Source: an uncultured delta proteobacterium (GTDB lineage Bacteria > Desulfobacterota > RBG-13-43-22). From it: 64,000 nt of DNA. The notes beneath the pieces were generated by a model, which worked only from the letters and a program-made list of their open reading frames with translations, had not been told where the DNA came from and searched no databases. Positions 1-64,000 of this stretch are shown one piece after another. Position 1 is the stretch's first letter, and every line of letters begins with the position of its first letter. Location: contig CAWDKY010000017.1 of assembly GCA_963802945.1 (NCBI GenBank), forward strand, positions 447,896 to 511,895, written 5' to 3'. A program made the position numbers and the translations under genes.

Positions 1-1115
1 TTCTCTGGTTTCTCTGGTTCTGCAATCTGGGAGTTCGGGTCATCTTCTCGCCCATTTTACCTTTAGTTGAAGATGAGTTTGCCGTCGGTCATGCCCGGGC
101 CGGCAGTATTTTTATCTTTCAGTCGATTGGTTATGGGTTATCGTTATTTTTTTCAGGATTTTATTCCGGCCGGCTGGGTTACAAAAAATCGATTATCCTT
201 TCTATGTTGGTCTCATCTTTAGTTTGCTTCTTCATTCCTTTCGTCAAGGTGTTTTCGGCTTTTTATCTTTTTTCTTTCGTTCTCGGTTTTTCCACAGGGA
301 TCTATCTGCCTTCCGTGATACCGCTCCTTACGGAATATTTTGAAGAAAGTCAATGGGGAAAATCTATTGCCATTCATGATTCGGCGGCTTCGGTCAGCAT
401 ATTTTGTATGCCCTTTGCAGCGTTATTCCTGCTCCACTTTTTTAAGTGGAGAGGGATATTCGAAGTTTTCGCCCTGACCTTTTTCCTGAGCGCTGTCTTG
501 TTTTATTTCACCAGTGATGAACTTAAGATCAAACATTCTGAAAAGGCCAGGTTGGGTGATCTGGTCAAAAGGCGATCTCTTTGGATCATGGCCTTATTAT
601 GGACGTTTGTTGCTGGTGCCAATATGGGCATCTTTTTTATCGTCCCTTTGTATCTGACCAAGGAGCTTTCTTTGAGTATCGGATATGCCAATACCCTCTT
701 GGGGGTGTCTCGGTTCGGAGGGATTGCCGTGGCCATCCTGTGCGGATTTCTGGTCGATCGCTTCAGCCTCCGAAAGATGATATTCATGATGGTGCTGCTT
801 ACAGGTATTTTCACGGTTCTTATGGGCCTTGCTTCCGTGCGCTATGTCGGGATCTTTCTTTTTTTTCAGGCCCTGGTGGTTACTGGTTTTTTCCCTCTGG
901 GACTGGTGTCCATGGCCAGGATGTTCAGCCGGGAAGTCAGGGGTTTGGCTACCGGATTGACCTTGACCATCGGTGTGACCTGCGGAGCAGGACTGATGCC
1001 TTTTTTCCTTGGTCTCTCCGGTGACTTGCTTAGCTTCCGTTTCGGTATCTCCATGCTTGGGATGGCAGTTATTCTATCCTGCGGGCTGATATTCTTTTTA
1101 AAGGAAATTGAGTAA
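1..1115 (+). CDS. MFS transporter (5'-truncated by window edge)
   Basis: Frame is open from position 3 (LWFLWFCNLGVRVIFSPILP...). Many hydrophobic helices and MFS loop motifs (GRLGYKK, GFLVDRFSLRK). Confidence 0.9.
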   Translation, partial: LWFLWFCNLGVRVIFSPILPLVEDEFAVGHARAGSIFIFQSIGYGLSLFFSGFYSGRLGYKKSIILSMLVSSLVCFFIPFVKVFSAFYLFSFVLGFSTGIYLPSVIPLLTEYFEESQWGKSIAIHDSAASVSIFCMPFAALFLLHFFKWRGIFEVFALTFFLSAVLFYFTSDELKIKHSEKARLGDLVKRRSLWIMALLWTFVAGANMGIFFIVPLYLTKELSLSIGYANTLLGVSRFGGIAVAILCGFLVDRFSLRKMIFMMVLLTGIFTVLMGLASVRYVGIFLFFQALVVTGFFPLGLVSMARMFSREVRGLATGLTLTIGVTCGAGLMPFFLGLSGDLLSFRFGISMLGMAVILSCGLIFFLKEIE

Positions 1116-1125
1116 GGAGGGAATT

Positions 1126-1257
1126 ATGATAACTTCTATTCGCGTCGATCCGAACGTCCCGATGAAAATACGGGACGGTGCTCTTTGGTTGATAACCACA
1201 GTAAAGAATAATATATTCAGAACATGCGGATGGTGTATGGTGTTAAAGATTTCGTGA
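1126..1257 (+). pseudogene. Short remnant resembling a CocE/NonD hydrolase N-terminus
   Basis: Strong RBS AAGGAGG, then MITSIRVDPNVPMKIRDG (similar to the VPMRDG start of CocE/NonD proteins). Similarity is lost after ~20 codons. Confidence 0.45.
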
Positions 1258-1431
1258 AAGAGATGATGGCGCCCTATAATGTTTCTGAAAAGAAAAAACA
1301 GATGGGGCGACAAAGCGGATGGAGGAATAATAAAGAGAACTGAACCGTTCCCTTTATTCACTGTTTTTCTCCTTGATAGTATTCTTTTTTTTGTTTTATA
1401 ATTAGGCCAACAAAAGGCAACTTTTTAACAA

Positions 1432-1605
1432 ATAGTGGTTGTTGTCTCTGCCTTTGGCATAAACTCCGGACAGGCCTTTGCAGCCGTTATCGGCCCTCGC
1501 GTTGAGGTGCCAGCCCTCATCAGCCTCGTCAATGTGGCACTCTATTTTCAGCGACGCTGCTTTTCCGATCAGCAGTGCTGGGTCACGGGAATAGAACCGT
1601 CGTAA
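1432..1605 (+). pseudogene. acr3: C-terminal fragment of an ACR3 arsenite efflux transporter
   Basis: Manual translation [39 protein letters not shown] matches the ACR3 C-terminal signature (FG.xSG.A.A.VIGPLVEVP). No N-terminus. Confidence 0.75.
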
Positions 1606-1894
1606 CCGCTAACTAAGGATGCGATCATTTCACGGCGAACGAGGAAATCAACCTGAGCCGCACCGGACGTGCTACCTAGGCCCAAAAACAGGGAAAATAG
1701 GGGACCAAGGGGTCACCTGTAAGGCTGACCACTGCCAACCTTGCTTGCTGAAGACTTCTGGTTTACAATGCGTTATTCTTCCTGGCGATTAACATGATAG
1801 AATTATGTTGGATGGCGGGTAGGGGAAATGGGCTTCTTCCTATGTCAAGCAGTAAGGGTCCGCTCGTCCAAAAAACCAAAAAAGGAGGTAGCAA

Positions 1895-2275
1895 ATGAAA
1901 AGACTATTAGTAGTATTTCTGGCAGTGTTTGTCGGTTTGACATTCGTGTCCGGCGTGTATGCCCAGGCGGTGACCGAGACAAAAGGAACGACTCCCAAAA
2001 CAGAGGCTGCGGCCAAAACCGAGAAGCACATAGCCCAACAGGCGCCCGGCCCGTGCAAGCAGATCCTAGTGGCTTGTAAGAACGCGGGTTTTGTTATTGG
2101 AGAATGGGAAAAAGGGTATGGCCTCTATAGGGATTGTGTAGATCCCATTATGCAAGGCAAAACTAAGGTGCCTGGGGCTATAAGACCTCTGCCCGCCGTC
2201 GATCCAAAACTGGTTGCTGAATGCAAGGCAAAGAATCCGAGCTATGGAAGCGGCAAGGTTGGTTCCAAGAAGTAA
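1895..2275 (+). CDS. Secreted hypothetical protein with 4 Cys
   Basis: RBS GGAGG, signal peptide ending VYA-Q, four Cys in the mature part. Confidence 0.75.
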   Translation: MKRLLVVFLAVFVGLTFVSGVYAQAVTETKGTTPKTEAAAKTEKHIAQQAPGPCKQILVACKNAGFVIGEWEKGYGLYRDCVDPIMQGKTKVPGAIRPLPAVDPKLVAECKAKNPSYGSGKVGSKK

Positions 2276-2778
2276 ACCGTAATTATGCGTCTGCGTCCTC
2301 TCTTAGAGAGTCCCAGGTGCTGTAAGCCGCCCCATGAACGTGGTATATGGGGTCAAATCTTCCCGGGCTGGTGCCCAAAGGCAAGGATAAAGATTTGACC
2401 TATTCTCCACGAGAGTTTGTTCGCCTTTCGTCCCCTACTCGCCATGTCTATTGGTCGGTATTCGCCATCTTAGGACTACGGAAGTCCGAGGCTTCCATTC
2501 CTAAGGCTTTCATGGCGAACAACCGGTCAAAATGTTCACTTGTATGCTTGATTTTTCCTCCAGCATCATAAAGATGAATACGTAGCGGTTAGGGAGCTTA
2601 GGTTTAAGAATAGCCCCTCCAGGTTGAACAAAGGTGGCTGCGGCATCATCCCGAAAAAAACTTGTTGGGGTCCAGGGCAGGACTAATCCTCGTATTACGG
2701 AATTTATCTCCCGGAAGAATCATGGGTTATCTATTGATCTAAGGACAACCGACAAGAAAAAGTTTTAATGCCTTAGAT

Positions 2779-3085
2779 TGGTTCCGCCGCTGGCTGGATA
2801 ATGTCACCCGAGGGCTTTGTCAAAAAGAAAAAGTAACTGGTCTCTTTTCTTATGTTATAGAACCGGATGAAAATGCAAAATCCAATCGGAATTGGGCGAA
2901 GTTGATTCAGAAAATTGCAGCCTGTCCCGGACATGATCCGGGAAGGTCAATCTCCTGACCTGCTCCAAAGGCCAGGGGCTGATGCGGATAATCAGCATTA
3001 TCGAAGACCAGGGAGTCATTAGCGAGATCCTTTCACCCCTAGCCTTATACCAAACCACCCAAAGACCCTCACCCAAACCCAAATC
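2779..3085 (+). mobile_element. Degenerate 3' end of an IS91-like (Y2) transposase
   Basis: Manual translation gives NVTRG...EPDENAKSNRNWAKLIQKI and VNLLTCSKGQGLMRIISIIEDQGVISEIL, matching the WARLIQKIYEVDPLxCPKC-MRIISFIED C-terminus of these transposases. Confidence 0.7.
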
Positions 3086-3112
3086 CCTCTAAATTTAAAT
3101 AGATTGCTCAGC

Positions 3113-3206
3113 CTCCCAGCTTTCTTTTTACGAGGATCAGGATTTCGGGGCATGCAAATTACTCCACTGTTTGAGGAAAATCTAGGAGGCAGAGGGAGTA
3201 GTTCGT
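3113..3206 (+). repeat. Degenerate direct repeat, copy 1 (pairs with 6478-6573); probable IS end
   Basis: Blocks shared with copy 2: CTCCCAG, GAGGATCAGGATTTCGGGGC, TGTTTGAGGAAAAT, GGAGGCAG, GTAGTTCGT. Confidence 0.8.
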
Positions 3207-3211
3207 TCAAT

Positions 3212-3559
3212 TCCCGCAGTCTTTGGGCAACTGGTTTTCCTTATGACATTCGGATGAGTAAAGATAACAGTCTTAATTGTTTTAATTTGATGGCCATGGA
3301 AGTGCCGGCCATTCGGCGTGCTGGCGCGGCCGCTTTGGATATCGATGATCTTGCTGCTGGCAGGTTTGATGGTTTTTGGGAATTAAAGCTTATGCCATGG
3401 GGTATGGCCGCTGGATGTTTGATGGTGTAAGAATCAGGAAGAATTATCTCTGATATATCTGGAGGCAAGTGGGGTATTTTTTTGCACAATGTTTTTGCTT
3501 CCAATGGTTTGATTCACGAGAAAATGATAAGTGTTTTTAAAAGAGGTGTTTCCCCATAA
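3212..3559 (+). pseudogene. Inositol monophosphatase (SuhB-like) C-terminal fragment with internal stop
   Basis: ATGFPYD...IRRAGAAALD...GRFDGFWELKLMPW, TAA at 3428-3430, then ESGRIISD...ASNGLIHEKM. N-terminal half is missing. Confidence 0.85.
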
Positions 3560-3587
3560 ATCTGGTTGGTTAATTTGTAATTTCCTT

Positions 3588-4538
3588 TTATCCTTTCATC
3601 TTCCGTTTTACTGACGCAAAGGTTTGTTTTAAACCAACAGCCAGCGCTTTTTTGACCTTTAAAGTTATATTTTTATATTGTTTATGAAAATAATTTCTGC
3701 GTTCTAAAGGCGATGAGCCGAGCAAACCATTGGCCATCGCCCGCAGCCGCGCCACTCGAGCGGCCTTCACGTCGGTGCTCATTGGTTCGATGCGCTCAAG
3801 TGAGACGATGAATTCAAATTCATACACACTGGTGGTATGAAAGTATTTGACATCGAAAAGCAAGAGGTCCATTTCAATCAAATCAGCGATACAGTGCAAA
3901 AAACTGTGAGGGGTAAAAACCCAACAATGCACGTCGGTATAGCGAGGCGCTGCTGCAAGGGCCCGAGTTCGAGACAATGCGTTTTCCAAAGTGCCGGCCA
4001 GGGGCAAGCGGGATGTATCAATCGAACCATCCCACACACCCGGTGTATCAACTATCGTATATAGGGACCAGAAATCAAAGACCTGTTTGAGCGATGGGAT
4101 CGTGCGTTGCGACAGCCAGGCGTCGACGATTTCACCGGTGGTACTCAAAGGCCGCTTGGCGTCAAAACAGTAGCGCCCTTCGGGAATGGAGAGCGCGACT
4201 ATGCCTCCGGGGTTCAGCGCATCGTGCAACTCCCCAAACCAGCGAATTAGATTTGGCACATGTTCAACCACGTAATTGGCAATTACGAAATCGACTCTGG
4301 TGTGCTGCAGTGATTCGAGCAGTGGTTTTTCAGAGAGAACCACATCGACTTCGACAGTAGTTGCCGTATCCCACCCGTGACCCTCGTACTTTGCACGCAA
4401 CTCTGCCGTGCTGGCGTGGTCAGCGTAAAGCACCTGCGCCTCGTTTTTTCGAAGCACTGGATTGGCAAGGGGTCCGATTTCAACGCCACGCATGCACGCG
4501 ACATCAATGGCCTGAAGAATTTTTTCGCGGCGGTTCAT
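3588..4538 (-). CDS. Class I SAM-dependent methyltransferase (glycan-locus type)
   Basis: GVEIGP motif I, VDFVIANYVVEHVPN, LNPGG, DVHCWVFT. Confidence 0.85.
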   Translation of the reverse strand: MNRREKILQAIDVACMRGVEIGPLANPVLRKNEAQVLYADHASTAELRAKYEGHGWDTATTVEVDVVLSEKPLLESLQHTRVDFVIANYVVEHVPNLIRWFGELHDALNPGGIVALSIPEGRYCFDAKRPLSTTGEIVDAWLSQRTIPSLKQVFDFWSLYTIVDTPGVWDGSIDTSRLPLAGTLENALSRTRALAAAPRYTDVHCWVFTPHSFLHCIADLIEMDLLLFDVKYFHTTSVYEFEFIVSLERIEPMSTDVKAARVARLRAMANGLLGSSPLERRNYFHKQYKNITLKVKKALAVGLKQTFASVKRKMKG

Positions 4539-4846
4539 AACAGCTCTGATTCATTCGATCTGCTACAAATACTTCTTGTCCTTACTCGCAACCATGCCCC
4601 CCCCCATCTTCTCTTTAATAACTGAAACTCTTCGGTGTGTTCACTAAATCAGGGAAAGAACAGTTTGAATTGTTGTATCCGACATCTTTGATAAGAACTT
4701 GCTTTCATGGGAAGTGAGTATAGGGTAGCCACGCTTGGATGTCAAGGGAATCTAAACCACAAAATGTGGGATGAGGCACTGATAATCCGCCCTTTAGATT
4801 ATCCCTTTTCCTAAGATATAAACTGTAGTTCTGGCCAGTTTTTCTT

Positions 4847-6025
4847 CTAAATACCTTTAGATGTTCGGTGCATCAGGTCACTAATTTTAGAAACAGCCCG
4901 CCGAGAGACACGAGGCAATTTCCACCAGGACAGCTCCTTTCGAGATCGCCTGGCAATGAGGTTAAGTAGGTTCTCTTCAGCAGGGCGAACCAATGTCGTT
5001 TCTGGCTTTTGAACAATGATACTGAAGTAGTCAGAATAAAACGCCCCTCTTTCCAGTTCGACAGCTTTGTTGGACCCAAAGAAACTGGAGCTTAGTCCAG
5101 TTTTATATTTAGTGAAATCATGTTTCATGCCAGCCAAGCGATCAGGAATGCGCCCTTCCTGATTCGCAATTAGCCCATAAAATTGATATCCGACCGCACT
5201 CAACATATTCCATAGACTTAGTGGAGTGAACATAAACCAGTGACCCCAGTATAGATTTTCGTCTGCAAACAAAGTGGACAACCCAGCCGCATTTGGCACG
5301 ATGATACAGAAAAGCCCTCCGCTTCTGAGTAACCTATAAACTCGCAACATCGCAGCAAGAGGATCGAAATAGTGCTCCAATGAGTTATCCATGATCACAA
5401 AATCAAAACTCTCTTCCGATGCTCGAAGGTCAGAAATCAATCCCGATTGGATGTCAATATCAAACTTGGACTTCGCAACTCGGGCAGAGTGAAGATCTGG
5501 ATCAATACCATTTACCAACCAACCTTTTTCGTTCTTGAACCAGTTGAGAGCTACTCCCGGGCCACAACTAACATCAAGCATGCGATTCAACCGTCGCACT
5601 TTCTCCAAACCAACATGGTCATAGTAAGCTTTCATGGTATTGATCTTGTCATTGACATAATATTGCCAATCGTGGTCTTTCCAGGCAATAATGTTTCTCT
5701 CGCCATCGAAGGTGGACTTATCAATATCTGAGAACAAGGGAAGCGGGTTAATATATGCTAGGCCACACTCTTTGCATAGAACGTACTGCAACCTCAACAA
5801 TCTGGTGAGATAAAAATTTGTCAGTCTGTGGTCACCGTAGAGTCTACTCGGGAAGAAAATGGATTTTTTCACGTTTATGTTGCTGGGCCTTCTGAATAGA
5901 TCGAATTCCAGGCTTCCGCACGCATTACAACTTCTCCAATATATCCCAGGAGAGAACCGCCAAGAAATCTGATATAGAAGCCCTCTGGATTTACTCACAA
6001 TATTGCGTACAGTACTCATGAACAT
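4847..6025 (-). CDS. Class I SAM-dependent methyltransferase with N-terminal CxxC pairs
   Basis: CNAC and CKEC Zn-ribbon, MLDVSCGPG, FDFVIMDNSLEH, LLRSGG, HWFMFT. Confidence 0.85.
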   Translation of the reverse strand: MFMSTVRNIVSKSRGLLYQISWRFSPGIYWRSCNACGSLEFDLFRRPSNINVKKSIFFPSRLYGDHRLTNFYLTRLLRLQYVLCKECGLAYINPLPLFSDIDKSTFDGERNIIAWKDHDWQYYVNDKINTMKAYYDHVGLEKVRRLNRMLDVSCGPGVALNWFKNEKGWLVNGIDPDLHSARVAKSKFDIDIQSGLISDLRASEESFDFVIMDNSLEHYFDPLAAMLRVYRLLRSGGLFCIIVPNAAGLSTLFADENLYWGHWFMFTPLSLWNMLSAVGYQFYGLIANQEGRIPDRLAGMKHDFTKYKTGLSSSFFGSNKAVELERGAFYSDYFSIIVQKPETTLVRPAEENLLNLIARRSRKELSWWKLPRVSRRAVSKISDLMHRTSKGI

Positions 6026-6179
6026 CGATGATCTCCTCTAAAAACATAGGCAGCATAAAAATTTAAAAAAATTGGTAACATTTCCCTATTTCGTTTAGGA
6101 TCCTTTTAGTATCCCCGGAGTTTGGATATTTTTTCTTTTATTAATAAGTGGAAAATAATATAGACCTAAAAGATGAAAC

Positions 6180-6422
6180 ATGACACTAATTAAGCATGAA
6201 AAAATCGATGCGCGCAAATTGGATCATAACACTCTCACCGGGATTCGAATACGAGCCGTCAGCAGTGTTCAAAACGGGGAGAGTCCGGAACAACTGGTTA
6301 AAATTATGGGGCTCTCCCGCGGGACCATTTATAATTGGCTTTCCAAATATCGCCATGGAGGGTGGCACGCAATAGACGAAGGGGGCGTCTCCCTGAGCCT
6401 CTTTGCCACAAAACATGGTTGA
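6180..6422 (+). mobile_element. IS630-family transposase, N-terminal HTH remnant
   Basis: DARKLDH..L..IRIRAV..VQNGESPE...GLSRGTIYNWLSKYRHGGW is typical of IS630 N-termini. The DDE domain is absent. Confidence 0.8.
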
Positions 6423-6477
6423 TCCCTTTGTAGCGTATATCCTGCCACGCTCCTCCAAAATGAATCCTATAATTATA

Positions 6478-6573
6478 CTCCCAGTTTCCTTTCTATGAGG
6501 ATCAGGATTTCGGGGCTTCCGCAGATCACTCTATTGTTTGAGGAAAATGTTGGAGGCAGCGGGGGTAGTTCGT
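6478..6573 (+). repeat. Degenerate direct repeat, copy 2 (pairs with 3113-3206)
   Basis: Same conserved blocks as copy 1, preceded by codons for HAPPK*. Confidence 0.8.
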
Positions 6574-6760
6574 CCGAAATTAAGTTGCCTTCCCCTTTTT
6601 CCCTTTATTGCTTCCTGTTTGTAAAATCCAGCCCGGCAAAGGCCCTTTTTTTCAAAAGACACCCTTTGTCTAGTTGCCTTCCGCTCTGTTTTTCTCCTTG
6701 ATGGTGTTTTTTTCTTGTTTAATAATTTTACCATCAAAAAGTAACTTCTTATTAAATAGA

Positions 6761-7519
6761 TCATCCATATCTTCCGGTGATGTAATCATTGGTTCGGTCA
6801 TCCTGGGGTGTGGTAAAGATCTCACTGGTCGGACCGAATTCAATCAAATCTCCCAGGAGCATGAAACCGGTTTCATCCGATATCCGGGCGGCCTGTTGCA
6901 TGTTGTGGGTGACGATGACGATAGTATAGTTTTCCTTAAGTTCCAGCATCAGCCGTTCGATTCTTTCCGTGGCTCTAGGATCCAAGGCCGAGCAGGGCTC
7001 GTCCATCAGGACGATACGGGACTGCAAGGCCACGATACGGGCGATACAAAGCCGCTGTTGCTGTTCGAGGGTCAAACTCAGGGCAGGTGCCTTAAGTTTG
7101 TCTTTCAGGGTTTCCCAGAGATCAACAGCGGAAAAGGCCCTAAAGGCGATCTCTTCCTGCTCCTGTTTTTCCCTGGAGAGCAAGCCGTGGATCTTAAGGC
7201 CGAAGGTGACATTTTCCAGGATGGAAAGAGGAAAAGGGTTGGGTCGTTGAAAGACCATACCCACCTCTTTACGGAGACGGATCAAATTGACCCCCGGGGC
7301 ATAAATATCCTTGTCGCCGATCAGGACCTGCCCTTCAATCCGAATCCCATCAATCAGATCATTCATGCGGTTCAGGCAGCGAAGCAGAGTGGATTTCCCA
7401 CACCCCGACGGGCCGATCAGCGCCGTAATGGTCTTTTCCTTGAAAAAGGAATTAACCTCTTTCAAGGCTTGGAAAGGACCATAGTACAAGTTCAGATTTT
7501 TTATGGCAATGGAAGGCAA
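6761..7519 (-). CDS. pstB: Phosphate ABC transporter ATPase
   Basis: GPSGCGKSTLLRCLNRMND, VGMVFQRPNPFP, MDEPCSALDP, DYITGRYG. The signature motif is degenerate (LTLEQQQRL). Confidence 0.95.
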   Translation of the reverse strand: MPSIAIKNLNLYYGPFQALKEVNSFFKEKTITALIGPSGCGKSTLLRCLNRMNDLIDGIRIEGQVLIGDKDIYAPGVNLIRLRKEVGMVFQRPNPFPLSILENVTFGLKIHGLLSREKQEQEEIAFRAFSAVDLWETLKDKLKAPALSLTLEQQQRLCIARIVALQSRIVLMDEPCSALDPRATERIERLMLELKENYTIVIVTHNMQQAARISDETGFMLLGDLIEFGPTSEIFTTPQDDRTNDYITGRYG

Positions 7520-7531
7520 GATTCCTCCCTT

Positions 7532-8299
7532 TTAACCAAATTTTCCTGAAACATAATCTTCGGTTCGTTTATCGGATGGGGTGGTAAAAAGGACATCGGG
7601 GGGGCCGTATTCAATTAACTCTCCCATAAGGAAAAAGGCCGTCTTGTCCGAAATACGGGCAATCTGTTTGGTATTGTTGCTAACCAGGATCATGGTATGG
7701 TCCTTCTTAAGGTTACGCAGGGCTTCCTCAATCTTGGCCGTAGAGATTGGGTCCAGACCCGATGTCGGTTCATCCAGAAGGATGACCTCGGATTGCATGG
7801 CCAAGGTACGGGCAATACAGAGGCGTTGCTGTTGGCCGCCGGAAAGTTTCAGGGCCGGTTCAAAAAGGCGGTCTTTTACCTCGTCCCAAAGGATGGCGGC
7901 CTGAAGGCTCTGTTCCACCCTTTCATCGAGGATACGCCGGCCTTTCAGGCCGTGCATTCGGGGACCAAAGGTAAGATTTTCATAAATGGAACGGGGCAAG
8001 GGGATCGGTTTGGCAAAGACCATACCCACCCGGGCCCGCAAAAGATTGATATCATAATCGGGCAACAGGATATCGGCTCCATCCAGGAAGACCTGCCCTT
8101 GGATTGACATATTCGGGATCAAATCGCTTAAGCGATTTAAGATGCGTAACAGGGTAGTTTTGCCGCTATTGGAAGGTCCCATGATCCCGGTGATTTGATT
8201 GTTGGGGATGTCCAGGGAAATGGACTTAAGTGAAGCGTCCTGGCCGTAAGAAACCGTAAGGTCTTTGACCTGAATTTTATTCTGATCAGGGTTGGTCAT
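7532..8299 (-). CDS. pstB: Phosphate ABC transporter ATPase (second copy)
   Basis: GPSNSGKT, LSGGQQQRLCIAR, DEPTSGLDP, YVSGKFG. Confidence 0.95.
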   Translation of the reverse strand: MTNPDQNKIQVKDLTVSYGQDASLKSISLDIPNNQITGIMGPSNSGKTTLLRILNRLSDLIPNMSIQGQVFLDGADILLPDYDINLLRARVGMVFAKPIPLPRSIYENLTFGPRMHGLKGRRILDERVEQSLQAAILWDEVKDRLFEPALKLSGGQQQRLCIARTLAMQSEVILLDEPTSGLDPISTAKIEEALRNLKKDHTMILVSNNTKQIARISDKTAFFLMGELIEYGPPDVLFTTPSDKRTEDYVSGKFG

Positions 8300-8340
8300 T
8301 GATTAATCCGCAATCCCCATTCCGCAATCCGTAATAGAAA

Positions 8341-9177
8341 TCATGAGTACTTTTTCATTAATAACCGCATGGTCATATAGGCACTGATATTAATAATCAA
8401 TATGAGCAGCACCAAGATGGCTGCTGTTCCGTAAGCCATAGGCATAGAGAGCCCTTCCCGGGCCAAAATATAAAAATGGACGGCCAAGGTGCGACCGGAT
8501 TCAAAAATGGAATTCGGAAACCGGAGGGAAGATCCGGCGGTAAAGATAATGACAGCCGTTTCACCGACCGAACGGGCAATACTCAAGACGATGCCGGTCA
8601 CAATCCCCGGAAGGGCCGCAGGCAGGACTACGCGGGTAATGGTCTTCCATTTACCTACACCAAGCGAGAAGGATACTTCTCGATATTCTCGGGGCACGGC
8701 TAAAATCGATTCTTCCGAAGTTCGAATTATTGTCGGAAGCAACATGGCCGAAAGGGTCAGACCGCCGGAAAGCAGACTCCAGCCCCAGCCGAAGGCCATG
8801 ACAAAGATAGCAAATCCAAAAAGACCCAGAATGATGGAAGGTATTCCGGCCAGGGATTCAGTCCCGAAACGGATGATCTTGGTGATCAGACCTTCCCGGG
8901 TGTATTCGGTCAGAAAAATGGCCGTTCCCAGCCCCAAAGGTGTGGCGAAGAAAAGGGCGATCCCGATCAGATAAATAGTACTGACGATAGTGGACAGAAT
9001 CCCGCCCGAGCGGCCCATATCAACAGGATTGGTAGACAGAAAGGCCCAGGAGAGCTGAGGGAGCCCATTAAAAAAAATAAAAAAGATAATAAAAAATAAA
9101 ATCCCGATGGTTGAACCGGTCAGGCCCCAGAGAAGGGTCTTGACGAATTTTTGGGTTAATATGGGATTGAGGCGCAT
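8341..9177 (-). CDS. pstA: Phosphate ABC transporter permease PstA
   Basis: LAGIPSII.GLFG, ARSVGETA, RTLAVH, operon position. Confidence 0.95.
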   Translation of the reverse strand: MRLNPILTQKFVKTLLWGLTGSTIGILFFIIFFIFFNGLPQLSWAFLSTNPVDMGRSGGILSTIVSTIYLIGIALFFATPLGLGTAIFLTEYTREGLITKIIRFGTESLAGIPSIILGLFGFAIFVMAFGWGWSLLSGGLTLSAMLLPTIIRTSEESILAVPREYREVSFSLGVGKWKTITRVVLPAALPGIVTGIVLSIARSVGETAVIIFTAGSSLRFPNSIFESGRTLAVHFYILAREGLSMPMAYGTAAILVLLILIINISAYMTMRLLMKKYS

Positions 9178-10013
9178 TATTTTTTCCGCATCAGAAGATT
9201 GGCCAGGATATTAAGAGCCATGATAAAAATAAATAAAATAATGCCGGCGGCAAAAAGGGCGGTTCGATGATCGCCGGCAGAATAGCCCATCTCGAGGGCG
9301 ATAGTGCTGGTCAGGGTTCGCACCGGATCCAGGATGGAAAAGGGTATCTTTAAGGCATTGCCGGCCACCATAATCACAGCCATGGTTTCACCAATGGCCC
9401 GAGCCATACCCAGAATGATGGCTGTTACCACCCCGGATCGGGCGGCCGGGAGGATAACCAGTCTAATGGCCTGCCAATGGGTGGCCCCCATGGCCAGGGC
9501 CCCTTCTTTGTACAACAAGGGGACGGCTTGAATAGCATCGATGGAAATACTGGTGATGGTCGGGAGGATCATAATAGCCAAAATGATAGAGGCCGCTAAA
9601 AGCGACAATCCCGGCCCGCCAAGATATTCCCGGATCATTGGGACTAATAAAATGACTCCTAAAAATCCAAAGACTACGGAAGGAATACCGGCCAGGAGTT
9701 CAATCGTCGGCTTTAAGAAAATTAATAGACGGGGCGGACAAAACTCCGCCAGGGTAATGGCACAGGCCAAAGCCAAGGGCACTCCCATGATGATGGATCC
9801 GAAAGTAACAGCCAGAGAGGAGATGATCATGGATAAGATTCCGAAATGGCCTTTGGTCGGAGCCCATTTGGCACTGAAAAGGAAGTCTTTTATCCCCACT
9901 TTTAAGATCAGGGGGAGGCCTTCCTTAAAAATAAAGACCGTTATGAGCAACAAGACTCCAATAGCGGAGAAGGCCAGGAGAGTAAGGACCTTTTCGATGA
10001 TTTTTTCTTTCAT
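9177..10013 (-). CDS. pstC: Phosphate ABC transporter permease PstC
   Basis: ELLAGIPSVVFG, GMARAIGETMAV, RTLTS. Confidence 0.95.
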   Translation of the reverse strand: MKEKIIEKVLTLLAFSAIGVLLLITVFIFKEGLPLILKVGIKDFLFSAKWAPTKGHFGILSMIISSLAVTFGSIIMGVPLALACAITLAEFCPPRLLIFLKPTIELLAGIPSVVFGFLGVILLVPMIREYLGGPGLSLLAASIILAIMILPTITSISIDAIQAVPLLYKEGALAMGATHWQAIRLVILPAARSGVVTAIILGMARAIGETMAVIMVAGNALKIPFSILDPVRTLTSTIALEMGYSAGDHRTALFAAGIILFIFIMALNILANLLMRKK

Positions 10014-10014
10014 C

Positions 10015-10821
10015 CTAATGGATTCCTACCAAACCTTCTTTTTCCAAAATTTTCTGACCTTCTTTACTTAAAATAAAATCGATAAACCTTCGGGCCAGGT
10101 CTGTGGGTTGACTGGGGAGGACGAAGATAAAAGGTCTGGTTAAGGTATATTGATTGTTTTTGATGGTTTTCAAATTGGGTGATATCGAGTTAACGGCCAG
10201 GGCCTTGACCTGATGGTTGATAATACCAAAAGAGATATAGCCGATGGCCTGAGGGTTATTGGCAATGATTTCCCGGACTGCACCATTGGAGTCCTGGACC
10301 AAAGCCTCGTCGGAAACCTCTTCTTTTTGCATAACCAGGCTTTCAAAGGCATCACGGGTTCCTGAACCCTCTTCGCGGTTAACAAAAAAAATCGGTTTAT
10401 CCACCCAGCCTAAGCGGGCCCAAGAACGGATTTTCCCGGAAAAGATTCCCCGAAGTTGTTCAATCGAAATATCATTAACCGGGTTTTGGGGGTGAACAAT
10501 GACAGCGATCCCGTCTTTGGCTACGATTATTTTGGTTAAGTCTCCTTCGTCGTGATGGAGTTCTCTGGAAGAGGTCCCGATTTGAGCCGCCCTTTCCCGG
10601 CAGGCCTTGATCCCGGCGGTCGATCCCCCTCCTTGAACATTAATGATGAGCTTGGGATTGAAAGCCATATAGATTTCCGCCAGTTTTTCGGCAAAGGGCT
10701 GTACGGAGGTGGAGCCGGCAATGGTTAACGAGTGAGACAGGGTATCCGTTTTTGAAGAACAGCCCAGGGCAATTAAAAAGACCACTAGGCTAAACCCAAT
10801 AAAGGCCTGTTTGCATCGCAT
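10015..10821 (-). CDS. pstS: Phosphate-binding lipoprotein PstS
   Basis: Lipobox ALGC, AGSTSVQP, GGGSTAG, REEGSGTR. Confidence 0.95.
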   Translation of the reverse strand: MRCKQAFIGFSLVVFLIALGCSSKTDTLSHSLTIAGSTSVQPFAEKLAEIYMAFNPKLIINVQGGGSTAGIKACRERAAQIGTSSRELHHDEGDLTKIIVAKDGIAVIVHPQNPVNDISIEQLRGIFSGKIRSWARLGWVDKPIFFVNREEGSGTRDAFESLVMQKEEVSDEALVQDSNGAVREIIANNPQAIGYISFGIINHQVKALAVNSISPNLKTIKNNQYTLTRPFIFVLPSQPTDLARRFIDFILSKEGQKILEKEGLVGIH

Positions 10822-10876
10822 TCGGAAAAGTCTTTTTATAAGAAACCCCAGTCTGGGTTAACTAGTTTAAGGATTC

Positions 10877-10953
10877 TGGCGCGCCCGGCCCGACTCGAAC
10901 GGGCGGCCTGCGGATTCGAAGTCCGACGCTCTATCCGACTGAGCTACGGGCGC
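10877..10953 (-). tRNA. tRNA-Arg (anticodon TCG)
   Basis: Reverse complement GCGCCCGTAGCTCAGTCGGATAGAGCGTCGGACT-TCG-AATCCGCAGGCCGCCCGTTCGAGTCGGGCCGGGCGCGCCA folds as a cloverleaf with encoded CCA. Confidence 0.95.
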
Positions 10954-11118
10954 ACGCAAGGTCACCATACTAAAAAATGGTTTCAAATTCAAGAAAATCA
11001 ATGGCGTAGATAAAAATAAAGAAAGCCAGTTTAAATAGACAGTTATTCTTCTTGAAACGAGTTATAAGGTATGTTAATTAAAATCATTAAAAGAAGTTTT
11101 ACTCAGGAGGCCTTTTCC

Positions 11119-11415
11119 ATGTTTGTATTTGGAAATCTATTAATAGCGGTAGCAAAAATTCTGGATATTCTTTTTACCTTCTATACCTGGATTATCATTG
11201 CCCAGGCTATTATCTCTTGGGTCCGTCCCGATCCCTACAATCCCATCGTCCGCTTCCTTTATGCAGTTACCGAACCGGTTTTAAGGCCAATCCGTCGTTA
11301 TCTTCCGGTCAACTGGGGAGGATTCGATTTTTCACCCCTTGTCGTTCTTCTGGCCGTCATCTTTTTGCAGGAATTTCTGATTAAAAGTCTGATTCAATTG
11401 GGCCTGCGGATGTGA
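11119..11415 (+). CDS. yggT: YggT family membrane protein
   Basis: SWVRPDPYNPIVRFLYAVTEPVLRPIRR, DFSP. Start chosen after RBS CAGGAGG. Confidence 0.9.
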   Translation: MFVFGNLLIAVAKILDILFTFYTWIIIAQAIISWVRPDPYNPIVRFLYAVTEPVLRPIRRYLPVNWGGFDFSPLVVLLAVIFLQEFLIKSLIQLGLRM

Positions 11416-11774
11416 GCCATCTTCCTAAAAAAAAAGCCAATTCAGCTTGTTTTCTTCCATCGCTTCCCGTTTACATAAAACCGACCACGGAAGGCCCAAT
11501 ACTGACCCTTTGGATCCAGCCTGGGGCCAAAAGGACAGGGTGGTCCGGTTTCCATGACCAACTCCCGAAACTCATGATCCAAGCACCACCGGTGGAGGGG
11601 GTCGCCAATCAAAGCTGTATCATCTTTTTGGCCCGATGGGTTGGGATTAAAAAATCTGAGGTTGTACTGCTCAAGGGAGAGAAATCGCGGTCAAAGGTAT
11701 TTCTGCTGAAAGGCCTGACGGTTAGAAAATGTATCTCCATTATTCCAGGCCAAAATCAAGATCTGCCGAGTTGA
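11412..11774 (+). CDS. yggU: DUF167 / YggU family protein
   Basis: IQPGAKR, APPVEGVAN, GEKSRSK, adjacent to yggT. Confidence 0.85.
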   Translation: MSHLPKKKANSACFLPSLPVYIKPTTEGPILTLWIQPGAKRTGWSGFHDQLPKLMIQAPPVEGVANQSCIIFLARWVGIKKSEVVLLKGEKSRSKVFLLKGLTVRKCISIIPGQNQDLPS

Positions 11775-11943
11775 AAGAAGGATAATAATCCTCGGTCATC
11801 TCCATGTCGAACCATTGTTTTTTGGCCAGGGCACATCGGATATTTAAAGCACAATATTTCAGGCAGATCGGGTCGATCCGATTAAATTGGCTAAAACAAT
11901 CAAAACGGCCGTTCAATTGCTGTGCAGTAAAGAGTTTTTTCAT
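11740..11943 (-). CDS. Small 4-Cys hypothetical protein
   Basis: RBS GGGAGG. CF.QF...DPICLKYCALNIRCA pattern with an acidic tail. Confidence 0.65.
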   Translation of the reverse strand: MKKLFTAQQLNGRFDCFSQFNRIDPICLKYCALNIRCALAKKQWFDMEMTEDYYPSFNSADLDFGLE

Positions 11944-12227
11944 ATAAGCCTCCCATAAATCTCGTGGCTTAGAGGGATGTTATAATGACCAACACCAGGG
12001 AATTCCTTAAAAAAACAGAGGGTTTGCAACGAAGTCTTTCAAGGAAAAACATTGTGTGATGGTTATATTAGCTTAGGCCGAATCATTTGTCCAGATAAAA
12101 GAAGGTCACTCCTTTTTTATCTCTTGGGAAACTATAAAATGGGAATGATGGGATTTGAGTAAATGTAGTATTATTACTTGGATAGACTCGTTAATGATGG
12201 GGTTTGCCTACCGAAAAATCTTCCCGA

Positions 12228-13016
12228 TCAGCCTAAGATCTCCAACATTTCCTGATGGATAAGTCCATTGGTGGCCAGTATTTGCTTTTTATGGATATGA
12301 AAAGGACGACCGGAAAAATCCGAGACCCGGCCGCCGGCTTCGGCCACAATAAGCACCCCGGCTGCCGTATCCCAGGGTTTTAGGAATTGTTCCCAGCATC
12401 CGCTGAATACCCCTCGAGCTACTAAGCATAGGTCCATAGCGGCTGAACCGGCGCGGCGTACTCCTTGTGCCCGGATAATGACCTGTTCAAAACGTTTCAG
12501 GATTGGCTGGTATGTTTTTCGGATATTATAGGGAAATCCGGTTGCCAGAAGACTTTGGGAGACCTTGGTCAATGACGAAACCTGTATTGGACGGCTGTTG
12601 AAAAAAGCCCCTTTCCCTTTTAAGGCCCAGTAGGTTTCCTCGAGTTCAGGGTTGTGGACAATCCCCAGGAGGGGGACATCCTCACAGATCAAGGCCAGAG
12701 AAACACAAAAAAAAGGAAAACCGTGGACGAAATTCGTGGTTCCGTCCAGGGGATCCAGGACCCAGCAATAAGGAGAAACACGGCGCTCAATCCCCGATTC
12801 CTCAACGAGGAAATCGACATCCGGGGAAAAGGGTTGGAGTCTGGCAATCACCGATTCCTGGGATTTGAAATCCCATTCGGTGACCAGATCAATAGCCCCT
12901 TTTTTTTGATAGATTTTTGTTTTTCGAAAACCTTCTTTTAATATCCGGCCTGCCTCCAATACCGCTTCCATGGCCCTTTGAAAAGCATGATCGAGATTGA
13001 AATCCTTTTGGCCCAA
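12228..13016 (-). CDS. suhB: Inositol monophosphatase SuhB
   Basis: DLVTEWD, WVLDPLDGTTNFVHG, RRAGSAAMDL, LKPWDTAAG. Confidence 0.93.
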   Translation of the reverse strand: MGQKDFNLDHAFQRAMEAVLEAGRILKEGFRKTKIYQKKGAIDLVTEWDFKSQESVIARLQPFSPDVDFLVEESGIERRVSPYCWVLDPLDGTTNFVHGFPFFCVSLALICEDVPLLGIVHNPELEETYWALKGKGAFFNSRPIQVSSLTKVSQSLLATGFPYNIRKTYQPILKRFEQVIIRAQGVRRAGSAAMDLCLVARGVFSGCWEQFLKPWDTAAGVLIVAEAGGRVSDFSGRPFHIHKKQILATNGLIHQEMLEILG

Positions 13017-13044
13017 ATTAAACGTCCTTGAATTGTTATTTAAG

Positions 13045-14067
13045 TCAGTTGATAAATACTTTGGTGTAGTAGCCTGTATTCATCATGGCTTTGCCTGCCC
13101 CCATGACCACCGAGGTCAAAGGGCCTTCGGCTATTTGGACCTTAAGCCCGGTTTCCCTTTCCAAGAGTTTATCCAGCCCCTTAAGTAGAGCCCCACCCCC
13201 GGCCAGGGTCATCCCATCCTGGCTGATATCTCCAGATAATTCAGGTGGGGTTTTTTCAAGAGCCCGTTTGACGGCGTCAACAATGGCCCAAATGGGTTCG
13301 GCCATCCCTTCCCTAAGGTCTTTGTCGGTCAGTTGAATAGTTCGAGGGATCCCGGAATAAACCTCTTTTCCTGATACCTGAAAAGAGATGGGTTTTCCCT
13401 GAGGAAAAGCCGAACCGTAATCAAACTTAATCTGTTCGGCAGTGTTCTCTCCTACTTGCAGATTGAATTGCTTTTCCAGGAAATATATAATGGATTCATT
13501 AAGTTCATCTCCGGCCACCCGTATCGACTCACAATAAGCGGTGGAAAACCGAAAAATGATGGCCACTTCCGTAGTCCCCCCTCCGATATCCACAATCATA
13601 TTGGCACGGGAAGATTCAACCGGTAAACCGGCTCCAATGGCCGCGGCCATGGGCTCCTCAATAAGATAGATATCCCTGGCCCCGGCTTCCAGGGCTGATT
13701 CGACCACAGCCCTCTTTTCTACCATGGTGATTCCAGATGGGACACCGATGACTAAATTTGGCCGAAAAAATCTGGATTTTTCTCTAACCTTAAGGAGAAA
13801 ATATTTAATCATTTCCCGGGTAATATCGAAATCGGCGATAACCCCGTCCTTCATAGGACGAATCGCCGAAATACGCGGAGGCGTCCGGCCCAAATAGTCC
13901 TTGGCCTCTTTGCCGACGGCCAGAACCTGTCCGGTTTCATTATTGATGGCCACAACCGAAGGTTCATTAAGAACCACTCCCTGGTTTTTTTTAAAGATCA
14001 AAGTATTGGCCGTACCCAAATCCATGGCCATATCTTCACAAAAGAGGCCGAAGAATTTTCTGATCAT
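13045..14067 (-). CDS. mreB: Rod shape-determining actin homolog MreB (no adjacent mreC/mreD)
   Basis: DLGTANT, EPSVVA, RPMKDGVIADF, EEPMAAAIGAG, DIGGGTTEVA, GGGALL. Confidence 0.95.
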   Translation of the reverse strand: MIRKFFGLFCEDMAMDLGTANTLIFKKNQGVVLNEPSVVAINNETGQVLAVGKEAKDYLGRTPPRISAIRPMKDGVIADFDITREMIKYFLLKVREKSRFFRPNLVIGVPSGITMVEKRAVVESALEAGARDIYLIEEPMAAAIGAGLPVESSRANMIVDIGGGTTEVAIIFRFSTAYCESIRVAGDELNESIIYFLEKQFNLQVGENTAEQIKFDYGSAFPQGKPISFQVSGKEVYSGIPRTIQLTDKDLREGMAEPIWAIVDAVKRALEKTPPELSGDISQDGMTLAGGGALLKGLDKLLERETGLKVQIAEGPLTSVVMGAGKAMMNTGYYTKVFIN

Positions 14068-14076
14068 TGTTTTAAC

Positions 14077-15057
14077 TCACAGGTTCATTAAATAAAGTAT
14101 TGAAGTGATAATAGTCTGGCCGGCTGAGATCAAGGCTTGGATTTCATTCTCTCCCCAATCATTCTCCCGGTAGCCGATCAAATTCATTACCCCATATAAC
14201 CTGCCGAAAAAACATAGGGGCAGTCCGATGAACGATTGGAAGTGCATACAAGGGTCATCAGGGAAAAAAACATAGGATTTGTGATTCCTCGGTTTCATTG
14301 AACGACGTACCAGAGGTTTTTCTTCTCGGATGACCCAGCCGGTTAACCCCATCTCAATGGGCAGGAAGGTTTTTTTTAAGGGACCCTTCAAAGTCCCATC
14401 CGATGCAACCACCTTGTATCGATCCCTTTTCTTGGGAACTAGGGCCAAAAAGGCTGTATCCGTTCTGGAAAATAACCGGCAGAGGCTAAGCGCTTTTTGA
14501 TAATAATCGTTTAAATCCTGTTCTTCCTTGGAAAGAGAGTCTATTTGATTATAAAATTCCAAAATGAAACGTTGTTGTTTTTCTTGCGTGCTCATATTCT
14601 GAGCCTGAAGGATATGAAGGACCAATAAGGCAAAATCTTGGAGTATCTTCTGGTCTTTTTCAGTAAAAACATAGTTTCTTTTACTGTCAATACATAGGAC
14701 TCCAGCCTCACCCACGGGAACCGCCAAGAATGATTTTATTTTTTCATCCCGCAGGTACAATTTGAGATTCCTGGTGTCCCGATCAAATCTGGCGATATTG
14801 ACTGGGGTTTGGTTTTTGGCCACCCAGCCTATTAGACTGTCCCCGACCTGAAGGTGAGTATCGGGATCAATGTGGAGACTCAGACTGTGATAAGCTCTAA
14901 GATTCAGTATGTTTTTAGCAGGATTGAACAGGAACAGGGCCGTGGTAAAAGACTCGGTTACATTACTGATGAGTTGAATTAATTCCTTCAATCCATAATC
15001 GGGTGGGGTATCTATTTGAACGAGCGAGGGCATTTTAAAAAATGCATTATCATCCAT
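14077..15057 (-). CDS. Tandem GAF-domain protein
   Basis: Two repeats of GLxGWV...SF(L/I)xVP...GVL, no output domain. Confidence 0.8.
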   Translation of the reverse strand: MDDNAFFKMPSLVQIDTPPDYGLKELIQLISNVTESFTTALFLFNPAKNILNLRAYHSLSLHIDPDTHLQVGDSLIGWVAKNQTPVNIARFDRDTRNLKLYLRDEKIKSFLAVPVGEAGVLCIDSKRNYVFTEKDQKILQDFALLVLHILQAQNMSTQEKQQRFILEFYNQIDSLSKEEQDLNDYYQKALSLCRLFSRTDTAFLALVPKKRDRYKVVASDGTLKGPLKKTFLPIEMGLTGWVIREEKPLVRRSMKPRNHKSYVFFPDDPCMHFQSFIGLPLCFFGRLYGVMNLIGYRENDWGENEIQALISAGQTIITSILYLMNL

Positions 15058-15163
15058 TGCATAATATGTTATAAAAAAAGATAATTGGGGGTAAGCCGTG
15101 TAATCCGGCTTTTAAAAACTTCTATCGCATTTGCCAGAAGTTGTCAATTTTTTTTGGAAAGAT

Positions 15164-16270
15164 ATGATGAAATCGAGTTGTGACCTTAAGCCGACATCAA
15201 GCATCTTGAGGCGAAAAACGATTTCTGTTTCCGTCGGAGGCATTCGGATCGGGAGCCGGCATCCCATAGTGGTTCAATCCATGACCAGCACGGATACCCG
15301 AAATGCCCATCAGACGTTAAAGCAAATTAAAGAACTGGCCAGAGCAGGCTGTGAACTGATCCGTGTAGCCATTCCTGACCAGGAGGCTGTTTCGTCCCTA
15401 AAGGAAATCGTTCAAAAATCACCTTTGCCAGTCATTGCTGACATCCATTTTGATTTCCGTTTGGCTCTGGAAGGAATGAAGGCCGGTGCTGCTGGCATCC
15501 GGATCAATCCAGGGAATATCGGGGGTCAGGAAAAGATCGCCCGAATTATCGAGAAGGCAGATGAAAGAGGGGTTTGTATCCGTATCGGGGTCAATGCCGG
15601 CTCTCTAGAGAAAGAGGTAAAATCCAAGAGTCAAAAAGAGGGACAAGCTGAGGCTATGGTAGCCTCTGCCTTAAGGCATATCGCCCTTTTTGAAAAGATG
15701 AAGTTCAAGAATCTTAAGATTTCCATGAAGTCATCCGATGTACTGCAAACCGTTCGAGCCTATCAATTGTTGGCTAAAGAGGTTGATTATCCTTTCCATC
15801 TGGGGATTACCGAGGCCGGAACCATGCTTTCCGGAACGGTTAAATCAGCCCTGGGGATAGGCCTTCTTCTCTATCAGGGAATCGGCGACACCCTGCGGGT
15901 TTCCCTGACGGCCCATCCCCGCGAAGAAATCAAGGTGGCTTATCAAATACTCGGGGCCTTGGGATTGAGGAAGAGAGGGATTGAGATCATTTCCTGCCCT
16001 ACCTGCGGACGATGTCAAATCGATCTCTTGCCTCTGGTTCAAAAAGTAGAAAAGGCGGTCCAAAAATACACCCGGCCATTAAAGGTGGCCATCATGGGCT
16101 GCGTGGTCAACGGCCCCGGTGAAGCCAGGGAAGCCGATATCGGCATTGCCGGGGGAAAAGGTTTGGGCCTTCTATTTTCCAAGGGAAAGCTGCTCCGCAA
16201 GGTTCCTGAAAAGGACTTGGTGGAAACCCTGTTGGAGGAAATTAAAAATAGGATTCAGGAGAAAAACTAA
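15164..16270 (+). CDS. ispG: HMBPP synthase IspG
   Basis: VQSMT, IADIHF, RINPGNIG, HLGITEAG, GIGDTLRVSLT, SCPTCGR, MGCVVNGPGEA. Start is approximate. Confidence 0.97.
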   Translation: MMKSSCDLKPTSSILRRKTISVSVGGIRIGSRHPIVVQSMTSTDTRNAHQTLKQIKELARAGCELIRVAIPDQEAVSSLKEIVQKSPLPVIADIHFDFRLALEGMKAGAAGIRINPGNIGGQEKIARIIEKADERGVCIRIGVNAGSLEKEVKSKSQKEGQAEAMVASALRHIALFEKMKFKNLKISMKSSDVLQTVRAYQLLAKEVDYPFHLGITEAGTMLSGTVKSALGIGLLLYQGIGDTLRVSLTAHPREEIKVAYQILGALGLRKRGIEIISCPTCGRCQIDLLPLVQKVEKAVQKYTRPLKVAIMGCVVNGPGEAREADIGIAGGKGLGLLFSKGKLLRKVPEKDLVETLLEEIKNRIQEKN

Positions 16271-16272
16271 AC

Positions 16273-17991
16273 ATGTTTTATTCCCAATTGTATGTCCCCA
16301 CTTTAAGGGAAAAACCGACCGAAGCAGAAATCATCAGTCACCAGTTGATGCTTCGGGCTGGATTTATTCGAAAACTAACTTCCGGGATTTATAGTTTTCT
16401 GCCTTTGGGGGTGAGATCCCTTAGGAAGATGGAGGCCATTGTTCGAGAAGAGATGAACCGGGCCGGGGCCCAGGAGGTTTTGCTGCCCGCTCTTCAGCCA
16501 GCCGAGATCTGGCAGGAAAGCGGCCGCTGGGATAAATACGGCCATGAGTTGTTTCGATTTCAGGACCGGCATAATCATGATTACTGTCTGGGACCTACTC
16601 ATGAGGAGGTGATTACCGATCTCGTTCGTCATGAAGTCCGCTCCTATAGACAACTGCCGGTTAATCTCTATCAGATCCAGACTAAATTTCGTGATGAGAT
16701 ACGCCCCCGCTTTGGTTTGATGCGGGGCCGGGAATTCGGGATGAAGGACGGTTACAGTTTCGACCGGGATGAGGAAGGGGCCGGAAAGACCTATCAGAAA
16801 ATGTTTGAGGCCTACCAACGGATATTTACCCGCTGCGGCCTTCAGTTTAAGGCCGTGGAAGCCGACAGCGGGGCCATCGGCGGCAGTTATTCCCATGAGT
16901 TTATGGTTCTGGCCGAAAGCGGCGAAGATGCCATCCTGGCCTGTACGGCCTGTAGTTATGCGGCCAATGCGGAACGGGCCGAATCTATAGACCGGTTTCA
17001 AGCCGATTCTGCCGAAGGTCATAAAGCCCGAGAAAAAAAATCCACTCCGGGCCAAAGGGCCGTGGAAGAAGTGACCCGCTTTCTGTCCATCCCTCCCCAG
17101 CGTCTGGTCAAAACCCTGATCTATCAGACCGAACAAGGGCCGGTGGCCGTTTTAGTCCGGGGGGACCAGGAGGTCAATGAAACCAAGTTGTCCAAGGCTT
17201 TGGATTGTAAGGAACTGACCCTGGCCGACGGATTACAGGTCCAGGAACTGACCGGTGCGCCGGTGGGTTTTGCCGGCGCTGTCGGCCTTTCCATTCCGCT
17301 CTGGGCGGATAACACTATTCGAGGTCTTAAAAATTTTGTCATGGGAGGTAACGAGGCGGATGTCCATTGGATAAACTTGAACTGGGAGAGGGATGTGCCT
17401 CTTCCCCTCTGGGCGGATTTGAGACAAGTGTTGCCCGGTGAGCCCTGTCCAAGATGTCAATCTTCCCTGAACAGTTATCGGGGGATCGAAGTGGGGCACG
17501 TTTTTAAGTTGGGAGACAAGTATTCCCGTTCCATGAAAGCCGTTTTCCTGGATGAACAGGGCCGGGAGCAATTTATGATTATGGGTTGTTTCGGCATCGG
17601 GGTGGGCCGGACCATGGCAGCAGCCATAGAGCAGAACCACGATAAGGATGGTATCATCTGGCCCATGGCCCTGGCTCCTTTTCAGATCATACTATCTCCG
17701 GTTGAATGGAGTCCGGGATCTGAAACTCATCAATTGGCCCTGGTCATTTATGAAGAACTGAAGCGGTTGGGGATCGAGGTCCTGTTGGATGATCGTCCGG
17801 AAAGACCGGGGATTAAATTCAAAGATGCCGATTTGATCGGCATCCCCGTACGGGTGACGATTGGGCCTAAAGGCCTGGCCGAGGGAATAGTTGAGGTCCG
17901 TGAAAGACGTACCGGCCAAGTGCAAAAAGTACCGAAGGACCAGGTGGTCCAAATGATCCGGAAAATGGTCTCTCAGGCCTTAAAGGTCTAA
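16273..17991 (+). CDS. proS: Proline--tRNA ligase
   Basis: LGPTHEE, KFRDEIRPRFGLMRGREF, editing insert, GIEVGHVFKLG, KFKDADLIGIP. Confidence 0.98.
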   Translation: MFYSQLYVPTLREKPTEAEIISHQLMLRAGFIRKLTSGIYSFLPLGVRSLRKMEAIVREEMNRAGAQEVLLPALQPAEIWQESGRWDKYGHELFRFQDRHNHDYCLGPTHEEVITDLVRHEVRSYRQLPVNLYQIQTKFRDEIRPRFGLMRGREFGMKDGYSFDRDEEGAGKTYQKMFEAYQRIFTRCGLQFKAVEADSGAIGGSYSHEFMVLAESGEDAILACTACSYAANAERAESIDRFQADSAEGHKAREKKSTPGQRAVEEVTRFLSIPPQRLVKTLIYQTEQGPVAVLVRGDQEVNETKLSKALDCKELTLADGLQVQELTGAPVGFAGAVGLSIPLWADNTIRGLKNFVMGGNEADVHWINLNWERDVPLPLWADLRQVLPGEPCPRCQSSLNSYRGIEVGHVFKLGDKYSRSMKAVFLDEQGREQFMIMGCFGIGVGRTMAAAIEQNHDKDGIIWPMALAPFQIILSPVEWSPGSETHQLALVIYEELKRLGIEVLLDDRPERPGIKFKDADLIGIPVRVTIGPKGLAEGIVEVRERRTGQVQKVPKDQVVQMIRKMVSQALKV

Positions 17992-18075
17992 AGATGTCAG
18001 GAAACGTGAAAAGGATTCAAGTGAATGGCATGGAAGTAAAAAGCCTTGAACGTCTCGGCTGAGCTCGTCGCAGGC

Positions 18076-18102
18076 CCTCGAATCCTTGAATCCTCGAACC
18101 CT
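18076..18102 (+). repeat. Short tandem 8-mer repeat (CCTCGAAT/CCTTGAAT type)
   Basis: CCCTCGAATCCTTGAATCCTCGAACCCT. Near-identical arrays at ~56455-56489 and ~60095-60129. Confidence 0.7.
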
Positions 18103-18119
18103 ATTTTTTTGCGAAACCT

Positions 18120-20276
18120 ATGATTCGTATCAATACTATCATCGACCAGCTCTTATCTTACTGGCCACAGGCCGATATTGATTTGATTCAAAAAGCCTAT
18201 GTCTTCTCAGCCAAAGTGCATGAGGGACAGGTACGGTTGTCAGGGGAAGCTTACCTCTCGCATCCCCTGGAAGTGGCCTGGTTATTGACCCAGATGAAGC
18301 TGGATCAAGTAACCATCGCCGCCGGATTGCTTCACGACACTATTGAGGATACTCTAGCTACAGCAGAAATCATCGAGGAAAAATTCGGGCCGGAGATCCT
18401 GCACATTGTCAACGGGGTGACCAAGATCAGTGCCATTCATTTCCAAAGCCAGGAAGAACACCAAGCCGAGAATATTCGGAAAATGATCCTGGCCATGTCG
18501 GACGATATACGAGTCATCCTGGTCAAATTAACCGATCGTTTGCACAATATGCGGACCTTGGGGTTTCAAACCCCGGAAAAGCAGAAGGCCATTGCCCAGG
18601 AGACTTTGGATATTTATGCTCCTATTTCGGCCCGGCTGGGCATGCATCGTATACAGACCGAATTGGAAGATCTCTGCCTCTATTATCTGGAACCAGCGGC
18701 CTATCAGACCATTAAGGACGGCGTGGCCAAAAAACGTGAGGAACGGGAGCGATATATCCGGGAGGTCAAGGAACTGCTTCAGGACAAGATGGGCTCGGCT
18801 CATCTCTCCTGCCGTTTGGAGGGACGTCCCAAGCATTTCTACAGTATTTATAAAAAGATGATCAACCAGAATCTGGATATCAGCCAGTTATATGATCTGA
18901 TCGCCTTCCGGGTTATCGTCAAAGAGGTAGCCGAATGTTATGAAGCCCTGGGGCTTATTCATTCTCTCTGGAAACCGATTCCCGGAAAGTTTAATGACCA
19001 CATCAGTCTGCCCAAGGCCAACCGTTATCAATCCCTTCACACTAAGGTCATCGGCCCTTTCGGGGAGCGGATCGAGATTCAGATTCGAACCGAAGAAATG
19101 CACCGGGTGGCCGAAGAAGGGATTGCTTCCCATTGGCAATACAAAGAAGGGCAGCCCCTCGATGAAACCGATGCCAAAAAATTCAATTGGGTCCGACAGC
19201 TTTTAGATTCTCAGAAGGTGCAAGATCCAAGGGAGTTTCTGGAATCGGTTCGTATCGATCTATTCCCCGACGAGGTCTATGTTTTTACACCGCAAGGCCA
19301 AGTTAAAATGCTGCCCAAAGGGTCCACTCCCATCGATTTTGCCTATGCCGTCCATACCGATGTGGGTCACCGTTGCTCCGGGGCCCGAGTGAACAAAAAG
19401 ATGGTTCCCTTGCGCACGACGCTTCAGCATGGAGACGTAGTGGAAATCATCACCTCGGCCGGTCATCTCCCAAGTAAGGATTGGCTCAAACTCGTCAAGA
19501 CTTCCAAAGCCAAAAACCGGATCAGACAATGGCTCAAAGTCGAAGAACGGAAGCGTTCTATTGATATCGGCAAGGATCTATTGGAGAAGGAACTCCGGAA
19601 GAACCAATTAAGCGTCAGCCAGCAAATGAAGAGCGATTCCTTGCTTCGCGTAGCCCAGAAACTGTCTTTTCAGAAGGTCGAAGACCTGCTGGCCGCTATC
19701 GGGTTCGGCGAGATTTCAATTCGCCAAGTCGTTCACCGAATGATGCCGAAAGAAGCCTTAGAGGAAAAGATCGAGGAGGAATCCCTGGCTTTCCCCTTGC
19801 GGAAACATCCTCTGAAAGAAAAAGGGGGGGTTTTGATTCGGGGAGTTCAGGATGTGATGACGCGTTTTGCCAAGTGTTGCACACCTCTTCCCGGAGATGA
19901 AGTGGTGGGGTTTATCACCCGAGGGAGAGGGATTACCGTCCATGCCAGGTTTTGTCCTCAGGTGGTTATGGCAGACCCTGAGAGACTGGTCGAGGTTCAA
20001 TGGGACACCTCTGAAAAAACCAAGGCCCTCTATCCGGTCAAGATCGAGGTTTGGTCCAACGATAAGGCGGGGATGCTGGCGGAAGTCAGTACGGCCATCA
20101 CTTCGGCCGAATCGAATATCTTAAGGGCCAATGCCATCACAACCACCGACAAAAAGGCTTTTTATCAGTTTATTATCGAAGTCAGCGATACCCTTCATTT
20201 GCAAACCGTGATGAACAACCTGAAAACAATTAAAGGAGTTATCAATGTCATCCGCTCTTTTGAAAAAAATATCTGA
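18120..20276 (+). CDS. spoT: Bifunctional (p)ppGpp synthetase/hydrolase RelA/SpoT
   Basis: HD domain (LLHDTIEDT), GRPKHFYSIYKK, YQSLHT, EIQIRT, TGS (TPIDFAYAVHT), CC and ACT domains. Confidence 0.96.
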   Translation: MIRINTIIDQLLSYWPQADIDLIQKAYVFSAKVHEGQVRLSGEAYLSHPLEVAWLLTQMKLDQVTIAAGLLHDTIEDTLATAEIIEEKFGPEILHIVNGVTKISAIHFQSQEEHQAENIRKMILAMSDDIRVILVKLTDRLHNMRTLGFQTPEKQKAIAQETLDIYAPISARLGMHRIQTELEDLCLYYLEPAAYQTIKDGVAKKREERERYIREVKELLQDKMGSAHLSCRLEGRPKHFYSIYKKMINQNLDISQLYDLIAFRVIVKEVAECYEALGLIHSLWKPIPGKFNDHISLPKANRYQSLHTKVIGPFGERIEIQIRTEEMHRVAEEGIASHWQYKEGQPLDETDAKKFNWVRQLLDSQKVQDPREFLESVRIDLFPDEVYVFTPQGQVKMLPKGSTPIDFAYAVHTDVGHRCSGARVNKKMVPLRTTLQHGDVVEIITSAGHLPSKDWLKLVKTSKAKNRIRQWLKVEERKRSIDIGKDLLEKELRKNQLSVSQQMKSDSLLRVAQKLSFQKVEDLLAAIGFGEISIRQVVHRMMPKEALEEKIEEESLAFPLRKHPLKEKGGVLIRGVQDVMTRFAKCCTPLPGDEVVGFITRGRGITVHARFCPQVVMADPERLVEVQWDTSEKTKALYPVKIEVWSNDKAGMLAEVSTAITSAESNILRANAITTTDKKAFYQFIIEVSDTLHLQTVMNNLKTIKGVINVIRSFEKNI

Positions 20277-20306
20277 GGAGTGATCCTTCTCCCGATCCCA
20301 AGCTAT

Positions 20307-20498
20307 TTATACGGCCCGGGTTACCTTCCCCGAACGTAGACATCGGGTACAGACATTGATCCGCTTAACCGCTCCCTGATGAACGGCCTTGATTTGTTGG
20401 AGATTGGGACTCCAGCGTTTATAGGTCTTGTTGTTGGCATGGCTGACGTTGTGCCCGACTTGGTGGCCTTTGCCGCAAATACTACATACCTTGGCCAT
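20307..20498 (-). CDS. rpmB: 50S ribosomal protein L28
   Basis: [29 protein letters not shown]...[20 protein letters not shown]. Confidence 0.97.
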
Positions 20499-20632
20499 GG
20501 TTACTCCTTTCAATGGAAAAAATAGGTTCAAGGTACAAGGTTTGAGGTTCAAGAAAAGCCTTAGGCCTTATACCGTTATTGTTGTTACTATCAATTTCTC
20601 AAATTTTTTACTCGTTCCTCATCCCTCTTCCC

Positions 20633-21667
20633 TTATACCCACTCAATAGGTATTTCCGGATGGGTACGGGGAACGACTTCTCCAATTGAAAAACATTTTT
20701 CCCCTGAGCCTTCCAGTCGGGAAATGATTTCCTGGGTCCAGCCATCAGGAACGACGAGTATCATCCCCAGGCCGTTGTTGAACACCTGATGCATTTCCTT
20801 TTCCGATACATTGCCCAGTCGTTTGATCAAGGAAAATATCGGGGGAATCTTCCAGGAGTCACGTATAATCCTTGCCCGGCATTCGGACGGCAGGATTCGG
20901 GGCAGATTTTCGGTAATGCCTCCTCCGGTAATATGGGCCATGCCTTTTACCGGATAGTCTTTGATTAAAGAAAGGATAGACGGGACATAAATCCGGGTCG
21001 GTTTAAGCAGTTCCTTTCCCAAGTCTGTACCCAATTCCGGAATGGACTCTTTGGGGTTCATTCTCAAATCTTCAAAAAAGATTCTCCGGACCAGGGAAAA
21101 CCCGTTGCTGTGCAGGCCGCTGGATGCCAGCCCGATGATTCGGTCCCCTGGTGCGATCTTGGAACCGTTTATAATCTTATCTTTTTCAACGATTCCCACC
21201 ACAAATCCAGCCAGATCATATTCGCCGACCGCATACATTCCCGGCATCTCGGCTGTTTCACCACCGAGCAGGGCGCACCCGGCCTGCCTGCATCCGTTTA
21301 CAATCCCTTCGATGACGGCGGTCTGAGTTTCCAAGTCCAATCGCCCGGCGGCCATGTAATCCAGGAAAAAAAGAGGCCGGGCCCCTTGGACAATGATATC
21401 ATTGACGCTCATGGCCACCAAATCGATCCCAACCGTTTCATGTTGATTGAGCAGTTGGGCAATCTTTAATTTGGTCCCCACCCCGTCGGTGGAAGAAACC
21501 AGGACCGGTTGGGAATACGCCGAGGGGTCCAGACGGAATAGACCGCTGAATCCGCCGATATCGGTGATGACCTCAGGTGAGAAAGTCTGACGGATCAGGG
21601 GTTTTATCCGGTCAACAAAGGCATTTCCCAGATTAATATCCACACCTGCTTTTTGGTATAAATCCAT
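20633..21667 (-). CDS. purM: Phosphoribosylformylglycinamidine cyclo-ligase
   Basis: YQKAGVDI, STDGVGTK, GGETAEMPG, SSGLHSNG, HITGGG. Confidence 0.98.
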   Translation of the reverse strand: MDLYQKAGVDINLGNAFVDRIKPLIRQTFSPEVITDIGGFSGLFRLDPSAYSQPVLVSSTDGVGTKLKIAQLLNQHETVGIDLVAMSVNDIIVQGARPLFFLDYMAAGRLDLETQTAVIEGIVNGCRQAGCALLGGETAEMPGMYAVGEYDLAGFVVGIVEKDKIINGSKIAPGDRIIGLASSGLHSNGFSLVRRIFFEDLRMNPKESIPELGTDLGKELLKPTRIYVPSILSLIKDYPVKGMAHITGGGITENLPRILPSECRARIIRDSWKIPPIFSLIKRLGNVSEKEMHQVFNNGLGMILVVPDGWTQEIISRLEGSGEKCFSIGEVVPRTHPEIPIEWV

Positions 21668-21953
21668 AATACCCTTCGTATGTTTTAGTTAACCGGACCT
21701 TTGGCCGGTGCAAAGTTCTGATATTTAAACTATATATTATATTAAAAATTAAAAAAAATGTCAAATAAGAAAATGGTCTTGCTTGTCGAGTATTTTTTTT
21801 AAGGGGAGAGGATCTGAGGATTCAACGCATTGTTTTTCCAAAGAGTGTTTTTGGTAATATCATCAGGATGCTTCTTTCCTTGACTCTCTTTTTCTCGCTC
21901 GTTAAAATTCATTAAGAGGTAAAAAAGGTACAAAACGCAAGGGGAGGGTAAGT

Positions 21954-22643
21954 ATGCTGAAAATTGGACACCGCGGGGCTATGGGCTATGCTCCCGAAAA
22001 CACCCTGACCTCATTTGCCAAGGCCCTGGAACTTGGTGTTGATGGGATAGAACTGGATGTCCACCTCTGCAGAAGCGGAGAATTGGTTGTCATTCATGAC
22101 GGGCGTGTGGACCGCACAACCAACGGAAAAGGGTATGTGATCGATATGACGCTCGAAGAGCTAAAAAAACTGGACGCAGGTAAAAGCCAACGCATACCAA
22201 TGCTTTCGGAAGTCCTCGATTTTGTGAACCGGCGCGCTCTCATTGATATAGAGCTGAAGGCTGAAGGGATCAGCATGTCTGTAGCAGAGGTGGTGCGTAA
22301 ATACATCCAAGAGTTCGGATGGAAAAATGACCTGTTCATGATCTCATCCTTCGATCACCATGAACTGATGCGCTGTCACGATATGATCCCCGAGGTTCCC
22401 TTCGGCCCGTTAATCGGCGCCAAACCCTTGGATTACGCCTTTTTTGCCCAATCCATGAAGGCAGATACAATCATGCCTTTCTATGAGTTCCTGAATGGCG
22501 AATTTGTTCAGGATGCTCATCGGAGGGGCTTGAAAGTCGTTACTTGGACCGTTAACCGACCCGATGATATAAAAAAAATGTTGAGTATTGGAGTGGATGG
22601 CATCATAAGCAACTATCCTGATCGCCTTAGGGAAAATAAATAA
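21954..22643 (+). CDS. Glycerophosphodiester phosphodiesterase
   Basis: GHRGA..APENT, IELDV, VIHD, IELK, WTVN, DGIISNYP. Confidence 0.95.
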   Translation: MLKIGHRGAMGYAPENTLTSFAKALELGVDGIELDVHLCRSGELVVIHDGRVDRTTNGKGYVIDMTLEELKKLDAGKSQRIPMLSEVLDFVNRRALIDIELKAEGISMSVAEVVRKYIQEFGWKNDLFMISSFDHHELMRCHDMIPEVPFGPLIGAKPLDYAFFAQSMKADTIMPFYEFLNGEFVQDAHRRGLKVVTWTVNRPDDIKKMLSIGVDGIISNYPDRLRENK

Positions 22644-22791
22644 AAAACAAAAAATGTTGTACCAGCTTACCAAATCTTCGCAAAAATTCTTCACGATCCT
22701 CATTGTTTCGGAATATTTTGCTCCGTTCTACTGCCCTGGTAATAATATGGTGTAAAGTACCGTGTATGCCTATGTTGTCTTGTCTTGGCAT
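22627..22791 (-). mobile_element. REP-associated tyrosine transposase (RAYT/Y1) N-terminal remnant
   Basis: Manual translation MPRQDNIGIHGTLHHIITRAVERSKIFRNNEDREEFLRRF, similar to the MPR.AR.D.PG.LHH...RG.ER..IF.D..DR start of RAYTs. Truncated before the HUH motif. Confidence 0.7.
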
Positions 22792-23056
22792 GTATTTTTA
22801 TTATCATACCTCCCGAATATGTAAGTATAAATATATAAAGGGCGTCCCCTTTATTCCATTAATTGAAACTCGGTTGTTAACTTCACCTACTACTGTTTTA
22901 AGAAGAAAGACCAGAAAGTTAACGATTACTGTTTGAACTGTTCAATCCGCCCTACGGTCAGATGATATGGGTCGAAGAGTATTTCCATAGATGGTAAGGT
23001 TATGAAGGCTCCTTCATTTTCCTTTTGAAGAAGTCTCCGGGCGACGTTACTATAAA

Positions 23057-23086
23057 AAAGCCGCCATAGTTTTATATGGCGGCTTT
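23057..23086 (-). terminator. Rho-independent terminator
   Basis: AAAGCCGCCATA-N6-TATGGCGGCTTT stem with a T-run on the minus strand, downstream of the acyl-CoA ligase. Confidence 0.75.
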
Positions 23087-23127
23087 GAATTTATCAAGTC
23101 AAGCAACGTGAAAGTCGTAAGATGATT

Positions 23128-24844
23128 TTACACCGAACGCACCTTTTTGGCCTTGGATTTAAACTCCTCAATTCTTTTTCTGACGGCGATCTTGTCATAT
23201 TTGCCGACGCTGGTCTTCGGAACATCGTCGACAAAGGCGACATAAACTGGAAGCATCCACTTGGTAATCTTCCCTTTGTCAACACCCTCTGCCTGAAGGA
23301 AAGTGAGGATATCTTCTTCTTTGTTGTTCGATCCGGGGAGTACCTTGACTAGGGCCATCGGTATTTCGCCCCATTTCTCATCCGGTATGCCGACATAAGT
23401 GGCCTCCAAAACGAAGTCGGCGTTGCTGGTCAAATTCTCCAGAAGGACCGTGGGCACCATTTCGGAGCCGCTTCGGATGACATCGGTTATTCGATCCGCG
23501 ATGATAATATAGCCGTCTTGATCAATTTTGGCCGCATCGCCGGTGTGGAACCATCCGCCCCTCCAGGCAGCGGCCGTTTTCTCCGGATCCTTGTAGTATT
23601 GTTCCGTTATCCAATGGCCGCGCAGGATGATCTCGCCGATCGTCTCGTTATCGTGAGGCACATCCTTGCCGTCTTCAGTTAACGACGCGGGCGTCTATGG
23701 CCGGAAGTATCGGTAAGCCCGTCTTGACTAAGACCTTGTCAATCTCCTCTTTCGGCCAGTTCTCCATGTCCCTTTTTAATACGGCGCCGATAACACCGGC
23801 CATGGTTTCCGACATGCCGTAGCCGGATGCGGCCCTCATATGGGGGAAAAGCTTTTCCGCTTTGTTCTTTAAACCAAGAGGCAGGGCGCCTCCTCCGATG
23901 GCTATACTGGTCAGGCTGCTCAGATCCCATTTGTTGAGATCCGGGTATTCAAGCAGCATGGCCAGCATGGTCGGCACCATCACAGCGGAGTTTACTTTTT
24001 CATTCTGAATGAGCTCGCAGAAACTTTCCGGCGTGTATTTGCTCGAGAAAACCAACTTGGCAGCCGCGTGAACCATCATGAACGGCGTTCCCCAGGCATG
24101 GATATGGAAAAAGGGAATAACCGCGAAAAAATTAGTTTGATTAGGCCGCGGTGGATCGTCAGGTAGCGTTACCGCATTGCCTACCCTTTCGAGTGAATGA
24201 ATACATTGCAGATAGATCTGGCGGTGGGTGTACAAAGCCCCTTTCGGCAGACCGGTCGTGCCGGTGGTGTAATAGAGCGTCGCATGCGTGTCCTCATGCA
24301 ATTCCGGCCAATCGAAGGTGGTCGGCTGTTCCTTCAACAACGCCTCGTATTCGTAAAGAGGCTCTATCTTGGTCTTAGGCAGTCCCGGTTTGTCGGACAT
24401 ATAGACAAATTTTTTCACAGCCGGCTTGATCCGATCGTATAGGAGTTCGACAAAGGGCATGAGAATTTCATCAAAAAAGATGATGTAATCCTCGGCATGG
24501 TTGATGACATAGGTCATATGTTCCAGAGACAGCCTGATATTGATGGGGTGAGAAATCGCCCCAATGCCGACGGTGGCAAAAATATTCTCCAGGTGACGAT
24601 GGTGATTAAGCGCCATGGCGCCGACCCGGTCGCCATCCTTCACCCCCAAGGACTTGAGGAGATGGGCATGCTGGCAGGTGCGCGCGTACCATTCCTTCCA
24701 GGTGAACCGGAAATACTGACCATCGTCGTTCCGGTAGACGACAGCAATGTCATCCGGATACATGCTAAGCGGTTTTTTAACAAAGTTAGTGATCAGAAGC
24801 GGGTAATTTTTACTGTACTCGGGATAAATGGTCTTTTGGCTCAT
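23128..24844 (-). pseudogene. Long-chain fatty acid--CoA ligase, split by a +1 frameshift near 23680
   Basis: YYTTGTTGLPKG and GYGMSET in one frame, GEIILRG...WFHTGD...DR...PKTSVGK in the next. Removing one base gives ARVV-TEDGKDVPHD. Confidence 0.9.
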
Positions 24845-25320
24845 TTTTTTCTCCTTTTTTATCGTGATGCCTCCTGATGAATTTTTAATAACTAGTTGCT
24901 TTTAAATAAGATAAGTATATAACAAGGAAAAGACAAGCTCAAGAAGAAAAACAGGGCGAAAAACATGGGAAGAAAGGTGTTTTCTGGTGAAAATGGGACT
25001 AGGTAGGTCTGTACTTTACAATTTGATTACCGTTTGTAATGTGGCATAAAGAGCCAAAATTAAAAAACAACATTTCAGGAAGAAGTCGTCATCTAGACGC
25101 TAGGTGCCTGTAAGGTCAAATTTCTAACTGTCATGATTTTAATCCGATCTTGACCCATTATTAAAGTTTTCCCTCTAGTTCCACTCGGGGCCAAGAATAA
25201 CGCTCCCGCTCGGATTTGCCGCAATTCGGTCGAGAAACTCGTGCGGATCAATCGGAAGAAAGGTTAGGTCATCCCAGGCATCGCTTTGTCTATGGACAAT
25301 ACCTGGGATATCGACCCTAA

Positions 25321-26088
25321 TTAGAATAAGCCGTGCCAACGGATGATCTCCTCGTCCCTAGCCACGCATCCAGTGAGGCCCTTGGCATCTTGTTGAGCCA
25401 AAAAAAGGGCAGCCTTGACCATCTTCTCGGGACCAATCAAACGTGACTTATCGTAGTCGGGGGGTAAATTGAATACAAATCCTTCTGTGGCTACTCCCTG
25501 GGCCGGCTTGTAGCAGTTGACGGCAATGTTATACACACCAAGTTCAGCGGCTAAGCTGCAAGTTAAATGTTCAATCGCCGCCTTGGCCGTACCATAGGCA
25601 AGGCCGGTGACACCATAAACCCGACTGTCTGCTGCTCCGGAACTGGTATTGATGATGCTCCCGCCTTTCTGTTTTATCATGAAGGGAACAACGGCGTGGG
25701 TACAAAGAAAAGTCCCCAAGAGGTTGACACCTATAACCAGATTCCAACGACGAGTCGTCGTCTCCACAAATGGACCTGGGGCTGCGACTGCTGCATTGTT
25801 GACCAGGATATCGATCCTGCCCCACTCATCTATAACCTTTCGAACCATGGCCTCTACCTCGTCCTGGACCAGAACATTAGTCTTTATGGCCAGAGCTTGA
25901 CCGCTTAGGGTTTTAATCTCATCGACAGTTTCCAGAATGGTTCCGGATAAACCGGTCTTAAGAGGCTCAAGCGTTCGTCCGACAACCGCTACCTTGGCCC
26001 CTTCTTTGGCAAATTCAATAGCGACCGCCTTGCCGATTCCCCTGCTGGCTCCCGTGACGATGGCTACCTTTCCGTTAAGCTTTCCCAT
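25321..26088 (-). CDS. Short-chain dehydrogenase/reductase
   Basis: TGASRGIG, NNA, YGTAK. Confidence 0.93.
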   Translation of the reverse strand: MGKLNGKVAIVTGASRGIGKAVAIEFAKEGAKVAVVGRTLEPLKTGLSGTILETVDEIKTLSGQALAIKTNVLVQDEVEAMVRKVIDEWGRIDILVNNAAVAAPGPFVETTTRRWNLVIGVNLLGTFLCTHAVVPFMIKQKGGSIINTSSGAADSRVYGVTGLAYGTAKAAIEHLTCSLAAELGVYNIAVNCYKPAQGVATEGFVFNLPPDYDKSRLIGPEKMVKAALFLAQQDAKGLTGCVARDEEIIRWHGLF

Positions 26089-26121
26089 AGCAAACTCCTT
26101 TCTATCTCAGGATTTAATACG

Positions 26122-27561
26122 TTATTTAATACGTTCCAGAAATTCGTGATAACCTATGAAGCGGCTGACGGCTTTGGCCGCGGAAGGTACGCTGGGGTAA
26201 ACCGGAAGTCCTGCCTCCAAACACCTTTTTTGAGCCTGAATTACGGCGTTGATCGTATCCGCCCTTCCTCCGGCATAAAGTACTATAACCAAAGGTTTTG
26301 ACAATTGTTTGGAAAGCTTGAGAAGAATGCTGATGGCTTCATCCAGAGACTGGGTCAATTGGCTTCCGATTCCTCCATAGATGTCGATCCCGAGGTGGGT
26401 CAATATGAAATCGATATTGGGGTCTGCATCTATGGCTTTAAGGCCTTCTTCATAAAAGACAGCCCAGGCGGCCAAACCCCGGTCGGGCTCCACCGGATTC
26501 CTGGCACTTGTCCCCGCATCGGGAATGAGTTGCTCTAATCGTTTTTGGGTTTCCAGGTGAAATTCAGGGACCTTTAACCCGGCTTTTTCGCACATATCCG
26601 TAGCTACGACCCCTAATCCGCCGCCCCGTCCCACGATTCCAACGTGCCGTCCGGACGGACGACGAAGGTAGACGAAGGCCATGGCCACGTCAAGCAGCTC
26701 CTCCAGGTCGTCAACACGGATGACTCCCGTCTGTCTGAAAAAAGCGTCCCATATGATTTCAGAACCGGCCAAGGATGCGGTATGAGAAGACGCTGCCCTG
26801 CTGCCGCCTTCGGTGATGCCGGCCTTGAGTACGATCACCGGTTTCTTTCTGTTGCCTTCTCGGATGACCTCGAAATATCTCCGGCCGTCTTTTACACCTT
26901 CGATATAAGAAGTGACCACCTTGGTCTCCAGATCAGATGAAAGATACTCGATGAAATCCGTACCGTCCAGATCGATGGCATTTCCGTAACTGACAACCTT
27001 GCTGAAATAAATACCCCTTTCAGTACCCTGGGCCACCACTCGGGCGGCTGAGGCCCCGCTCTGGGAAACGAAAGCCACTGGGCCAGGCTTATTCGACAGC
27101 AGTCTGCCGAAGGTGATGCCTCCTTGGGGATAATAAAGCCCCATGCAATTGGGCCCGATCACCCTTACTCCGGCTTGCTTGGCGATGCGCTCTATTTCGT
27201 TCTGCAGCCTGATTCCTTCAGGCTTGCCGGTCTCGCTGAATCCGGCCGTAAAAACATGGGCGAATTTGACCCCTTTAACCACGCAATCGGCCATAATCCG
27301 GTCGGCTATCCTGAAGGGGACATTGAAGATAGCCAGATCCACAGGACCTGGAATATCCCTGATGGAAGGATAGGTCTTAAGCCCCATGATTTCAGTCGCC
27401 TTGGGATTGATCGGATAGATCGTTCCTTTATAGCCAAAGGCGATCAGTCTGGATACCCAGCCGTCATTTTCCAACGATTCGTTGGAACGGGCGCCGATAA
27501 CGGCAATCGATCTGGGATGAAATATTTCCTCAATCACATTTTTCGATTCTGAATCAGTCAT
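26122..27561 (-). CDS. ADP-forming acyl-CoA ligase alpha subunit (CoA-binding protein)
   Basis: PRSIAVIGA, GFSE, IGPNCMG, SQSG, ASSHTASLAGS with the phospho-His. Confidence 0.9.
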   Translation of the reverse strand: MTDSESKNVIEEIFHPRSIAVIGARSNESLENDGWVSRLIAFGYKGTIYPINPKATEIMGLKTYPSIRDIPGPVDLAIFNVPFRIADRIMADCVVKGVKFAHVFTAGFSETGKPEGIRLQNEIERIAKQAGVRVIGPNCMGLYYPQGGITFGRLLSNKPGPVAFVSQSGASAARVVAQGTERGIYFSKVVSYGNAIDLDGTDFIEYLSSDLETKVVTSYIEGVKDGRRYFEVIREGNRKKPVIVLKAGITEGGSRAASSHTASLAGSEIIWDAFFRQTGVIRVDDLEELLDVAMAFVYLRRPSGRHVGIVGRGGGLGVVATDMCEKAGLKVPEFHLETQKRLEQLIPDAGTSARNPVEPDRGLAAWAVFYEEGLKAIDADPNIDFILTHLGIDIYGGIGSQLTQSLDEAISILLKLSKQLSKPLVIVLYAGGRADTINAVIQAQKRCLEAGLPVYPSVPSAAKAVSRFIGYHEFLERIK

Positions 27562-27776
27562 TCTCGTCCCTTTCAGCCCATAATAAGAAAAAATTTAACA
27601 CAAGCCTTAATGGACGTCAAGGCAGCATTAGTCAAAGAATAAAGTTGACATTGACGAACCCGAAAATGATTAAACCAATTTGGGTTTGACTTATCCAACA
27701 GGGAAAGATATACAAAAATGAATGCAGTTCCTTTTAGCTTCTATTTTTTAATTGAAAATATTATTGGAGGAAAACC

Positions 27777-28973
27777 GTGATTAACACACTACCGTTTGCC
27801 GAGCCTGATGAAGTTGGTATGTCTCTTGAACGATTGAAACGTATCCCGCCGATGATTCAAAGTTATATAGACCAACAACTGATCCCCGGTGCAGTCACCA
27901 TGGTCGTCCGTCAGGGAAAGATCGTTCATTTCGATGTCCAGGGGTATCAGAATGTTGAAAAAAAGATCCCCATGACCAAGGAAACGATTTTCCGCATCGC
28001 CTCCATGACCAAACCGATAACCTCTGTCGCCTTGATGATGCTGTATGAGCAGGGCAAATTCCAGCTCGGCGATTCTATCTCCCAATGGCTCCCGGCTTAT
28101 AAGGATATGCGGGTGGCCGTATTTAATGGAAGGAAATATGACCTGGTGCCGGCCGACTCTCCCATTAATGTCATGCATATTCTGACCCACACGGCCGGTT
28201 TTGCCACGGAATACAATCCTCAGAATCAGGAGCTGTATAGGCAGGCCGCCAAATTCCGCAGCCGCAAGGAGGTCATAGGCGATTTTGTGGACCGTTTGGC
28301 CACTGTTCCTCTTAACAATCATCCTGGGAAAATGTGGGATTATTCCCGCGCCACCTGTGTTGTGGGCCGTCTGGTGGAGGTTTTATCAGGGCAAACACTA
28401 GCGGATTATTTCCAGGAACATATTTTCGAGCCGCTGGGTATGGTGGACACTCATTTTTTTCTGCCTGAAGAAAAACTGCCCCGTTTTGCCGTGGCCTATA
28501 CTCCAGGGGAAGATAAAAAGATCCAACCGGTCGAGCCCGATACGAGGGAAAGTTTTTGGCTCAGCAAACCCGGCATCTACTACATGGGGTCCGGCGGATT
28601 GGTCTCCACGGCCTCGGATTATTTCCGCTTTGCCGATATGCTTATGAATGGAGGAAAGAGCGGAAAGGTTAGAATCCTAAGCCGGAAAACCATCGAGCTG
28701 ATGACCATGAACCATATCGGTGATCGGCCTGTCTGGCTGACCGGACCTGGAAACGGATTCGGTTTGGGGTTCGGCGTTACTCTGGACAGGGGTCAAACTC
28801 ACAATATGGCCACCGAAGGTACCTATACCTGGGGCGGGGCCTTTTGCACCTATTGGTGGAACGATCCCCGGGAGAAGCTGTTCGGTATGGTTCTCACCCA
28901 GGTGCGTCCTTACGATCATCTCAATATAAGAGCGGATATGCAGACTATCGCCACGCAGGCGATTGACGATTAA
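27777..28973 (+). CDS. Serine hydrolase, beta-lactamase-related family
   Basis: IASMTKPIT (SxxK), LTHTAG, WDYS, WGG. Confidence 0.92.
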   Translation: MINTLPFAEPDEVGMSLERLKRIPPMIQSYIDQQLIPGAVTMVVRQGKIVHFDVQGYQNVEKKIPMTKETIFRIASMTKPITSVALMMLYEQGKFQLGDSISQWLPAYKDMRVAVFNGRKYDLVPADSPINVMHILTHTAGFATEYNPQNQELYRQAAKFRSRKEVIGDFVDRLATVPLNNHPGKMWDYSRATCVVGRLVEVLSGQTLADYFQEHIFEPLGMVDTHFFLPEEKLPRFAVAYTPGEDKKIQPVEPDTRESFWLSKPGIYYMGSGGLVSTASDYFRFADMLMNGGKSGKVRILSRKTIELMTMNHIGDRPVWLTGPGNGFGLGFGVTLDRGQTHNMATEGTYTWGGAFCTYWWNDPREKLFGMVLTQVRPYDHLNIRADMQTIATQAIDD

Positions 28974-29160
28974 CAGGTTGCTGAAAAAGGCCCATCAATA
29001 CCAAGGCGGGTTGCCCTCATCCCTCGTCATTGCGACGTACTTCTAGGTACGACTCATTCCTCGGGATTTCTTCGCGTCAAGGGCAACGCTCAGTCCCACC
29101 CCTTCGGGGCGGGTTCCCGGTTTCGGGCGCCTTGTATCCGAACCTTTTTGAGCAACCTGT
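28973..29160. mobile_element. MITE-like element with 18-bp terminal inverted repeats
   Basis: ACAGGTTGCTGAAAAAGG ... CCTTTTTGAGCAACCTGT (one mismatch), non-coding interior. Confidence 0.75.
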
Positions 29161-29288
29161 AATAATGAGTTTTTCCGCATTATGATAATCGGAAGGTTGC
29201 AGAAAAGAACGTTTAAAATATCTGTCTGGGCATAGACAGATCCCCTCTGTCCCTTTTAGGCCGCGTAAGGCAGGGGGGATCGGCCGAT

Positions 29289-31695
29289 TTAAACATCCCC
29301 ATACCGCATGTCAGGCCACTTGGTGCTTCCCCCTTCAAAAAGAACGGTAAAGACCTGGTCGGGATCGGTGCTCTCCTGAACATTAGGCAGATCCAGTCCG
29401 CCGACCCCGGTCGGTACATAGAAGGTGAAATCCAAAGGTTTCATACGGCCCTCACGCACTGCCTCCACATACTTCTGAGGCCCCTTGGTGTTGGGAAGCC
29501 CGGGGACTCTGCCGATAAATTTCCGATCATTTTGTCTGTGGTCGGCAAAGGCGCAAACCGCACCATATAGGCAGGCAATTCCAACTCTGTCTGGATATCT
29601 ATATCCAAAGATCATTTGCTTAAGATAACGATCATAGGCCAGTGAATAGCTGGGCCATTTCCCTTTGCCCCACATCAGGCCGGGAACGTAAGGGTCTTCC
29701 TGCTCGACCGGTGAAAAGGACATGAGCTGGGCCACACCGCAGACCCAGCCATAAATTTGTTCTCTGGTGATGTGATGACCTTCCAGGTTCCACCTGGGAT
29801 TGGAACATCGAAGGGAAGTGGACAACAAGGCATAAGCGGCCCGGAAGGTCTCCGATTCATCCTTTTCCGCCCGGAGACTAAGCCTGAGTCCGCCCAAAAA
29901 CATGGTTGTCCCATAAAGCCCTTTCTTTCCGTATTCTTCGTAAGTTACAATGCCGTTGCCGTCTTCGTCGAAGGCGTCGAGAAAACTTTTTTTCAAAGAC
30001 GCTCCTTGAAGTTGGTCCACAGCATCCAGATAGGCAAAAAAGGTTTTTTGCATATCCCAGGGTATCTTTTGAGCGTCGGAATACAAGGCCGTTGTGACAA
30101 TCTCTCTGAAGTTATCGCCATTCAGATACCCAAGCCTTCCTCGAAAAGAGGCCAGGGAATGACCGGTGATATCATCGCGCCCGATCACATAATACTGGCG
30201 CTGTCCCAAGCCGCGTTTTTCCGCCCGCCGGAAACTGAAATCCCGGCTCAAAGGACAGTCATATCCCTTAGTGGTAATGATGGCCTTATCTTGGAGCAAG
30301 GGAACCGGAACCGCCTGTGGGAAGCGGCCTCCTGACCCGTCGTCCAACCCTGCTTCTTCCGATTCCTTTAGGCCGCAATTGCTGAATATATAGCGGGCGC
30401 AGAACAGATCGGTGGCCACCGGATCCAATCCCGCTACCGCCAGTCCTTCACGCTCCTTGATGCCCAAACCTATTCCTGTGTGATCCCGGTTTGTTGCTTC
30501 CAAGCCATCGACAATGTGCATCATGAAAATATCTTGGTTAGCTACGGCCTTGATAATATCGAGCATGGTGCCTGTCAGTCCACCGGTTTTTTTCACCCGA
30601 TAGGTCCCATCGAGATTTTTTATTGGGATGCTGGTCACTCGGGTCTAGTTCAGGGATCCATACCTGATGTGGAATGGCGCCCTTCATGCCCGGGACTTTC
30701 ATCTTTGGCGGTGTGGCATATTCCCATTGGCAATCATTCGATCGGGATACTTCCATGGGATAGAGCCCAATGCCCAGATTCTTGATCACATTGGTGAAAA
30801 GGGCCTGGGCATGAATCTTTAATTTTGGAAGGTTGATCAGAATGCACCCTGGATAAAGGGCCCGATCATCCGGATCGGACGGATCACCGCCCACAATAAC
30901 CTTATGGAGGATGATAGACTCGAAATTTTCGTGGACTGGGACAGGGATATCTCTTCCTTTGGACATGTCGTCACAGATCCGGTTCAGGTCATAGACCATC
31001 AATTTATCTTGGACCTTTCCAGGGGGCAGATAAGTCCCGGCCATGCTTTCTTCCAACCCTCTCATCGGATCATCCCTTCTGGGGGAATCGGAGACTTCGG
31101 AAAGGTACTTGCGGACGAAATAGAATCCATAGCCGCCGAAAAAATCATCGGACTGGCCTTCAATGACTGCCTCGGTGGTCACGGGTCGTCCGGCCTTCTT
31201 AAGATGCTGAAAGCCGGCGGCCATGGCCGACAGTGCCGTGGCTGCTTCGCCGATGCTCATCTGATAGTAGCTGATGCCTGCTTGGTCGTGAAACCATCTC
31301 ATCACGGCGGCAACAAAGGCCCATTCCGTAACGGCCGTGCTGCCAATACTGGGTCCGAAGGTGTAGGGTTCAAAGCTCTCGACAGATACCAGGTTCGGTT
31401 TGAAGAGCAGCTTCTGCCCCTTCTTGAGCCTTTCTCTGATCTGGGAAAGGAAAGGTGTCTCCTGTTCCAGAGCGAACAAGGCCTCCCCCAGATTTTCATA
31501 CATATAATTGATCTTGGTTTTGATCTCCTTCCAGGCCGCCCCATCGGAGTCACGAATGACTTTTTGAAGCAGGAGCCCTATCCCTCCGTAGGCCTTATCG
31601 ACATCCATCCGGCTGACGGCTATAGCAGCACCGTTTCTATCTAACATCCCGTCGCCTATAGCCGTATGCACCATGACTTCTTTGACCTTATTCAT
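29289..31695 (-). pseudogene. Large DUF362-like protein split by a +1 frameshift near 30640
   Basis: LFKPNLV, INLPKLKIHAQALFTNVIKNLGIG, HIVDG, GLDPVATD. The frames join by removing one base (ELDP-VTSIP). Confidence 0.75.
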
Positions 31696-31951
31696 TTACT
31701 TTTCTCCTTTGGATTATGGAATCCGTCAATGAGATCCATTTATAGTTTGATGAGTCTTTCAATCTCTTCTTTGGTCTATACCCTATGGGGCCGGACCCAA
31801 ATCAAGTTTTTTCCTATAGGGCCTGTTTCAAAGCTCTTTTTATGCGTAAAAAAAGCCGTTAAGAGTTTTTTTGTCCTTAATTTATCAAAAAAAATGAAAA
31901 AGAAATTGATTTGGTTGGTCCGATCCAAGGCCGTTTTTAAAGAAAAAGGCG

Positions 31952-33169
31952 TTATGATCTCGTATGATCCAGATCATCTTTCTCTTTATGGTACATCTTA
32001 AATAACTCGCTGGTGATAATCATTTTTTGGATATTGGATGTTCCCTCCAGATATTCCATGCCTCTGGCGTCAGCTCCTAATTGATTGATCAAGTCGTTCC
32101 GGAGATATCCCCTTCCGCCCATCAAGATCTGGGCTCGAGCCGCCACGTCCATGACCATCCGGGAGGCAAACAGTTTGGCCTGTGAAGAACATAGCCGGTA
32201 AGGAGGCTGGCCGAATTGTTCCAATGCCTGTAAACATAGGCCTCGAGCTGCATTTATTTCCGAATACATAGTTGCAATTTGAAAGCTGATGTCCTGACTG
32301 CTGGTCAAGGGATGGTCAAATTGCTTTCTTTGAAGGGCATAGTGATAAATTTCACGAAAAATCCGATAAGCCAGTCCACAACAGATACCGGCGATATGAA
32401 TTCTCCCCTGATCGATGACCCCAAGGGTTAGAAAAAGCCCCCCCTCTTCCTCTCCGACCATGTTTTTCAAAGGAACGGGCGCGTCTTTAAAAATAAGACG
32501 TCCTATAGGTAAGACTTTTAACCCATCTTTTTCGGGCAATCCTTCTATCGAGAAACCCGGAGTTTGACTTTCAACAATAAATAAACTTAAGGAGCGGGGT
32601 CCTTTGATCCCCTTGGTGTTGACCAGAACGGTATATATCTCGGCCAATCCGCTGTTGGAAATAAAAATTTTCTGGCCGTTCAGCAGGTAAAGATGATCTG
32701 CTTTCCTGGCCATAAGCCCAATGGCACTGGCATCAGAACCGGCCTTTTCTTCCGTCATGGCGATAGCCCCTAAATGTCCCTCGGCCATCCTGGGAAGATA
32801 TTCTTCCTTTTGAGATTGATTCCCCCGGCAGACGATATCAACGGCTCGTCCGTGGGAAACAAAGATGATACCTATACCCGGAGAGGCGTAACCCAAAAGT
32901 TCCATCAAATAGTAAGTATCCAACTCAGAGGTTTTTTGCCCTCCATACTCAAGGGGAATAAATTGTTTAAAAATATTCGCCTCTTTCAAGGCGGAAATCA
33001 ACTGATCCCACTCCTTCGGAAAGACGGCTTTGTGGTTTTCTATTTTTGATTCAAGCAAAGGATAGCTGGGGATGACCTTTTCCCTGAGAATGGCGATAAA
33101 GTCTTTAACATATTTCTTTTCTTTCCAACCTGCCTGAGATGAATCAAGAATGTTTAAGAGGGTATCCAT
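31952..33169 (-). CDS. Acyl-CoA dehydrogenase
   Basis: AMTEEKAGSD, LNGQKIFISN, RKQF, QILMGGRGY, EGTSNIQ. Confidence 0.92.
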   Translation of the reverse strand: MDTLLNILDSSQAGWKEKKYVKDFIAILREKVIPSYPLLESKIENHKAVFPKEWDQLISALKEANIFKQFIPLEYGGQKTSELDTYYLMELLGYASPGIGIIFVSHGRAVDIVCRGNQSQKEEYLPRMAEGHLGAIAMTEEKAGSDASAIGLMARKADHLYLLNGQKIFISNSGLAEIYTVLVNTKGIKGPRSLSLFIVESQTPGFSIEGLPEKDGLKVLPIGRLIFKDAPVPLKNMVGEEEGGLFLTLGVIDQGRIHIAGICCGLAYRIFREIYHYALQRKQFDHPLTSSQDISFQIATMYSEINAARGLCLQALEQFGQPPYRLCSSQAKLFASRMVMDVAARAQILMGGRGYLRNDLINQLGADARGMEYLEGTSNIQKMIITSELFKMYHKEKDDLDHTRS

Positions 33170-33517
33170 AATGTCAACCTCCCTTACTAGATGGGTATTA
33201 CTATTAGGTTGTGTTAGTGATAAAAAAAACTGCCTTATTAAAGAAACCGCCTAAGAATAACTTTTTTGATGAATGAATATAAAATACAGGGCCAATAAGG
33301 GTCAAGAAGAAAAAAGGCTTCCCCTTTTGGGGGATCTCTGTTCTGAGGCTACCCATTAAAAATGTTCGACTTTGAGGTCTTTATTGACTAAGCTGATAAA
33401 TTTCGTTATGATCCAACACGAATAGCAACCAACCAAAGATATCGCTTTCCTGTCGCCATAACCTGTGGTGCAGGATACTGTATAATCCATAACTATGACT
33501 CAGGGAAGGGGGGTTTC

Positions 33518-34885
33518 ATGGGAAAAAAAATCCTCATCGTGGATGACGAAGAGAGAATTATTAAATCCATCACCGGGGTTCTTGAAGATGAAGGGTTTGA
33601 CGTCATCCCAGCCAAAAACGGTGAGGAGGCTATCGATCTTTTCAGACAAGAACTCCCTCTGGTAACGCTCCTCGATATCTGGATGCCGGGGATGGACGGG
33701 ATCGAGGTACTGAAGCGGATGAAATGGATTGCCCCGGATTGCCGGGTGGTTATGATCTCCGGCCATGCTACGATATCCACGGCCATGGCTGCTGTAAAAC
33801 TTGGTGCCTTTGATTTTATTGAAAAACCCCTGTCCATAGACGTTCTTCTTAAAACGGTTTTCAGGGCCATCAGTTACCAGGAAGATCTTCTCTCGATCCA
33901 AAAGTCCGTGGAAATCGGCACCCAGGAAAATCCCCTCACAGAAAGATTAAAATCTTTCGAAAACTCCTATGAAGACATCGACGGACTTCCCCTCTCCTCT
34001 ATTCAGGAATCCGCCTTTTTAATAAAAAAAACAACCAAGGGAAAAGAAGGTTTTTTCCCTCTTCAGCGAACCCTTGCAAAAAGTAAGGTCCTTTACGGAA
34101 CTGGACTCCATTCCGGCATGAAAACCGGTTTGCTGTTACAGCCCCTTCCCCCAAACCGGGGGATTCTCTTTGGAAACGTTTCTTCCGACGATGTTGTTCC
34201 CTTGCACGTCGACTATGTTCATACAACGGAAATGGCCACTTCACTGAAAAAAGGGATGGCCGTCGCCAAAACCATCGAACACCTCATGGCCGTGTTTCAT
34301 GCCTATCGGATCACGAACCTGATGGTGAAAATGATTCAAGAGGTTCCGGTCATGGACGGGTCGGCCCTGGAGTTCTGTAAGTTGATTGAAGAGGCCGGGG
34401 TGGAGGAACAGGAAGAAAGGGCGGAAGAACTGATTATTGACCGGCGGTTGGAGATAAGCAATGGGGAAAAATCTCTGGTCATTGAGCCGGCCGAGGTGTT
34501 TTCCGTCAGTTATTTCCTGGATTATCCCCCGCCCATTGGGCAGCAGACGTTTGATTTCACTCTGGATAGTCCGGCAGAATTTAAGAAAAATATCGCACCG
34601 GCTCGGACCTTTGGTTTCCTCAAGGACTTGGAGATGTTAGACCGCTTGGGTTTGGGAGAAGGAGGCTGGATCAAAAATGTCATCATGGTCGATGATGAAA
34701 AAATTATCAATACCGAACTCCGGTTTCCGGATGAATTTGCCCGTCACAAAATCCTGGATCTGATCGGAGATTTCTATCTGCTCAACCGGCCGATCAAAGG
34801 CAAAGTCACGGCTTGCCGTACCGGTCACACCGACAATATTTGCATGATGAAAAAAATCCTGGAGGAAACGAAAATCAGCCATTGA
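33518..34885 (+). CDS. lpxC: Response-regulator receiver domain fused to UDP-3-O-acyl-GlcNAc deacetylase LpxC
   Basis: REC: IVDDE, LLDIWMPGMDG, ISGH, FIEKP. LpxC: QRTL, GTGLHSG, TIEHLMA, EVPVMDGSA, APARTFGF, DEFARHKILDLIGD, GH. Confidence 0.92.
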   Translation: MGKKILIVDDEERIIKSITGVLEDEGFDVIPAKNGEEAIDLFRQELPLVTLLDIWMPGMDGIEVLKRMKWIAPDCRVVMISGHATISTAMAAVKLGAFDFIEKPLSIDVLLKTVFRAISYQEDLLSIQKSVEIGTQENPLTERLKSFENSYEDIDGLPLSSIQESAFLIKKTTKGKEGFFPLQRTLAKSKVLYGTGLHSGMKTGLLLQPLPPNRGILFGNVSSDDVVPLHVDYVHTTEMATSLKKGMAVAKTIEHLMAVFHAYRITNLMVKMIQEVPVMDGSALEFCKLIEEAGVEEQEERAEELIIDRRLEISNGEKSLVIEPAEVFSVSYFLDYPPPIGQQTFDFTLDSPAEFKKNIAPARTFGFLKDLEMLDRLGLGEGGWIKNVIMVDDEKIINTELRFPDEFARHKILDLIGDFYLLNRPIKGKVTACRTGHTDNICMMKKILEETKISH

Positions 34886-34929
34886 TTCTAAAATGACCTT
34901 TTTCGGTCTCGGTTTACGGCTTATAGTTT

Positions 34930-36453
34930 TCAGCTCCTTTTTTCAATGGCCACAATAAGGTTTCTGAAAATAAAATGATGAAAAGGCAGAAAAATATACC
35001 AATAGAATTTCCCGAATAGGGTATACGTGTCATAATAAGTGACTACCGACAATCTTCTTTGTGCCCCTTCATCTCGAATTTGAAATTCAAGCCAGGCTTT
35101 CCCCGGCAATTTCATCTCGGCCCGCAAAAGAAGTCTTTCGTCCTGTATAAGATCTTCAACCCGCCAGAAGTCAACCACATCATTGATCTCCAAAGAAAAA
35201 GGACTTTTTCTCCCTCGAATCGAACCTACCCCAAGTAAGATTCGATCCAGCATGCCTCGGATTCTCCAGATCCAATTACTGTGAAACCAACCCTCTTTGC
35301 CTCCGATGCTGCAGATCGACTGAAAAAGGGCAGCAGATCCTTTTTCGGTGAGTAGAGAATATCGGGCTATATAGGCCGTCGCTTGCCCGCGAAGCTCGTG
35401 AAGTTCGTGCAGCTTTAGGGCCAGGACATGGGCCGGAGGATAGGAATCGGACCAGCGGGTATGCACCCGATCCTGTTCCTCTCGTGACATGGCTCTTATA
35501 ATGGCCTCTCGATATGAAATCGGTTCAAAAGGAATCAATCTTCTAATCGAATCATCCTGAACGATGACTTCGTTTCTTAAGCTTTCCATCAGACATTTGG
35601 TTATCGTATTGGGAACAGGAGTGAGCAAGCTGACCAAGTAGGTATAAAATCGTAAATAGGAAAAAAAGGTCGGGATGAAAATAGTTTTGAAATGAAGAAT
35701 CCTGGCAAGAATTTTAAGCATCCGTTCATAGGTCAGAATGTCCGGACCACCGATATCGAAATCTCTACCGGAAGTTGCCGGCACTTCTAAACAACCGACC
35801 AGATATTTGATGACATCGCGGATACCGATGGGCTGGCAGCGATTTTTTGCCCAACGAGGGACAAAAATAATGGGTAATTTTTTAACCAGGTGTTGAATGA
35901 TCTCGTAAGAAGCGCTGCCCGAACCTATAATAATGGCTGCCCTCAGGACGGTTAAAGGCGTTTTCCCTTTTCGTAATTCTTCGGCAACAGCCATTCGGCC
36001 GCGAAGATGGGGGGAAAGGGGATTCCGGATGTCTCCAAGACCCCCCAGGTAAATGATTCTTTTAAGCCCTTTTTCCTCGGCAACTGTTCTAAAGGCAGAA
36101 GCTGCCTGAATATCGGCCAATTGAAACTCCCTGGGACCAAGACGCAGGGAATGAATCAAGTAGTAAGCCGTATCAATACCTTCAAAGGCCTGTCGGAGCT
36201 GATCGAGATTCGTTGCATCGGCAATGACTATTTCGGCCTTCGGCCAAAGACTCTGATTCGAGGCCGGAGCACCCCGGACCATCACTCTGACCAGATATCC
36301 CCTGGCCAATAATTCAGAAACCAAACGGCCTCCTATGTAGCCTGAGGCCCCGCTGACCAATATTTTGCCTGTTTCCGGTAAAGGCTTGGTGGGTAAATCA
36401 AAACAAAAAAATTCTTGACTGTCCTGGACAGGTAATTCTAGATAAGGTACCAT
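34930..36453 (-). CDS. NAD(P)-binding oxidoreductase with DUF2867 C-terminus (YbjT-like)
   Basis: GASGYIG, YYLIHS, IGSGSASYE, DFWRVE, AEMKLPGKAWLEF, PFHHFIF. Confidence 0.9.
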   Translation of the reverse strand: MVPYLELPVQDSQEFFCFDLPTKPLPETGKILVSGASGYIGGRLVSELLARGYLVRVMVRGAPASNQSLWPKAEIVIADATNLDQLRQAFEGIDTAYYLIHSLRLGPREFQLADIQAASAFRTVAEEKGLKRIIYLGGLGDIRNPLSPHLRGRMAVAEELRKGKTPLTVLRAAIIIGSGSASYEIIQHLVKKLPIIFVPRWAKNRCQPIGIRDVIKYLVGCLEVPATSGRDFDIGGPDILTYERMLKILARILHFKTIFIPTFFSYLRFYTYLVSLLTPVPNTITKCLMESLRNEVIVQDDSIRRLIPFEPISYREAIIRAMSREEQDRVHTRWSDSYPPAHVLALKLHELHELRGQATAYIARYSLLTEKGSAALFQSICSIGGKEGWFHSNWIWRIRGMLDRILLGVGSIRGRKSPFSLEINDVVDFWRVEDLIQDERLLLRAEMKLPGKAWLEFQIRDEGAQRRLSVVTYYDTYTLFGKFYWYIFLPFHHFIFRNLIVAIEKRS

Positions 36454-36492
36454 GACTTATCTTTGCTATGACAAACCTTGGAGGTTTTTTAA

Positions 36493-36711
36493 ATGGCCAC
36501 ATACGACGCCAGGCGTGAAAGATGTCCGAACGTCGAAGAAAACAAAAAACGTTGCAATTGTAGTTATGATCCTTGTGAACGAAAAGGATTATGTTGTCAA
36601 TGTATCCATTATCATCGCGCCAACGGTGAACTGCCGGCCTGTTATTTTTCGAAGGCCGTGGAGAAGACCTATGATCGGTCCATCAGCCGGTTTATTCAAA
36701 GCCGTAAGTAG
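36493..36711 (+). CDS. Small Cys-rich protein (DUF6485-like)
   Basis: [39 protein letters not shown]....EKTYDRS. Confidence 0.8.
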
Positions 36712-36754
36712 TTCGGAGCCTGCCCCTGCAAGATCGCAGGCGCAGGCTCCGAAC
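36711..36754. terminator. Hairpin between convergent genes
   Basis: GTTCGGAGCCTGC ... GCAGGCTCCGAAC followed by TTTATTTTT. Confidence 0.7.
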
Positions 36755-36767
36755 TTTATTTTTCGTA

Positions 36768-37655
36768 TTAATCCGTCAGTATTCTTAAGGCCTCTTCATA
36801 CTTGGCCTTGGTTTTTTGGATAACTTCGATCGGTAACTCCGGGGCCGGTGGTTTTTTGTCCCATTGAAGGGATTCGAGGTAATCCCGTAAGAATTGTTTG
36901 TCAAAGCTATTTTGAGGCCCCCCGGGTTTATACTGATCTTTGGGCCAAAACCGGGAAGAATCCGGGGTCAGAACCTCATCGATTAGAATAACCTGGTTAT
37001 TAAAATTCCCGAATTCAAATTTGGTGTCGGCAATGATGATACCTTTTTGTTCCCCTAAAAGCCTGGCTTTTTCATAAATGGCCAGGCTGGTTTGGGCTAA
37101 AAAATCGGCCAAATCATCTCCTAACCGTTTTCGTACTTCTTGCATGGTTACATTTTCATCATGGGTACCAATTTCAGCTTTGGTGGAAGGAGTGAAGATA
37201 GCTGTTTTTAATCGGTCCGATTCCTGTAACTTCGCTGGTAGCGTAATGCCACAAATCTGTCCTGTGCTTTGATACTCCTTCCAGCCTGAACCGGAAAGAT
37301 AGCCTCGGATAACACATTCTATTGGCAAGGGTTTGGCTTTCTTGACCAGCATGCTCCTATCTTTTAATACGGCTTCATAGGGCCGGCAGATTCGAGGGAA
37401 GTCTTTAACCTCAGAGGAAACCAGATGATGCGGGATAATGGATTCCATGATTTTAAACCAGAATTTTGATATCTGGGTAAGAATAACCCCCTTCTCTGGT
37501 ATGGGATTGGGCATGACCACATCGAAAGCTGAGATCCGGTCCGTGGCCACGATCAAAAGGTGTTCTCCAAGGTCATAGATATCGCGGACCTTTCCGCGGT
37601 TAACCAGTTTTAAGCCGTTAAACTGAGTTTTTAATAATCCATTTTTTGACATCAT
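36768..37655 (-). CDS. purC: SAICAR synthetase
   Basis: [51 protein letters not shown]. Confidence 0.98.
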
Positions 37656-37683
37656 TCCTCCCGAATAGCTTTATTTCAAATAT

Positions 37684-38376
37684 CTAAATGACATCTTCTT
37701 GATAAAATTTCCAGATCGTTTTTCCTTGGGCCTCTTCAAGCTCTCTAATCCAAGCCTTGACCCTTTCCCGACCGTAAGCCTTTTCCCAACCGGCCACGAT
37801 GATATCCACCGGAATATCAGCATAGGTTCCAAGAAACTCCATATACTCCATATAAAGATGGTTGTCTAAATTATACGGTTGAAAAACCGAATCTTCCAGG
37901 CCGTTGAATTCCAAGGGGGCGACTTTATGACGTTGGCACAATTCTTTATTAAAGGCCGGCGTAGCTTTGACCCATTTCCCGTTTAAATAAAAATCGGTAT
38001 AGCCATGGTAAACGAACAGGTCAGACCCTTGACGTTCCAACATCTGCTTGGTGGCCAGATGGTTGCGAACCGTGGCAAACCCTACTCGGGATGGAATTCC
38101 CAAACTTCTGCCCAGGGCACATAACAAAGAGGCCTTGCAGACACAATATCCCCGTCCGATTTTCAAAACATTACTGGCCCGATAGTGTTCAGGACGATAA
38201 AAGGGACAATAGGGATCGTAACGAATCCCATCCCTGACGGCATAATAGATTTTTATCGCCTGGTTGAGGGGATCTCGGCTTCTGCCCACAACCTTTTGAG
38301 CGAATTCAACAACGGTTGGATGGTCGCTGTCAATGATGGACGTTGGTTTAAGATAAGCTTGGTCTATAAGCTCCAT
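37684..38376 (-). CDS. Transglutaminase-like protein
   Basis: VRDGIRYDPY, GYCVCKA (catalytic Cys), HGY, WVKATPAF. Confidence 0.88.
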   Translation of the reverse strand: MELIDQAYLKPTSIIDSDHPTVVEFAQKVVGRSRDPLNQAIKIYYAVRDGIRYDPYCPFYRPEHYRASNVLKIGRGYCVCKASLLCALGRSLGIPSRVGFATVRNHLATKQMLERQGSDLFVYHGYTDFYLNGKWVKATPAFNKELCQRHKVAPLEFNGLEDSVFQPYNLDNHLYMEYMEFLGTYADIPVDIIVAGWEKAYGRERVKAWIRELEEAQGKTIWKFYQEDVI

Positions 38377-38380
38377 ATTT

Positions 38381-38722
38381 CTAAATCCGCCCGAAGTCAT
38401 CCTCGAGCCGTTCGATATCGTCCTCCCCAAAATAATCCCCGGACTGAACTTCGATGAAAATTAAATTATTCGAACCGATATTTTCGATCCGGTGTGCAGT
38501 CCCTTGGGGAATATCCACAGCCTCGCCTCTTTTTAGCTGGATTTTATCCTGATTTCTGGTTACCAAGGCCTGTCCGGAGAGTATATACCAGTGTTCTTCT
38601 CTGAGCCGGTGTTTTTGGAGACTCAAGCGTTTTCCAGGATAGACAATAATCCGTTTGACTTTATGATCGGTTTCATCGGCCAGTACTGAATAATATCCCC
38701 AGGGGCGGTGATCTTCTTCCAT
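38381..38722 (-). CDS. Cupin, mannose-6-phosphate isomerase type II C-terminal domain
   Basis: RPWG, LSLQKH..REEHW, HRIEN, IEVQSGDYFGEDDIER. Confidence 0.9.
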   Translation of the reverse strand: MEEDHRPWGYYSVLADETDHKVKRIIVYPGKRLSLQKHRLREEHWYILSGQALVTRNQDKIQLKRGEAVDIPQGTAHRIENIGSNNLIFIEVQSGDYFGEDDIERLEDDFGRI

Positions 38723-38779
38723 AGTTAATCCTCCTGATTCTTTTATACCAAAATCAGCGCCTCTACCATAGTTTTTTCT

Positions 38780-39795
38780 TCACAGCCGGTTAGGTTTTCC
38801 CGAAGGCCAGTAGGCTTCTTGAAAAACTCGGCTTGGTTCCAAACTGTATTTGGGGGAAACATGAAAGGGGATCATCTGCTTCACCCCGGCCCGGCCGGCA
38901 AGGGTCCCCGCCTGCCTGGCCGTCAGATGGTATTTCTCCTTTGCCCGGTTGCTGTCTTCCTCCAGAAAGGCTGTTTCGATGAAGAGATGATCAGCACCGG
39001 ATACCAGATTCTTTATGGCTTCTTGAGTATCTTGGTTAAAAATAGTATCCACCACATAGCCAATTTTTTGACCGGGCGTGATCTTAAGGATACGGTTTTG
39101 TAAGGTTCCCAGGGAGAATACCTGTTCCTTCAACTTCCCATTTATGTATCCGAAGGTCCGAATAGGAAAGCTTTCGTTTTCCCCTCTCCAGACGGCTTCT
39201 TTGAGTTCCCGCAACCAGGGTCCTTTGATCAGGCCCATTTTATCCAGTTCGGTCTTCATGATATTAAGATGAAATTTTTCTTCCAAGGCAAAGGCCAAGC
39301 AGGGAATTTTATGGTCTAAAAAAACAGATCGGACTAAAAAAGCTATTTCTTCATGAAGAACCCCATTAAAAGATTTGACCTCCTGATCTGGTTCTATTTT
39401 GAAACCCGTGGAAGACCTTAATCGGGCTGTTTTTATTCGATCGGGAAGGACTTCATGAACTATCAGATCCAGAGAATCGGAATAGTTTTCGACCAGATTC
39501 CAGGTATAGGCCGAATTTTATTCTTTACCTGATCCAAAAAATTAGGCGGACCATACAAATTGACCACTTTGGGTCGGCCCAAACAGATCCGGAGGAGATG
39601 ATCAAACCCGATGAAATGATCCATATGGGTATGGGAGATAAAGACATGGGAAATCTTTAAAATTTTACGCGGCGTCAAGGAGCGGATTTCCCCGAGATCG
39701 AACAGGATGGCCCGTTGGGCAAATTTCATATCAATGTAAAGGGCCGGATCTCCTAGGGGGCCGTTAACCAATTGGGGATGGAATACAGGGTTCAT
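38780..39795 (-). pseudogene. Ribonuclease Z-like MBL hydrolase split by a frameshift near 39510
   Basis: LVNGPLGDPALY, SHTHMDHFIG, then (second frame) AYTWNLV...LDH.IPCLAF...HLTARQAG, FHVSPKY. Confidence 0.85.
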
Positions 39796-40001
39796 AGAAT
39801 TCACTATAAGCCATCTCTTGTTTTTTTTCCACTCTGAGAGCGGATAAATTTAATTTCATAAAGTTGGCTCGCTAATCCACCCAGCAAGCTTAAGGGGCAT
39901 TTTGTTCACTGTTCACGTCCCAAGAGCCATATTTCCGGTTGCAATAGAAGGGTTGAATGGGCTATAAAGGAAATTAACTACCCTTTAAAAAAAGTGAAGC
40001 T

Positions 40002-41084
40002 ATGAGCCGGCCCTATTTTAAAAGAAATGAGGATTCCTCAACGCCTTTTTCCAATTACGTTTTCATGGCCTTTCTTCTCGGGGTCCTGTACCTGTTCTAT
40101 CTGATTATCCGTCCTTTCCTGACAGACCTCTTTGTGGCCACAGTGATAGCCATGATCTTCTACCCACTCTACAAAAAAATTCTTAAGCTTTTTAAAGGCT
40201 GGAAAATTCTTTCGGCTTTATTGACTATATTTATTACGATACTGGCCTTTCTTATCCCCATTTCCTTATTATCCGGTGTTATCACCAGTCAATCTCTGGA
40301 TTTATATGAAAAAATATCCAAGGGTCTCCAGGACGGATCCATTAAAAAAGCAATCGATCTGAGATTGGTCTATTTCAACCTTTTTTTTGATCGTTGGCGG
40401 ATCGATATTCAATCCTTGCGTCTTGAGGAATATGTGGGGAAACTCCTGACCACTTTTTCGGAATTCATCTATACCGAAATGACCGCCCTGGCCAAAGGGG
40501 TGGCCGGAACCCTGTTTGATCTGATTATTGTCTTATTCATCAGCTTTTTCTTGTTGACTGATGGGGAAAAATTTCTACGTGAGATTAAAGTGCTCAGTCC
40601 TCTTGAGGTCACCCATCACGACAGGATCATTCTTCAATTAGAACGAACCATCAAAGCTACCTTAAAAGGATCGGTTATCGTGGCTATCACCCAGGGAATT
40701 CTTGGGGGAATCGGCTTTTGGATTTTTAGTATCCCTTCAGCTGCTTTTTGGGGGGTCTGTATGGTTTTTTGTTCCGTTATCCCTTTGGTGGGAACGAGCA
40801 TCATTTGGGTTCCGGCGGCCCTTTATTTGGCCTTCACCTCTTCTTTCTGGCTGGCCTTGGGTCTGGCCCTTTGGGGAACCCTGATTATTTCCGGTGCCGA
40901 TAATGTCCTTCGGCCCATGCTGCTTAAAGGAGCGGCCAATCTGCACCCCTTGCTCACTTTTCTAAGTGTTCTGGGAGGGCTAATCTATTTTGGTTTTCTT
41001 GGATTTATTCTGGGACCTATCGTCCTTTCTTTCTTGATGACCTTATTCGACATATATAAAAACGAATTTTTAACGGAAGGATAA
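40002..41084 (+). CDS. AI-2E family transporter
   Basis: IPLVGT.IIWVP, DNVLRP, HPLL...GG...FG..GFILGP. Confidence 0.92.
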   Translation: MSRPYFKRNEDSSTPFSNYVFMAFLLGVLYLFYLIIRPFLTDLFVATVIAMIFYPLYKKILKLFKGWKILSALLTIFITILAFLIPISLLSGVITSQSLDLYEKISKGLQDGSIKKAIDLRLVYFNLFFDRWRIDIQSLRLEEYVGKLLTTFSEFIYTEMTALAKGVAGTLFDLIIVLFISFFLLTDGEKFLREIKVLSPLEVTHHDRIILQLERTIKATLKGSVIVAITQGILGGIGFWIFSIPSAAFWGVCMVFCSVIPLVGTSIIWVPAALYLAFTSSFWLALGLALWGTLIISGADNVLRPMLLKGAANLHPLLTFLSVLGGLIYFGFLGFILGPIVLSFLMTLFDIYKNEFLTEG

Positions 41085-41087
41085 ACC

Positions 41088-41918
41088 ATGAAACTAAAAA
41101 TTCCTGTGGGTTTTATCGGCGGCGGCAATATGGCCGAGGCCCTGATCCAGGGCCTGTTGGGTAGTAAAACCATTATCCCGGCCGATTGCTGGGTTTGTGA
41201 TATTATCGAGGAACGTCTGTCCTATTTAAAAAAGAAATACGGGGTCAAAGCCTTCAATGACACCCCCCAAGTTATACGATCTTCAAGGGCGGTTATCTTG
41301 GCGGTCAAACCGCAAAACGTTGAAAAAGCCTTATCCACTTTAGCTCCCATCTGGTCGCCGGAAAAAATCCTTATTTCCATTGCCGCCGGAGTTCCGATGA
41401 GTTATCTGAGCCGTTTCTTTCCCAAGGCCCCAAAGATCGTCCGGGTTATGCCCAATACCCCGGCCCTGGTCTTATCGGGTATCAGCGCCCTGTCAAAAAA
41501 CGACGTGGCCAATGAAAAAGACCTGGCCCTGGCCGAATCCATATTTAAGTCCATTGGGGAAACGGTGCGGGTGGAAGAATCTCAACTTGATGCCGTAACA
41601 GGCCTTTCGGGCAGCGGGCCGGCTTATGTCTTCCATTTCCTGGAAGGATTGACCGAGGCTGGAATCAAAATGGGCCTGGCTCGTTCAGTGGCCTTAAAAT
41701 TGGCTATCCAGACAGTCTGGGGGGCAAGTCAAATGGCCCGTCAAATGGATTGGCCTCTCAGCCAACTCAAAGAAATGGTCACTTCTCCGGGTGGAACCAC
41801 GATTCACGGCCTTCATGTCCTGGAAAAAGCCGGGCTGCACGGTATTTTGATGGATGCCGTTGAGGCGGCCACCAATCGATCAAAGGAACTCGGAGAAACA
41901 CTTAGCCAAAAAAAATAA
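41088..41918 (+). CDS. proC: Pyrroline-5-carboxylate reductase
   Basis: GFIGGGNMA, AVKPQ, RVMPNTP, GLSGSGPAY, VTSPGGTT. Confidence 0.97.
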   Translation: MKLKIPVGFIGGGNMAEALIQGLLGSKTIIPADCWVCDIIEERLSYLKKKYGVKAFNDTPQVIRSSRAVILAVKPQNVEKALSTLAPIWSPEKILISIAAGVPMSYLSRFFPKAPKIVRVMPNTPALVLSGISALSKNDVANEKDLALAESIFKSIGETVRVEESQLDAVTGLSGSGPAYVFHFLEGLTEAGIKMGLARSVALKLAIQTVWGASQMARQMDWPLSQLKEMVTSPGGTTIHGLHVLEKAGLHGILMDAVEAATNRSKELGETLSQKK

Positions 41919-42191
41919 AGAAGTTGTAAAAAATATTTATCCCTCCGAGCGTTACATAAAGTTACCGTCAATTCTCTATAAGCGCTGGTTTTCAAGCCGG
42001 TCCTAGGGCATATTTTTAAGGGGGCCATCTTGACAAAACCTCGGCTCTATGGTCTTCATGTTTTTAACACCTTTTTGTCCTTTCCAAACAATTTTTGTCA
42101 ATTAAACTTGTCTAGTTTAATCCTTCCTTTTTTCATTTCTTTAATTACTTGATATTATTAATTATATTATTCTAATAATTATAATCAATTT

Positions 42192-42207
42192 TGGTATCCA
42201 TCTTGCA
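42192..42207 (+). promoter_or_regulatory. Sigma-54 (-24/-12) promoter of pilA
   Basis: TGGTATCCATCTTGCA = GG-N10-GC in an AT-rich region. TGACAAAA and TTTTGTCA boxes upstream (~42031, ~42093) resemble PilR-type enhancer sites. Confidence 0.75.
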
Positions 42208-42362
42208 TAATTAAAAAGCGACGAGATGATAAAAATGAAAACAGGCTATTCTGAAAAATCATACAAGGAGGTGGTAATCCGAAGACTCAATGGTGAGAGG
42301 GATTATAGTTAAAAAGGTTATTATTTTATATTAAATAATAAAATAAAAAAGGAGAAAAGATC

Positions 42363-42743
42363 ATGATGAAAAAAATTACCGAAAAGAGAAATCAAAAAGG
42401 TTTTACCCTGGTTGAATTGTTAATCGTCATCGCCATCATCGGCATCTTGGCGGCCATCGCTATCCCACAGTTTTCACAATATCGGGTAAGAGCTTATAAT
42501 GCCACTGCCCTATCGGACCTCAAAAATGCCTATACGGCCAGTCAAGCCTATTTTGGAGACAACCCAGCCGGTGTGGTAACCCTGGCGTTACTTCAAACCA
42601 ACGGGTATAACCCCTCAGCGAACGTAACGGTCACCGTCACGGGTGACGGTACACAGACAGGTTTTGGCCTCACCTCTAAACATGCCTCTGGGACCGAAAC
42701 GTATACCATGAATAACCTTGGGCAATTAAGTCAAAATCCGTAA
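42363..42743 (+). CDS. pilA: Type IV major pilin
   Basis: Prepilin site KG|FTLVELLIVIAIIGILAAIAIPQF, 113-aa mature protein, strong RBS. Confidence 0.93.
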   Translation: MMKKITEKRNQKGFTLVELLIVIAIIGILAAIAIPQFSQYRVRAYNATALSDLKNAYTASQAYFGDNPAGVVTLALLQTNGYNPSANVTVTVTGDGTQTGFGLTSKHASGTETYTMNNLGQLSQNP

Positions 42744-42774
42744 TAAAATAATTAATTTCTAAAGGCATTAAAGA

Positions 42775-42832
42775 AAAACCGTTTACAGGTCTTTCCCTTT
42801 TCGCGAGGGCCAAGAGACCTGTAAACGGTTTT
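42775..42832. terminator. Bidirectional terminator hairpin
   Basis: AAAACCGTTTACAGGTCT ... AGACCTGTAAACGGTTTT. Confidence 0.8.
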
Positions 42833-42853
42833 ATTATTCAAACCTCAAACCCT

Positions 42854-43141
42854 TTATTTTTCTCTGGTGTACTGGAAGGTGGAATTCATCAACCGGATGA
42901 TCAGATCAACGCTTCGGAACAAATTCCCGGCAATCCGGAAGCTGCTGCCGGGGTTGTCCCCTTGAAATATCTTTTTCAATATTTTCCGGCCTTGCCCGGT
43001 TTGAGCCAGAATGGTTCGGCAGCCCACACCATTTCCCACCTCCAGGTCCTTCAAAGTAACGCCCACGAAGGCGCATTTTTTTAAATCCAAATGGTGATCC
43101 CGGGCGGTTTCTGGCAAGAGATAATTCTCCTCCAGATTCAA
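42854..43141 (-). pseudogene. Truncated GmhB-like HAD paralog (C-terminal half only)
   Basis: LDLKKCAFVGVTLKDLEVGNGVGCRTILAQTGQG aligns to the C-terminus of the upstream gmhB. Lacks the DxD motif. Confidence 0.7.
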
Positions 43142-43160
43142 TCCTTTTTCCTTCCCCGCA

Positions 43161-43730
43161 TTAATTAGGGGTCTCTTTTAAATAGTCAAGTATAATGGGG
43201 ATTGCCGCAGTCAGATTGTCACAGACCCAATCCGGCTTGATTTGAGTTGTTCCTGATAGTATCTTTTGTAGAGACTCCTTTCCTTGCCCGGATTGCACGA
43301 GGACAGTTCTGCCTCCTGCCCGTTTTCCGGCCTGAATGTCTTTTAGGTTGTCTCCGACAAAAAGACATTTCGTTAAATCCAAATCCATTTCCTTGGCCGC
43401 TTTTTTCAACAACCCGATCCGGGGTTTTCGGCACAGGCAGTGGTCATCCGGGTGATGGGGACAATAATATATTTTTGAAATCCGGCCGCCTGCTTTTTTT
43501 ACTTCTTTAAGCATACGGTCGTGAATGGCCGATAGCTCGGCTTCGGTGATTATTCCCCGCCCTATAACCGATTGATTAGTGATCAGTATCACTGGAATCC
43601 CAGCTTGGTTGATCTTCTTTAAAGCCTGGGGGACTCCTTTGATAAATCGAAATTCCTCCCAGGATTTGATATAATCCGGACGGTCTTCGTTAATTACCCC
43701 GTCCCGGTCCAGAAAAATGGCTCGGTTCAA
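43161..43730 (-). CDS. gmhB: D-glycero-D-manno-heptose 1,7-bisphosphate phosphatase
   Basis: FLDRDGVIN, ITNQS, CPHHPDDHCLCRKP, VGD...D. Confidence 0.92.
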   Translation of the reverse strand: MNRAIFLDRDGVINEDRPDYIKSWEEFRFIKGVPQALKKINQAGIPVILITNQSVIGRGIITEAELSAIHDRMLKEVKKAGGRISKIYYCPHHPDDHCLCRKPRIGLLKKAAKEMDLDLTKCLFVGDNLKDIQAGKRAGGRTVLVQSGQGKESLQKILSGTTQIKPDWVCDNLTAAIPIILDYLKETPN

Positions 43731-43761
43731 AGTTTTCTCCTTTGATTCTTACTTCGCTTTT

Positions 43762-44427
43762 TCACCTTATCCCTTTTACCTCGTCATCCAGACGTTTAAA
43801 AAACCGAACCATGACCTTATGTCGGCCTTCAGCCATGGCTCTTCCCGATGGGGTCAGCATTCGATCTTTGATCTTGATTAATTTAACTTGAAATTCACGA
43901 TAGGCCGTATCTTCCCGGCTATAGGAAACGGTTTTAGAAATGTCCCGATGGGAATTGTGAAGTCGGGCCCCGACTTCCCCGGCAAAAAGGAAGGCCCGTC
44001 CGATGCCCACGGCTCCGATGGAGTCCAGTTTATCGGCATCAAACAAAATTTTCGCTTCCAGGGATTTAGGCACCTGTTTGCCTCGGAACCGGTGACTGCG
44101 GATGCACTCCAGCACCTCTTTTCTAATCTGATCCGGCACTCCCATTCTCGATAAAATTTTTTCAGCCTTCTCGGCCCCTATCTGGGCATGACAGATCTTC
44201 CCTTTGGAGATCTGTTCTTCTTTTCGGGCAATATCGTGCAGCAAGGCAGCCAATCCTAGAATTGTCAAATCGGCCTTTTCTTTTTTTCCTATTTTGAGAC
44301 AAAGCCCATAGACCCGTTTGACATGATCCCAACCATGACTGGGTGGTGACAAGTTCATTTCTTTTTGAACCAGTTTCCGGATCGCTTCCCATTGGTGATT
44401 GGAAAACAAGGGTGGCGAAATAGTCAT
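43762..44427 (-). CDS. HD-domain phosphohydrolase
   Basis: HGWDHVKRV, LLHDI, HRFR, DADKLDSIGAVGIGRAF. Confidence 0.92.
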   Translation of the reverse strand: MTISPPLFSNHQWEAIRKLVQKEMNLSPPSHGWDHVKRVYGLCLKIGKKEKADLTILGLAALLHDIARKEEQISKGKICHAQIGAEKAEKILSRMGVPDQIRKEVLECIRSHRFRGKQVPKSLEAKILFDADKLDSIGAVGIGRAFLFAGEVGARLHNSHRDISKTVSYSREDTAYREFQVKLIKIKDRMLTPSGRAMAEGRHKVMVRFFKRLDDEVKGIR

Positions 44428-44590
44428 AAAACTTGCCGTTTCACAAAGAAATCAATAGGGATAAACAGGGAAAATGGGCTTGGGGTTGGAAAATAAATGA
44501 CGACTGGCCTTATATCCTGATCGTCTGTCGTTAAAAGGCTGTCCATTTCTATGGTTTAATGTCCTTTTGAGTCCGGATCAAAGAAAAAAA

Positions 44591-44668
44591 TGGGGTGAGT
44601 GAAGGGACTCGAACCCTCGACCCCCAGGGCCACAACCTGGTGCTCTAACCAACTGAGCTACACTCACC
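44591..44668 (-). tRNA. tRNA-His (anticodon GTG)
   Basis: Reverse complement GGTGAGTGTAGCTCAGTTGGTTAGAGCACCAGGTT-GTG-GCCCTGGGGGTCGAGGGTTCGAGTCCCTTCACTCACCCCA, with G-1 and CCA. Confidence 0.96.
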
Positions 44669-44811
44669 ATTGTTTTTTATTATATTCAGAAGAAATAAAT
44701 CATGCAAGGAATTTTTAGATCAAAGGGGCGGTTCCCTTTATTCTTGACTTAATCGGTTATTGTTAGATATAAATAAAACATTTGTATCAACAAATCTGAA
44801 AGGGTATTTCA

Positions 44812-46620
44812 ATGAAAGAGGAAGATATAGTCGAAATTTTTAAACGCCGGACACGGAATCCGTTACGTCCAAGATCTTCACACCTCATTCAAACCCTCTT
44901 CACCCATTTCAAACCTTTCTCCCCCACCGGTGAATCCCTGATCTGCGGCGAGGCCAACTATCTCGACAAGAGGGTCTTGGTCATCGGCCAGGAAAAGCCG
45001 ACCCTGGAAAAATTAAGAAATTCAGAGAATGCCAAGAAGCTCAACCTGGGCATGTTGTCCGCAGATGAACATTCCCAAATCCTGGGGATATTGAAACAGG
45101 CCCGAACCATGGACCCCAATGAATTGATAATTCTTTGTCTGATCGATACCTATGGAGCCGATATTTCCATGACCTCGGCCCGGCGGTTTCAGGCCTATTT
45201 TATCAGCCATCTAATCTATGAATTTTTAACCATCCCAATCCGGACGATTTCCGTAGTTCTCGGCGAAGGGGGAAGCGGAGGAGCCTTGGCCCTTCAGGTA
45301 ACCGACCGCCGGGCACAAATGGAAGATGCCTTATATGCCACGGCCCCTCCTGAATCCATGGCTTCAATTATTTTTAGAGATGATTCCCGAATTCGGGAGG
45401 CCCTCCTGATTTCCAAACCTACAGCTCAGGATCTTAAAAAATTAAAGGTCATTGATCAGATTCTACCCGTACCCGAAGACATCAAAGATGTGAAAGGTTT
45501 TGCCGAGTCGATTGAACATTATCTTCAAAAATCCTTTCGGGAACTTTTCCATACCAAGATCAGAAATCTCCTGGATCACCGGGAAAGGAGGGCCTTGGCC
45601 TATGGATTGCCCCTCCACCATGGAAAACTTCACGAATTGAAACAGCTCTTGGAAAAACCGATCAAGAATTTTTTTTACAAGATCCCAGCGGATATCCAGT
45701 TGGTCACCTATAACAGTCAAACTCAAATCCCCGACGACTATGACGGCAGGGAGCCGTTGGAACTCAATCAGGAGTATATCCGCTGCGGCCAGGAACGAGG
45801 CCAAAAATTTTCCGGAGGCTGCGGCCGGTTAATAAAACTTGAGGATTATTTGAAAAATTTTCAGGTCTGCCCTTATTGCAACCGGCAGCACATCCTGGAT
45901 GCCGGCGGCTGGATAGAATGCCTCACCGACCCGGAAAGCTTCTTTGAAATAAACCGGAATTTAACGGCGGAAAGTCTTCTGGACAGCCAATCGATGACCA
46001 GTTATTACCGGGACTTCCTGGATAGACAGCGTTCTCATTTTAATACCTCCTTGGTCACCGGCGAAGCCCTGATTTTCGGCCAGCCGGTTATACTGGCCAT
46101 CTCGGAATTTTATTTCAGCGGCGGTTCTATGGGCGTGGTCTTTGGGGAAAAATTTAATCGCGCGGTGGATATGGCCATAGAAAAAAAATTGCCTTTTATT
46201 AGTCTCTGTTGTTCCGGCGGGGCAAATTTATACGAAGGGATCCTGTCTTTGATGCAAATGGTGAAGACCATCGCCTGCGTCAATCGGTTGAAGCGCCACG
46301 GTCTGCCGTTTATCTCCATCCTGGGCGATCCTTCAACCGGCGGAGCTATTGCCAGCTATGCCTCTTTGGGAGATGTTATCCTGGCCGAACCCAATGCCCT
46401 GGTGATCTTTACCGGACCCAGGGTCATGGAATCCAGGGGATTCGAAGTGGATGAAACCCTGGTTCGATCCAATTCCCTCCAACAATTATCGGGTCTTATT
46501 TATCAGCACCAGGATTATTTTTTCGATATCCGTGGCATTCACCAGGTGACGGAAAGAAAAGATATGAAACGAGAACTTGTCAAATATCTCGAGTTTTACC
46601 GGAAGATCCTTCCCAAATAG
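44812..46620 (+). CDS. Fused acyl-CoA carboxylase carboxyltransferase, AccA-like N-terminus plus AccD-like C-terminus
   Basis: AccA motifs IGQEK, IDTYGA, GEGGSGGALAL. AccD motifs C..C...CPYC, GGSMG..FGEK, SGGA..EG..SLMQM.KT, TGG..AS..SLGD. Confidence 0.85.
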   Translation: MKEEDIVEIFKRRTRNPLRPRSSHLIQTLFTHFKPFSPTGESLICGEANYLDKRVLVIGQEKPTLEKLRNSENAKKLNLGMLSADEHSQILGILKQARTMDPNELIILCLIDTYGADISMTSARRFQAYFISHLIYEFLTIPIRTISVVLGEGGSGGALALQVTDRRAQMEDALYATAPPESMASIIFRDDSRIREALLISKPTAQDLKKLKVIDQILPVPEDIKDVKGFAESIEHYLQKSFRELFHTKIRNLLDHRERRALAYGLPLHHGKLHELKQLLEKPIKNFFYKIPADIQLVTYNSQTQIPDDYDGREPLELNQEYIRCGQERGQKFSGGCGRLIKLEDYLKNFQVCPYCNRQHILDAGGWIECLTDPESFFEINRNLTAESLLDSQSMTSYYRDFLDRQRSHFNTSLVTGEALIFGQPVILAISEFYFSGGSMGVVFGEKFNRAVDMAIEKKLPFISLCCSGGANLYEGILSLMQMVKTIACVNRLKRHGLPFISILGDPSTGGAIASYASLGDVILAEPNALVIFTGPRVMESRGFEVDETLVRSNSLQQLSGLIYQHQDYFFDIRGIHQVTERKDMKRELVKYLEFYRKILPK

Positions 46621-46633
46621 AAGCGTTTCCCGT

Positions 46634-47527
46634 ATGGCAACACCTCCTTTATCTCCCCCTTTTTGTCTTGAACTCCCCCAAAAGATACCCGGGTGGGAAA
46701 AGTTCATCGGTTCCTGGGTTATTCAGGGGGATCCGACCATTGTTGTGGATGTGGGTCCAAGGGCATCGATCGATTCATTAATCGCCCAATTATATGAAAA
46801 GGGAATTCGTAACGTCGACTATGTTTGGCTGACTCATATCCATATTGACCACGCCGGAGGATTGGCCCCATTTTTGGAAAAATTCCCGTCTGCCCAGGTT
46901 ATAGCTCCTGCCAAAGGAGTGCCCCATTTAATTGATCCTACCAGGCTGTGGGAAGGAAGTTTAGCCACCTTGAGAGAGAAGGCCATCGCCTACGGTCCCA
47001 TAGATCCGGTTCCAGCGGAACGTCTTATCCCTCATGATGTCTGGTCGTTAAATGGGCTGACCATTCTGGAAACACCTGGACATGCCCCCTACCATCTGAG
47101 TTTTTCTTATCATGACTTTTTATTTTGCGGGGAATCGGCTGGCATTTTTGTGCCTTTTGGGGAAAAAATTTATCTTCGCCCGCCGACCCCGCCCCGCTTT
47201 TTCTTTGAGGTAACCTTGAATAGTGTGGACAGGATGTTGGCTTTACCGGATCAGACTATCTATTTTGGCCATGCCGGAAGTTATTCGAGCAGTCAAGAAA
47301 TCCTGGGATTATATCGGGAGCAGCTTTTTCGCTGGAAAGACTCTATTGCCGGGGTCCTTAAATCTGGACCTGCAAATGTGGTGGAACGGGCGACCGAGGA
47401 CCTTTTGGAAAAGGATCCCTTATTGACCTGTTTTCATCAAATGGACGCCCTGTCTCAACAAAGAGAACGTTTTTTTATGGCCAACAGCATTGCCGGTTTT
47501 ATAGGCTATCTGAAAAATCTCTCTTAA
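46634..47527 (+). CDS. MBL-fold metallo-hydrolase
   Basis: LTHIHIDHAGG, TPGHAPYH, FGH. Confidence 0.9.
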   Translation: MATPPLSPPFCLELPQKIPGWEKFIGSWVIQGDPTIVVDVGPRASIDSLIAQLYEKGIRNVDYVWLTHIHIDHAGGLAPFLEKFPSAQVIAPAKGVPHLIDPTRLWEGSLATLREKAIAYGPIDPVPAERLIPHDVWSLNGLTILETPGHAPYHLSFSYHDFLFCGESAGIFVPFGEKIYLRPPTPPRFFFEVTLNSVDRMLALPDQTIYFGHAGSYSSSQEILGLYREQLFRWKDSIAGVLKSGPANVVERATEDLLEKDPLLTCFHQMDALSQQRERFFMANSIAGFIGYLKNLS

Positions 47528-47529
47528 AT

Positions 47530-47629
47530 TCTGGAATCCAGAATCCAGGAGCCAGAATTCAGAATGAGGAGAGTCATTAAAAGGTATTAGCGGTTATTCT
47601 GGATTCTGGATTCTGACTCCTGGATTCTA
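47530..47629. repeat. Inverted arrays of 7-mer repeats (AGAATCC / GGATTCT)
   Basis: GAATCCAGAATCCAGGAGCCAGAATTCAGAATG ... TTCTGGATTCTGGATTCTGACTCCTGGATTCT. Related copy at ~61095-61183. Confidence 0.75.
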
Positions 47630-47674
47630 CTTTCTTATTGAGTTCTCTATCCAAATTGATTATATTTTGTCCAT

Positions 47675-47751
47675 GCCCCCGTAGCTCAGGTGGATAGAGC
47701 GGCAGATTCCTAATCTGTAGGCCGTGAGTTCAAGTCTCGCCGGGGGCACCA
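47675..47751 (+). tRNA. tRNA-Arg (anticodon CCT), integration target
   Basis: GCCCCCGTAGCTCAGGTGGATAGAGCGGCAGATT-CCT-AATCTGTAGGCCGTGAGTTCAAGTCTCGCCGGGGGCACCA. Confidence 0.96.
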
Positions 47752-47786
47752 ATGATTTCAAGAAGTTATTCCCCATATCCGCCCTT

Positions 47787-48878
47787 CTAACCATCCAAAC
47801 TGTGCAGTTTTTGTGCAGTTGAGATTTGGTCAACTGATTTGTTGTTCAAAGCATTATCTAAAACATCAACCGCCCTTACCTTATGACTCGGTGACAAATG
47901 AGAATACCTCAAAGTCATGGTTAAAGTTTTATGACCCAACAATTCTTTGACTGTTGTTAGATCAATTCCGGCCATAACCAGATGAGAAGCGAAGCAATGG
48001 CGTAGGTCGTGAAACTTAAAGTCCTTAATCCCGGCCTTTCTTAGTGCAGTATGAAACGAGCGCTTGACATCCTGGTAGGGTTTCCCTGTCTTGGTGTCAT
48101 AGAATACCCAAGGAACGTCCAATCGTCTCGTTCTTTCCTTGGTTCCGGTAAAGAGGGATTCCAGGTTTTCCCTAAGCGTTCCATTGATGGGGATCTCTCT
48201 TCTCTCCCCATTCTTGGTCTTATCCAGTAGAATAAACCCATGCTTTAAATCCACCTGGTCCCATTGTAAGTTAAGGATCTCCGATTTCCGGCACCCCGTA
48301 TTCAAGGCCATAACCACAATGGGTTTAAGGTGACTATCACTATGGGCCAAGAGTTCTTGAATCTCTTCTTTGGCAAGAAACCTTAACCGCCTGTTATTCT
48401 CCTGAAGAAGTTTTACCTTTCGGATTCTCTTCAATGTTTCTTCTTCAACCATATCCCATTCAACCGCCTTGGTGAACATATGCCGCAAGGTTGCCAAGAG
48501 ACGGTTTACCGTAGCCGGCTTATTTCCACCATTCAATCTTCCGGTCTGGTATTGTTCAATGAGCAGAGTAGTAAACCTTCTTAATGGGATATGACCGAAT
48601 GCCTCGACCAGTTGAAGGATATAACCTTTTTTAGTCCTGAAACACCGTTGCCTTTCAGCCCATTGAAGATATTCCCCGGCAAGTTCTTTGAAAGTATAGT
48701 TGGCAATTTTTTTAATTTCCGGCTGTTTCCCTTCCTTTATGGATTGCCTTCTTTTGATAAGCAAAGCTTCGGCCTCCCTGAATTTAGACGATCCCGAAGA
48801 CTCCCTGATAACCCGGCCATCAAGCCCAGCATATCGAACCCAATAAACGTTTCCTCTCTTATACAGTCCTTTTGCCAT
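47787..48878 (-). CDS. Tyrosine recombinase/integrase
   Basis: TGCRKSE, KTKNG, HDLRH, LGH, RYSH form a complete R-K-H-R-H-Y set. Start after RBS AGGAGGTG. Confidence 0.96.
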   Translation of the reverse strand: MAKGLYKRGNVYWVRYAGLDGRVIRESSGSSKFREAEALLIKRRQSIKEGKQPEIKKIANYTFKELAGEYLQWAERQRCFRTKKGYILQLVEAFGHIPLRRFTTLLIEQYQTGRLNGGNKPATVNRLLATLRHMFTKAVEWDMVEEETLKRIRKVKLLQENNRRLRFLAKEEIQELLAHSDSHLKPIVVMALNTGCRKSEILNLQWDQVDLKHGFILLDKTKNGERREIPINGTLRENLESLFTGTKERTRRLDVPWVFYDTKTGKPYQDVKRSFHTALRKAGIKDFKFHDLRHCFASHLVMAGIDLTTVKELLGHKTLTMTLRYSHLSPSHKVRAVDVLDNALNNKSVDQISTAQKLHSLDG

Positions 48879-49098
48879 GTCTTTTTTCACCTCCTTTCCT
48901 GCCTGTAGATTTTTCTTTACTGAACCCTTTCTCCAACAAACTAAGGAGAATCTTCACGGTCATGGGAGGTATTATTAATCCGTTTTCCCATCTCCAAACC
49001 GTATTCATAGCAACCCCGGTAAGTTCTCCCAATTCTTTTTGGGTTAACCGTTGCCTTTTTCTGAATTCTTCGATTTCCTTTGGGGTCCAGCTTTTCAT
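48859..49098 (-). CDS. Cro/C1-type HTH protein
   Basis: RKRQRLTQKELGELTGVAMNTVWRWENG. Confidence 0.85.
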   Translation of the reverse strand: MKSWTPKEIEEFRKRQRLTQKELGELTGVAMNTVWRWENGLIIPPMTVKILLSLLEKGFSKEKSTGRKGGEKRHGKRTV

Positions 49099-49238
49099 GG
49101 TTTATATTATATTCTACATAATGTAGATTTGTCAAGATTTATTTTTACTGCACAATTTAGAGCACACCATAAATAAACTACTTGATATTACAATCATATT
49201 TTAATAGGTATGCTGATTTATTATCTGTCGGCCTCCAA

Positions 49239-49538
49239 TTATTTTTTAACGATCTTCAAGGAAGGGACCGGCATCCTGGTTTGTGATTTCACCCATTGAT
49301 CAATATCTTTTTTCCGAAAACGGCTATACTTCCCGGCCTTAAAGTGCGGCAATTCTTTGAGCGTGTTTTTATTATAAACCCAAGAGACAGGGACCCGTAA
49401 ATAATCGGCCAGACCTTCAACATCGAAAATTGTATCTTCCCCGGTCCCCTTTTCCAGGAGAGGTTTAAGAACCTTTAAAACTTCCCCGGCAATAGCCGAA
49501 GCCAGTTCTTGATGGTTTAAGTCAACTTTGAATTCCAT
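49239..49538 (-). CDS. Excisionase-like HTH_17 protein
   Basis: FDVEGLADYLRVPVSWVY....ELPHFKAGKYSRFRKKDIDQW. Confidence 0.88.
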   Translation of the reverse strand: MEFKVDLNHQELASAIAGEVLKVLKPLLEKGTGEDTIFDVEGLADYLRVPVSWVYNKNTLKELPHFKAGKYSRFRKKDIDQWVKSQTRMPVPSLKIVKK

Positions 49539-49766
49539 AATTACTCAGATCCCAAATTCCCGAACACTCTGGCCAAAGGTTCATTTCTTTTCCCTTAGCC
49601 CTTTGGCAGGGGGAGGATACCAGACCATCGCCTTATGACGATACCGACACCTATTCGCTCCTGTTTGCGAAAAAATAAAAAGCCCTTTATTCATAAGAAC
49701 CACCATTCGTATCACCTGTTCCCTTTTAAAGGTATCAAGGTAAAGGTTAGGGTGAGATCGTTGATT

Positions 49767-50276
49767 TTAACCCCCATGAGTGGCCTCCGGAGTGTATGAA
49801 ATGGCATTTTTCGTCTCGTCATGTACTCCTATCTCACCGCTCTTAGCTTCAGTCACACCCCCCAGCTTTGCCCTTTTAGCCTCTAATCGTGCTAATTCCA
49901 GGTCAAGCTTGGTCAGATCGGCATGTACGGCCAGAATATTCACATTCTCGGTGGACTCGTCCCTCAGTAACCTCATTTTATCCGTAGAAATCCCGGCTGC
50001 CACTGTCCGTTGATAGGCATTGATTTTCTCAATGTCCTCATCTGAAATGCTTGTGATCATACGCTTGGCTGTATTCTCAAACATGTCTGCGAGGTCCTCT
50101 TTAATCTCATTGATTTCCTGAATTACTTCCGGGTTCTTTGTCAATGCGGTCTTGATCGTCTTGGGGTCTCGGTCGAGATACTGGCTTATGGCATGGTAAG
50201 TCTTTCCAAGTGCGAACAATGCCTTTGCTTGCTCTAATTCCTTTAATGTCAAGGGGATTGGTGGTTTTCGGTCCAT
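49767..50276 (-). CDS. HTH protein resembling a phage terminase small subunit
   Basis: N-terminal HTH (GKTYHAISQYLDRDPKTIK), helical core ending AAGISTDKMRLLRDESTENV, coiled-coil tail. The TerS call is by resemblance only. Confidence 0.55.
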   Translation of the reverse strand: MDRKPPIPLTLKELEQAKALFALGKTYHAISQYLDRDPKTIKTALTKNPEVIQEINEIKEDLADMFENTAKRMITSISDEDIEKINAYQRTVAAGISTDKMRLLRDESTENVNILAVHADLTKLDLELARLEAKRAKLGGVTEAKSGEIGVHDETKNAISYTPEATHGG

Positions 50277-50382
50277 CGTCTCTACTCCTTTATTCCAAAA
50301 TCATTCCAAGCCATTCCAAAGGATAAAAAGGGGGTTTGGGTTTTTCCGAAATTTCATTCCAAAACCTCGAACTCAATCTCGT

Positions 50383-52410
50383 TTAGGCTGAAAATCGGGG
50401 AATTCCCCCTTCTTGAAACATGTCAATTTGCTTGTTCCCGATATCTTTTTTCTTGTTCCCCAAAATCCTCATTTTTCCATTTTTTCCGGAACAAGAATAG
50501 TTTAAGTTAGATTCGCAACTTAGGGCATTTTCATTTTCTTGTTTTTCTTGTTCCCCATATATAGTGGGAACAAGGGAACAAGAATCATTTTTGCCCCCTT
50601 TCAGGCTGTATTTGAAGGGGTCTCCCTTCCCGCCTTTGCCGTGCTTCAGAACTACACTTTCAACTACCAATTCTCGAAGCCCCTTTACCAGATGGGATTT
50701 TTTCCCCTCCACCTGTTCATTGATAGCGGATTCAACAACTGGTTCTTCCTGGCCACCCAAAAAGTCAATAATTCCCTGCTTGACCTTTTTTAAGTCCATC
50801 TCATTTTTAGATTCTCCAAGGGTCATGGTCCGGGACTCCGGGTCAAACACCAAGACTGTTTCCGGAAGGTCCTCGTCCCCATACCGCTGACTCGTGCTAA
50901 TAGAGCGGTAATTATCTTCTCCCCTATCATGCCTTTTTATAAAAACTGCCGTGTCAACTGAACCATGAATCGCTGTTGAACCAAGGATACAATCCCCCCC
51001 TGTGCGATCACCCTTTCCGGCATGGTGGACAACCAAGACATGAGTCCCGGTCTCCCTGGCTAAGGAAAGAAAAGGTTCTAAGGCCCTGGTGACTTGAACA
51101 TAATCGTTACCATCCTTAACCCTGGCCAGCCTGAACAAAGGGTCAATTATGAGTAAGACAGGCTTTTTTTCTTCGGCCACCTTCCTTATTTGTACTAATG
51201 CATCAGCCGGAGCAGTGGAGGCGAAGATATAAATTTCTTCCTCCCCGGTGGCCCCCATTTTTTGAAAGTGTTTTTTTACTTCTGTCCTTTTTTCTTCAAG
51301 GGCTAAATAGATAACCGGCCCTTTTTGGGTATCCCGTCCAAGGAAGGGTTCGCCCCTGGATACTTTTAAGGCCAAATTTCTGGCCCAGGTTGACTTCCCC
51401 GCCTTGGGCTTACCCACCACTGTCGAAAAACCCCCGCTTGGCAGAATACCATCCAACAACCACGTCGTTTTTTCCTCCGGTTCGTTTAGGAGGTCTCTCA
51501 GTCTGGTTAAAACAAATGGCCTTCCCTTCAAGTTATTCTCCGGCATTGAACCTCCAGCCTCTTTATGGTTTCTCTTGTGGGTTTTCGTAACAGATTCAAC
51601 AATGGACTGGATTTCTTTTTCGGGAAGTGGAGGATTATTCTTTTGGTTCCAAGCACAAAGCATTTCTAAAACTTCTTGTTCAGAAAGCCCTTTTCCTAAA
51701 TACCTACCGGCTAATTTAGTGGCCGTCTCGTTCCTTTGTCCTTCGGGGACCCCGGCCAATAGTTCTTCTTGCCAACCCGTAGGGTTTATCGGGGGAGAAT
51801 CGTTTTGGGTGATTGGGAGTTCGGGAAGGAATGAATCAAAATCATCGGGGTTGTAATTGAGGGCAGGAGAAAGCTTGATTATTTTGACTTCTCTTGGAGG
51901 CGTGTATTTAAAGTTTAGCGTTCCGGGTACTCTCAGGATTCGGCTTGCATCTGTAGCTCCTTGGTCTCCATCAAAATAATGTGCCAGTCTTTTTAAGATG
52001 TTTTCAATATAAAATATTCCTTCCCTCGATTCTGGTTCTTTTAATATCCAATAGACATGGTATCCCCCACCAGAATCAACGATTACCGAGGGTTCATTAG
52101 GGAAGTCTTTTAGCTTGGAATCAGTTTGTTCTTTTGGGGTATCTTTAAAATCAATGTCAACCCATAAAACTGGGATTTCAACGATGTTGTCTTTCCTTCC
52201 ACCTCGTCCATCTCGGAGGGCAACACCAAAAAATATATTTTGACCATTTCGGCTAAAACCAGAAAATTTATTGATGGCCTTCAGGGGGAAAAAGGTTTGC
52301 CCTTCACTTGGAAGAAACCGACATTCGATAAAACCCTCATTGCAAAACTGATAAAGGTTTTTAAAGAAATTTATTTGGATTTCTTTCTTGTCACTTTGAA
52401 GCGTATCCAT
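50383..52410 (-). CDS. Primase-helicase (RepB/AEP-type primase + PriCT-1 + AAA_25 helicase)
   Basis: WVDID, VDSGGGYHVYW, RILRVPGTLN; EGQRNETA; Walker A GKPKAGKS, LLIIDP, VHHAGK. Confidence 0.9.
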   Translation of the reverse strand: MDTLQSDKKEIQINFFKNLYQFCNEGFIECRFLPSEGQTFFPLKAINKFSGFSRNGQNIFFGVALRDGRGGRKDNIVEIPVLWVDIDFKDTPKEQTDSKLKDFPNEPSVIVDSGGGYHVYWILKEPESREGIFYIENILKRLAHYFDGDQGATDASRILRVPGTLNFKYTPPREVKIIKLSPALNYNPDDFDSFLPELPITQNDSPPINPTGWQEELLAGVPEGQRNETATKLAGRYLGKGLSEQEVLEMLCAWNQKNNPPLPEKEIQSIVESVTKTHKRNHKEAGGSMPENNLKGRPFVLTRLRDLLNEPEEKTTWLLDGILPSGGFSTVVGKPKAGKSTWARNLALKVSRGEPFLGRDTQKGPVIYLALEEKRTEVKKHFQKMGATGEEEIYIFASTAPADALVQIRKVAEEKKPVLLIIDPLFRLARVKDGNDYVQVTRALEPFLSLARETGTHVLVVHHAGKGDRTGGDCILGSTAIHGSVDTAVFIKRHDRGEDNYRSISTSQRYGDEDLPETVLVFDPESRTMTLGESKNEMDLKKVKQGIIDFLGGQEEPVVESAINEQVEGKKSHLVKGLRELVVESVVLKHGKGGKGDPFKYSLKGGKNDSCSLVPTIYGEQEKQENENALSCESNLNYSCSGKNGKMRILGNKKKDIGNKQIDMFQEGGIPRFSA

Positions 52411-52675
52411 GATCCGTCTCCCGTCCCCGTTTTCCGTTACCGTCTCTGGCTTCAAGCATTCTTGCCCGAAGCCGTCTTAAAACCGCCACAAAATCAAGCA
52501 ACGGGATAGAAGGATTGCCCTGATATTCCCGAAGCAATCCAAAGATATTTTGATTAGCGGGAACTTCAAAAACAACCCGGCTTCCCTGCTTAGTTAGATT
52601 TAGTTGGATTTGATGATATTCCAGAAATGCGGCTTGATGGATGTCATAAAGTGGTAGCCATTTATCGTTAGACAT
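52391..52675 (-). CDS. Small phage-type protein (DUF5659-like)
   Basis: DIHQAAFL...G.RVVF...Y motif, overlaps the primase start. Confidence 0.6.
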   Translation of the reverse strand: MSNDKWLPLYDIHQAAFLEYHQIQLNLTKQGSRVVFEVPANQNIFGLLREYQGNPSIPLLDFVAVLRRLRARMLEARDGNGKRGRETDHGYASK

Positions 52676-52772
52676 TTCCGTTCTCCCTTTTTATTTCATT
52701 AATGCTCTTATGATTTCAGAAAAAAGGAGAGAACTCGAAAATAAAAAAGCAGAAATATTTATTAGGAATATC

Positions 52773-53717
52773 TTATCGAGTGGAATGTAAGGAATTGTCT
52801 ATATTTTTAGTTGTTAATATTGGCAGACTCCAAGGGCCATAATTTTTATAGATAAGGGTTGCGGAATATCCCGGTGTGCCTTCAGGGTAGGTAGGAGGAG
52901 TTTTCCACCGCTCGAAGAATTCATTTATTGTGGCTGCCGTGAGTTTCTTAGCCCATTGGACATAATGAGTTATAGTTTTAGGAGGGTTAACGGTCAATAG
53001 ATCATAGATAATGACTTGTAATCCTTTCCAAAAAATCTTATATGGCCTTCCTGGTTGTCCCACCAAATTTACGAAAAGACTTAATTTCATATATTTTTCC
53101 ATCCACTGTTCATCATCATAATAACGAATAGAATCGCCGAGAAATCCTAAGGGGTCTAAATAAATATCATAGAGCTTCGTTAATACCGCCTCATCTGCTT
53201 TTGCTGGTACAAATTGACTCTTTATACCCTCAAAAATCATTTTCTGTCTGAGCAGGATATCTTTAAAAGATTCGTCATCTTTGATAACAATTTCATTTTT
53301 CAGTAGAGAATCTATGTCCGCAAGTGCTTTAAGCAAATTTTCTTTAAAAGGGGAAATGGCCTTTTTCATTTTTTTAGACAGCTCTATTGATTTATCGGCG
53401 ATTAAAATTGGTATTTCAAAATTTTGAAGTGTTTCGATGATGTGAAATAGAGTTGTTTTCTCATAATTTTTTTTCAGTATTTTTTGGGTCTCTTGTGACA
53501 ACCTCTCCCTAAATATTTTTTTGATCGTTTGCCGCTCCCCCTTGTCTTTCAAGTTAAATACTCTTTCTCTTCGCAATCCGAGAGATTGTCTGCCTCTTAT
53601 ATGCTTGCTAAGATATTCACCAGCTAAGACATGAGGCGAAGCAAAGGATGTAGCTAATGCTAAACCAAATTTTTTTTCTAATGGGCTGTCTTCTGTTAAC
53701 AACTTTTTCTTTTCCAT
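52773..53717 (-). CDS. Hypothetical protein (AT-rich) of the integrated element
   Basis: 314-aa ORF, no recognisable motif. Confidence 0.7.
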   Translation of the reverse strand: MEKKKLLTEDSPLEKKFGLALATSFASPHVLAGEYLSKHIRGRQSLGLRRERVFNLKDKGERQTIKKIFRERLSQETQKILKKNYEKTTLFHIIETLQNFEIPILIADKSIELSKKMKKAISPFKENLLKALADIDSLLKNEIVIKDDESFKDILLRQKMIFEGIKSQFVPAKADEAVLTKLYDIYLDPLGFLGDSIRYYDDEQWMEKYMKLSLFVNLVGQPGRPYKIFWKGLQVIIYDLLTVNPPKTITHYVQWAKKLTAATINEFFERWKTPPTYPEGTPGYSATLIYKNYGPWSLPILTTKNIDNSLHSTR

Positions 53718-53830
53718 TGTCGTGTTTCTCTAAACTTACGAAAAGCAGGCCGTGGAGTACAGCTTTTCGGGAGTGACCCTATAGGGGTATTAATTATCTA
53801 CAGAGAGTAAGCTCTATTAACAGAAAATTT

Positions 53831-54091
53831 TTATTCCGGTTCAACCTTATACCCTCTTTTTTCCATGCACTCTTGATAACGGTTTTTAGCCATCTCATGA
53901 TAAATTGCATATCCAACCCCCCAAAGACATGGACCTTGTACTTTGCTAAGGTTGGAGTATTCCAGGTTATCGAGCTGGCTTTCCGTTTTACTTTTGCCTT
54001 CCGGGTAAGAGATAATCTTAAATTGAACAGCTCCGCATCCAGCTAATAGAATGCCAGCCAATAGAACAAAAAGTGCTTTTTTTAGTTTCAT
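53831..54091 (-). CDS. Small lipoprotein
   Basis: Lipobox LLAGC, C-terminal YQECMEKRGY. Confidence 0.75.
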   Translation of the reverse strand: MKLKKALFVLLAGILLAGCGAVQFKIISYPEGKSKTESQLDNLEYSNLSKVQGPCLWGVGYAIYHEMAKNRYQECMEKRGYKVEPE

Positions 54092-54232
54092 TTTACGCCC
54101 CCTTAGCGATGGTTAGGGTTTAACCTCTTTCTCGTTTTTTCTCTGCATTTTCTGTGTTACGCCGCTAACTTCTGCGATGGGGCAAACAAAAACCCCACCT
54201 CTCTCTTGAGAATCCGTAGTGGTTATACCCTA

Positions 54233-54727
54233 TCAATTCATTCCGTATTTCGCCCTAATGGATCTGATAATAAATTCAGCCTCAAAGACCAGTCCGTTAA
54301 TGTCTGGCTTCTCTTTATAACAGAGAATTGTATCGTTAACCCTTGGTTTAGAAATGATATGGGTTTGTCCACCAAAGGTAGTTGTTGTTGCGCTGCCTTG
54401 AACGTAGTTTCCGGAAACGTAGGCACTTCCAGTTGTCTGCGATATTGTCGGGGTTGTGAGGGTCCCAATCTTAGAATATTTCTCTGAGTCAACAACGACA
54501 AAATATCGGAATCCGTTCTCGATGGCGATCTCTGCGGAACGAAGGAGGGTAAAATCCGAAACTCGTTCTCGGCTGGTGTATCTATTACCCTTAAATGAGA
54601 CCTGAAATATATTTTCACCAAGCTGCGTCTCTGAATATCCCCCCGTGAAGCTCTGCTTTTGATAGGTAGTTGCACACCCTGAAAGCATGGCAGCTGCTAT
54701 AATTACTATAAGAATCATGGGTCTCAT
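54233..54727 (-). CDS. Lipoprotein (CC0125/CC1285-like)
   Basis: Lipobox LSGC-ATTYQ, GGYSETQL...FQVSFKGN.YTS, LLRSAE, GFRYF. Confidence 0.8.
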   Translation of the reverse strand: MRPMILIVIIAAAMLSGCATTYQKQSFTGGYSETQLGENIFQVSFKGNRYTSRERVSDFTLLRSAEIAIENGFRYFVVVDSEKYSKIGTLTTPTISQTTGSAYVSGNYVQGSATTTTFGGQTHIISKPRVNDTILCYKEKPDINGLVFEAEFIIRSIRAKYGMN

Positions 54728-55132
54728 AATTTGTTCCTCCTTGCCATAATCGCTACATACATAGGTTTCCGCTTTCGACTATTCTTTTCAAAAAATAAAA
54801 AACCCCACCTCTCTATTTTAGAAATGGGGTCTCTTATTCTTCCATTGACTAGCTCTCCGGTTAAGGTTGCCAATTAAAAGCAAGTCTGAATCTATCTAAT
54901 TTATTAAAACTTAAGCAAATTCAAGCGGTAAAGTCAAGGTCATTCTGGTTTTTATATTTTGTGCTCAAAGTCATGACAGTTCCCCTCCCTTCATCTGTGC
55001 TTTAAATGTGCAGTTGCCATTATTAACCAGCATGAAATGACATCATGGACAAAAGGCTTTTCTTAAGTCATTCTTCTTGAATTTAGTGTAATTATGAGTT
55101 AAGAAGAAACAAAAGTTGGACATGGGAAATAC

Positions 55133-55178
55133 TTCCTAATCTGTAGGCCGTGAGTTCAAATCTCGCCGGGGGCACCAA
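55133..55178 (+). repeat. attR: duplicated 3' half of tRNA-Arg(CCU)
   Basis: TTCCTAATCTGTAGGCCGTGAGTTCAAATCTCGCCGGGGGCACCAA versus 47707-47752. Confidence 0.95.
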
Positions 55179-55292
55179 CGAATTCACATTCCAATGCTGA
55201 ACCACAAACAGAAACGATCTTTCTATCCCAGGCGGCATTGATCTTGGCATTCATTTTGTCCAATAACTGGGTTGACCAATCAGGAGTTTGGC

Positions 55293-56288
55293 ATGAAAGA
55301 ACATAAGATCAGCACCATAATTATTCCTTACGGCCTGTTCATCAATGCCGTGACCTTGAACGATAAAACCCTGGAGAGGATTAAACAAGCAGCTCCCGAG
55401 GCCGAATTGATTATCATTAAAGACAAACAGGAGTGGGAAAACCAGATCAATGAGTTTGCCGTAAAAGCTGAAGTGGTTTTCGGAATGCTCGCGCCCGACC
55501 GCTTTCGTGAACTCCCCAATCTGCGCTGGGTACAGCAGGACTTTGCCGGAACAGACTGGTTGTTGAATTTTCCGGACATTATCGAAAAGGATTTTATCTT
55601 GACCAATGCCTCGGGTGTGCATGCCATACCGATTGCCGAACATATTCTGGGCCTGATGCTGGCTCTGTCCCGTGATATTCACCTCTCTGTCCGTAAACAG
55701 GGCCTTCACCAATGGATGCGCAGTGAACGAGTCGTCGAGTTGGATTCATCAACCTTGGGAGTGATCGGACTGGGGAAAATCGGGGAAAAGACGGCTGAAA
55801 AAGCCAAGGGATTGAACATGAGGGTTTTGGCTGTACGCCGGAATCCGGAACGCTCTTCTCCCTATGTAGACAGGATGTATGGGACGGAAGGGCTCATGGA
55901 CTTGTTGTCCCAGTCCGACTGGGTCCTTATCGCCGCACCATTGACCCCGGAAACAAAAGGGATGATCGGGGAAAAAGAGCTGAAAGGCATGAAGAAGTCC
56001 GCTCGCATCATCAATATCGCCCGAGGGTCCATAATCCAGGAAAAAGCCCTGATCAAGGCCCTTCAGGAAGGCTGGATCGCCGGAGCCGGCCTCGATGTCT
56101 TTGAGACTGAACCTTTGCCTCAGGATTCCCCCTTGTGGGCAATGGAAAATGTTATCATTACCGGGCATTATGCCGGTTCAACCCCGTTCTATTTCGACCG
56201 GGTGATGGAGATATTCCTCGAAAATCTGAGACGCTACCAGTGCGGTGAGGCGCTAATCAACCAAGTGGATAAACAGCAGGGTTATTAA
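55293..56288 (+). CDS. D-2-hydroxyacid dehydrogenase
   Basis: GVIGLGKIG, PLTPET, NIARG, AGLDVFETEPLP, H.AG. Confidence 0.93.
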   Translation: MKEHKISTIIIPYGLFINAVTLNDKTLERIKQAAPEAELIIIKDKQEWENQINEFAVKAEVVFGMLAPDRFRELPNLRWVQQDFAGTDWLLNFPDIIEKDFILTNASGVHAIPIAEHILGLMLALSRDIHLSVRKQGLHQWMRSERVVELDSSTLGVIGLGKIGEKTAEKAKGLNMRVLAVRRNPERSSPYVDRMYGTEGLMDLLSQSDWVLIAAPLTPETKGMIGEKELKGMKKSARIINIARGSIIQEKALIKALQEGWIAGAGLDVFETEPLPQDSPLWAMENVIITGHYAGSTPFYFDRVMEIFLENLRRYQCGEALINQVDKQQGY

Positions 56289-56332
56289 CCAGGATCGTGG
56301 CCTAAAGTGTTATTGCCTGTTTGCTGAGACCA

Positions 56333-56359
56333 AAAAAAGGGGCGATTTGCATCGCCCCT
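56333..56359. terminator. Rho-independent terminator
   Basis: A-run plus AGGGGCGAT-TTGC-ATCGCCCCT between convergent genes. Confidence 0.7.
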
Positions 56360-56498
56360 GTGAATTCAATCTACGCATTCATGCCCGCTTGAAGCGGTCA
56401 TCAGGATACATGAAAATAAATTTAAAATCCAAGTGAAAATTATGAAAGTTAAAAATTGAACCCTCGAATCCTTGACTCCTCGAACCCTATTGTTTTTA

Positions 56499-57266
56499 CT
56501 ACTTCCAACCGCCTTTGGCGCCTCGTCCCATGCCCAGGGGTCCGGCAGGCCAGTTGAAGCCGGTCATCATGACATTATCTACATCTTCTCCGGTGGCGAT
56601 ACCCTCTTCGACGATTTTCAACGCTTCCAACGTCAGGGCCTTATAAATACGATTGCCGATAAAACCCGTATCACCGGGGACATCTTTGACCTTCACGGTC
56701 AATTTGCCCATTTTGCGACCTAACTCCATAATAAGGGCAACTACCTCAGGTTTCACATCAGCCGTATAGATGACCTCACAGCCTTTCATAGCAGTTACCG
56801 GGCTGAAGAAATGCATACCGATGAAGCGGTCCTTTCGATTCGTCACTGCCGCCAGATCGGCGATGGTGAAGAATGAGGTGTTACTGGCGAAAATGGCCTC
56901 TTTCTTGATTGCTTTATCCAAATCGGCGAACACCTTAAGTTTCATGTCTTTGTTTTCCATTTGGCCAGGACCGCCGCCAATGGCCTCGATTAAGAGGTCA
57001 ACATTTTTCATATCCTCGATTTTGCTGGTTGTAGTCAGCAGGGCCAAAGCCTTATCGGCTTGTTCCTGGGTCATTTTGCCGCGTTGGACTCCGCCTGCCA
57101 AACCGAAACGGCCGTTAGCGATGGCGTCTTTGGCCTTGGCGGCCAATTCATCCGTCAGATCCCGGCAGATAACCTTGAATCCGGCCATAATCGCCGCCTG
57201 GCTGATCCCCTGGCCCATTACACCTCCGCCGAGCACTCCAATTGTTTTGATGTCATCAAGCTTCAT
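56499..57266 (-). CDS. 3-hydroxyacyl-CoA dehydrogenase
   Basis: GVLGGGVMG, ASNTS, IGMHFFSP, GFIGNR, P.GP. Confidence 0.92.
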   Translation of the reverse strand: MKLDDIKTIGVLGGGVMGQGISQAAIMAGFKVICRDLTDELAAKAKDAIANGRFGLAGGVQRGKMTQEQADKALALLTTTSKIEDMKNVDLLIEAIGGGPGQMENKDMKLKVFADLDKAIKKEAIFASNTSFFTIADLAAVTNRKDRFIGMHFFSPVTAMKGCEVIYTADVKPEVVALIMELGRKMGKLTVKVKDVPGDTGFIGNRIYKALTLEALKIVEEGIATGEDVDNVMMTGFNWPAGPLGMGRGAKGGWK

Positions 57267-57494
57267 TGCGTTCCTCCTTCTTTGATTTTTTATTGCTGTA
57301 AAATGTTATGGGTGAATCGATTTTTATTAGGACGATCCGGCCATAGGAAACTTACTCTATTAACTTTTTAAGGTATAAGCGGAGATGGCTGCCTGTCAAG
57401 AAAAATGTTTTTTTTATACCTTTTTGACCCTATTTCCCGCTTTTTTTACCTTGACTTATTCGGGATAACTATGGTAAAAAGCTGAAAAAGTGAA

Positions 57495-57504
57495 CGAGCG
57501 CTCG
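57495..57504. promoter_or_regulatory. Palindromic operator candidate in a divergent promoter region
   Basis: CGAGCGCTCG downstream of a TTGACT -35-like box (57451). Confidence 0.35.
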
Positions 57505-57629
57505 GAATTATTGGATGCGTTTTAACCCATACCGATGATTTTTCGCGGAAGACCTGTAGGAATTAGAGAATTTCTATATGTCCCCAACGTAAGATTTAAG
57601 GAATCCTAACTAACGAAGGAGGAAGATAG

Positions 57630-58739
57630 ATGGCTGATTTTACATTAGATGAAGACCAGAAGCAGATTCAAGACATGATGCGCAAATTTGCCGAGAAGGA
57701 GCTGAGGCCCATGGCCCGGGATTGTGATGAAAAAGATGAACTGCCGGCCGAACTTTTGGCCAAGGTCTGGGAGCTGGGATTTTGTCCCAATATTATTCCC
57801 GAGAAATTTGGGGGATATGAGATGGGCCGCTCGGCGGTCAATGCGGCCATCATGGCCGAAGAGCTGGCCTGGGGAGATGTTAGTCTGGCCATAGGGGCCC
57901 TATCACCCCTGTTGATGGCCATACCGGTTCTGGAATATGGGACCGAGGAACAGAAAGAGGAATGGCTGCCCAAGTTTTGCGGAGAGAAGTTTTACCCGGC
58001 GACCGCGGCCTTGATGGAGAAGCGGATCACCTTTGAACCGACGGTATTACATACGACGGTGGAGATGCAGAAGGACGTGATGGTTGTGAACGGGGCCAAA
58101 TGCATGGTGCCGTTGGCCGACCAGGCGGAACAGATCTTGGTGTATGCCACCACAGCCAAAGGGGCTGGGGCCGCGGCCATCGAAGCGATTATTGTGGACA
58201 AAAACACGCCAGGGGTGACGGTGGGAGAACGGGAGAAGAACATGGGCTTCAAGCCATTGCCTCTTTTTCCGGTGATTTTCAAGGATGTTGAGGTACCCAT
58301 TGCCCGGCGGCTGGGGGGGGATAAAGGGATTAACTTCATGAGACTGCTGAATCTCTCCCGGGCCAATCTGTGTGCCATGGCCGTGGGGGTATCGCGGGCC
58401 TCGAATGAGTATGCGATTAAATATGCCAAGGAGCGAATTGCCTTTGGGGAGCCGATAGCCAGCCGGCAGGCGGTGGCCTGGATGCTGGGGGAATCGGCCA
58501 TTGAAGTGGCCGGGATGCGGTTGATGGTCTGGCGGACGGCCTGGCGGCTGGACCGGCAAGAGGATGCCACCCGGGACGCTGGACTGACCAAGATGTATTG
58601 TGCCGACAAGACGATGCTGATCACGGATTACGGGGTACAGGTTTTGGGCGGACACGGATATATCCGTGAACATCCGGTGGAGTTATGGTTCAGGAACGGC
58701 CGTGGTTTTGACACCATGGAAGGACTGGCCATCGGCTGA
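57630..58739 (+). CDS. Acyl-CoA dehydrogenase
   Basis: EELAWGD, NGAKCMVP, RIAFGEPI, VQVLGGHGYIREHPVE. Confidence 0.92.
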   Translation: MADFTLDEDQKQIQDMMRKFAEKELRPMARDCDEKDELPAELLAKVWELGFCPNIIPEKFGGYEMGRSAVNAAIMAEELAWGDVSLAIGALSPLLMAIPVLEYGTEEQKEEWLPKFCGEKFYPATAALMEKRITFEPTVLHTTVEMQKDVMVVNGAKCMVPLADQAEQILVYATTAKGAGAAAIEAIIVDKNTPGVTVGEREKNMGFKPLPLFPVIFKDVEVPIARRLGGDKGINFMRLLNLSRANLCAMAVGVSRASNEYAIKYAKERIAFGEPIASRQAVAWMLGESAIEVAGMRLMVWRTAWRLDRQEDATRDAGLTKMYCADKTMLITDYGVQVLGGHGYIREHPVELWFRNGRGFDTMEGLAIG

Positions 58740-58821
58740 TCGAAAAAGAAAAAAACCTGAACTATACCCTGATATCATACAGCGAAGCTGAAACAGGCTT
58801 CGATTAATAAGGAGGAAAACC

Positions 58822-59997
58822 ATGATTGATTTTTCATTTACGCCCAAAACGTTAAAAGCTAAAAAATCAGCCCAAAAAGGTGCTGAATATTTAAGGAGTC
58901 TTGCACGGTTTTATGATGATCATGAACATCAGGAATTAAAACCGGAAGAAATAAATCGAATAAAAGAACTTAATGCCAACACCCAAAAAATCATGATGGA
59001 GCCGGGTCCTGGTGACGGCGGATTTATCAACCTGATTGTCCTAAGTGAGGAACAATCCGCAGGGGATCCTATGATGGGCAGCGCTGCTTCCAATACCGGC
59101 CTGGGCAATGCGGCCATCAATGCCGTAGCCACGCCGGACCAAAAGAAACGTTTTGGTCATCTGTACTGCGCCATGGCCATCACCGAACCCGGTTTTGGAT
59201 CCGACACAGCCGCTGTGTCTACCACCGCCAAGCTCGACACGGCCACCAATGAATGGATAATAAACGGCGAGAAGATCTTTGTGACCGCCGGCCAACGCTG
59301 CGAGGCCGTTGTCGTTTGGGCAACAGTGGATAAAAGCAAGGGGCGGGCGGCCATTAAAAGCTTTGTCGTTGAAAAATTCCGAAAAGGCATGACCTTGACT
59401 AAACTGGAACATAAGCTGGGGATCAGGGCCTCGGACACAGCTTCTCTTGTTTTCGAGGACTGCCGTATTCCCTTTGACAACATCCTCGGTTCACCGGATG
59501 TTAAAGCAGCCAAAGGCGGACAGGGGGGCGCTATGGCGACCTTCGACGCCACACGCCCGGCAGTAGCTTCGATGGCCCTAGGTGTGGCCAGGGCCGCTCT
59601 GGAATTCACCAAGGGGAAACTGGAAGAAGCAGGGGTTACCTTCCCCTACGACCGTGGTATTCATTCGTTGAGCGCTGTTCAGAAAGAAATCCTGGATATG
59701 GAGGCCAACCTTGAAGCAGCCAGGCTTCTGGTCTGGCAATCGGCCTCTATGCTTGACAAGGCCCTCCGAAACAGCCTGGAATCCTCTATGGGAAAGGCCA
59801 AGGCCGGTAAGGCATGCAGCCAAATCTGCCAGAGGTGTGTGGCGCTCCTCGGACCACTGGGCTATTCAAAGGAAATATTGGCAGAGAAATGGATGCGGGA
59901 TGTCAAAATCAACGACATTTTCGAGGGAACCGGTCAGATCCAGATGCTGGTGGTCTGCCGGCAGGTCCTGGGATTTACAAGGGATCAGTTGAAGTAA
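58822..59997 (+). CDS. Acyl-CoA dehydrogenase
   Basis: AITEPGFGSD, NGEKIFVT, KLGIRASDT, DIFEGTGQIQ. Confidence 0.93.
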   Translation: MIDFSFTPKTLKAKKSAQKGAEYLRSLARFYDDHEHQELKPEEINRIKELNANTQKIMMEPGPGDGGFINLIVLSEEQSAGDPMMGSAASNTGLGNAAINAVATPDQKKRFGHLYCAMAITEPGFGSDTAAVSTTAKLDTATNEWIINGEKIFVTAGQRCEAVVVWATVDKSKGRAAIKSFVVEKFRKGMTLTKLEHKLGIRASDTASLVFEDCRIPFDNILGSPDVKAAKGGQGGAMATFDATRPAVASMALGVARAALEFTKGKLEEAGVTFPYDRGIHSLSAVQKEILDMEANLEAARLLVWQSASMLDKALRNSLESSMGKAKAGKACSQICQRCVALLGPLGYSKEILAEKWMRDVKINDIFEGTGQIQMLVVCRQVLGFTRDQLK

Positions 59998-60134
59998 GCG
60001 AATCATTCCCAAAAGAGATGAATTGAACAAAAGAATTCAAGGGGCCAGGGATTTCAGGAAAAATCTTAAACCCTAAACCTTATCCCGGAAATTTTTTGAC
60101 CCCTTGACCCCTTGAATCCTAGAACCCTTCCTTT

Positions 60135-61007
60135 TTATTCCTCCCACTGGACCGCCATGGGTTTCCGATCAACGGCCCTCACATATTTTAAACTGGGATA
60201 TCCTATAACCAGAACACTGTGAACCTCGTTTCCCTGTGGGAGATCCAAGGCTTTGGGGATCAAGGGATAATTGCAGGCCGCTTTAGTAAAGAGGCCGATA
60301 TAGCAAGTACCCAGGCCCATGGTCATGGCCGCCAAAACGACGGTTTGGGCAGCGATCACACAATCATCTTTGGGGGTGCTGGGATTTGGAGGTGAATGGA
60401 AAATCATCACTGCCGGCGCCCGATGCAAAATGGGATCGATCCCCAATTCTTTGGCCAATCCCAATCGTTGGTAACGAACGGCAATCTCTTTCTGCAAGGC
60501 CAGATCTTCGGTAATTTTTCCCCCTTTGGAAACGATCTTTTTGATTTTCTTTTCGACCTGGTTGATCATCTTCATAAAATAATCAACCGTAAGATCGGAA
60601 AGTTTTTGCATCTTTTTCTGGTTGGTGATGATTTTGATCTGTACGGTTTGCAGATTGCTCCCCGTCGGGCAATAGCGGCAAATCTCCACTAATTTATTCA
60701 GATCCTCACGAGGGACCGACTTTTTTTTGAACCCTCTATGGCTTCTTCTCTGCCGGACAAACTGAAGAAATTCATCCGGATCCAAAGGGATTTCATCGCT
60801 TATCGGTGGAAAATTGTTCATATCCATCCGATGATGGGTAATGGCTGAAGTCCTGCAGAGCGCCACGCAATGTCCGCATAAGACACAGCATTCTTCATCG
60901 GCCTGAACCGATATCACGCCGTCGTTATTGGTAAAGCAACGGGTGCATCTCCTGGCACACATGCCACATTGGTTACATTTTTCTTGATCTATTGTTACCC
61001 AACTCAT
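60135..61007 (-). CDS. Nitroreductase with N-terminal 2x[4Fe-4S] ferredoxin domain
   Basis: CNQCGMCARRC, CVLCGHCVALC, RRSHR, PTGSNLQ, GLGTCYIG. Confidence 0.92.
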   Translation of the reverse strand: MSWVTIDQEKCNQCGMCARRCTRCFTNNDGVISVQADEECCVLCGHCVALCRTSAITHHRMDMNNFPPISDEIPLDPDEFLQFVRQRRSHRGFKKKSVPREDLNKLVEICRYCPTGSNLQTVQIKIITNQKKMQKLSDLTVDYFMKMINQVEKKIKKIVSKGGKITEDLALQKEIAVRYQRLGLAKELGIDPILHRAPAVMIFHSPPNPSTPKDDCVIAAQTVVLAAMTMGLGTCYIGLFTKAACNYPLIPKALDLPQGNEVHSVLVIGYPSLKYVRAVDRKPMAVQWEE

Positions 61008-61094
61008 TCATTCCTCCTATTTCGATTCTTACAAATTATCATCTAAGGATTTATTTCAGGCATGTTTTGTAATTGAGTGTTGTTAAAATGCATA

Positions 61095-61183
61095 GAATCC
61101 AGGAGTCAGAAGTCAGGATTCACAATAAAACCTGTTATTGGTTCATTTCCATTCTGAATTCTTGCTCCTGGATTCTGGATTCC
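61095..61183. repeat. Inverted 7-mer repeat element
   Basis: AGAATCCAGGAGTCAGAA ... TTCTGAATTCTTGCTCCTGGATTCTGGATTCC, same family as 47530-47629. Confidence 0.7.
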
Positions 61184-61191
61184 AATAGGTT

Positions 61192-62353
61192 TTAAGCCTT
61201 CTTCCTTGGTCCCAGATAGTCATGGGCTTTTTTAAGCCATTCGGAAATAGGGATTCCCTGAGGGCACTTTTCTTCACATTCCAGACATTCGATACAATTA
61301 TCCGCCCAGGCCTCCTTGGCCTTCTCGCGATAGCGGAATCTGGCCGTTCGGGCATCATTGTACATCATAGCATCGTTATAATAATGGAAGGCATGCGGAA
61401 TATCCACGCCGTTGGGACAGGGCATACAATATCCGCAGTTGGTGCAGGGGATCGGACTGAGCTTGCGGTATTGTTCTCGGGCTTCGGCAAAAAGCGACAG
61501 CTCTTTTTCCCCCAGTGAACCGATGGCAGAGTGTTCGACGCTGGCGATATTTTCAATCACCTGTTGCATGGTGCTCATTCCGCTAAGGACCACGGAGACT
61601 TCCGGTTGATTCCATAGCCACTGCAAGGCCCAGTACGCCGGTGTTCGCTTTATTTTTGAACTTTCCCATATGGTCTTCACCGACTCCGGCGGCTCTTTGG
61701 ATAGTTGCCCACCCCTCAGAGGCTCCATGATCACAACAGCCAAACCTTTTTCAGCCGCATATTTCAATCCTTCGGTTCCGGCCTGGTATTCGATATCCAT
61801 GTAATTGTGCTGGATCTGGCCAAGGGTCCATTTATCATAATCATCCACGATTCGTTTAAACGCCTCCAGGTCGTCATGAAAAGAAAAGCCAAGGTGCCGA
61901 ATCCGCCCGTCGGCGATAGTTTTTTCGGCCCATTTAAGAACATCCAGGTCGCGGCAGCTTCAGCCAACGTTGCTTGTTCAAGCCGTGTAACAGATAAAAA
62001 TCGACATGGTCGGTTTTAAGCTTCCCCAGTTGTTCGTTCACATATTTGTCAAAATCCTCATATTTTTCAATTAACCAGGAAGGCATTTTCGTGGCCAGTT
62101 TTATCTTTTCACGATACCCGTCTTTTAAGGCATGGCCGACAATCACCTCGCTTCTCCCGCCATGATAAGGATAGGCCGTATCCAAGTAATTAATGCCTTG
62201 GTCGATAGCCTGACGGATCATCTTGATGGCTTCCGGTTCATCGACGTCCGTATTCCCGGGTGCCGGGTCGTTGCTCCTGAGCGGCAGGCGCATGGCGCCA
62301 AAACCCAGGGCCGAGACTTTCCAATCCAATTTTCCGAACTTCCGATATTGCAT
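61192..62353 (-). pseudogene. Aldo/keto reductase with C-terminal Fe-S domain, split by a frameshift near 61950
   Basis: [26 protein letters not shown] in one frame; GFSFHD, IMEPLRGG, VLSGMS, CTNCGYCMPCP, CIECLECEEKCPQ in the next. Confidence 0.88.
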
Positions 62354-62494
62354 TTAACCTCCTATGGGGAATGGTGTTAAACCCCCGTGTATTTTTTGAA
62401 AAATAATTGGTTTTTAAAAGGTAAAAGTATAGAATAGGCAAAAAAAAGGGTCAAGAGGAAAATGAGAAAAAATTAGGAAGAAAGGGGAGTCCTT

Positions 62495-63262
62495 ATGGAA
62501 ATCAAAGATCGGGTGGCTTTAATTACCGGAGGAGCATCCGGCTTGGGTGAGGCCACGGTTCGATATCTTTTGGAAAAAGGAGCGAAGATTTCAATCCTGG
62601 ATTTTGCAGAAGATCGTGGGCGAAAGATCGCTTCGGAATTGGGAGAAAATTGCATCTATTGTAAGACCGATGTGACGGAGGAGAAGAGCGTTAAAGCCGC
62701 TATCGATCAGACCATGGCGGCCTTTGGTGCAATTCATTTTGTTGTCAATTGTGCCGGTGTGGCAACGCCGGGAAAGATCTTAGGGAAAGATGGGCCCTTG
62801 CCGATAAGTCAATTTAATCAAGTGATCCAGATCAATCTGATCGGCACCATGAATGTGATCCGGCTGGCCGCCGAGCAGATGGTCAAAAATCCTCCCAATG
62901 AGGATGGAGAAAAAGGGGTGGTGATCAATACGGCCTCCATAGCCGCTTTTGAAGGCCAATTCGGTCAGGCCGCTTACGCCGCTTCCAAGGCCGGTGTAGT
63001 AGGGATGACCTTGCCGATAGCCCGTGAATTTGCCGGATACGGGATTCGAATCATGACCATCGCCCCGGGCATATTTGAAACCGCGATGCTTCAGGGGCTG
63101 GGGGAAAAAGTCAAGGAATCGTTAATCAAAACGACCCTGTTTCCACAGCGTCTGGGCCGGTCGATTGAATTCGCCCGGCTGGCCGCCCATATCATCGAAA
63201 ACCCCATGCTAAATGGCGAGGTCATTCGCCTGGACGGTGGAATGCGTATGGCCGCTAAATGA
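62495..63262 (+). CDS. SDR, 3-hydroxyacyl-CoA dehydrogenase type 2-like
   Basis: [40 protein letters not shown]. Confidence 0.93.
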
Positions 63263-63333
63263 TGATTATCAAAAAGGGGCGTCAAGAATTCGTAGGAAAG
63301 GATGGCCTTGACAAATTGTTATGAGGTTGATCC

Positions 63334-64000
63334 TTACTTCGTTTCTATTTTGATCATCCCTGACAGGAAGGCCACGGCCTTGCCTCCGATAGAGACCCGA
63401 TCCCCTTGGTCAACGCAGAAAAGTTCTCCGCCTCGCTCGGAGAGCTGAAGGGCATGAAGCTCTTTTTTCCCGAGGCGTTTGGACCAATAGGGAATCAGGG
63501 TGCAGTGAGCGGACCCGGTGACTGGATCTTCGGCAACGCCGACCTTCGGGGCAAAAAAACGGGAGACAAAATCACTTTTTTCACCGGGGGCAGTAACGAT
63601 CACCGCAAAGGTATCCAAGGCCGCCAGCTTTTCTATATCGGGTTGGAGGCTGCGAACCTGATCCTCCTTTTCATAGACCACAAGAAGGTCTCTGGCCTGG
63701 AATGTTTGTACCGGAGGAATCCCCAGTATCTCGCTCAGTTGATCCGGAGGGGTACAAGGTTCTGGTCGTCTGGCCGGAAAATTCATGACCAACAAGTCCT
63801 GACGGCGTTCAACCGATAATGGCCCGCTCTTGGTTTGGAAGTCCACTCGTCGTGCCTGGGGATTTACATATTCAAACACGGCGAAGGCACTGGCCAAGGT
63901 GGCATGACCACAGAGATCCACTTCCACTTTGGGTGTAAACCATCGCAGTTCATAATCATTCCCGACCGGAACCAAAAACGCCGTTTCCGACAGATTATTC
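63334..64000 (-). CDS. PhzF family epimerase/isomerase (5'-truncated by window edge)
   Basis: NLSETAF, RWFTP..EVDLCGHATLA, EDPVTGSAH, RGG. Confidence 0.95.
   Translation of the reverse strand, partial: NNLSETAFLVPVGNDYELRWFTPKVEVDLCGHATLASAFAVFEYVNPQARRVDFQTKSGPLSVERRQDLLVMNFPARRPEPCTPPDQLSEILGIPPVQTFQARDLLVVYEKEDQVRSLQPDIEKLAALDTFAVIVTAPGEKSDFVSRFFAPKVGVAEDPVTGSAHCTLIPYWSKRLGKKELHALQLSERGGELFCVDQGDRVSIGGKAVAFLSGMIKIETK

Follow-up and report, generated by a model that had tools for sequence, protein, structure and literature searches.

The deacetylase LpxC commits UDP-3-O-acyl-GlcNAc to the lipid A pathway. Lipid A synthesis is controlled at this step, and the enzyme has long been an antibiotic target. 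In a 64,000-nucleotide stretch of contig CAWDKY010000017.1 from an uncultured delta proteobacterium (hereafter the window), a receiver domain of the response-regulator type is joined to LpxC in one gene (REC-LpxC). This raises the question of whether the enzyme itself could be placed under phosphorelay control. The initial annotation, made from the letters of the window, described one uninterrupted frame of 455 amino acids with a complete receiver resembling those of NtrX/NtrC, a linker of about 60 residues and a full LpxC, and noted that no kinase gene was adjacent. It inferred that phosphorylation by an unlinked kinase could switch the activity, oligomerization or stability of LpxC, and it knew of no characterized LPS regulation of this kind. 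It also proposed an origin from an ntrX-lpxC junction that had lost its AAA+ and HTH parts. It also raised the points of whether the fusion was an assembly artefact or absent from relatives, whether the genome holds a stand-alone lpxC or an orphan NtrY-like kinase, and how the architecture is distributed.

The REC-LpxC gene and its domains

The frame was recovered as described, with Response_reg and LpxC placed by Pfam in the same protein (Table 1). Its neighbors are an acyl-CoA dehydrogenase gene and a gene for an NmrA/DUF2867 protein on the opposite strand, so that no kinase gene lies beside it. An independent metagenome contig covers positions 33550-34916 with zero indels, both domains were present in all of the 120 best-matching database entries (identity 69-100%) of a family that would number several thousand members, and full-length or nearly full-length REC-LpxC was found in 12 of the 13 other genomes of the genus. 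The fusion is therefore no assembly artefact. A candidate promoter lies ~105 nt 5' of the start codon, and nothing convincing as a sigma-54 promoter was seen when the upstream region was read by eye.

Table 1 Features of the REC-LpxC locus (positions are those of the window)
Feature	Position	Strand	Basis or remarks
REC-linker-LpxC gene, whole	33518..34885	+	455 codons plus stop, ATG start, single ORF (ORF list, Pfam, NCBIfam, relatives)
Candidate sigma-70-type promoter, TTGACT-17-nt spacer-TATGAT	33384..33412	+	10/12 consensus positions; consensus match alone
Purine-rich Shine-Dalgarno-like stretch, 4 nt 5' of ATG	33502..33513	+	Read from sequence
NtrX-type receiver domain, residues 1-120	33518..33877	+	PF00072, receiver tree, conserved phospho-site, AF2 pLDDT ~90
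Asp53 codon, predicted phospho-acceptor	33674..33676	+	Position in LLDIWMP motif
Linker, residues 121-182	33878..34063	+	Alignment A1 (variable length and sequence), AF2 disorder prediction
LpxC domain, residues 183-455	34064..34882	+	Zn ligands H255, H410, D414; catalytic E254, H437

The LpxC domain matched PF03331 over residues 183-448 (profile positions 1-267 of 268, E 5.4e-82, 275.7 bits against a cut-off of 27) and the NCBIfam lpxC model TIGR00325 at 239.1 bits (cut-off 187.25), and was aligned to the solved Pseudomonas aeruginosa LpxC at E ~1e-52. The zinc-binding and catalytic motifs named by the initial annotation (E254-H255, H410-K411..D414 and H437) are all there; in the alignment to the solved P. 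aeruginosa structure these residues are matched, as are T364 and D418. Their roles (His/His/Asp as Zn ligands, Glu as general base, a catalytic His, and an active-site Thr, Lys and Asp) follow published work on LpxC of E. coli and P. aeruginosa. Across 74 fused LpxC domains the aligned residues were invariant (74/74 each) except for T364, where Thr was found in 71 and Ser in 3. Six columns, those of G204, Y263, K271, C287, E323 and L390, were conserved in the fused forms only; the residue at K271 is Glu in stand-alone enzymes.

In the genome, which is rated 100% complete, PF03331 was matched once, by REC-LpxC, and no stand-alone lpxC is present. LpxA, LpxB (split over two frames) and LpxK were also found, and by this context REC-LpxC qualifies as the presumptive lipid A deacetylase of the cell. 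In a sample of 151 genomes from the phylum, the fusion was carried by 37 and was the sole LpxC in 36 of these, so the architecture is not rare there (36/151 as the sole LpxC); further examples come from records labelled as Acidobacteriota, Binatota, Nitrospinota and Myxococcota. It is highly improbable that the fused LpxC is instead a neofunctionalized paralogue working outside lipid A synthesis. Such a role would fit the separate branch of the fused domains, their PF03331 scores (223-295 bits, with stand-alone enzymes mostly >295) and the retention of a stand-alone lpxC besides the fusion in two species of the genus, but it is opposed by the sole-copy status here and in 36 of the 37 genomes, by the presence of LpxA, LpxB and LpxK, and by an equivalog cut-off that is passed with all catalytic residues retained.

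The receiver matched PF00072 (Response_reg) over residues 5-114 (E 6.5e-28, 97.6 bits), with helix alpha-5 predicted to extend to residue 132. The motifs first read from the frame (D9-D10, D53 in LLDIWMP, S81 in ISGH, K103-P104) were all found. Among 67 fused receivers, conservation was 65 for D9, 66 for D10, 65 for D53 as Asp, 67 for S81 (as Ser or Thr) and 66 for K103, and the D53 equivalent is Asp throughout the NtrX-type alignment, whose 64 rows include that of REC-LpxC itself. At the level of sequence, the predicted phospho-acceptor site is intact.

NtrX (NF051870) was the best NCBIfam receiver match, at 118.5 bits against an equivalog cut-off of 600. In the receiver tree, the domain falls inside a 95%-supported clade of 123 rows, made up of 63 NtrX-like regulators adjoining NtrY-like kinases, 33 short fusions, 18 long fusions and 9 other NtrC-type regulators, which bears out the NtrX type first assigned to it. 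None of the 24 other receivers of the genome fell within this NtrX-type clade. Eight signature residues (I14, S17, L18, G20, D24, W55, H83 and E102) are common to fused and NtrX-type receivers and missing from the genome's other regulators. Two positions conserved in NtrX, E87 and K109, are relaxed in fused receivers, whose signalling surface may be altered or in decay. Sigma54_activat, AAA_lid and HTH_8 gave no Pfam match in REC-LpxC. The protein thus has the receiver lineage of NtrX and lacks its AAA+ and Fis-type HTH domains; an adjacent ntrY is absent here and present in relatives.

The linker spans about residues 120-182, close to the length first estimated. Residues 126-178 have AF2 pLDDT <50 and are predicted to be disordered; since the linker is disordered and unconserved, it offers no fixed structural coupling element. 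When the receiver (residues 1-125) and the LpxC domain (residues 179-455), both taken from alignment A1, were submitted to complex prediction, no answer was obtained (score 0.00, mark 0.32).

Origin of the fusion and its candidate kinase

Long relatives are REC-AAA+-(HTH)-LpxC proteins of 650-736 aa, many of them among 50%-identity representatives. In one genome (G026), a REC-AAA+-lid-LpxC protein of 726 aa is encoded directly downstream of an NtrY-like kinase. The short fusions are nested among the long forms in the LpxC tree, in which the branch between fused and stand-alone LpxC has only 88% SH-aLRT. In the AAA+ domains of the long forms (n = 18), GAFTGA, the Walker B DE and the arginine finger were each found in 0/18, compared with 50/63, 60/63 and 56/63 in the stand-alone regulators (n = 63). 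Judged by these motifs, the AAA+ of the long fusions is dead. Within the linker, the last ~25 residues alone show weak similarity (E 1e-3 to 0.04) to the junction that precedes LpxC in the long forms, and a search of the linker for relics of AAA+ or HTH gave no detectable homology.

AAA+ and HTH losses were repeated across the family, and the receiver was kept every time. With these intermediates, the ntrX-lpxC fusion first suggested as the origin of REC-LpxC is well supported by sequence comparison. The receiver would be the remnant of an NtrX-type sigma-54-dependent response regulator from an lpxC-DUF4390-ntrY-ntrX gene cluster, and lpxC-DUF4390-kinase-regulator clusters do occur among the loci examined. 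In the ancestor, the regulator would have been fused to LpxC and its AAA+ ATPase would have decayed afterwards; in the present lineage, the AAA+ and HTH parts would have been deleted and the gene relocated away from the kinase. The family would then record a stepwise passage from transcription factor to direct enzyme regulator, in the order of fusion, ATPase decay, AAA+/HTH deletion and gene relocation. Apparent kinase-regulator-LpxC triple fusions (frames of 1000-1400 aa in G093, G124 and G154) were rejected, as these stop-to-stop frames overlap the upstream kinase gene in another frame, and a 514-aa LpxC frame in G145 has no receiver.

An orphan NtrY-like kinase is present in the genome. It is encoded on a second contig (G000:C15:106201-108516, 771 aa; hereafter the C15 kinase) with no regulator alongside, and consists of four membrane segments with an extracytoplasmic loop of ~185 aa, followed by HAMP-PAS-HisKA-HATPase. 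The gene order is an exported PlrP-type DUF4390 gene, the kinase and then NAD kinase. DUF4390 (PlrP) is reported to be a periplasmic third component of an NtrYX-family system (PMC13001219). No remnant of lpxC or ntrX was detected near the C15 kinase by tblastn (no hit at E <0.1).

Kinase loci were compared in relatives for a complementary pattern of fusion and regulator (38 loci). A REC-AAA-HTH regulator lies just downstream of the kinase in 17/38, and 16 of those genomes are without the fusion; 16 fusion-bearing genomes lack such a regulator beside the kinase. In G026, the fusion itself occupies the regulator's place. Neither fusion nor kinase-adjacent regulator was found in G013, G016 and G036, and both were found in G017, so the complementarity is imperfect; because the genomes are related, the counts also overstate independence. 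In seven named loci a short fusion follows the kinase at a distance of 0-86 nt, and in an eighth at 373 nt; of 29 additional loci that were fetched, 8 have the kinase directly upstream of the fusion. The kinase and DUF4390 are intact and single-copy in genomes in which the fusion stands in for NtrX.

The most likely partner of the receiver would be the orphan C15 kinase encoded with DUF4390. The two genes are on different contigs in the present genome, so their pairing rests on phylogeny and on relatives. Phosphorylation by another donor, either another kinase or acetyl phosphate, is distinctly unlikely. The unlinked genes and the many other kinases encoded by the genome would allow it, and against it stand the NtrX-clade placement with the shared alpha-1 signature, the many relatives in which a fusion immediately follows the kinase in the position of ntrX, and the lack of any other partner near the C15 kinase.

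Proposed control of LpxC

The fusion suggests direct, protein-level control of outer-membrane synthesis by a membrane sensor kinase. We consider it reasonably probable that the cell's sole LpxC, with its NtrX-derived receiver, has its output tuned by an NtrY-like kinase that sets receiver phosphorylation; phosphotransfer from the C15 kinase and an effect of phosphorylation on LpxC are both inferred. The kinase/phosphatase would sense an envelope or periplasmic cue and set the phosphorylation state of Asp53, and the phosphorylated or unphosphorylated receiver, on its flexible tether, would alter LpxC output. Most likely, the receiver would dock on the LpxC domain or detach from it, in the manner of CheB; receiver dimerization or altered stability would be alternatives. 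Lipid A flux would thereby be tuned post-translationally and not via lpxC transcription. Because REC-LpxC is the sole LpxC, a full and prolonged shut-off is not to be expected, and the strength of any such control is limited.

A constitutive LpxC whose receiver has stopped signalling is unlikely; in that case the receiver would be vestigial, would aid folding or solubility, or would draw off phosphate from the kinase. The variable, disordered linker would agree with this, as would the relaxation of E87 and K109 on the alpha4/alpha5 face relative to NtrX; the AAA+ of the long forms has clearly decayed, so decay does occur in this family. However, the phospho-acceptor pocket is retained in 65-67 of the 67 fused receivers across several phyla, as is the kinase-facing alpha-1 signature, and the kinase and DUF4390 remain intact and single-copy where the fusion replaced NtrX. 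A non-signalling receiver is also at odds with the repeated loss of AAA+/HTH from proteins that always retained the receiver, and with the six LpxC columns, including K271, that are conserved in the fusions only.

Another reading to which we give a low probability is phospho-dependent proteolysis, in which the receiver is an RssB-like degron or adaptor site and sets LpxC half-life via FtsH, Lon or ClpXP and not the catalytic rate. Neither a protease nor an adaptor is linked to the gene, here or in relatives, and no degron-specific sequence sign was seen. On its side are the disordered linker, which could be a site of protease engagement, and the precedent of LpxC proteolysis, by FtsH/LapB in E. 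coli and possibly by Lon in some alphaproteobacteria, as given in a recent review (PMC12444477). No LapB (YciM) orthologue was found in the genome (best match to NF008757, 33.7 bits against a cut-off of 363), a result counted both for direct control by the receiver and for this reading, under which another turnover route would then be needed. The sole PF18073 (Zn_ribbon_LapB) match was rejected as LapB, since it lies in RadA.

Returning to control through receiver phosphorylation, DUF4390, the NtrY-like kinase and REC-LpxC may, more tentatively, form a self-contained envelope-homeostasis circuit that replaces sigma-54-dependent control of lpxC transcription and control of the LapB/FtsH type in about a quarter of the phylum's sampled species and in other phyla. 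If true, this would be the first two-component system with an essential lipid-biosynthetic enzyme as its output. The fusion would act as a Rosetta stone by which the NtrYX family is functionally coupled to LpxC; in alphaproteobacteria, indirect links of NtrYX to the envelope and to the expression of lpxC were known before. Consisting of a kinase, a periplasmic helper and a single enzyme, the circuit would also be a simple system for in vitro reconstruction from signal to flux.

Comparison with known systems

A literature search found no description of the REC-LpxC fusion, in keeping with the initial annotation, and response-regulator censuses (Galperin) may list the architecture. The parts available of a 2025 review treat LpxC control as proteolysis plus transcription (PMC12444477), and effects of NtrYX on the level of lpxC transcripts are reported for Rhodobacter sphaeroides and Caulobacter (PMC12444477, PMC7240162).

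The closest relation by descent is to NtrY/NtrX systems, including PlrP(DUF4390)-PlrS-PlrR of Bordetella, with which the receiver clade is shared and of which the pair of DUF4390 and NtrY-like kinase is retained in the genome. Unlike in those systems, REC-LpxC has no AAA+ or DNA-binding domain, its output is an enzyme and not transcription, and its gene lies away from the kinase. Stand-alone NtrX-like regulators of the phylum carry GAFTGA (50/63), a motif that alphaproteobacterial NtrX is not known to have.

In its order of N-terminal receiver, linker and C-terminal catalytic domain, REC-LpxC resembles CheB, PleD/WspR, RpfG and RssB, a match in architecture only. By analogy, CheB-type logic would be expected, in which receiver phosphorylation changes enzyme output. 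REC-LpxC differs from these proteins in that its output is a housekeeping biosynthetic enzyme of a committed step, present as the only copy in the cell, and in its long, disordered and unconserved linker.

With the FtsH/LapB-controlled LpxC of E. coli, it shares the enzyme, the catalytic residues and the need to balance lipid A synthesis, whereas no LapB orthologue was found here and control would come from a fused receiver and not from adaptor-mediated proteolysis. LpxC is also naturally fused to a further domain in LpxC-FabZ (NF009667), where the partner is a C-terminal dehydratase and not an N-terminal signalling domain; REC-LpxC matched that model at 199.3 bits against a cut-off of 465, over the LpxC part only, and has no C-terminal FabZ.

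A functional parallel from the same broad bacterial group is DVU2934 of Desulfovibrio vulgaris, a regulator of the NtrC type for which lpxC is the one target mapped (PMC3333781). It resembles REC-LpxC as a two-component regulator of the sigma-54 type dedicated to lpxC, and differs in acting on transcription, with regulator and LpxC as separate proteins. In that source, lpxC of Syntrophobacter fumaroxidans lies directly upstream of the operon of the DVU2934-orthologous regulator (PMC3333781), an arrangement that matches the lpxC-DUF4390-kinase-regulator clusters among the loci examined here.

The receiver-LpxC gene and its occurrence

The initial annotation had described one uninterrupted ORF joining a complete receiver to a full LpxC, with no kinase gene beside it, and this description is right in all details. 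Pfam placed the receiver at residues 5-114 (E 6.5e-28) and LpxC, with the entire profile covered, at residues 183-448 (E 5.4e-82). The protein passed the NCBIfam lpxC equivalog cut-off (239 bits against 187), and its top receiver-level match was NtrX (118 bits; the whole-protein cut-off of 600 was not reached). When aligned with the solved Pseudomonas aeruginosa LpxC (E ~1e-52), the EH, HKxxD, GH and TF motifs were in register. The linker was predicted by AF2 to be disordered (pLDDT < 50, residues 126-178), and linker length and sequence varied across the fusion family. The fused gene is flanked by unrelated genes for an acyl-CoA dehydrogenase and for an NmrA/DUF2867 protein, both on the other strand.

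Coordinates of the fused gene, the candidate kinase locus and other observations (C15, another contig of G000, the genome holding the window)
Feature	Location	Strand	Remark
REC-LpxC ORF	window 33518-34885	+	455 codons, ATG start
Putative ribosome-binding stretch	window 33502-33513		purine-rich, read from sequence
Candidate sigma-70-like promoter	window 33384-33412		consensus match only
DUF4390 gene	G000:C15:108461-109057
NtrY-like kinase	G000:C15:106201-108516		771 aa
LpxB match over two frames	G000:C15:316948-318055		profile positions 1-47 in a 65-aa frame, 52-370 in one of 337 aa; a possible frameshift or assembly error
Two same-strand ORFs overlapping by ~100 nt	window 29289-31695	-	449 aa without Pfam match and 385 aa with weak DUF362 match; may be two genes or a single frameshifted gene
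Cys-rich 72-aa ORF	window 36493-36711	+	DUF6485 match, E 2e-8
Fused gene of G003, a related genome	G003:C48:24931-26296		divided between two frames near the C-terminus
NtrY-like kinase of G009	G009:C8:43595-44885		in-frame stops divide it into two ORFs; genome holds stand-alone lpxC and fusion
Locus of G022	L016:8240-10078		lpxC-DUF4390-kinase-regulator cluster, then a PEGA-domain Ser/Thr protein kinase

The genome holding the window has no stand-alone lpxC: its single PF03331 match is the fused gene. Since LpxA, LpxB and LpxK were also present, gene content indicates that LpxC activity must be supplied by the fusion, the sole copy of the enzyme and, as judged by its motifs, an intact one. A LapB orthologue was looked for in this genome and none was found.

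The concern that the fusion might be a misassembly or absent from relatives was dispelled. Of 13 other genus members among 40 related genomes, 12 had the fused gene (in related genome G011 it is interrupted by a contig end), both Pfam domains occurred in all of the best 120 database relatives (69-100% identity), and independent peat-metagenome contigs, one spanning 33550-34916, covered the gene without insertion or deletion. The closest public matches to window 33300-35000 were peat, wetland and soil metagenome runs (contigs 90-99% alike); a contig from one run (X2) differed from the window at 37 of 1367 bases.

Searching for the architecture showed it to be widespread. The phylum was sampled evenly (151 genomes, completeness ≥ 85%, 145 with an LpxC match over cut-off), and the fusion was found in 37 genomes from 16 of 73 sampled families, as a short form (receiver-linker-LpxC) in 27 and a long form (REC-AAA+-(HTH)-LpxC) in 10; it was the sole LpxC match in 36 of the 37. 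The fusion was verified in eight of these genomes and, separately, at 29 of the 30 loci that were fetched; the thirtieth (G145) was rejected, having no receiver. Named records that contain the fusion are assigned, from their titles and title-derived NCBI ranks, to Thermodesulfobacteriota (Syntrophorhabdus, Syntrophobacteraceae), Binatota, Acidobacteriota, Nitrospinota, Myxococcota and Pseudomonadota.

Ancestry of the two halves

E254, H255, H410, K411, D414, D418 and H437 were invariant in 74/74 fused and 101/101 stand-alone LpxC domains. On the fused side of the LpxC tree lay 82 rows, of which 51 were short forms, 18 were long forms, 5 had a cut N-terminus and 8, probably fragments or basal, lacked a receiver. 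The 93 rows of the other side were stand-alone without exception; the dividing branch received 88% SH-aLRT, so the split is not decisive. Within the same family and genus, stand-alone LpxCs fell in the stand-alone half and shared only 34-42% identity with the window's enzyme. Six columns were conserved in fused forms only (G204, Y263, K271, C287, E323 and L390), and K271 is E in most stand-alone LpxCs. A second, divergent receiver-LpxC clade (L014, L021 and L164, loci of G017, G008 and G053; sharing 38-45% identity with the window's protein) occurs alongside another LpxC in these genomes; it clusters with two representatives that are short fusions and two that apparently lack a receiver.

Of 67 fused receivers, 65-67 kept each phospho-site residue. 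When 170 receivers were placed in a tree, the 24 others of the window's genome included, a clade with 95% support contained 123 rows: 63 regulators adjoining NtrY-like kinases, 33 short and 18 long fusions, and 9 other NtrC-type regulators, most of these from loci without a kinase inside the scored stretch. None of the 24 fell within it. The other 16 fused rows were divergent long branches just outside, yet separate from those 24. Fused and NtrX-type receivers had in common I14, S17, L18, G20, D24, W55, H83 and E102, in helix alpha-1 and around the active site, which the genome's other regulators lacked; E87 and K109 were conserved in stand-alone regulators and variable in fusions. On these comparisons the receiver is intact and of NtrX ancestry.

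The proposed origin, an ntrX-lpxC fusion that lost its AAA+ and HTH parts, was supported by this placement, by living intermediates and by the interleaving of short and long forms. In G026, the gene for an NtrY-like kinase is followed after 12 nt by a fused gene whose 726-aa product has the order REC-Sigma54_activat-AAA_lid-LpxC; residues 5-436 of this product are matched by the NtrX model. Representatives at 50% identity ranged from many proteins of 650-736 aa, through two of 491-505 aa that may retain an HTH remnant and others of 440-483 aa, down to minimal ones of 419-427 aa. In the linker of the window's protein, neither AAA+ nor HTH homology was detected. Stand-alone regulators beside the kinase look, by their motifs, like working sigma-54 activators, and the long fusions have lost every scored AAA+ motif except Walker A (Walker A, 60/63 against 13/18; GAFTGA, 50/63 against 0/18; Walker B DE, 60/63 against 0/18; arginine finger, 56/63 against 0/18). 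Well-supported branches of the LpxC tree force at least seven changes of the short label, which fits repeated loss of dead AAA+ and HTH parts.

Candidate kinase and locus history

The genome does contain an orphan NtrY-like kinase, as the initial annotation had suggested checking. It lies on C15 with a gene for DUF4390 (a PlrP-type exported protein) and is followed by an NAD kinase gene, the regulator being absent. Its architecture comprises four membrane-like segments with a loop of ~185 aa, then HAMP, PAS, HisKA and HATPase. The ORF opens with TTG; because most genus relatives have a TAG within the first 28 codons and ORFs of 743 aa, this stretch is probably untranslated and the Met at residue 29 is the likely start. 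The N-terminal sensor half of an NtrY-like kinase found a match in 39 of the 41 related genomes, a single strong one in almost every case. The kinase, an orphan in the window's genome, is conserved and has a PlrP-like partner. In the Bordetella PlrP-PlrS-PlrR system, an NtrYX subset, PlrP has been proposed to restrain PlrS phosphatase activity (cited passages of PMC13001219).

The ancestral cluster, lpxC-DUF4390-kinase-regulator, was found in many relatives (e.g., G022, G014, G017-G020, G027 and G032). G006 and G009, two species of the genus, have both the fusion and a stand-alone lpxC that persists upstream of DUF4390; by comparison, the window's genome has lost the latter, and a search near the C15 kinase found no lpxC or ntrX remnant. 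Across 38 fetched kinase loci, a REC-AAA-HTH regulator stood immediately 3' of the kinase at 17, and 16 of those 17 genomes lacked the fusion, the exception (G017) carrying a divergent fusion paralogue. Sixteen genomes with the fusion had no such regulator directly downstream; in G026 its position was occupied by the fusion. G013, G016 and G036 had neither, and the G028 locus ends at a contig end. Because the genomes are related, the 38 loci are not independent cases, and a handful of events lies behind the pattern. In other lineages the short fusion lay 0-86 nt downstream of the kinase in seven named loci and 373 nt in an eighth, and the kinase was directly upstream of the fusion in 8 of 29 further loci; gene order thereby establishes an operon link between them in relatives.

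Proposed control and published context

The C15 kinase would phosphorylate Asp53 of the receiver, and this would alter LpxC output. Receiver-mediated dimerisation and phospho-dependent proteolysis of LpxC are alternative routes to such an effect. Docking of the tethered receiver on the enzyme is favoured because the receiver persists across linkers of ~25 aa to ~330 aa, because fused LpxC has its own conserved columns, including the charge reversal at 271, and because the AF2 model reached a pTM of 0.77 despite 55 disordered residues. As ~0.6 would be expected from the LpxC domain alone (our own rough estimate), this value is a hint that the model has some confidence in the receiver's placement.

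In the cited passages, lpxC transcripts rise on NtrYX loss in Rhodobacter sphaeroides, probably indirectly (PMC7240162; review PMC12444477), and lpxC is the single mapped target of an NtrC-type regulator in Desulfovibrio vulgaris (PMC3333781). Full-text literature searches, whose coverage excludes most subscription-journal papers, found no paper describing a receiver-LpxC or NtrX-LpxC fusion, and the words "fusion" and "receiver" are absent from the 2025 lipid A regulation review (PMC12444477). Public domain annotations already show the architecture, and response-regulator census lists may also mention it.

The proposed docking of a receiver on a tethered enzyme domain would resemble CheB. By its domains, REC-LpxC is classed as a response regulator with enzymatic output, the output here being the committed-step enzyme of lipid A synthesis.
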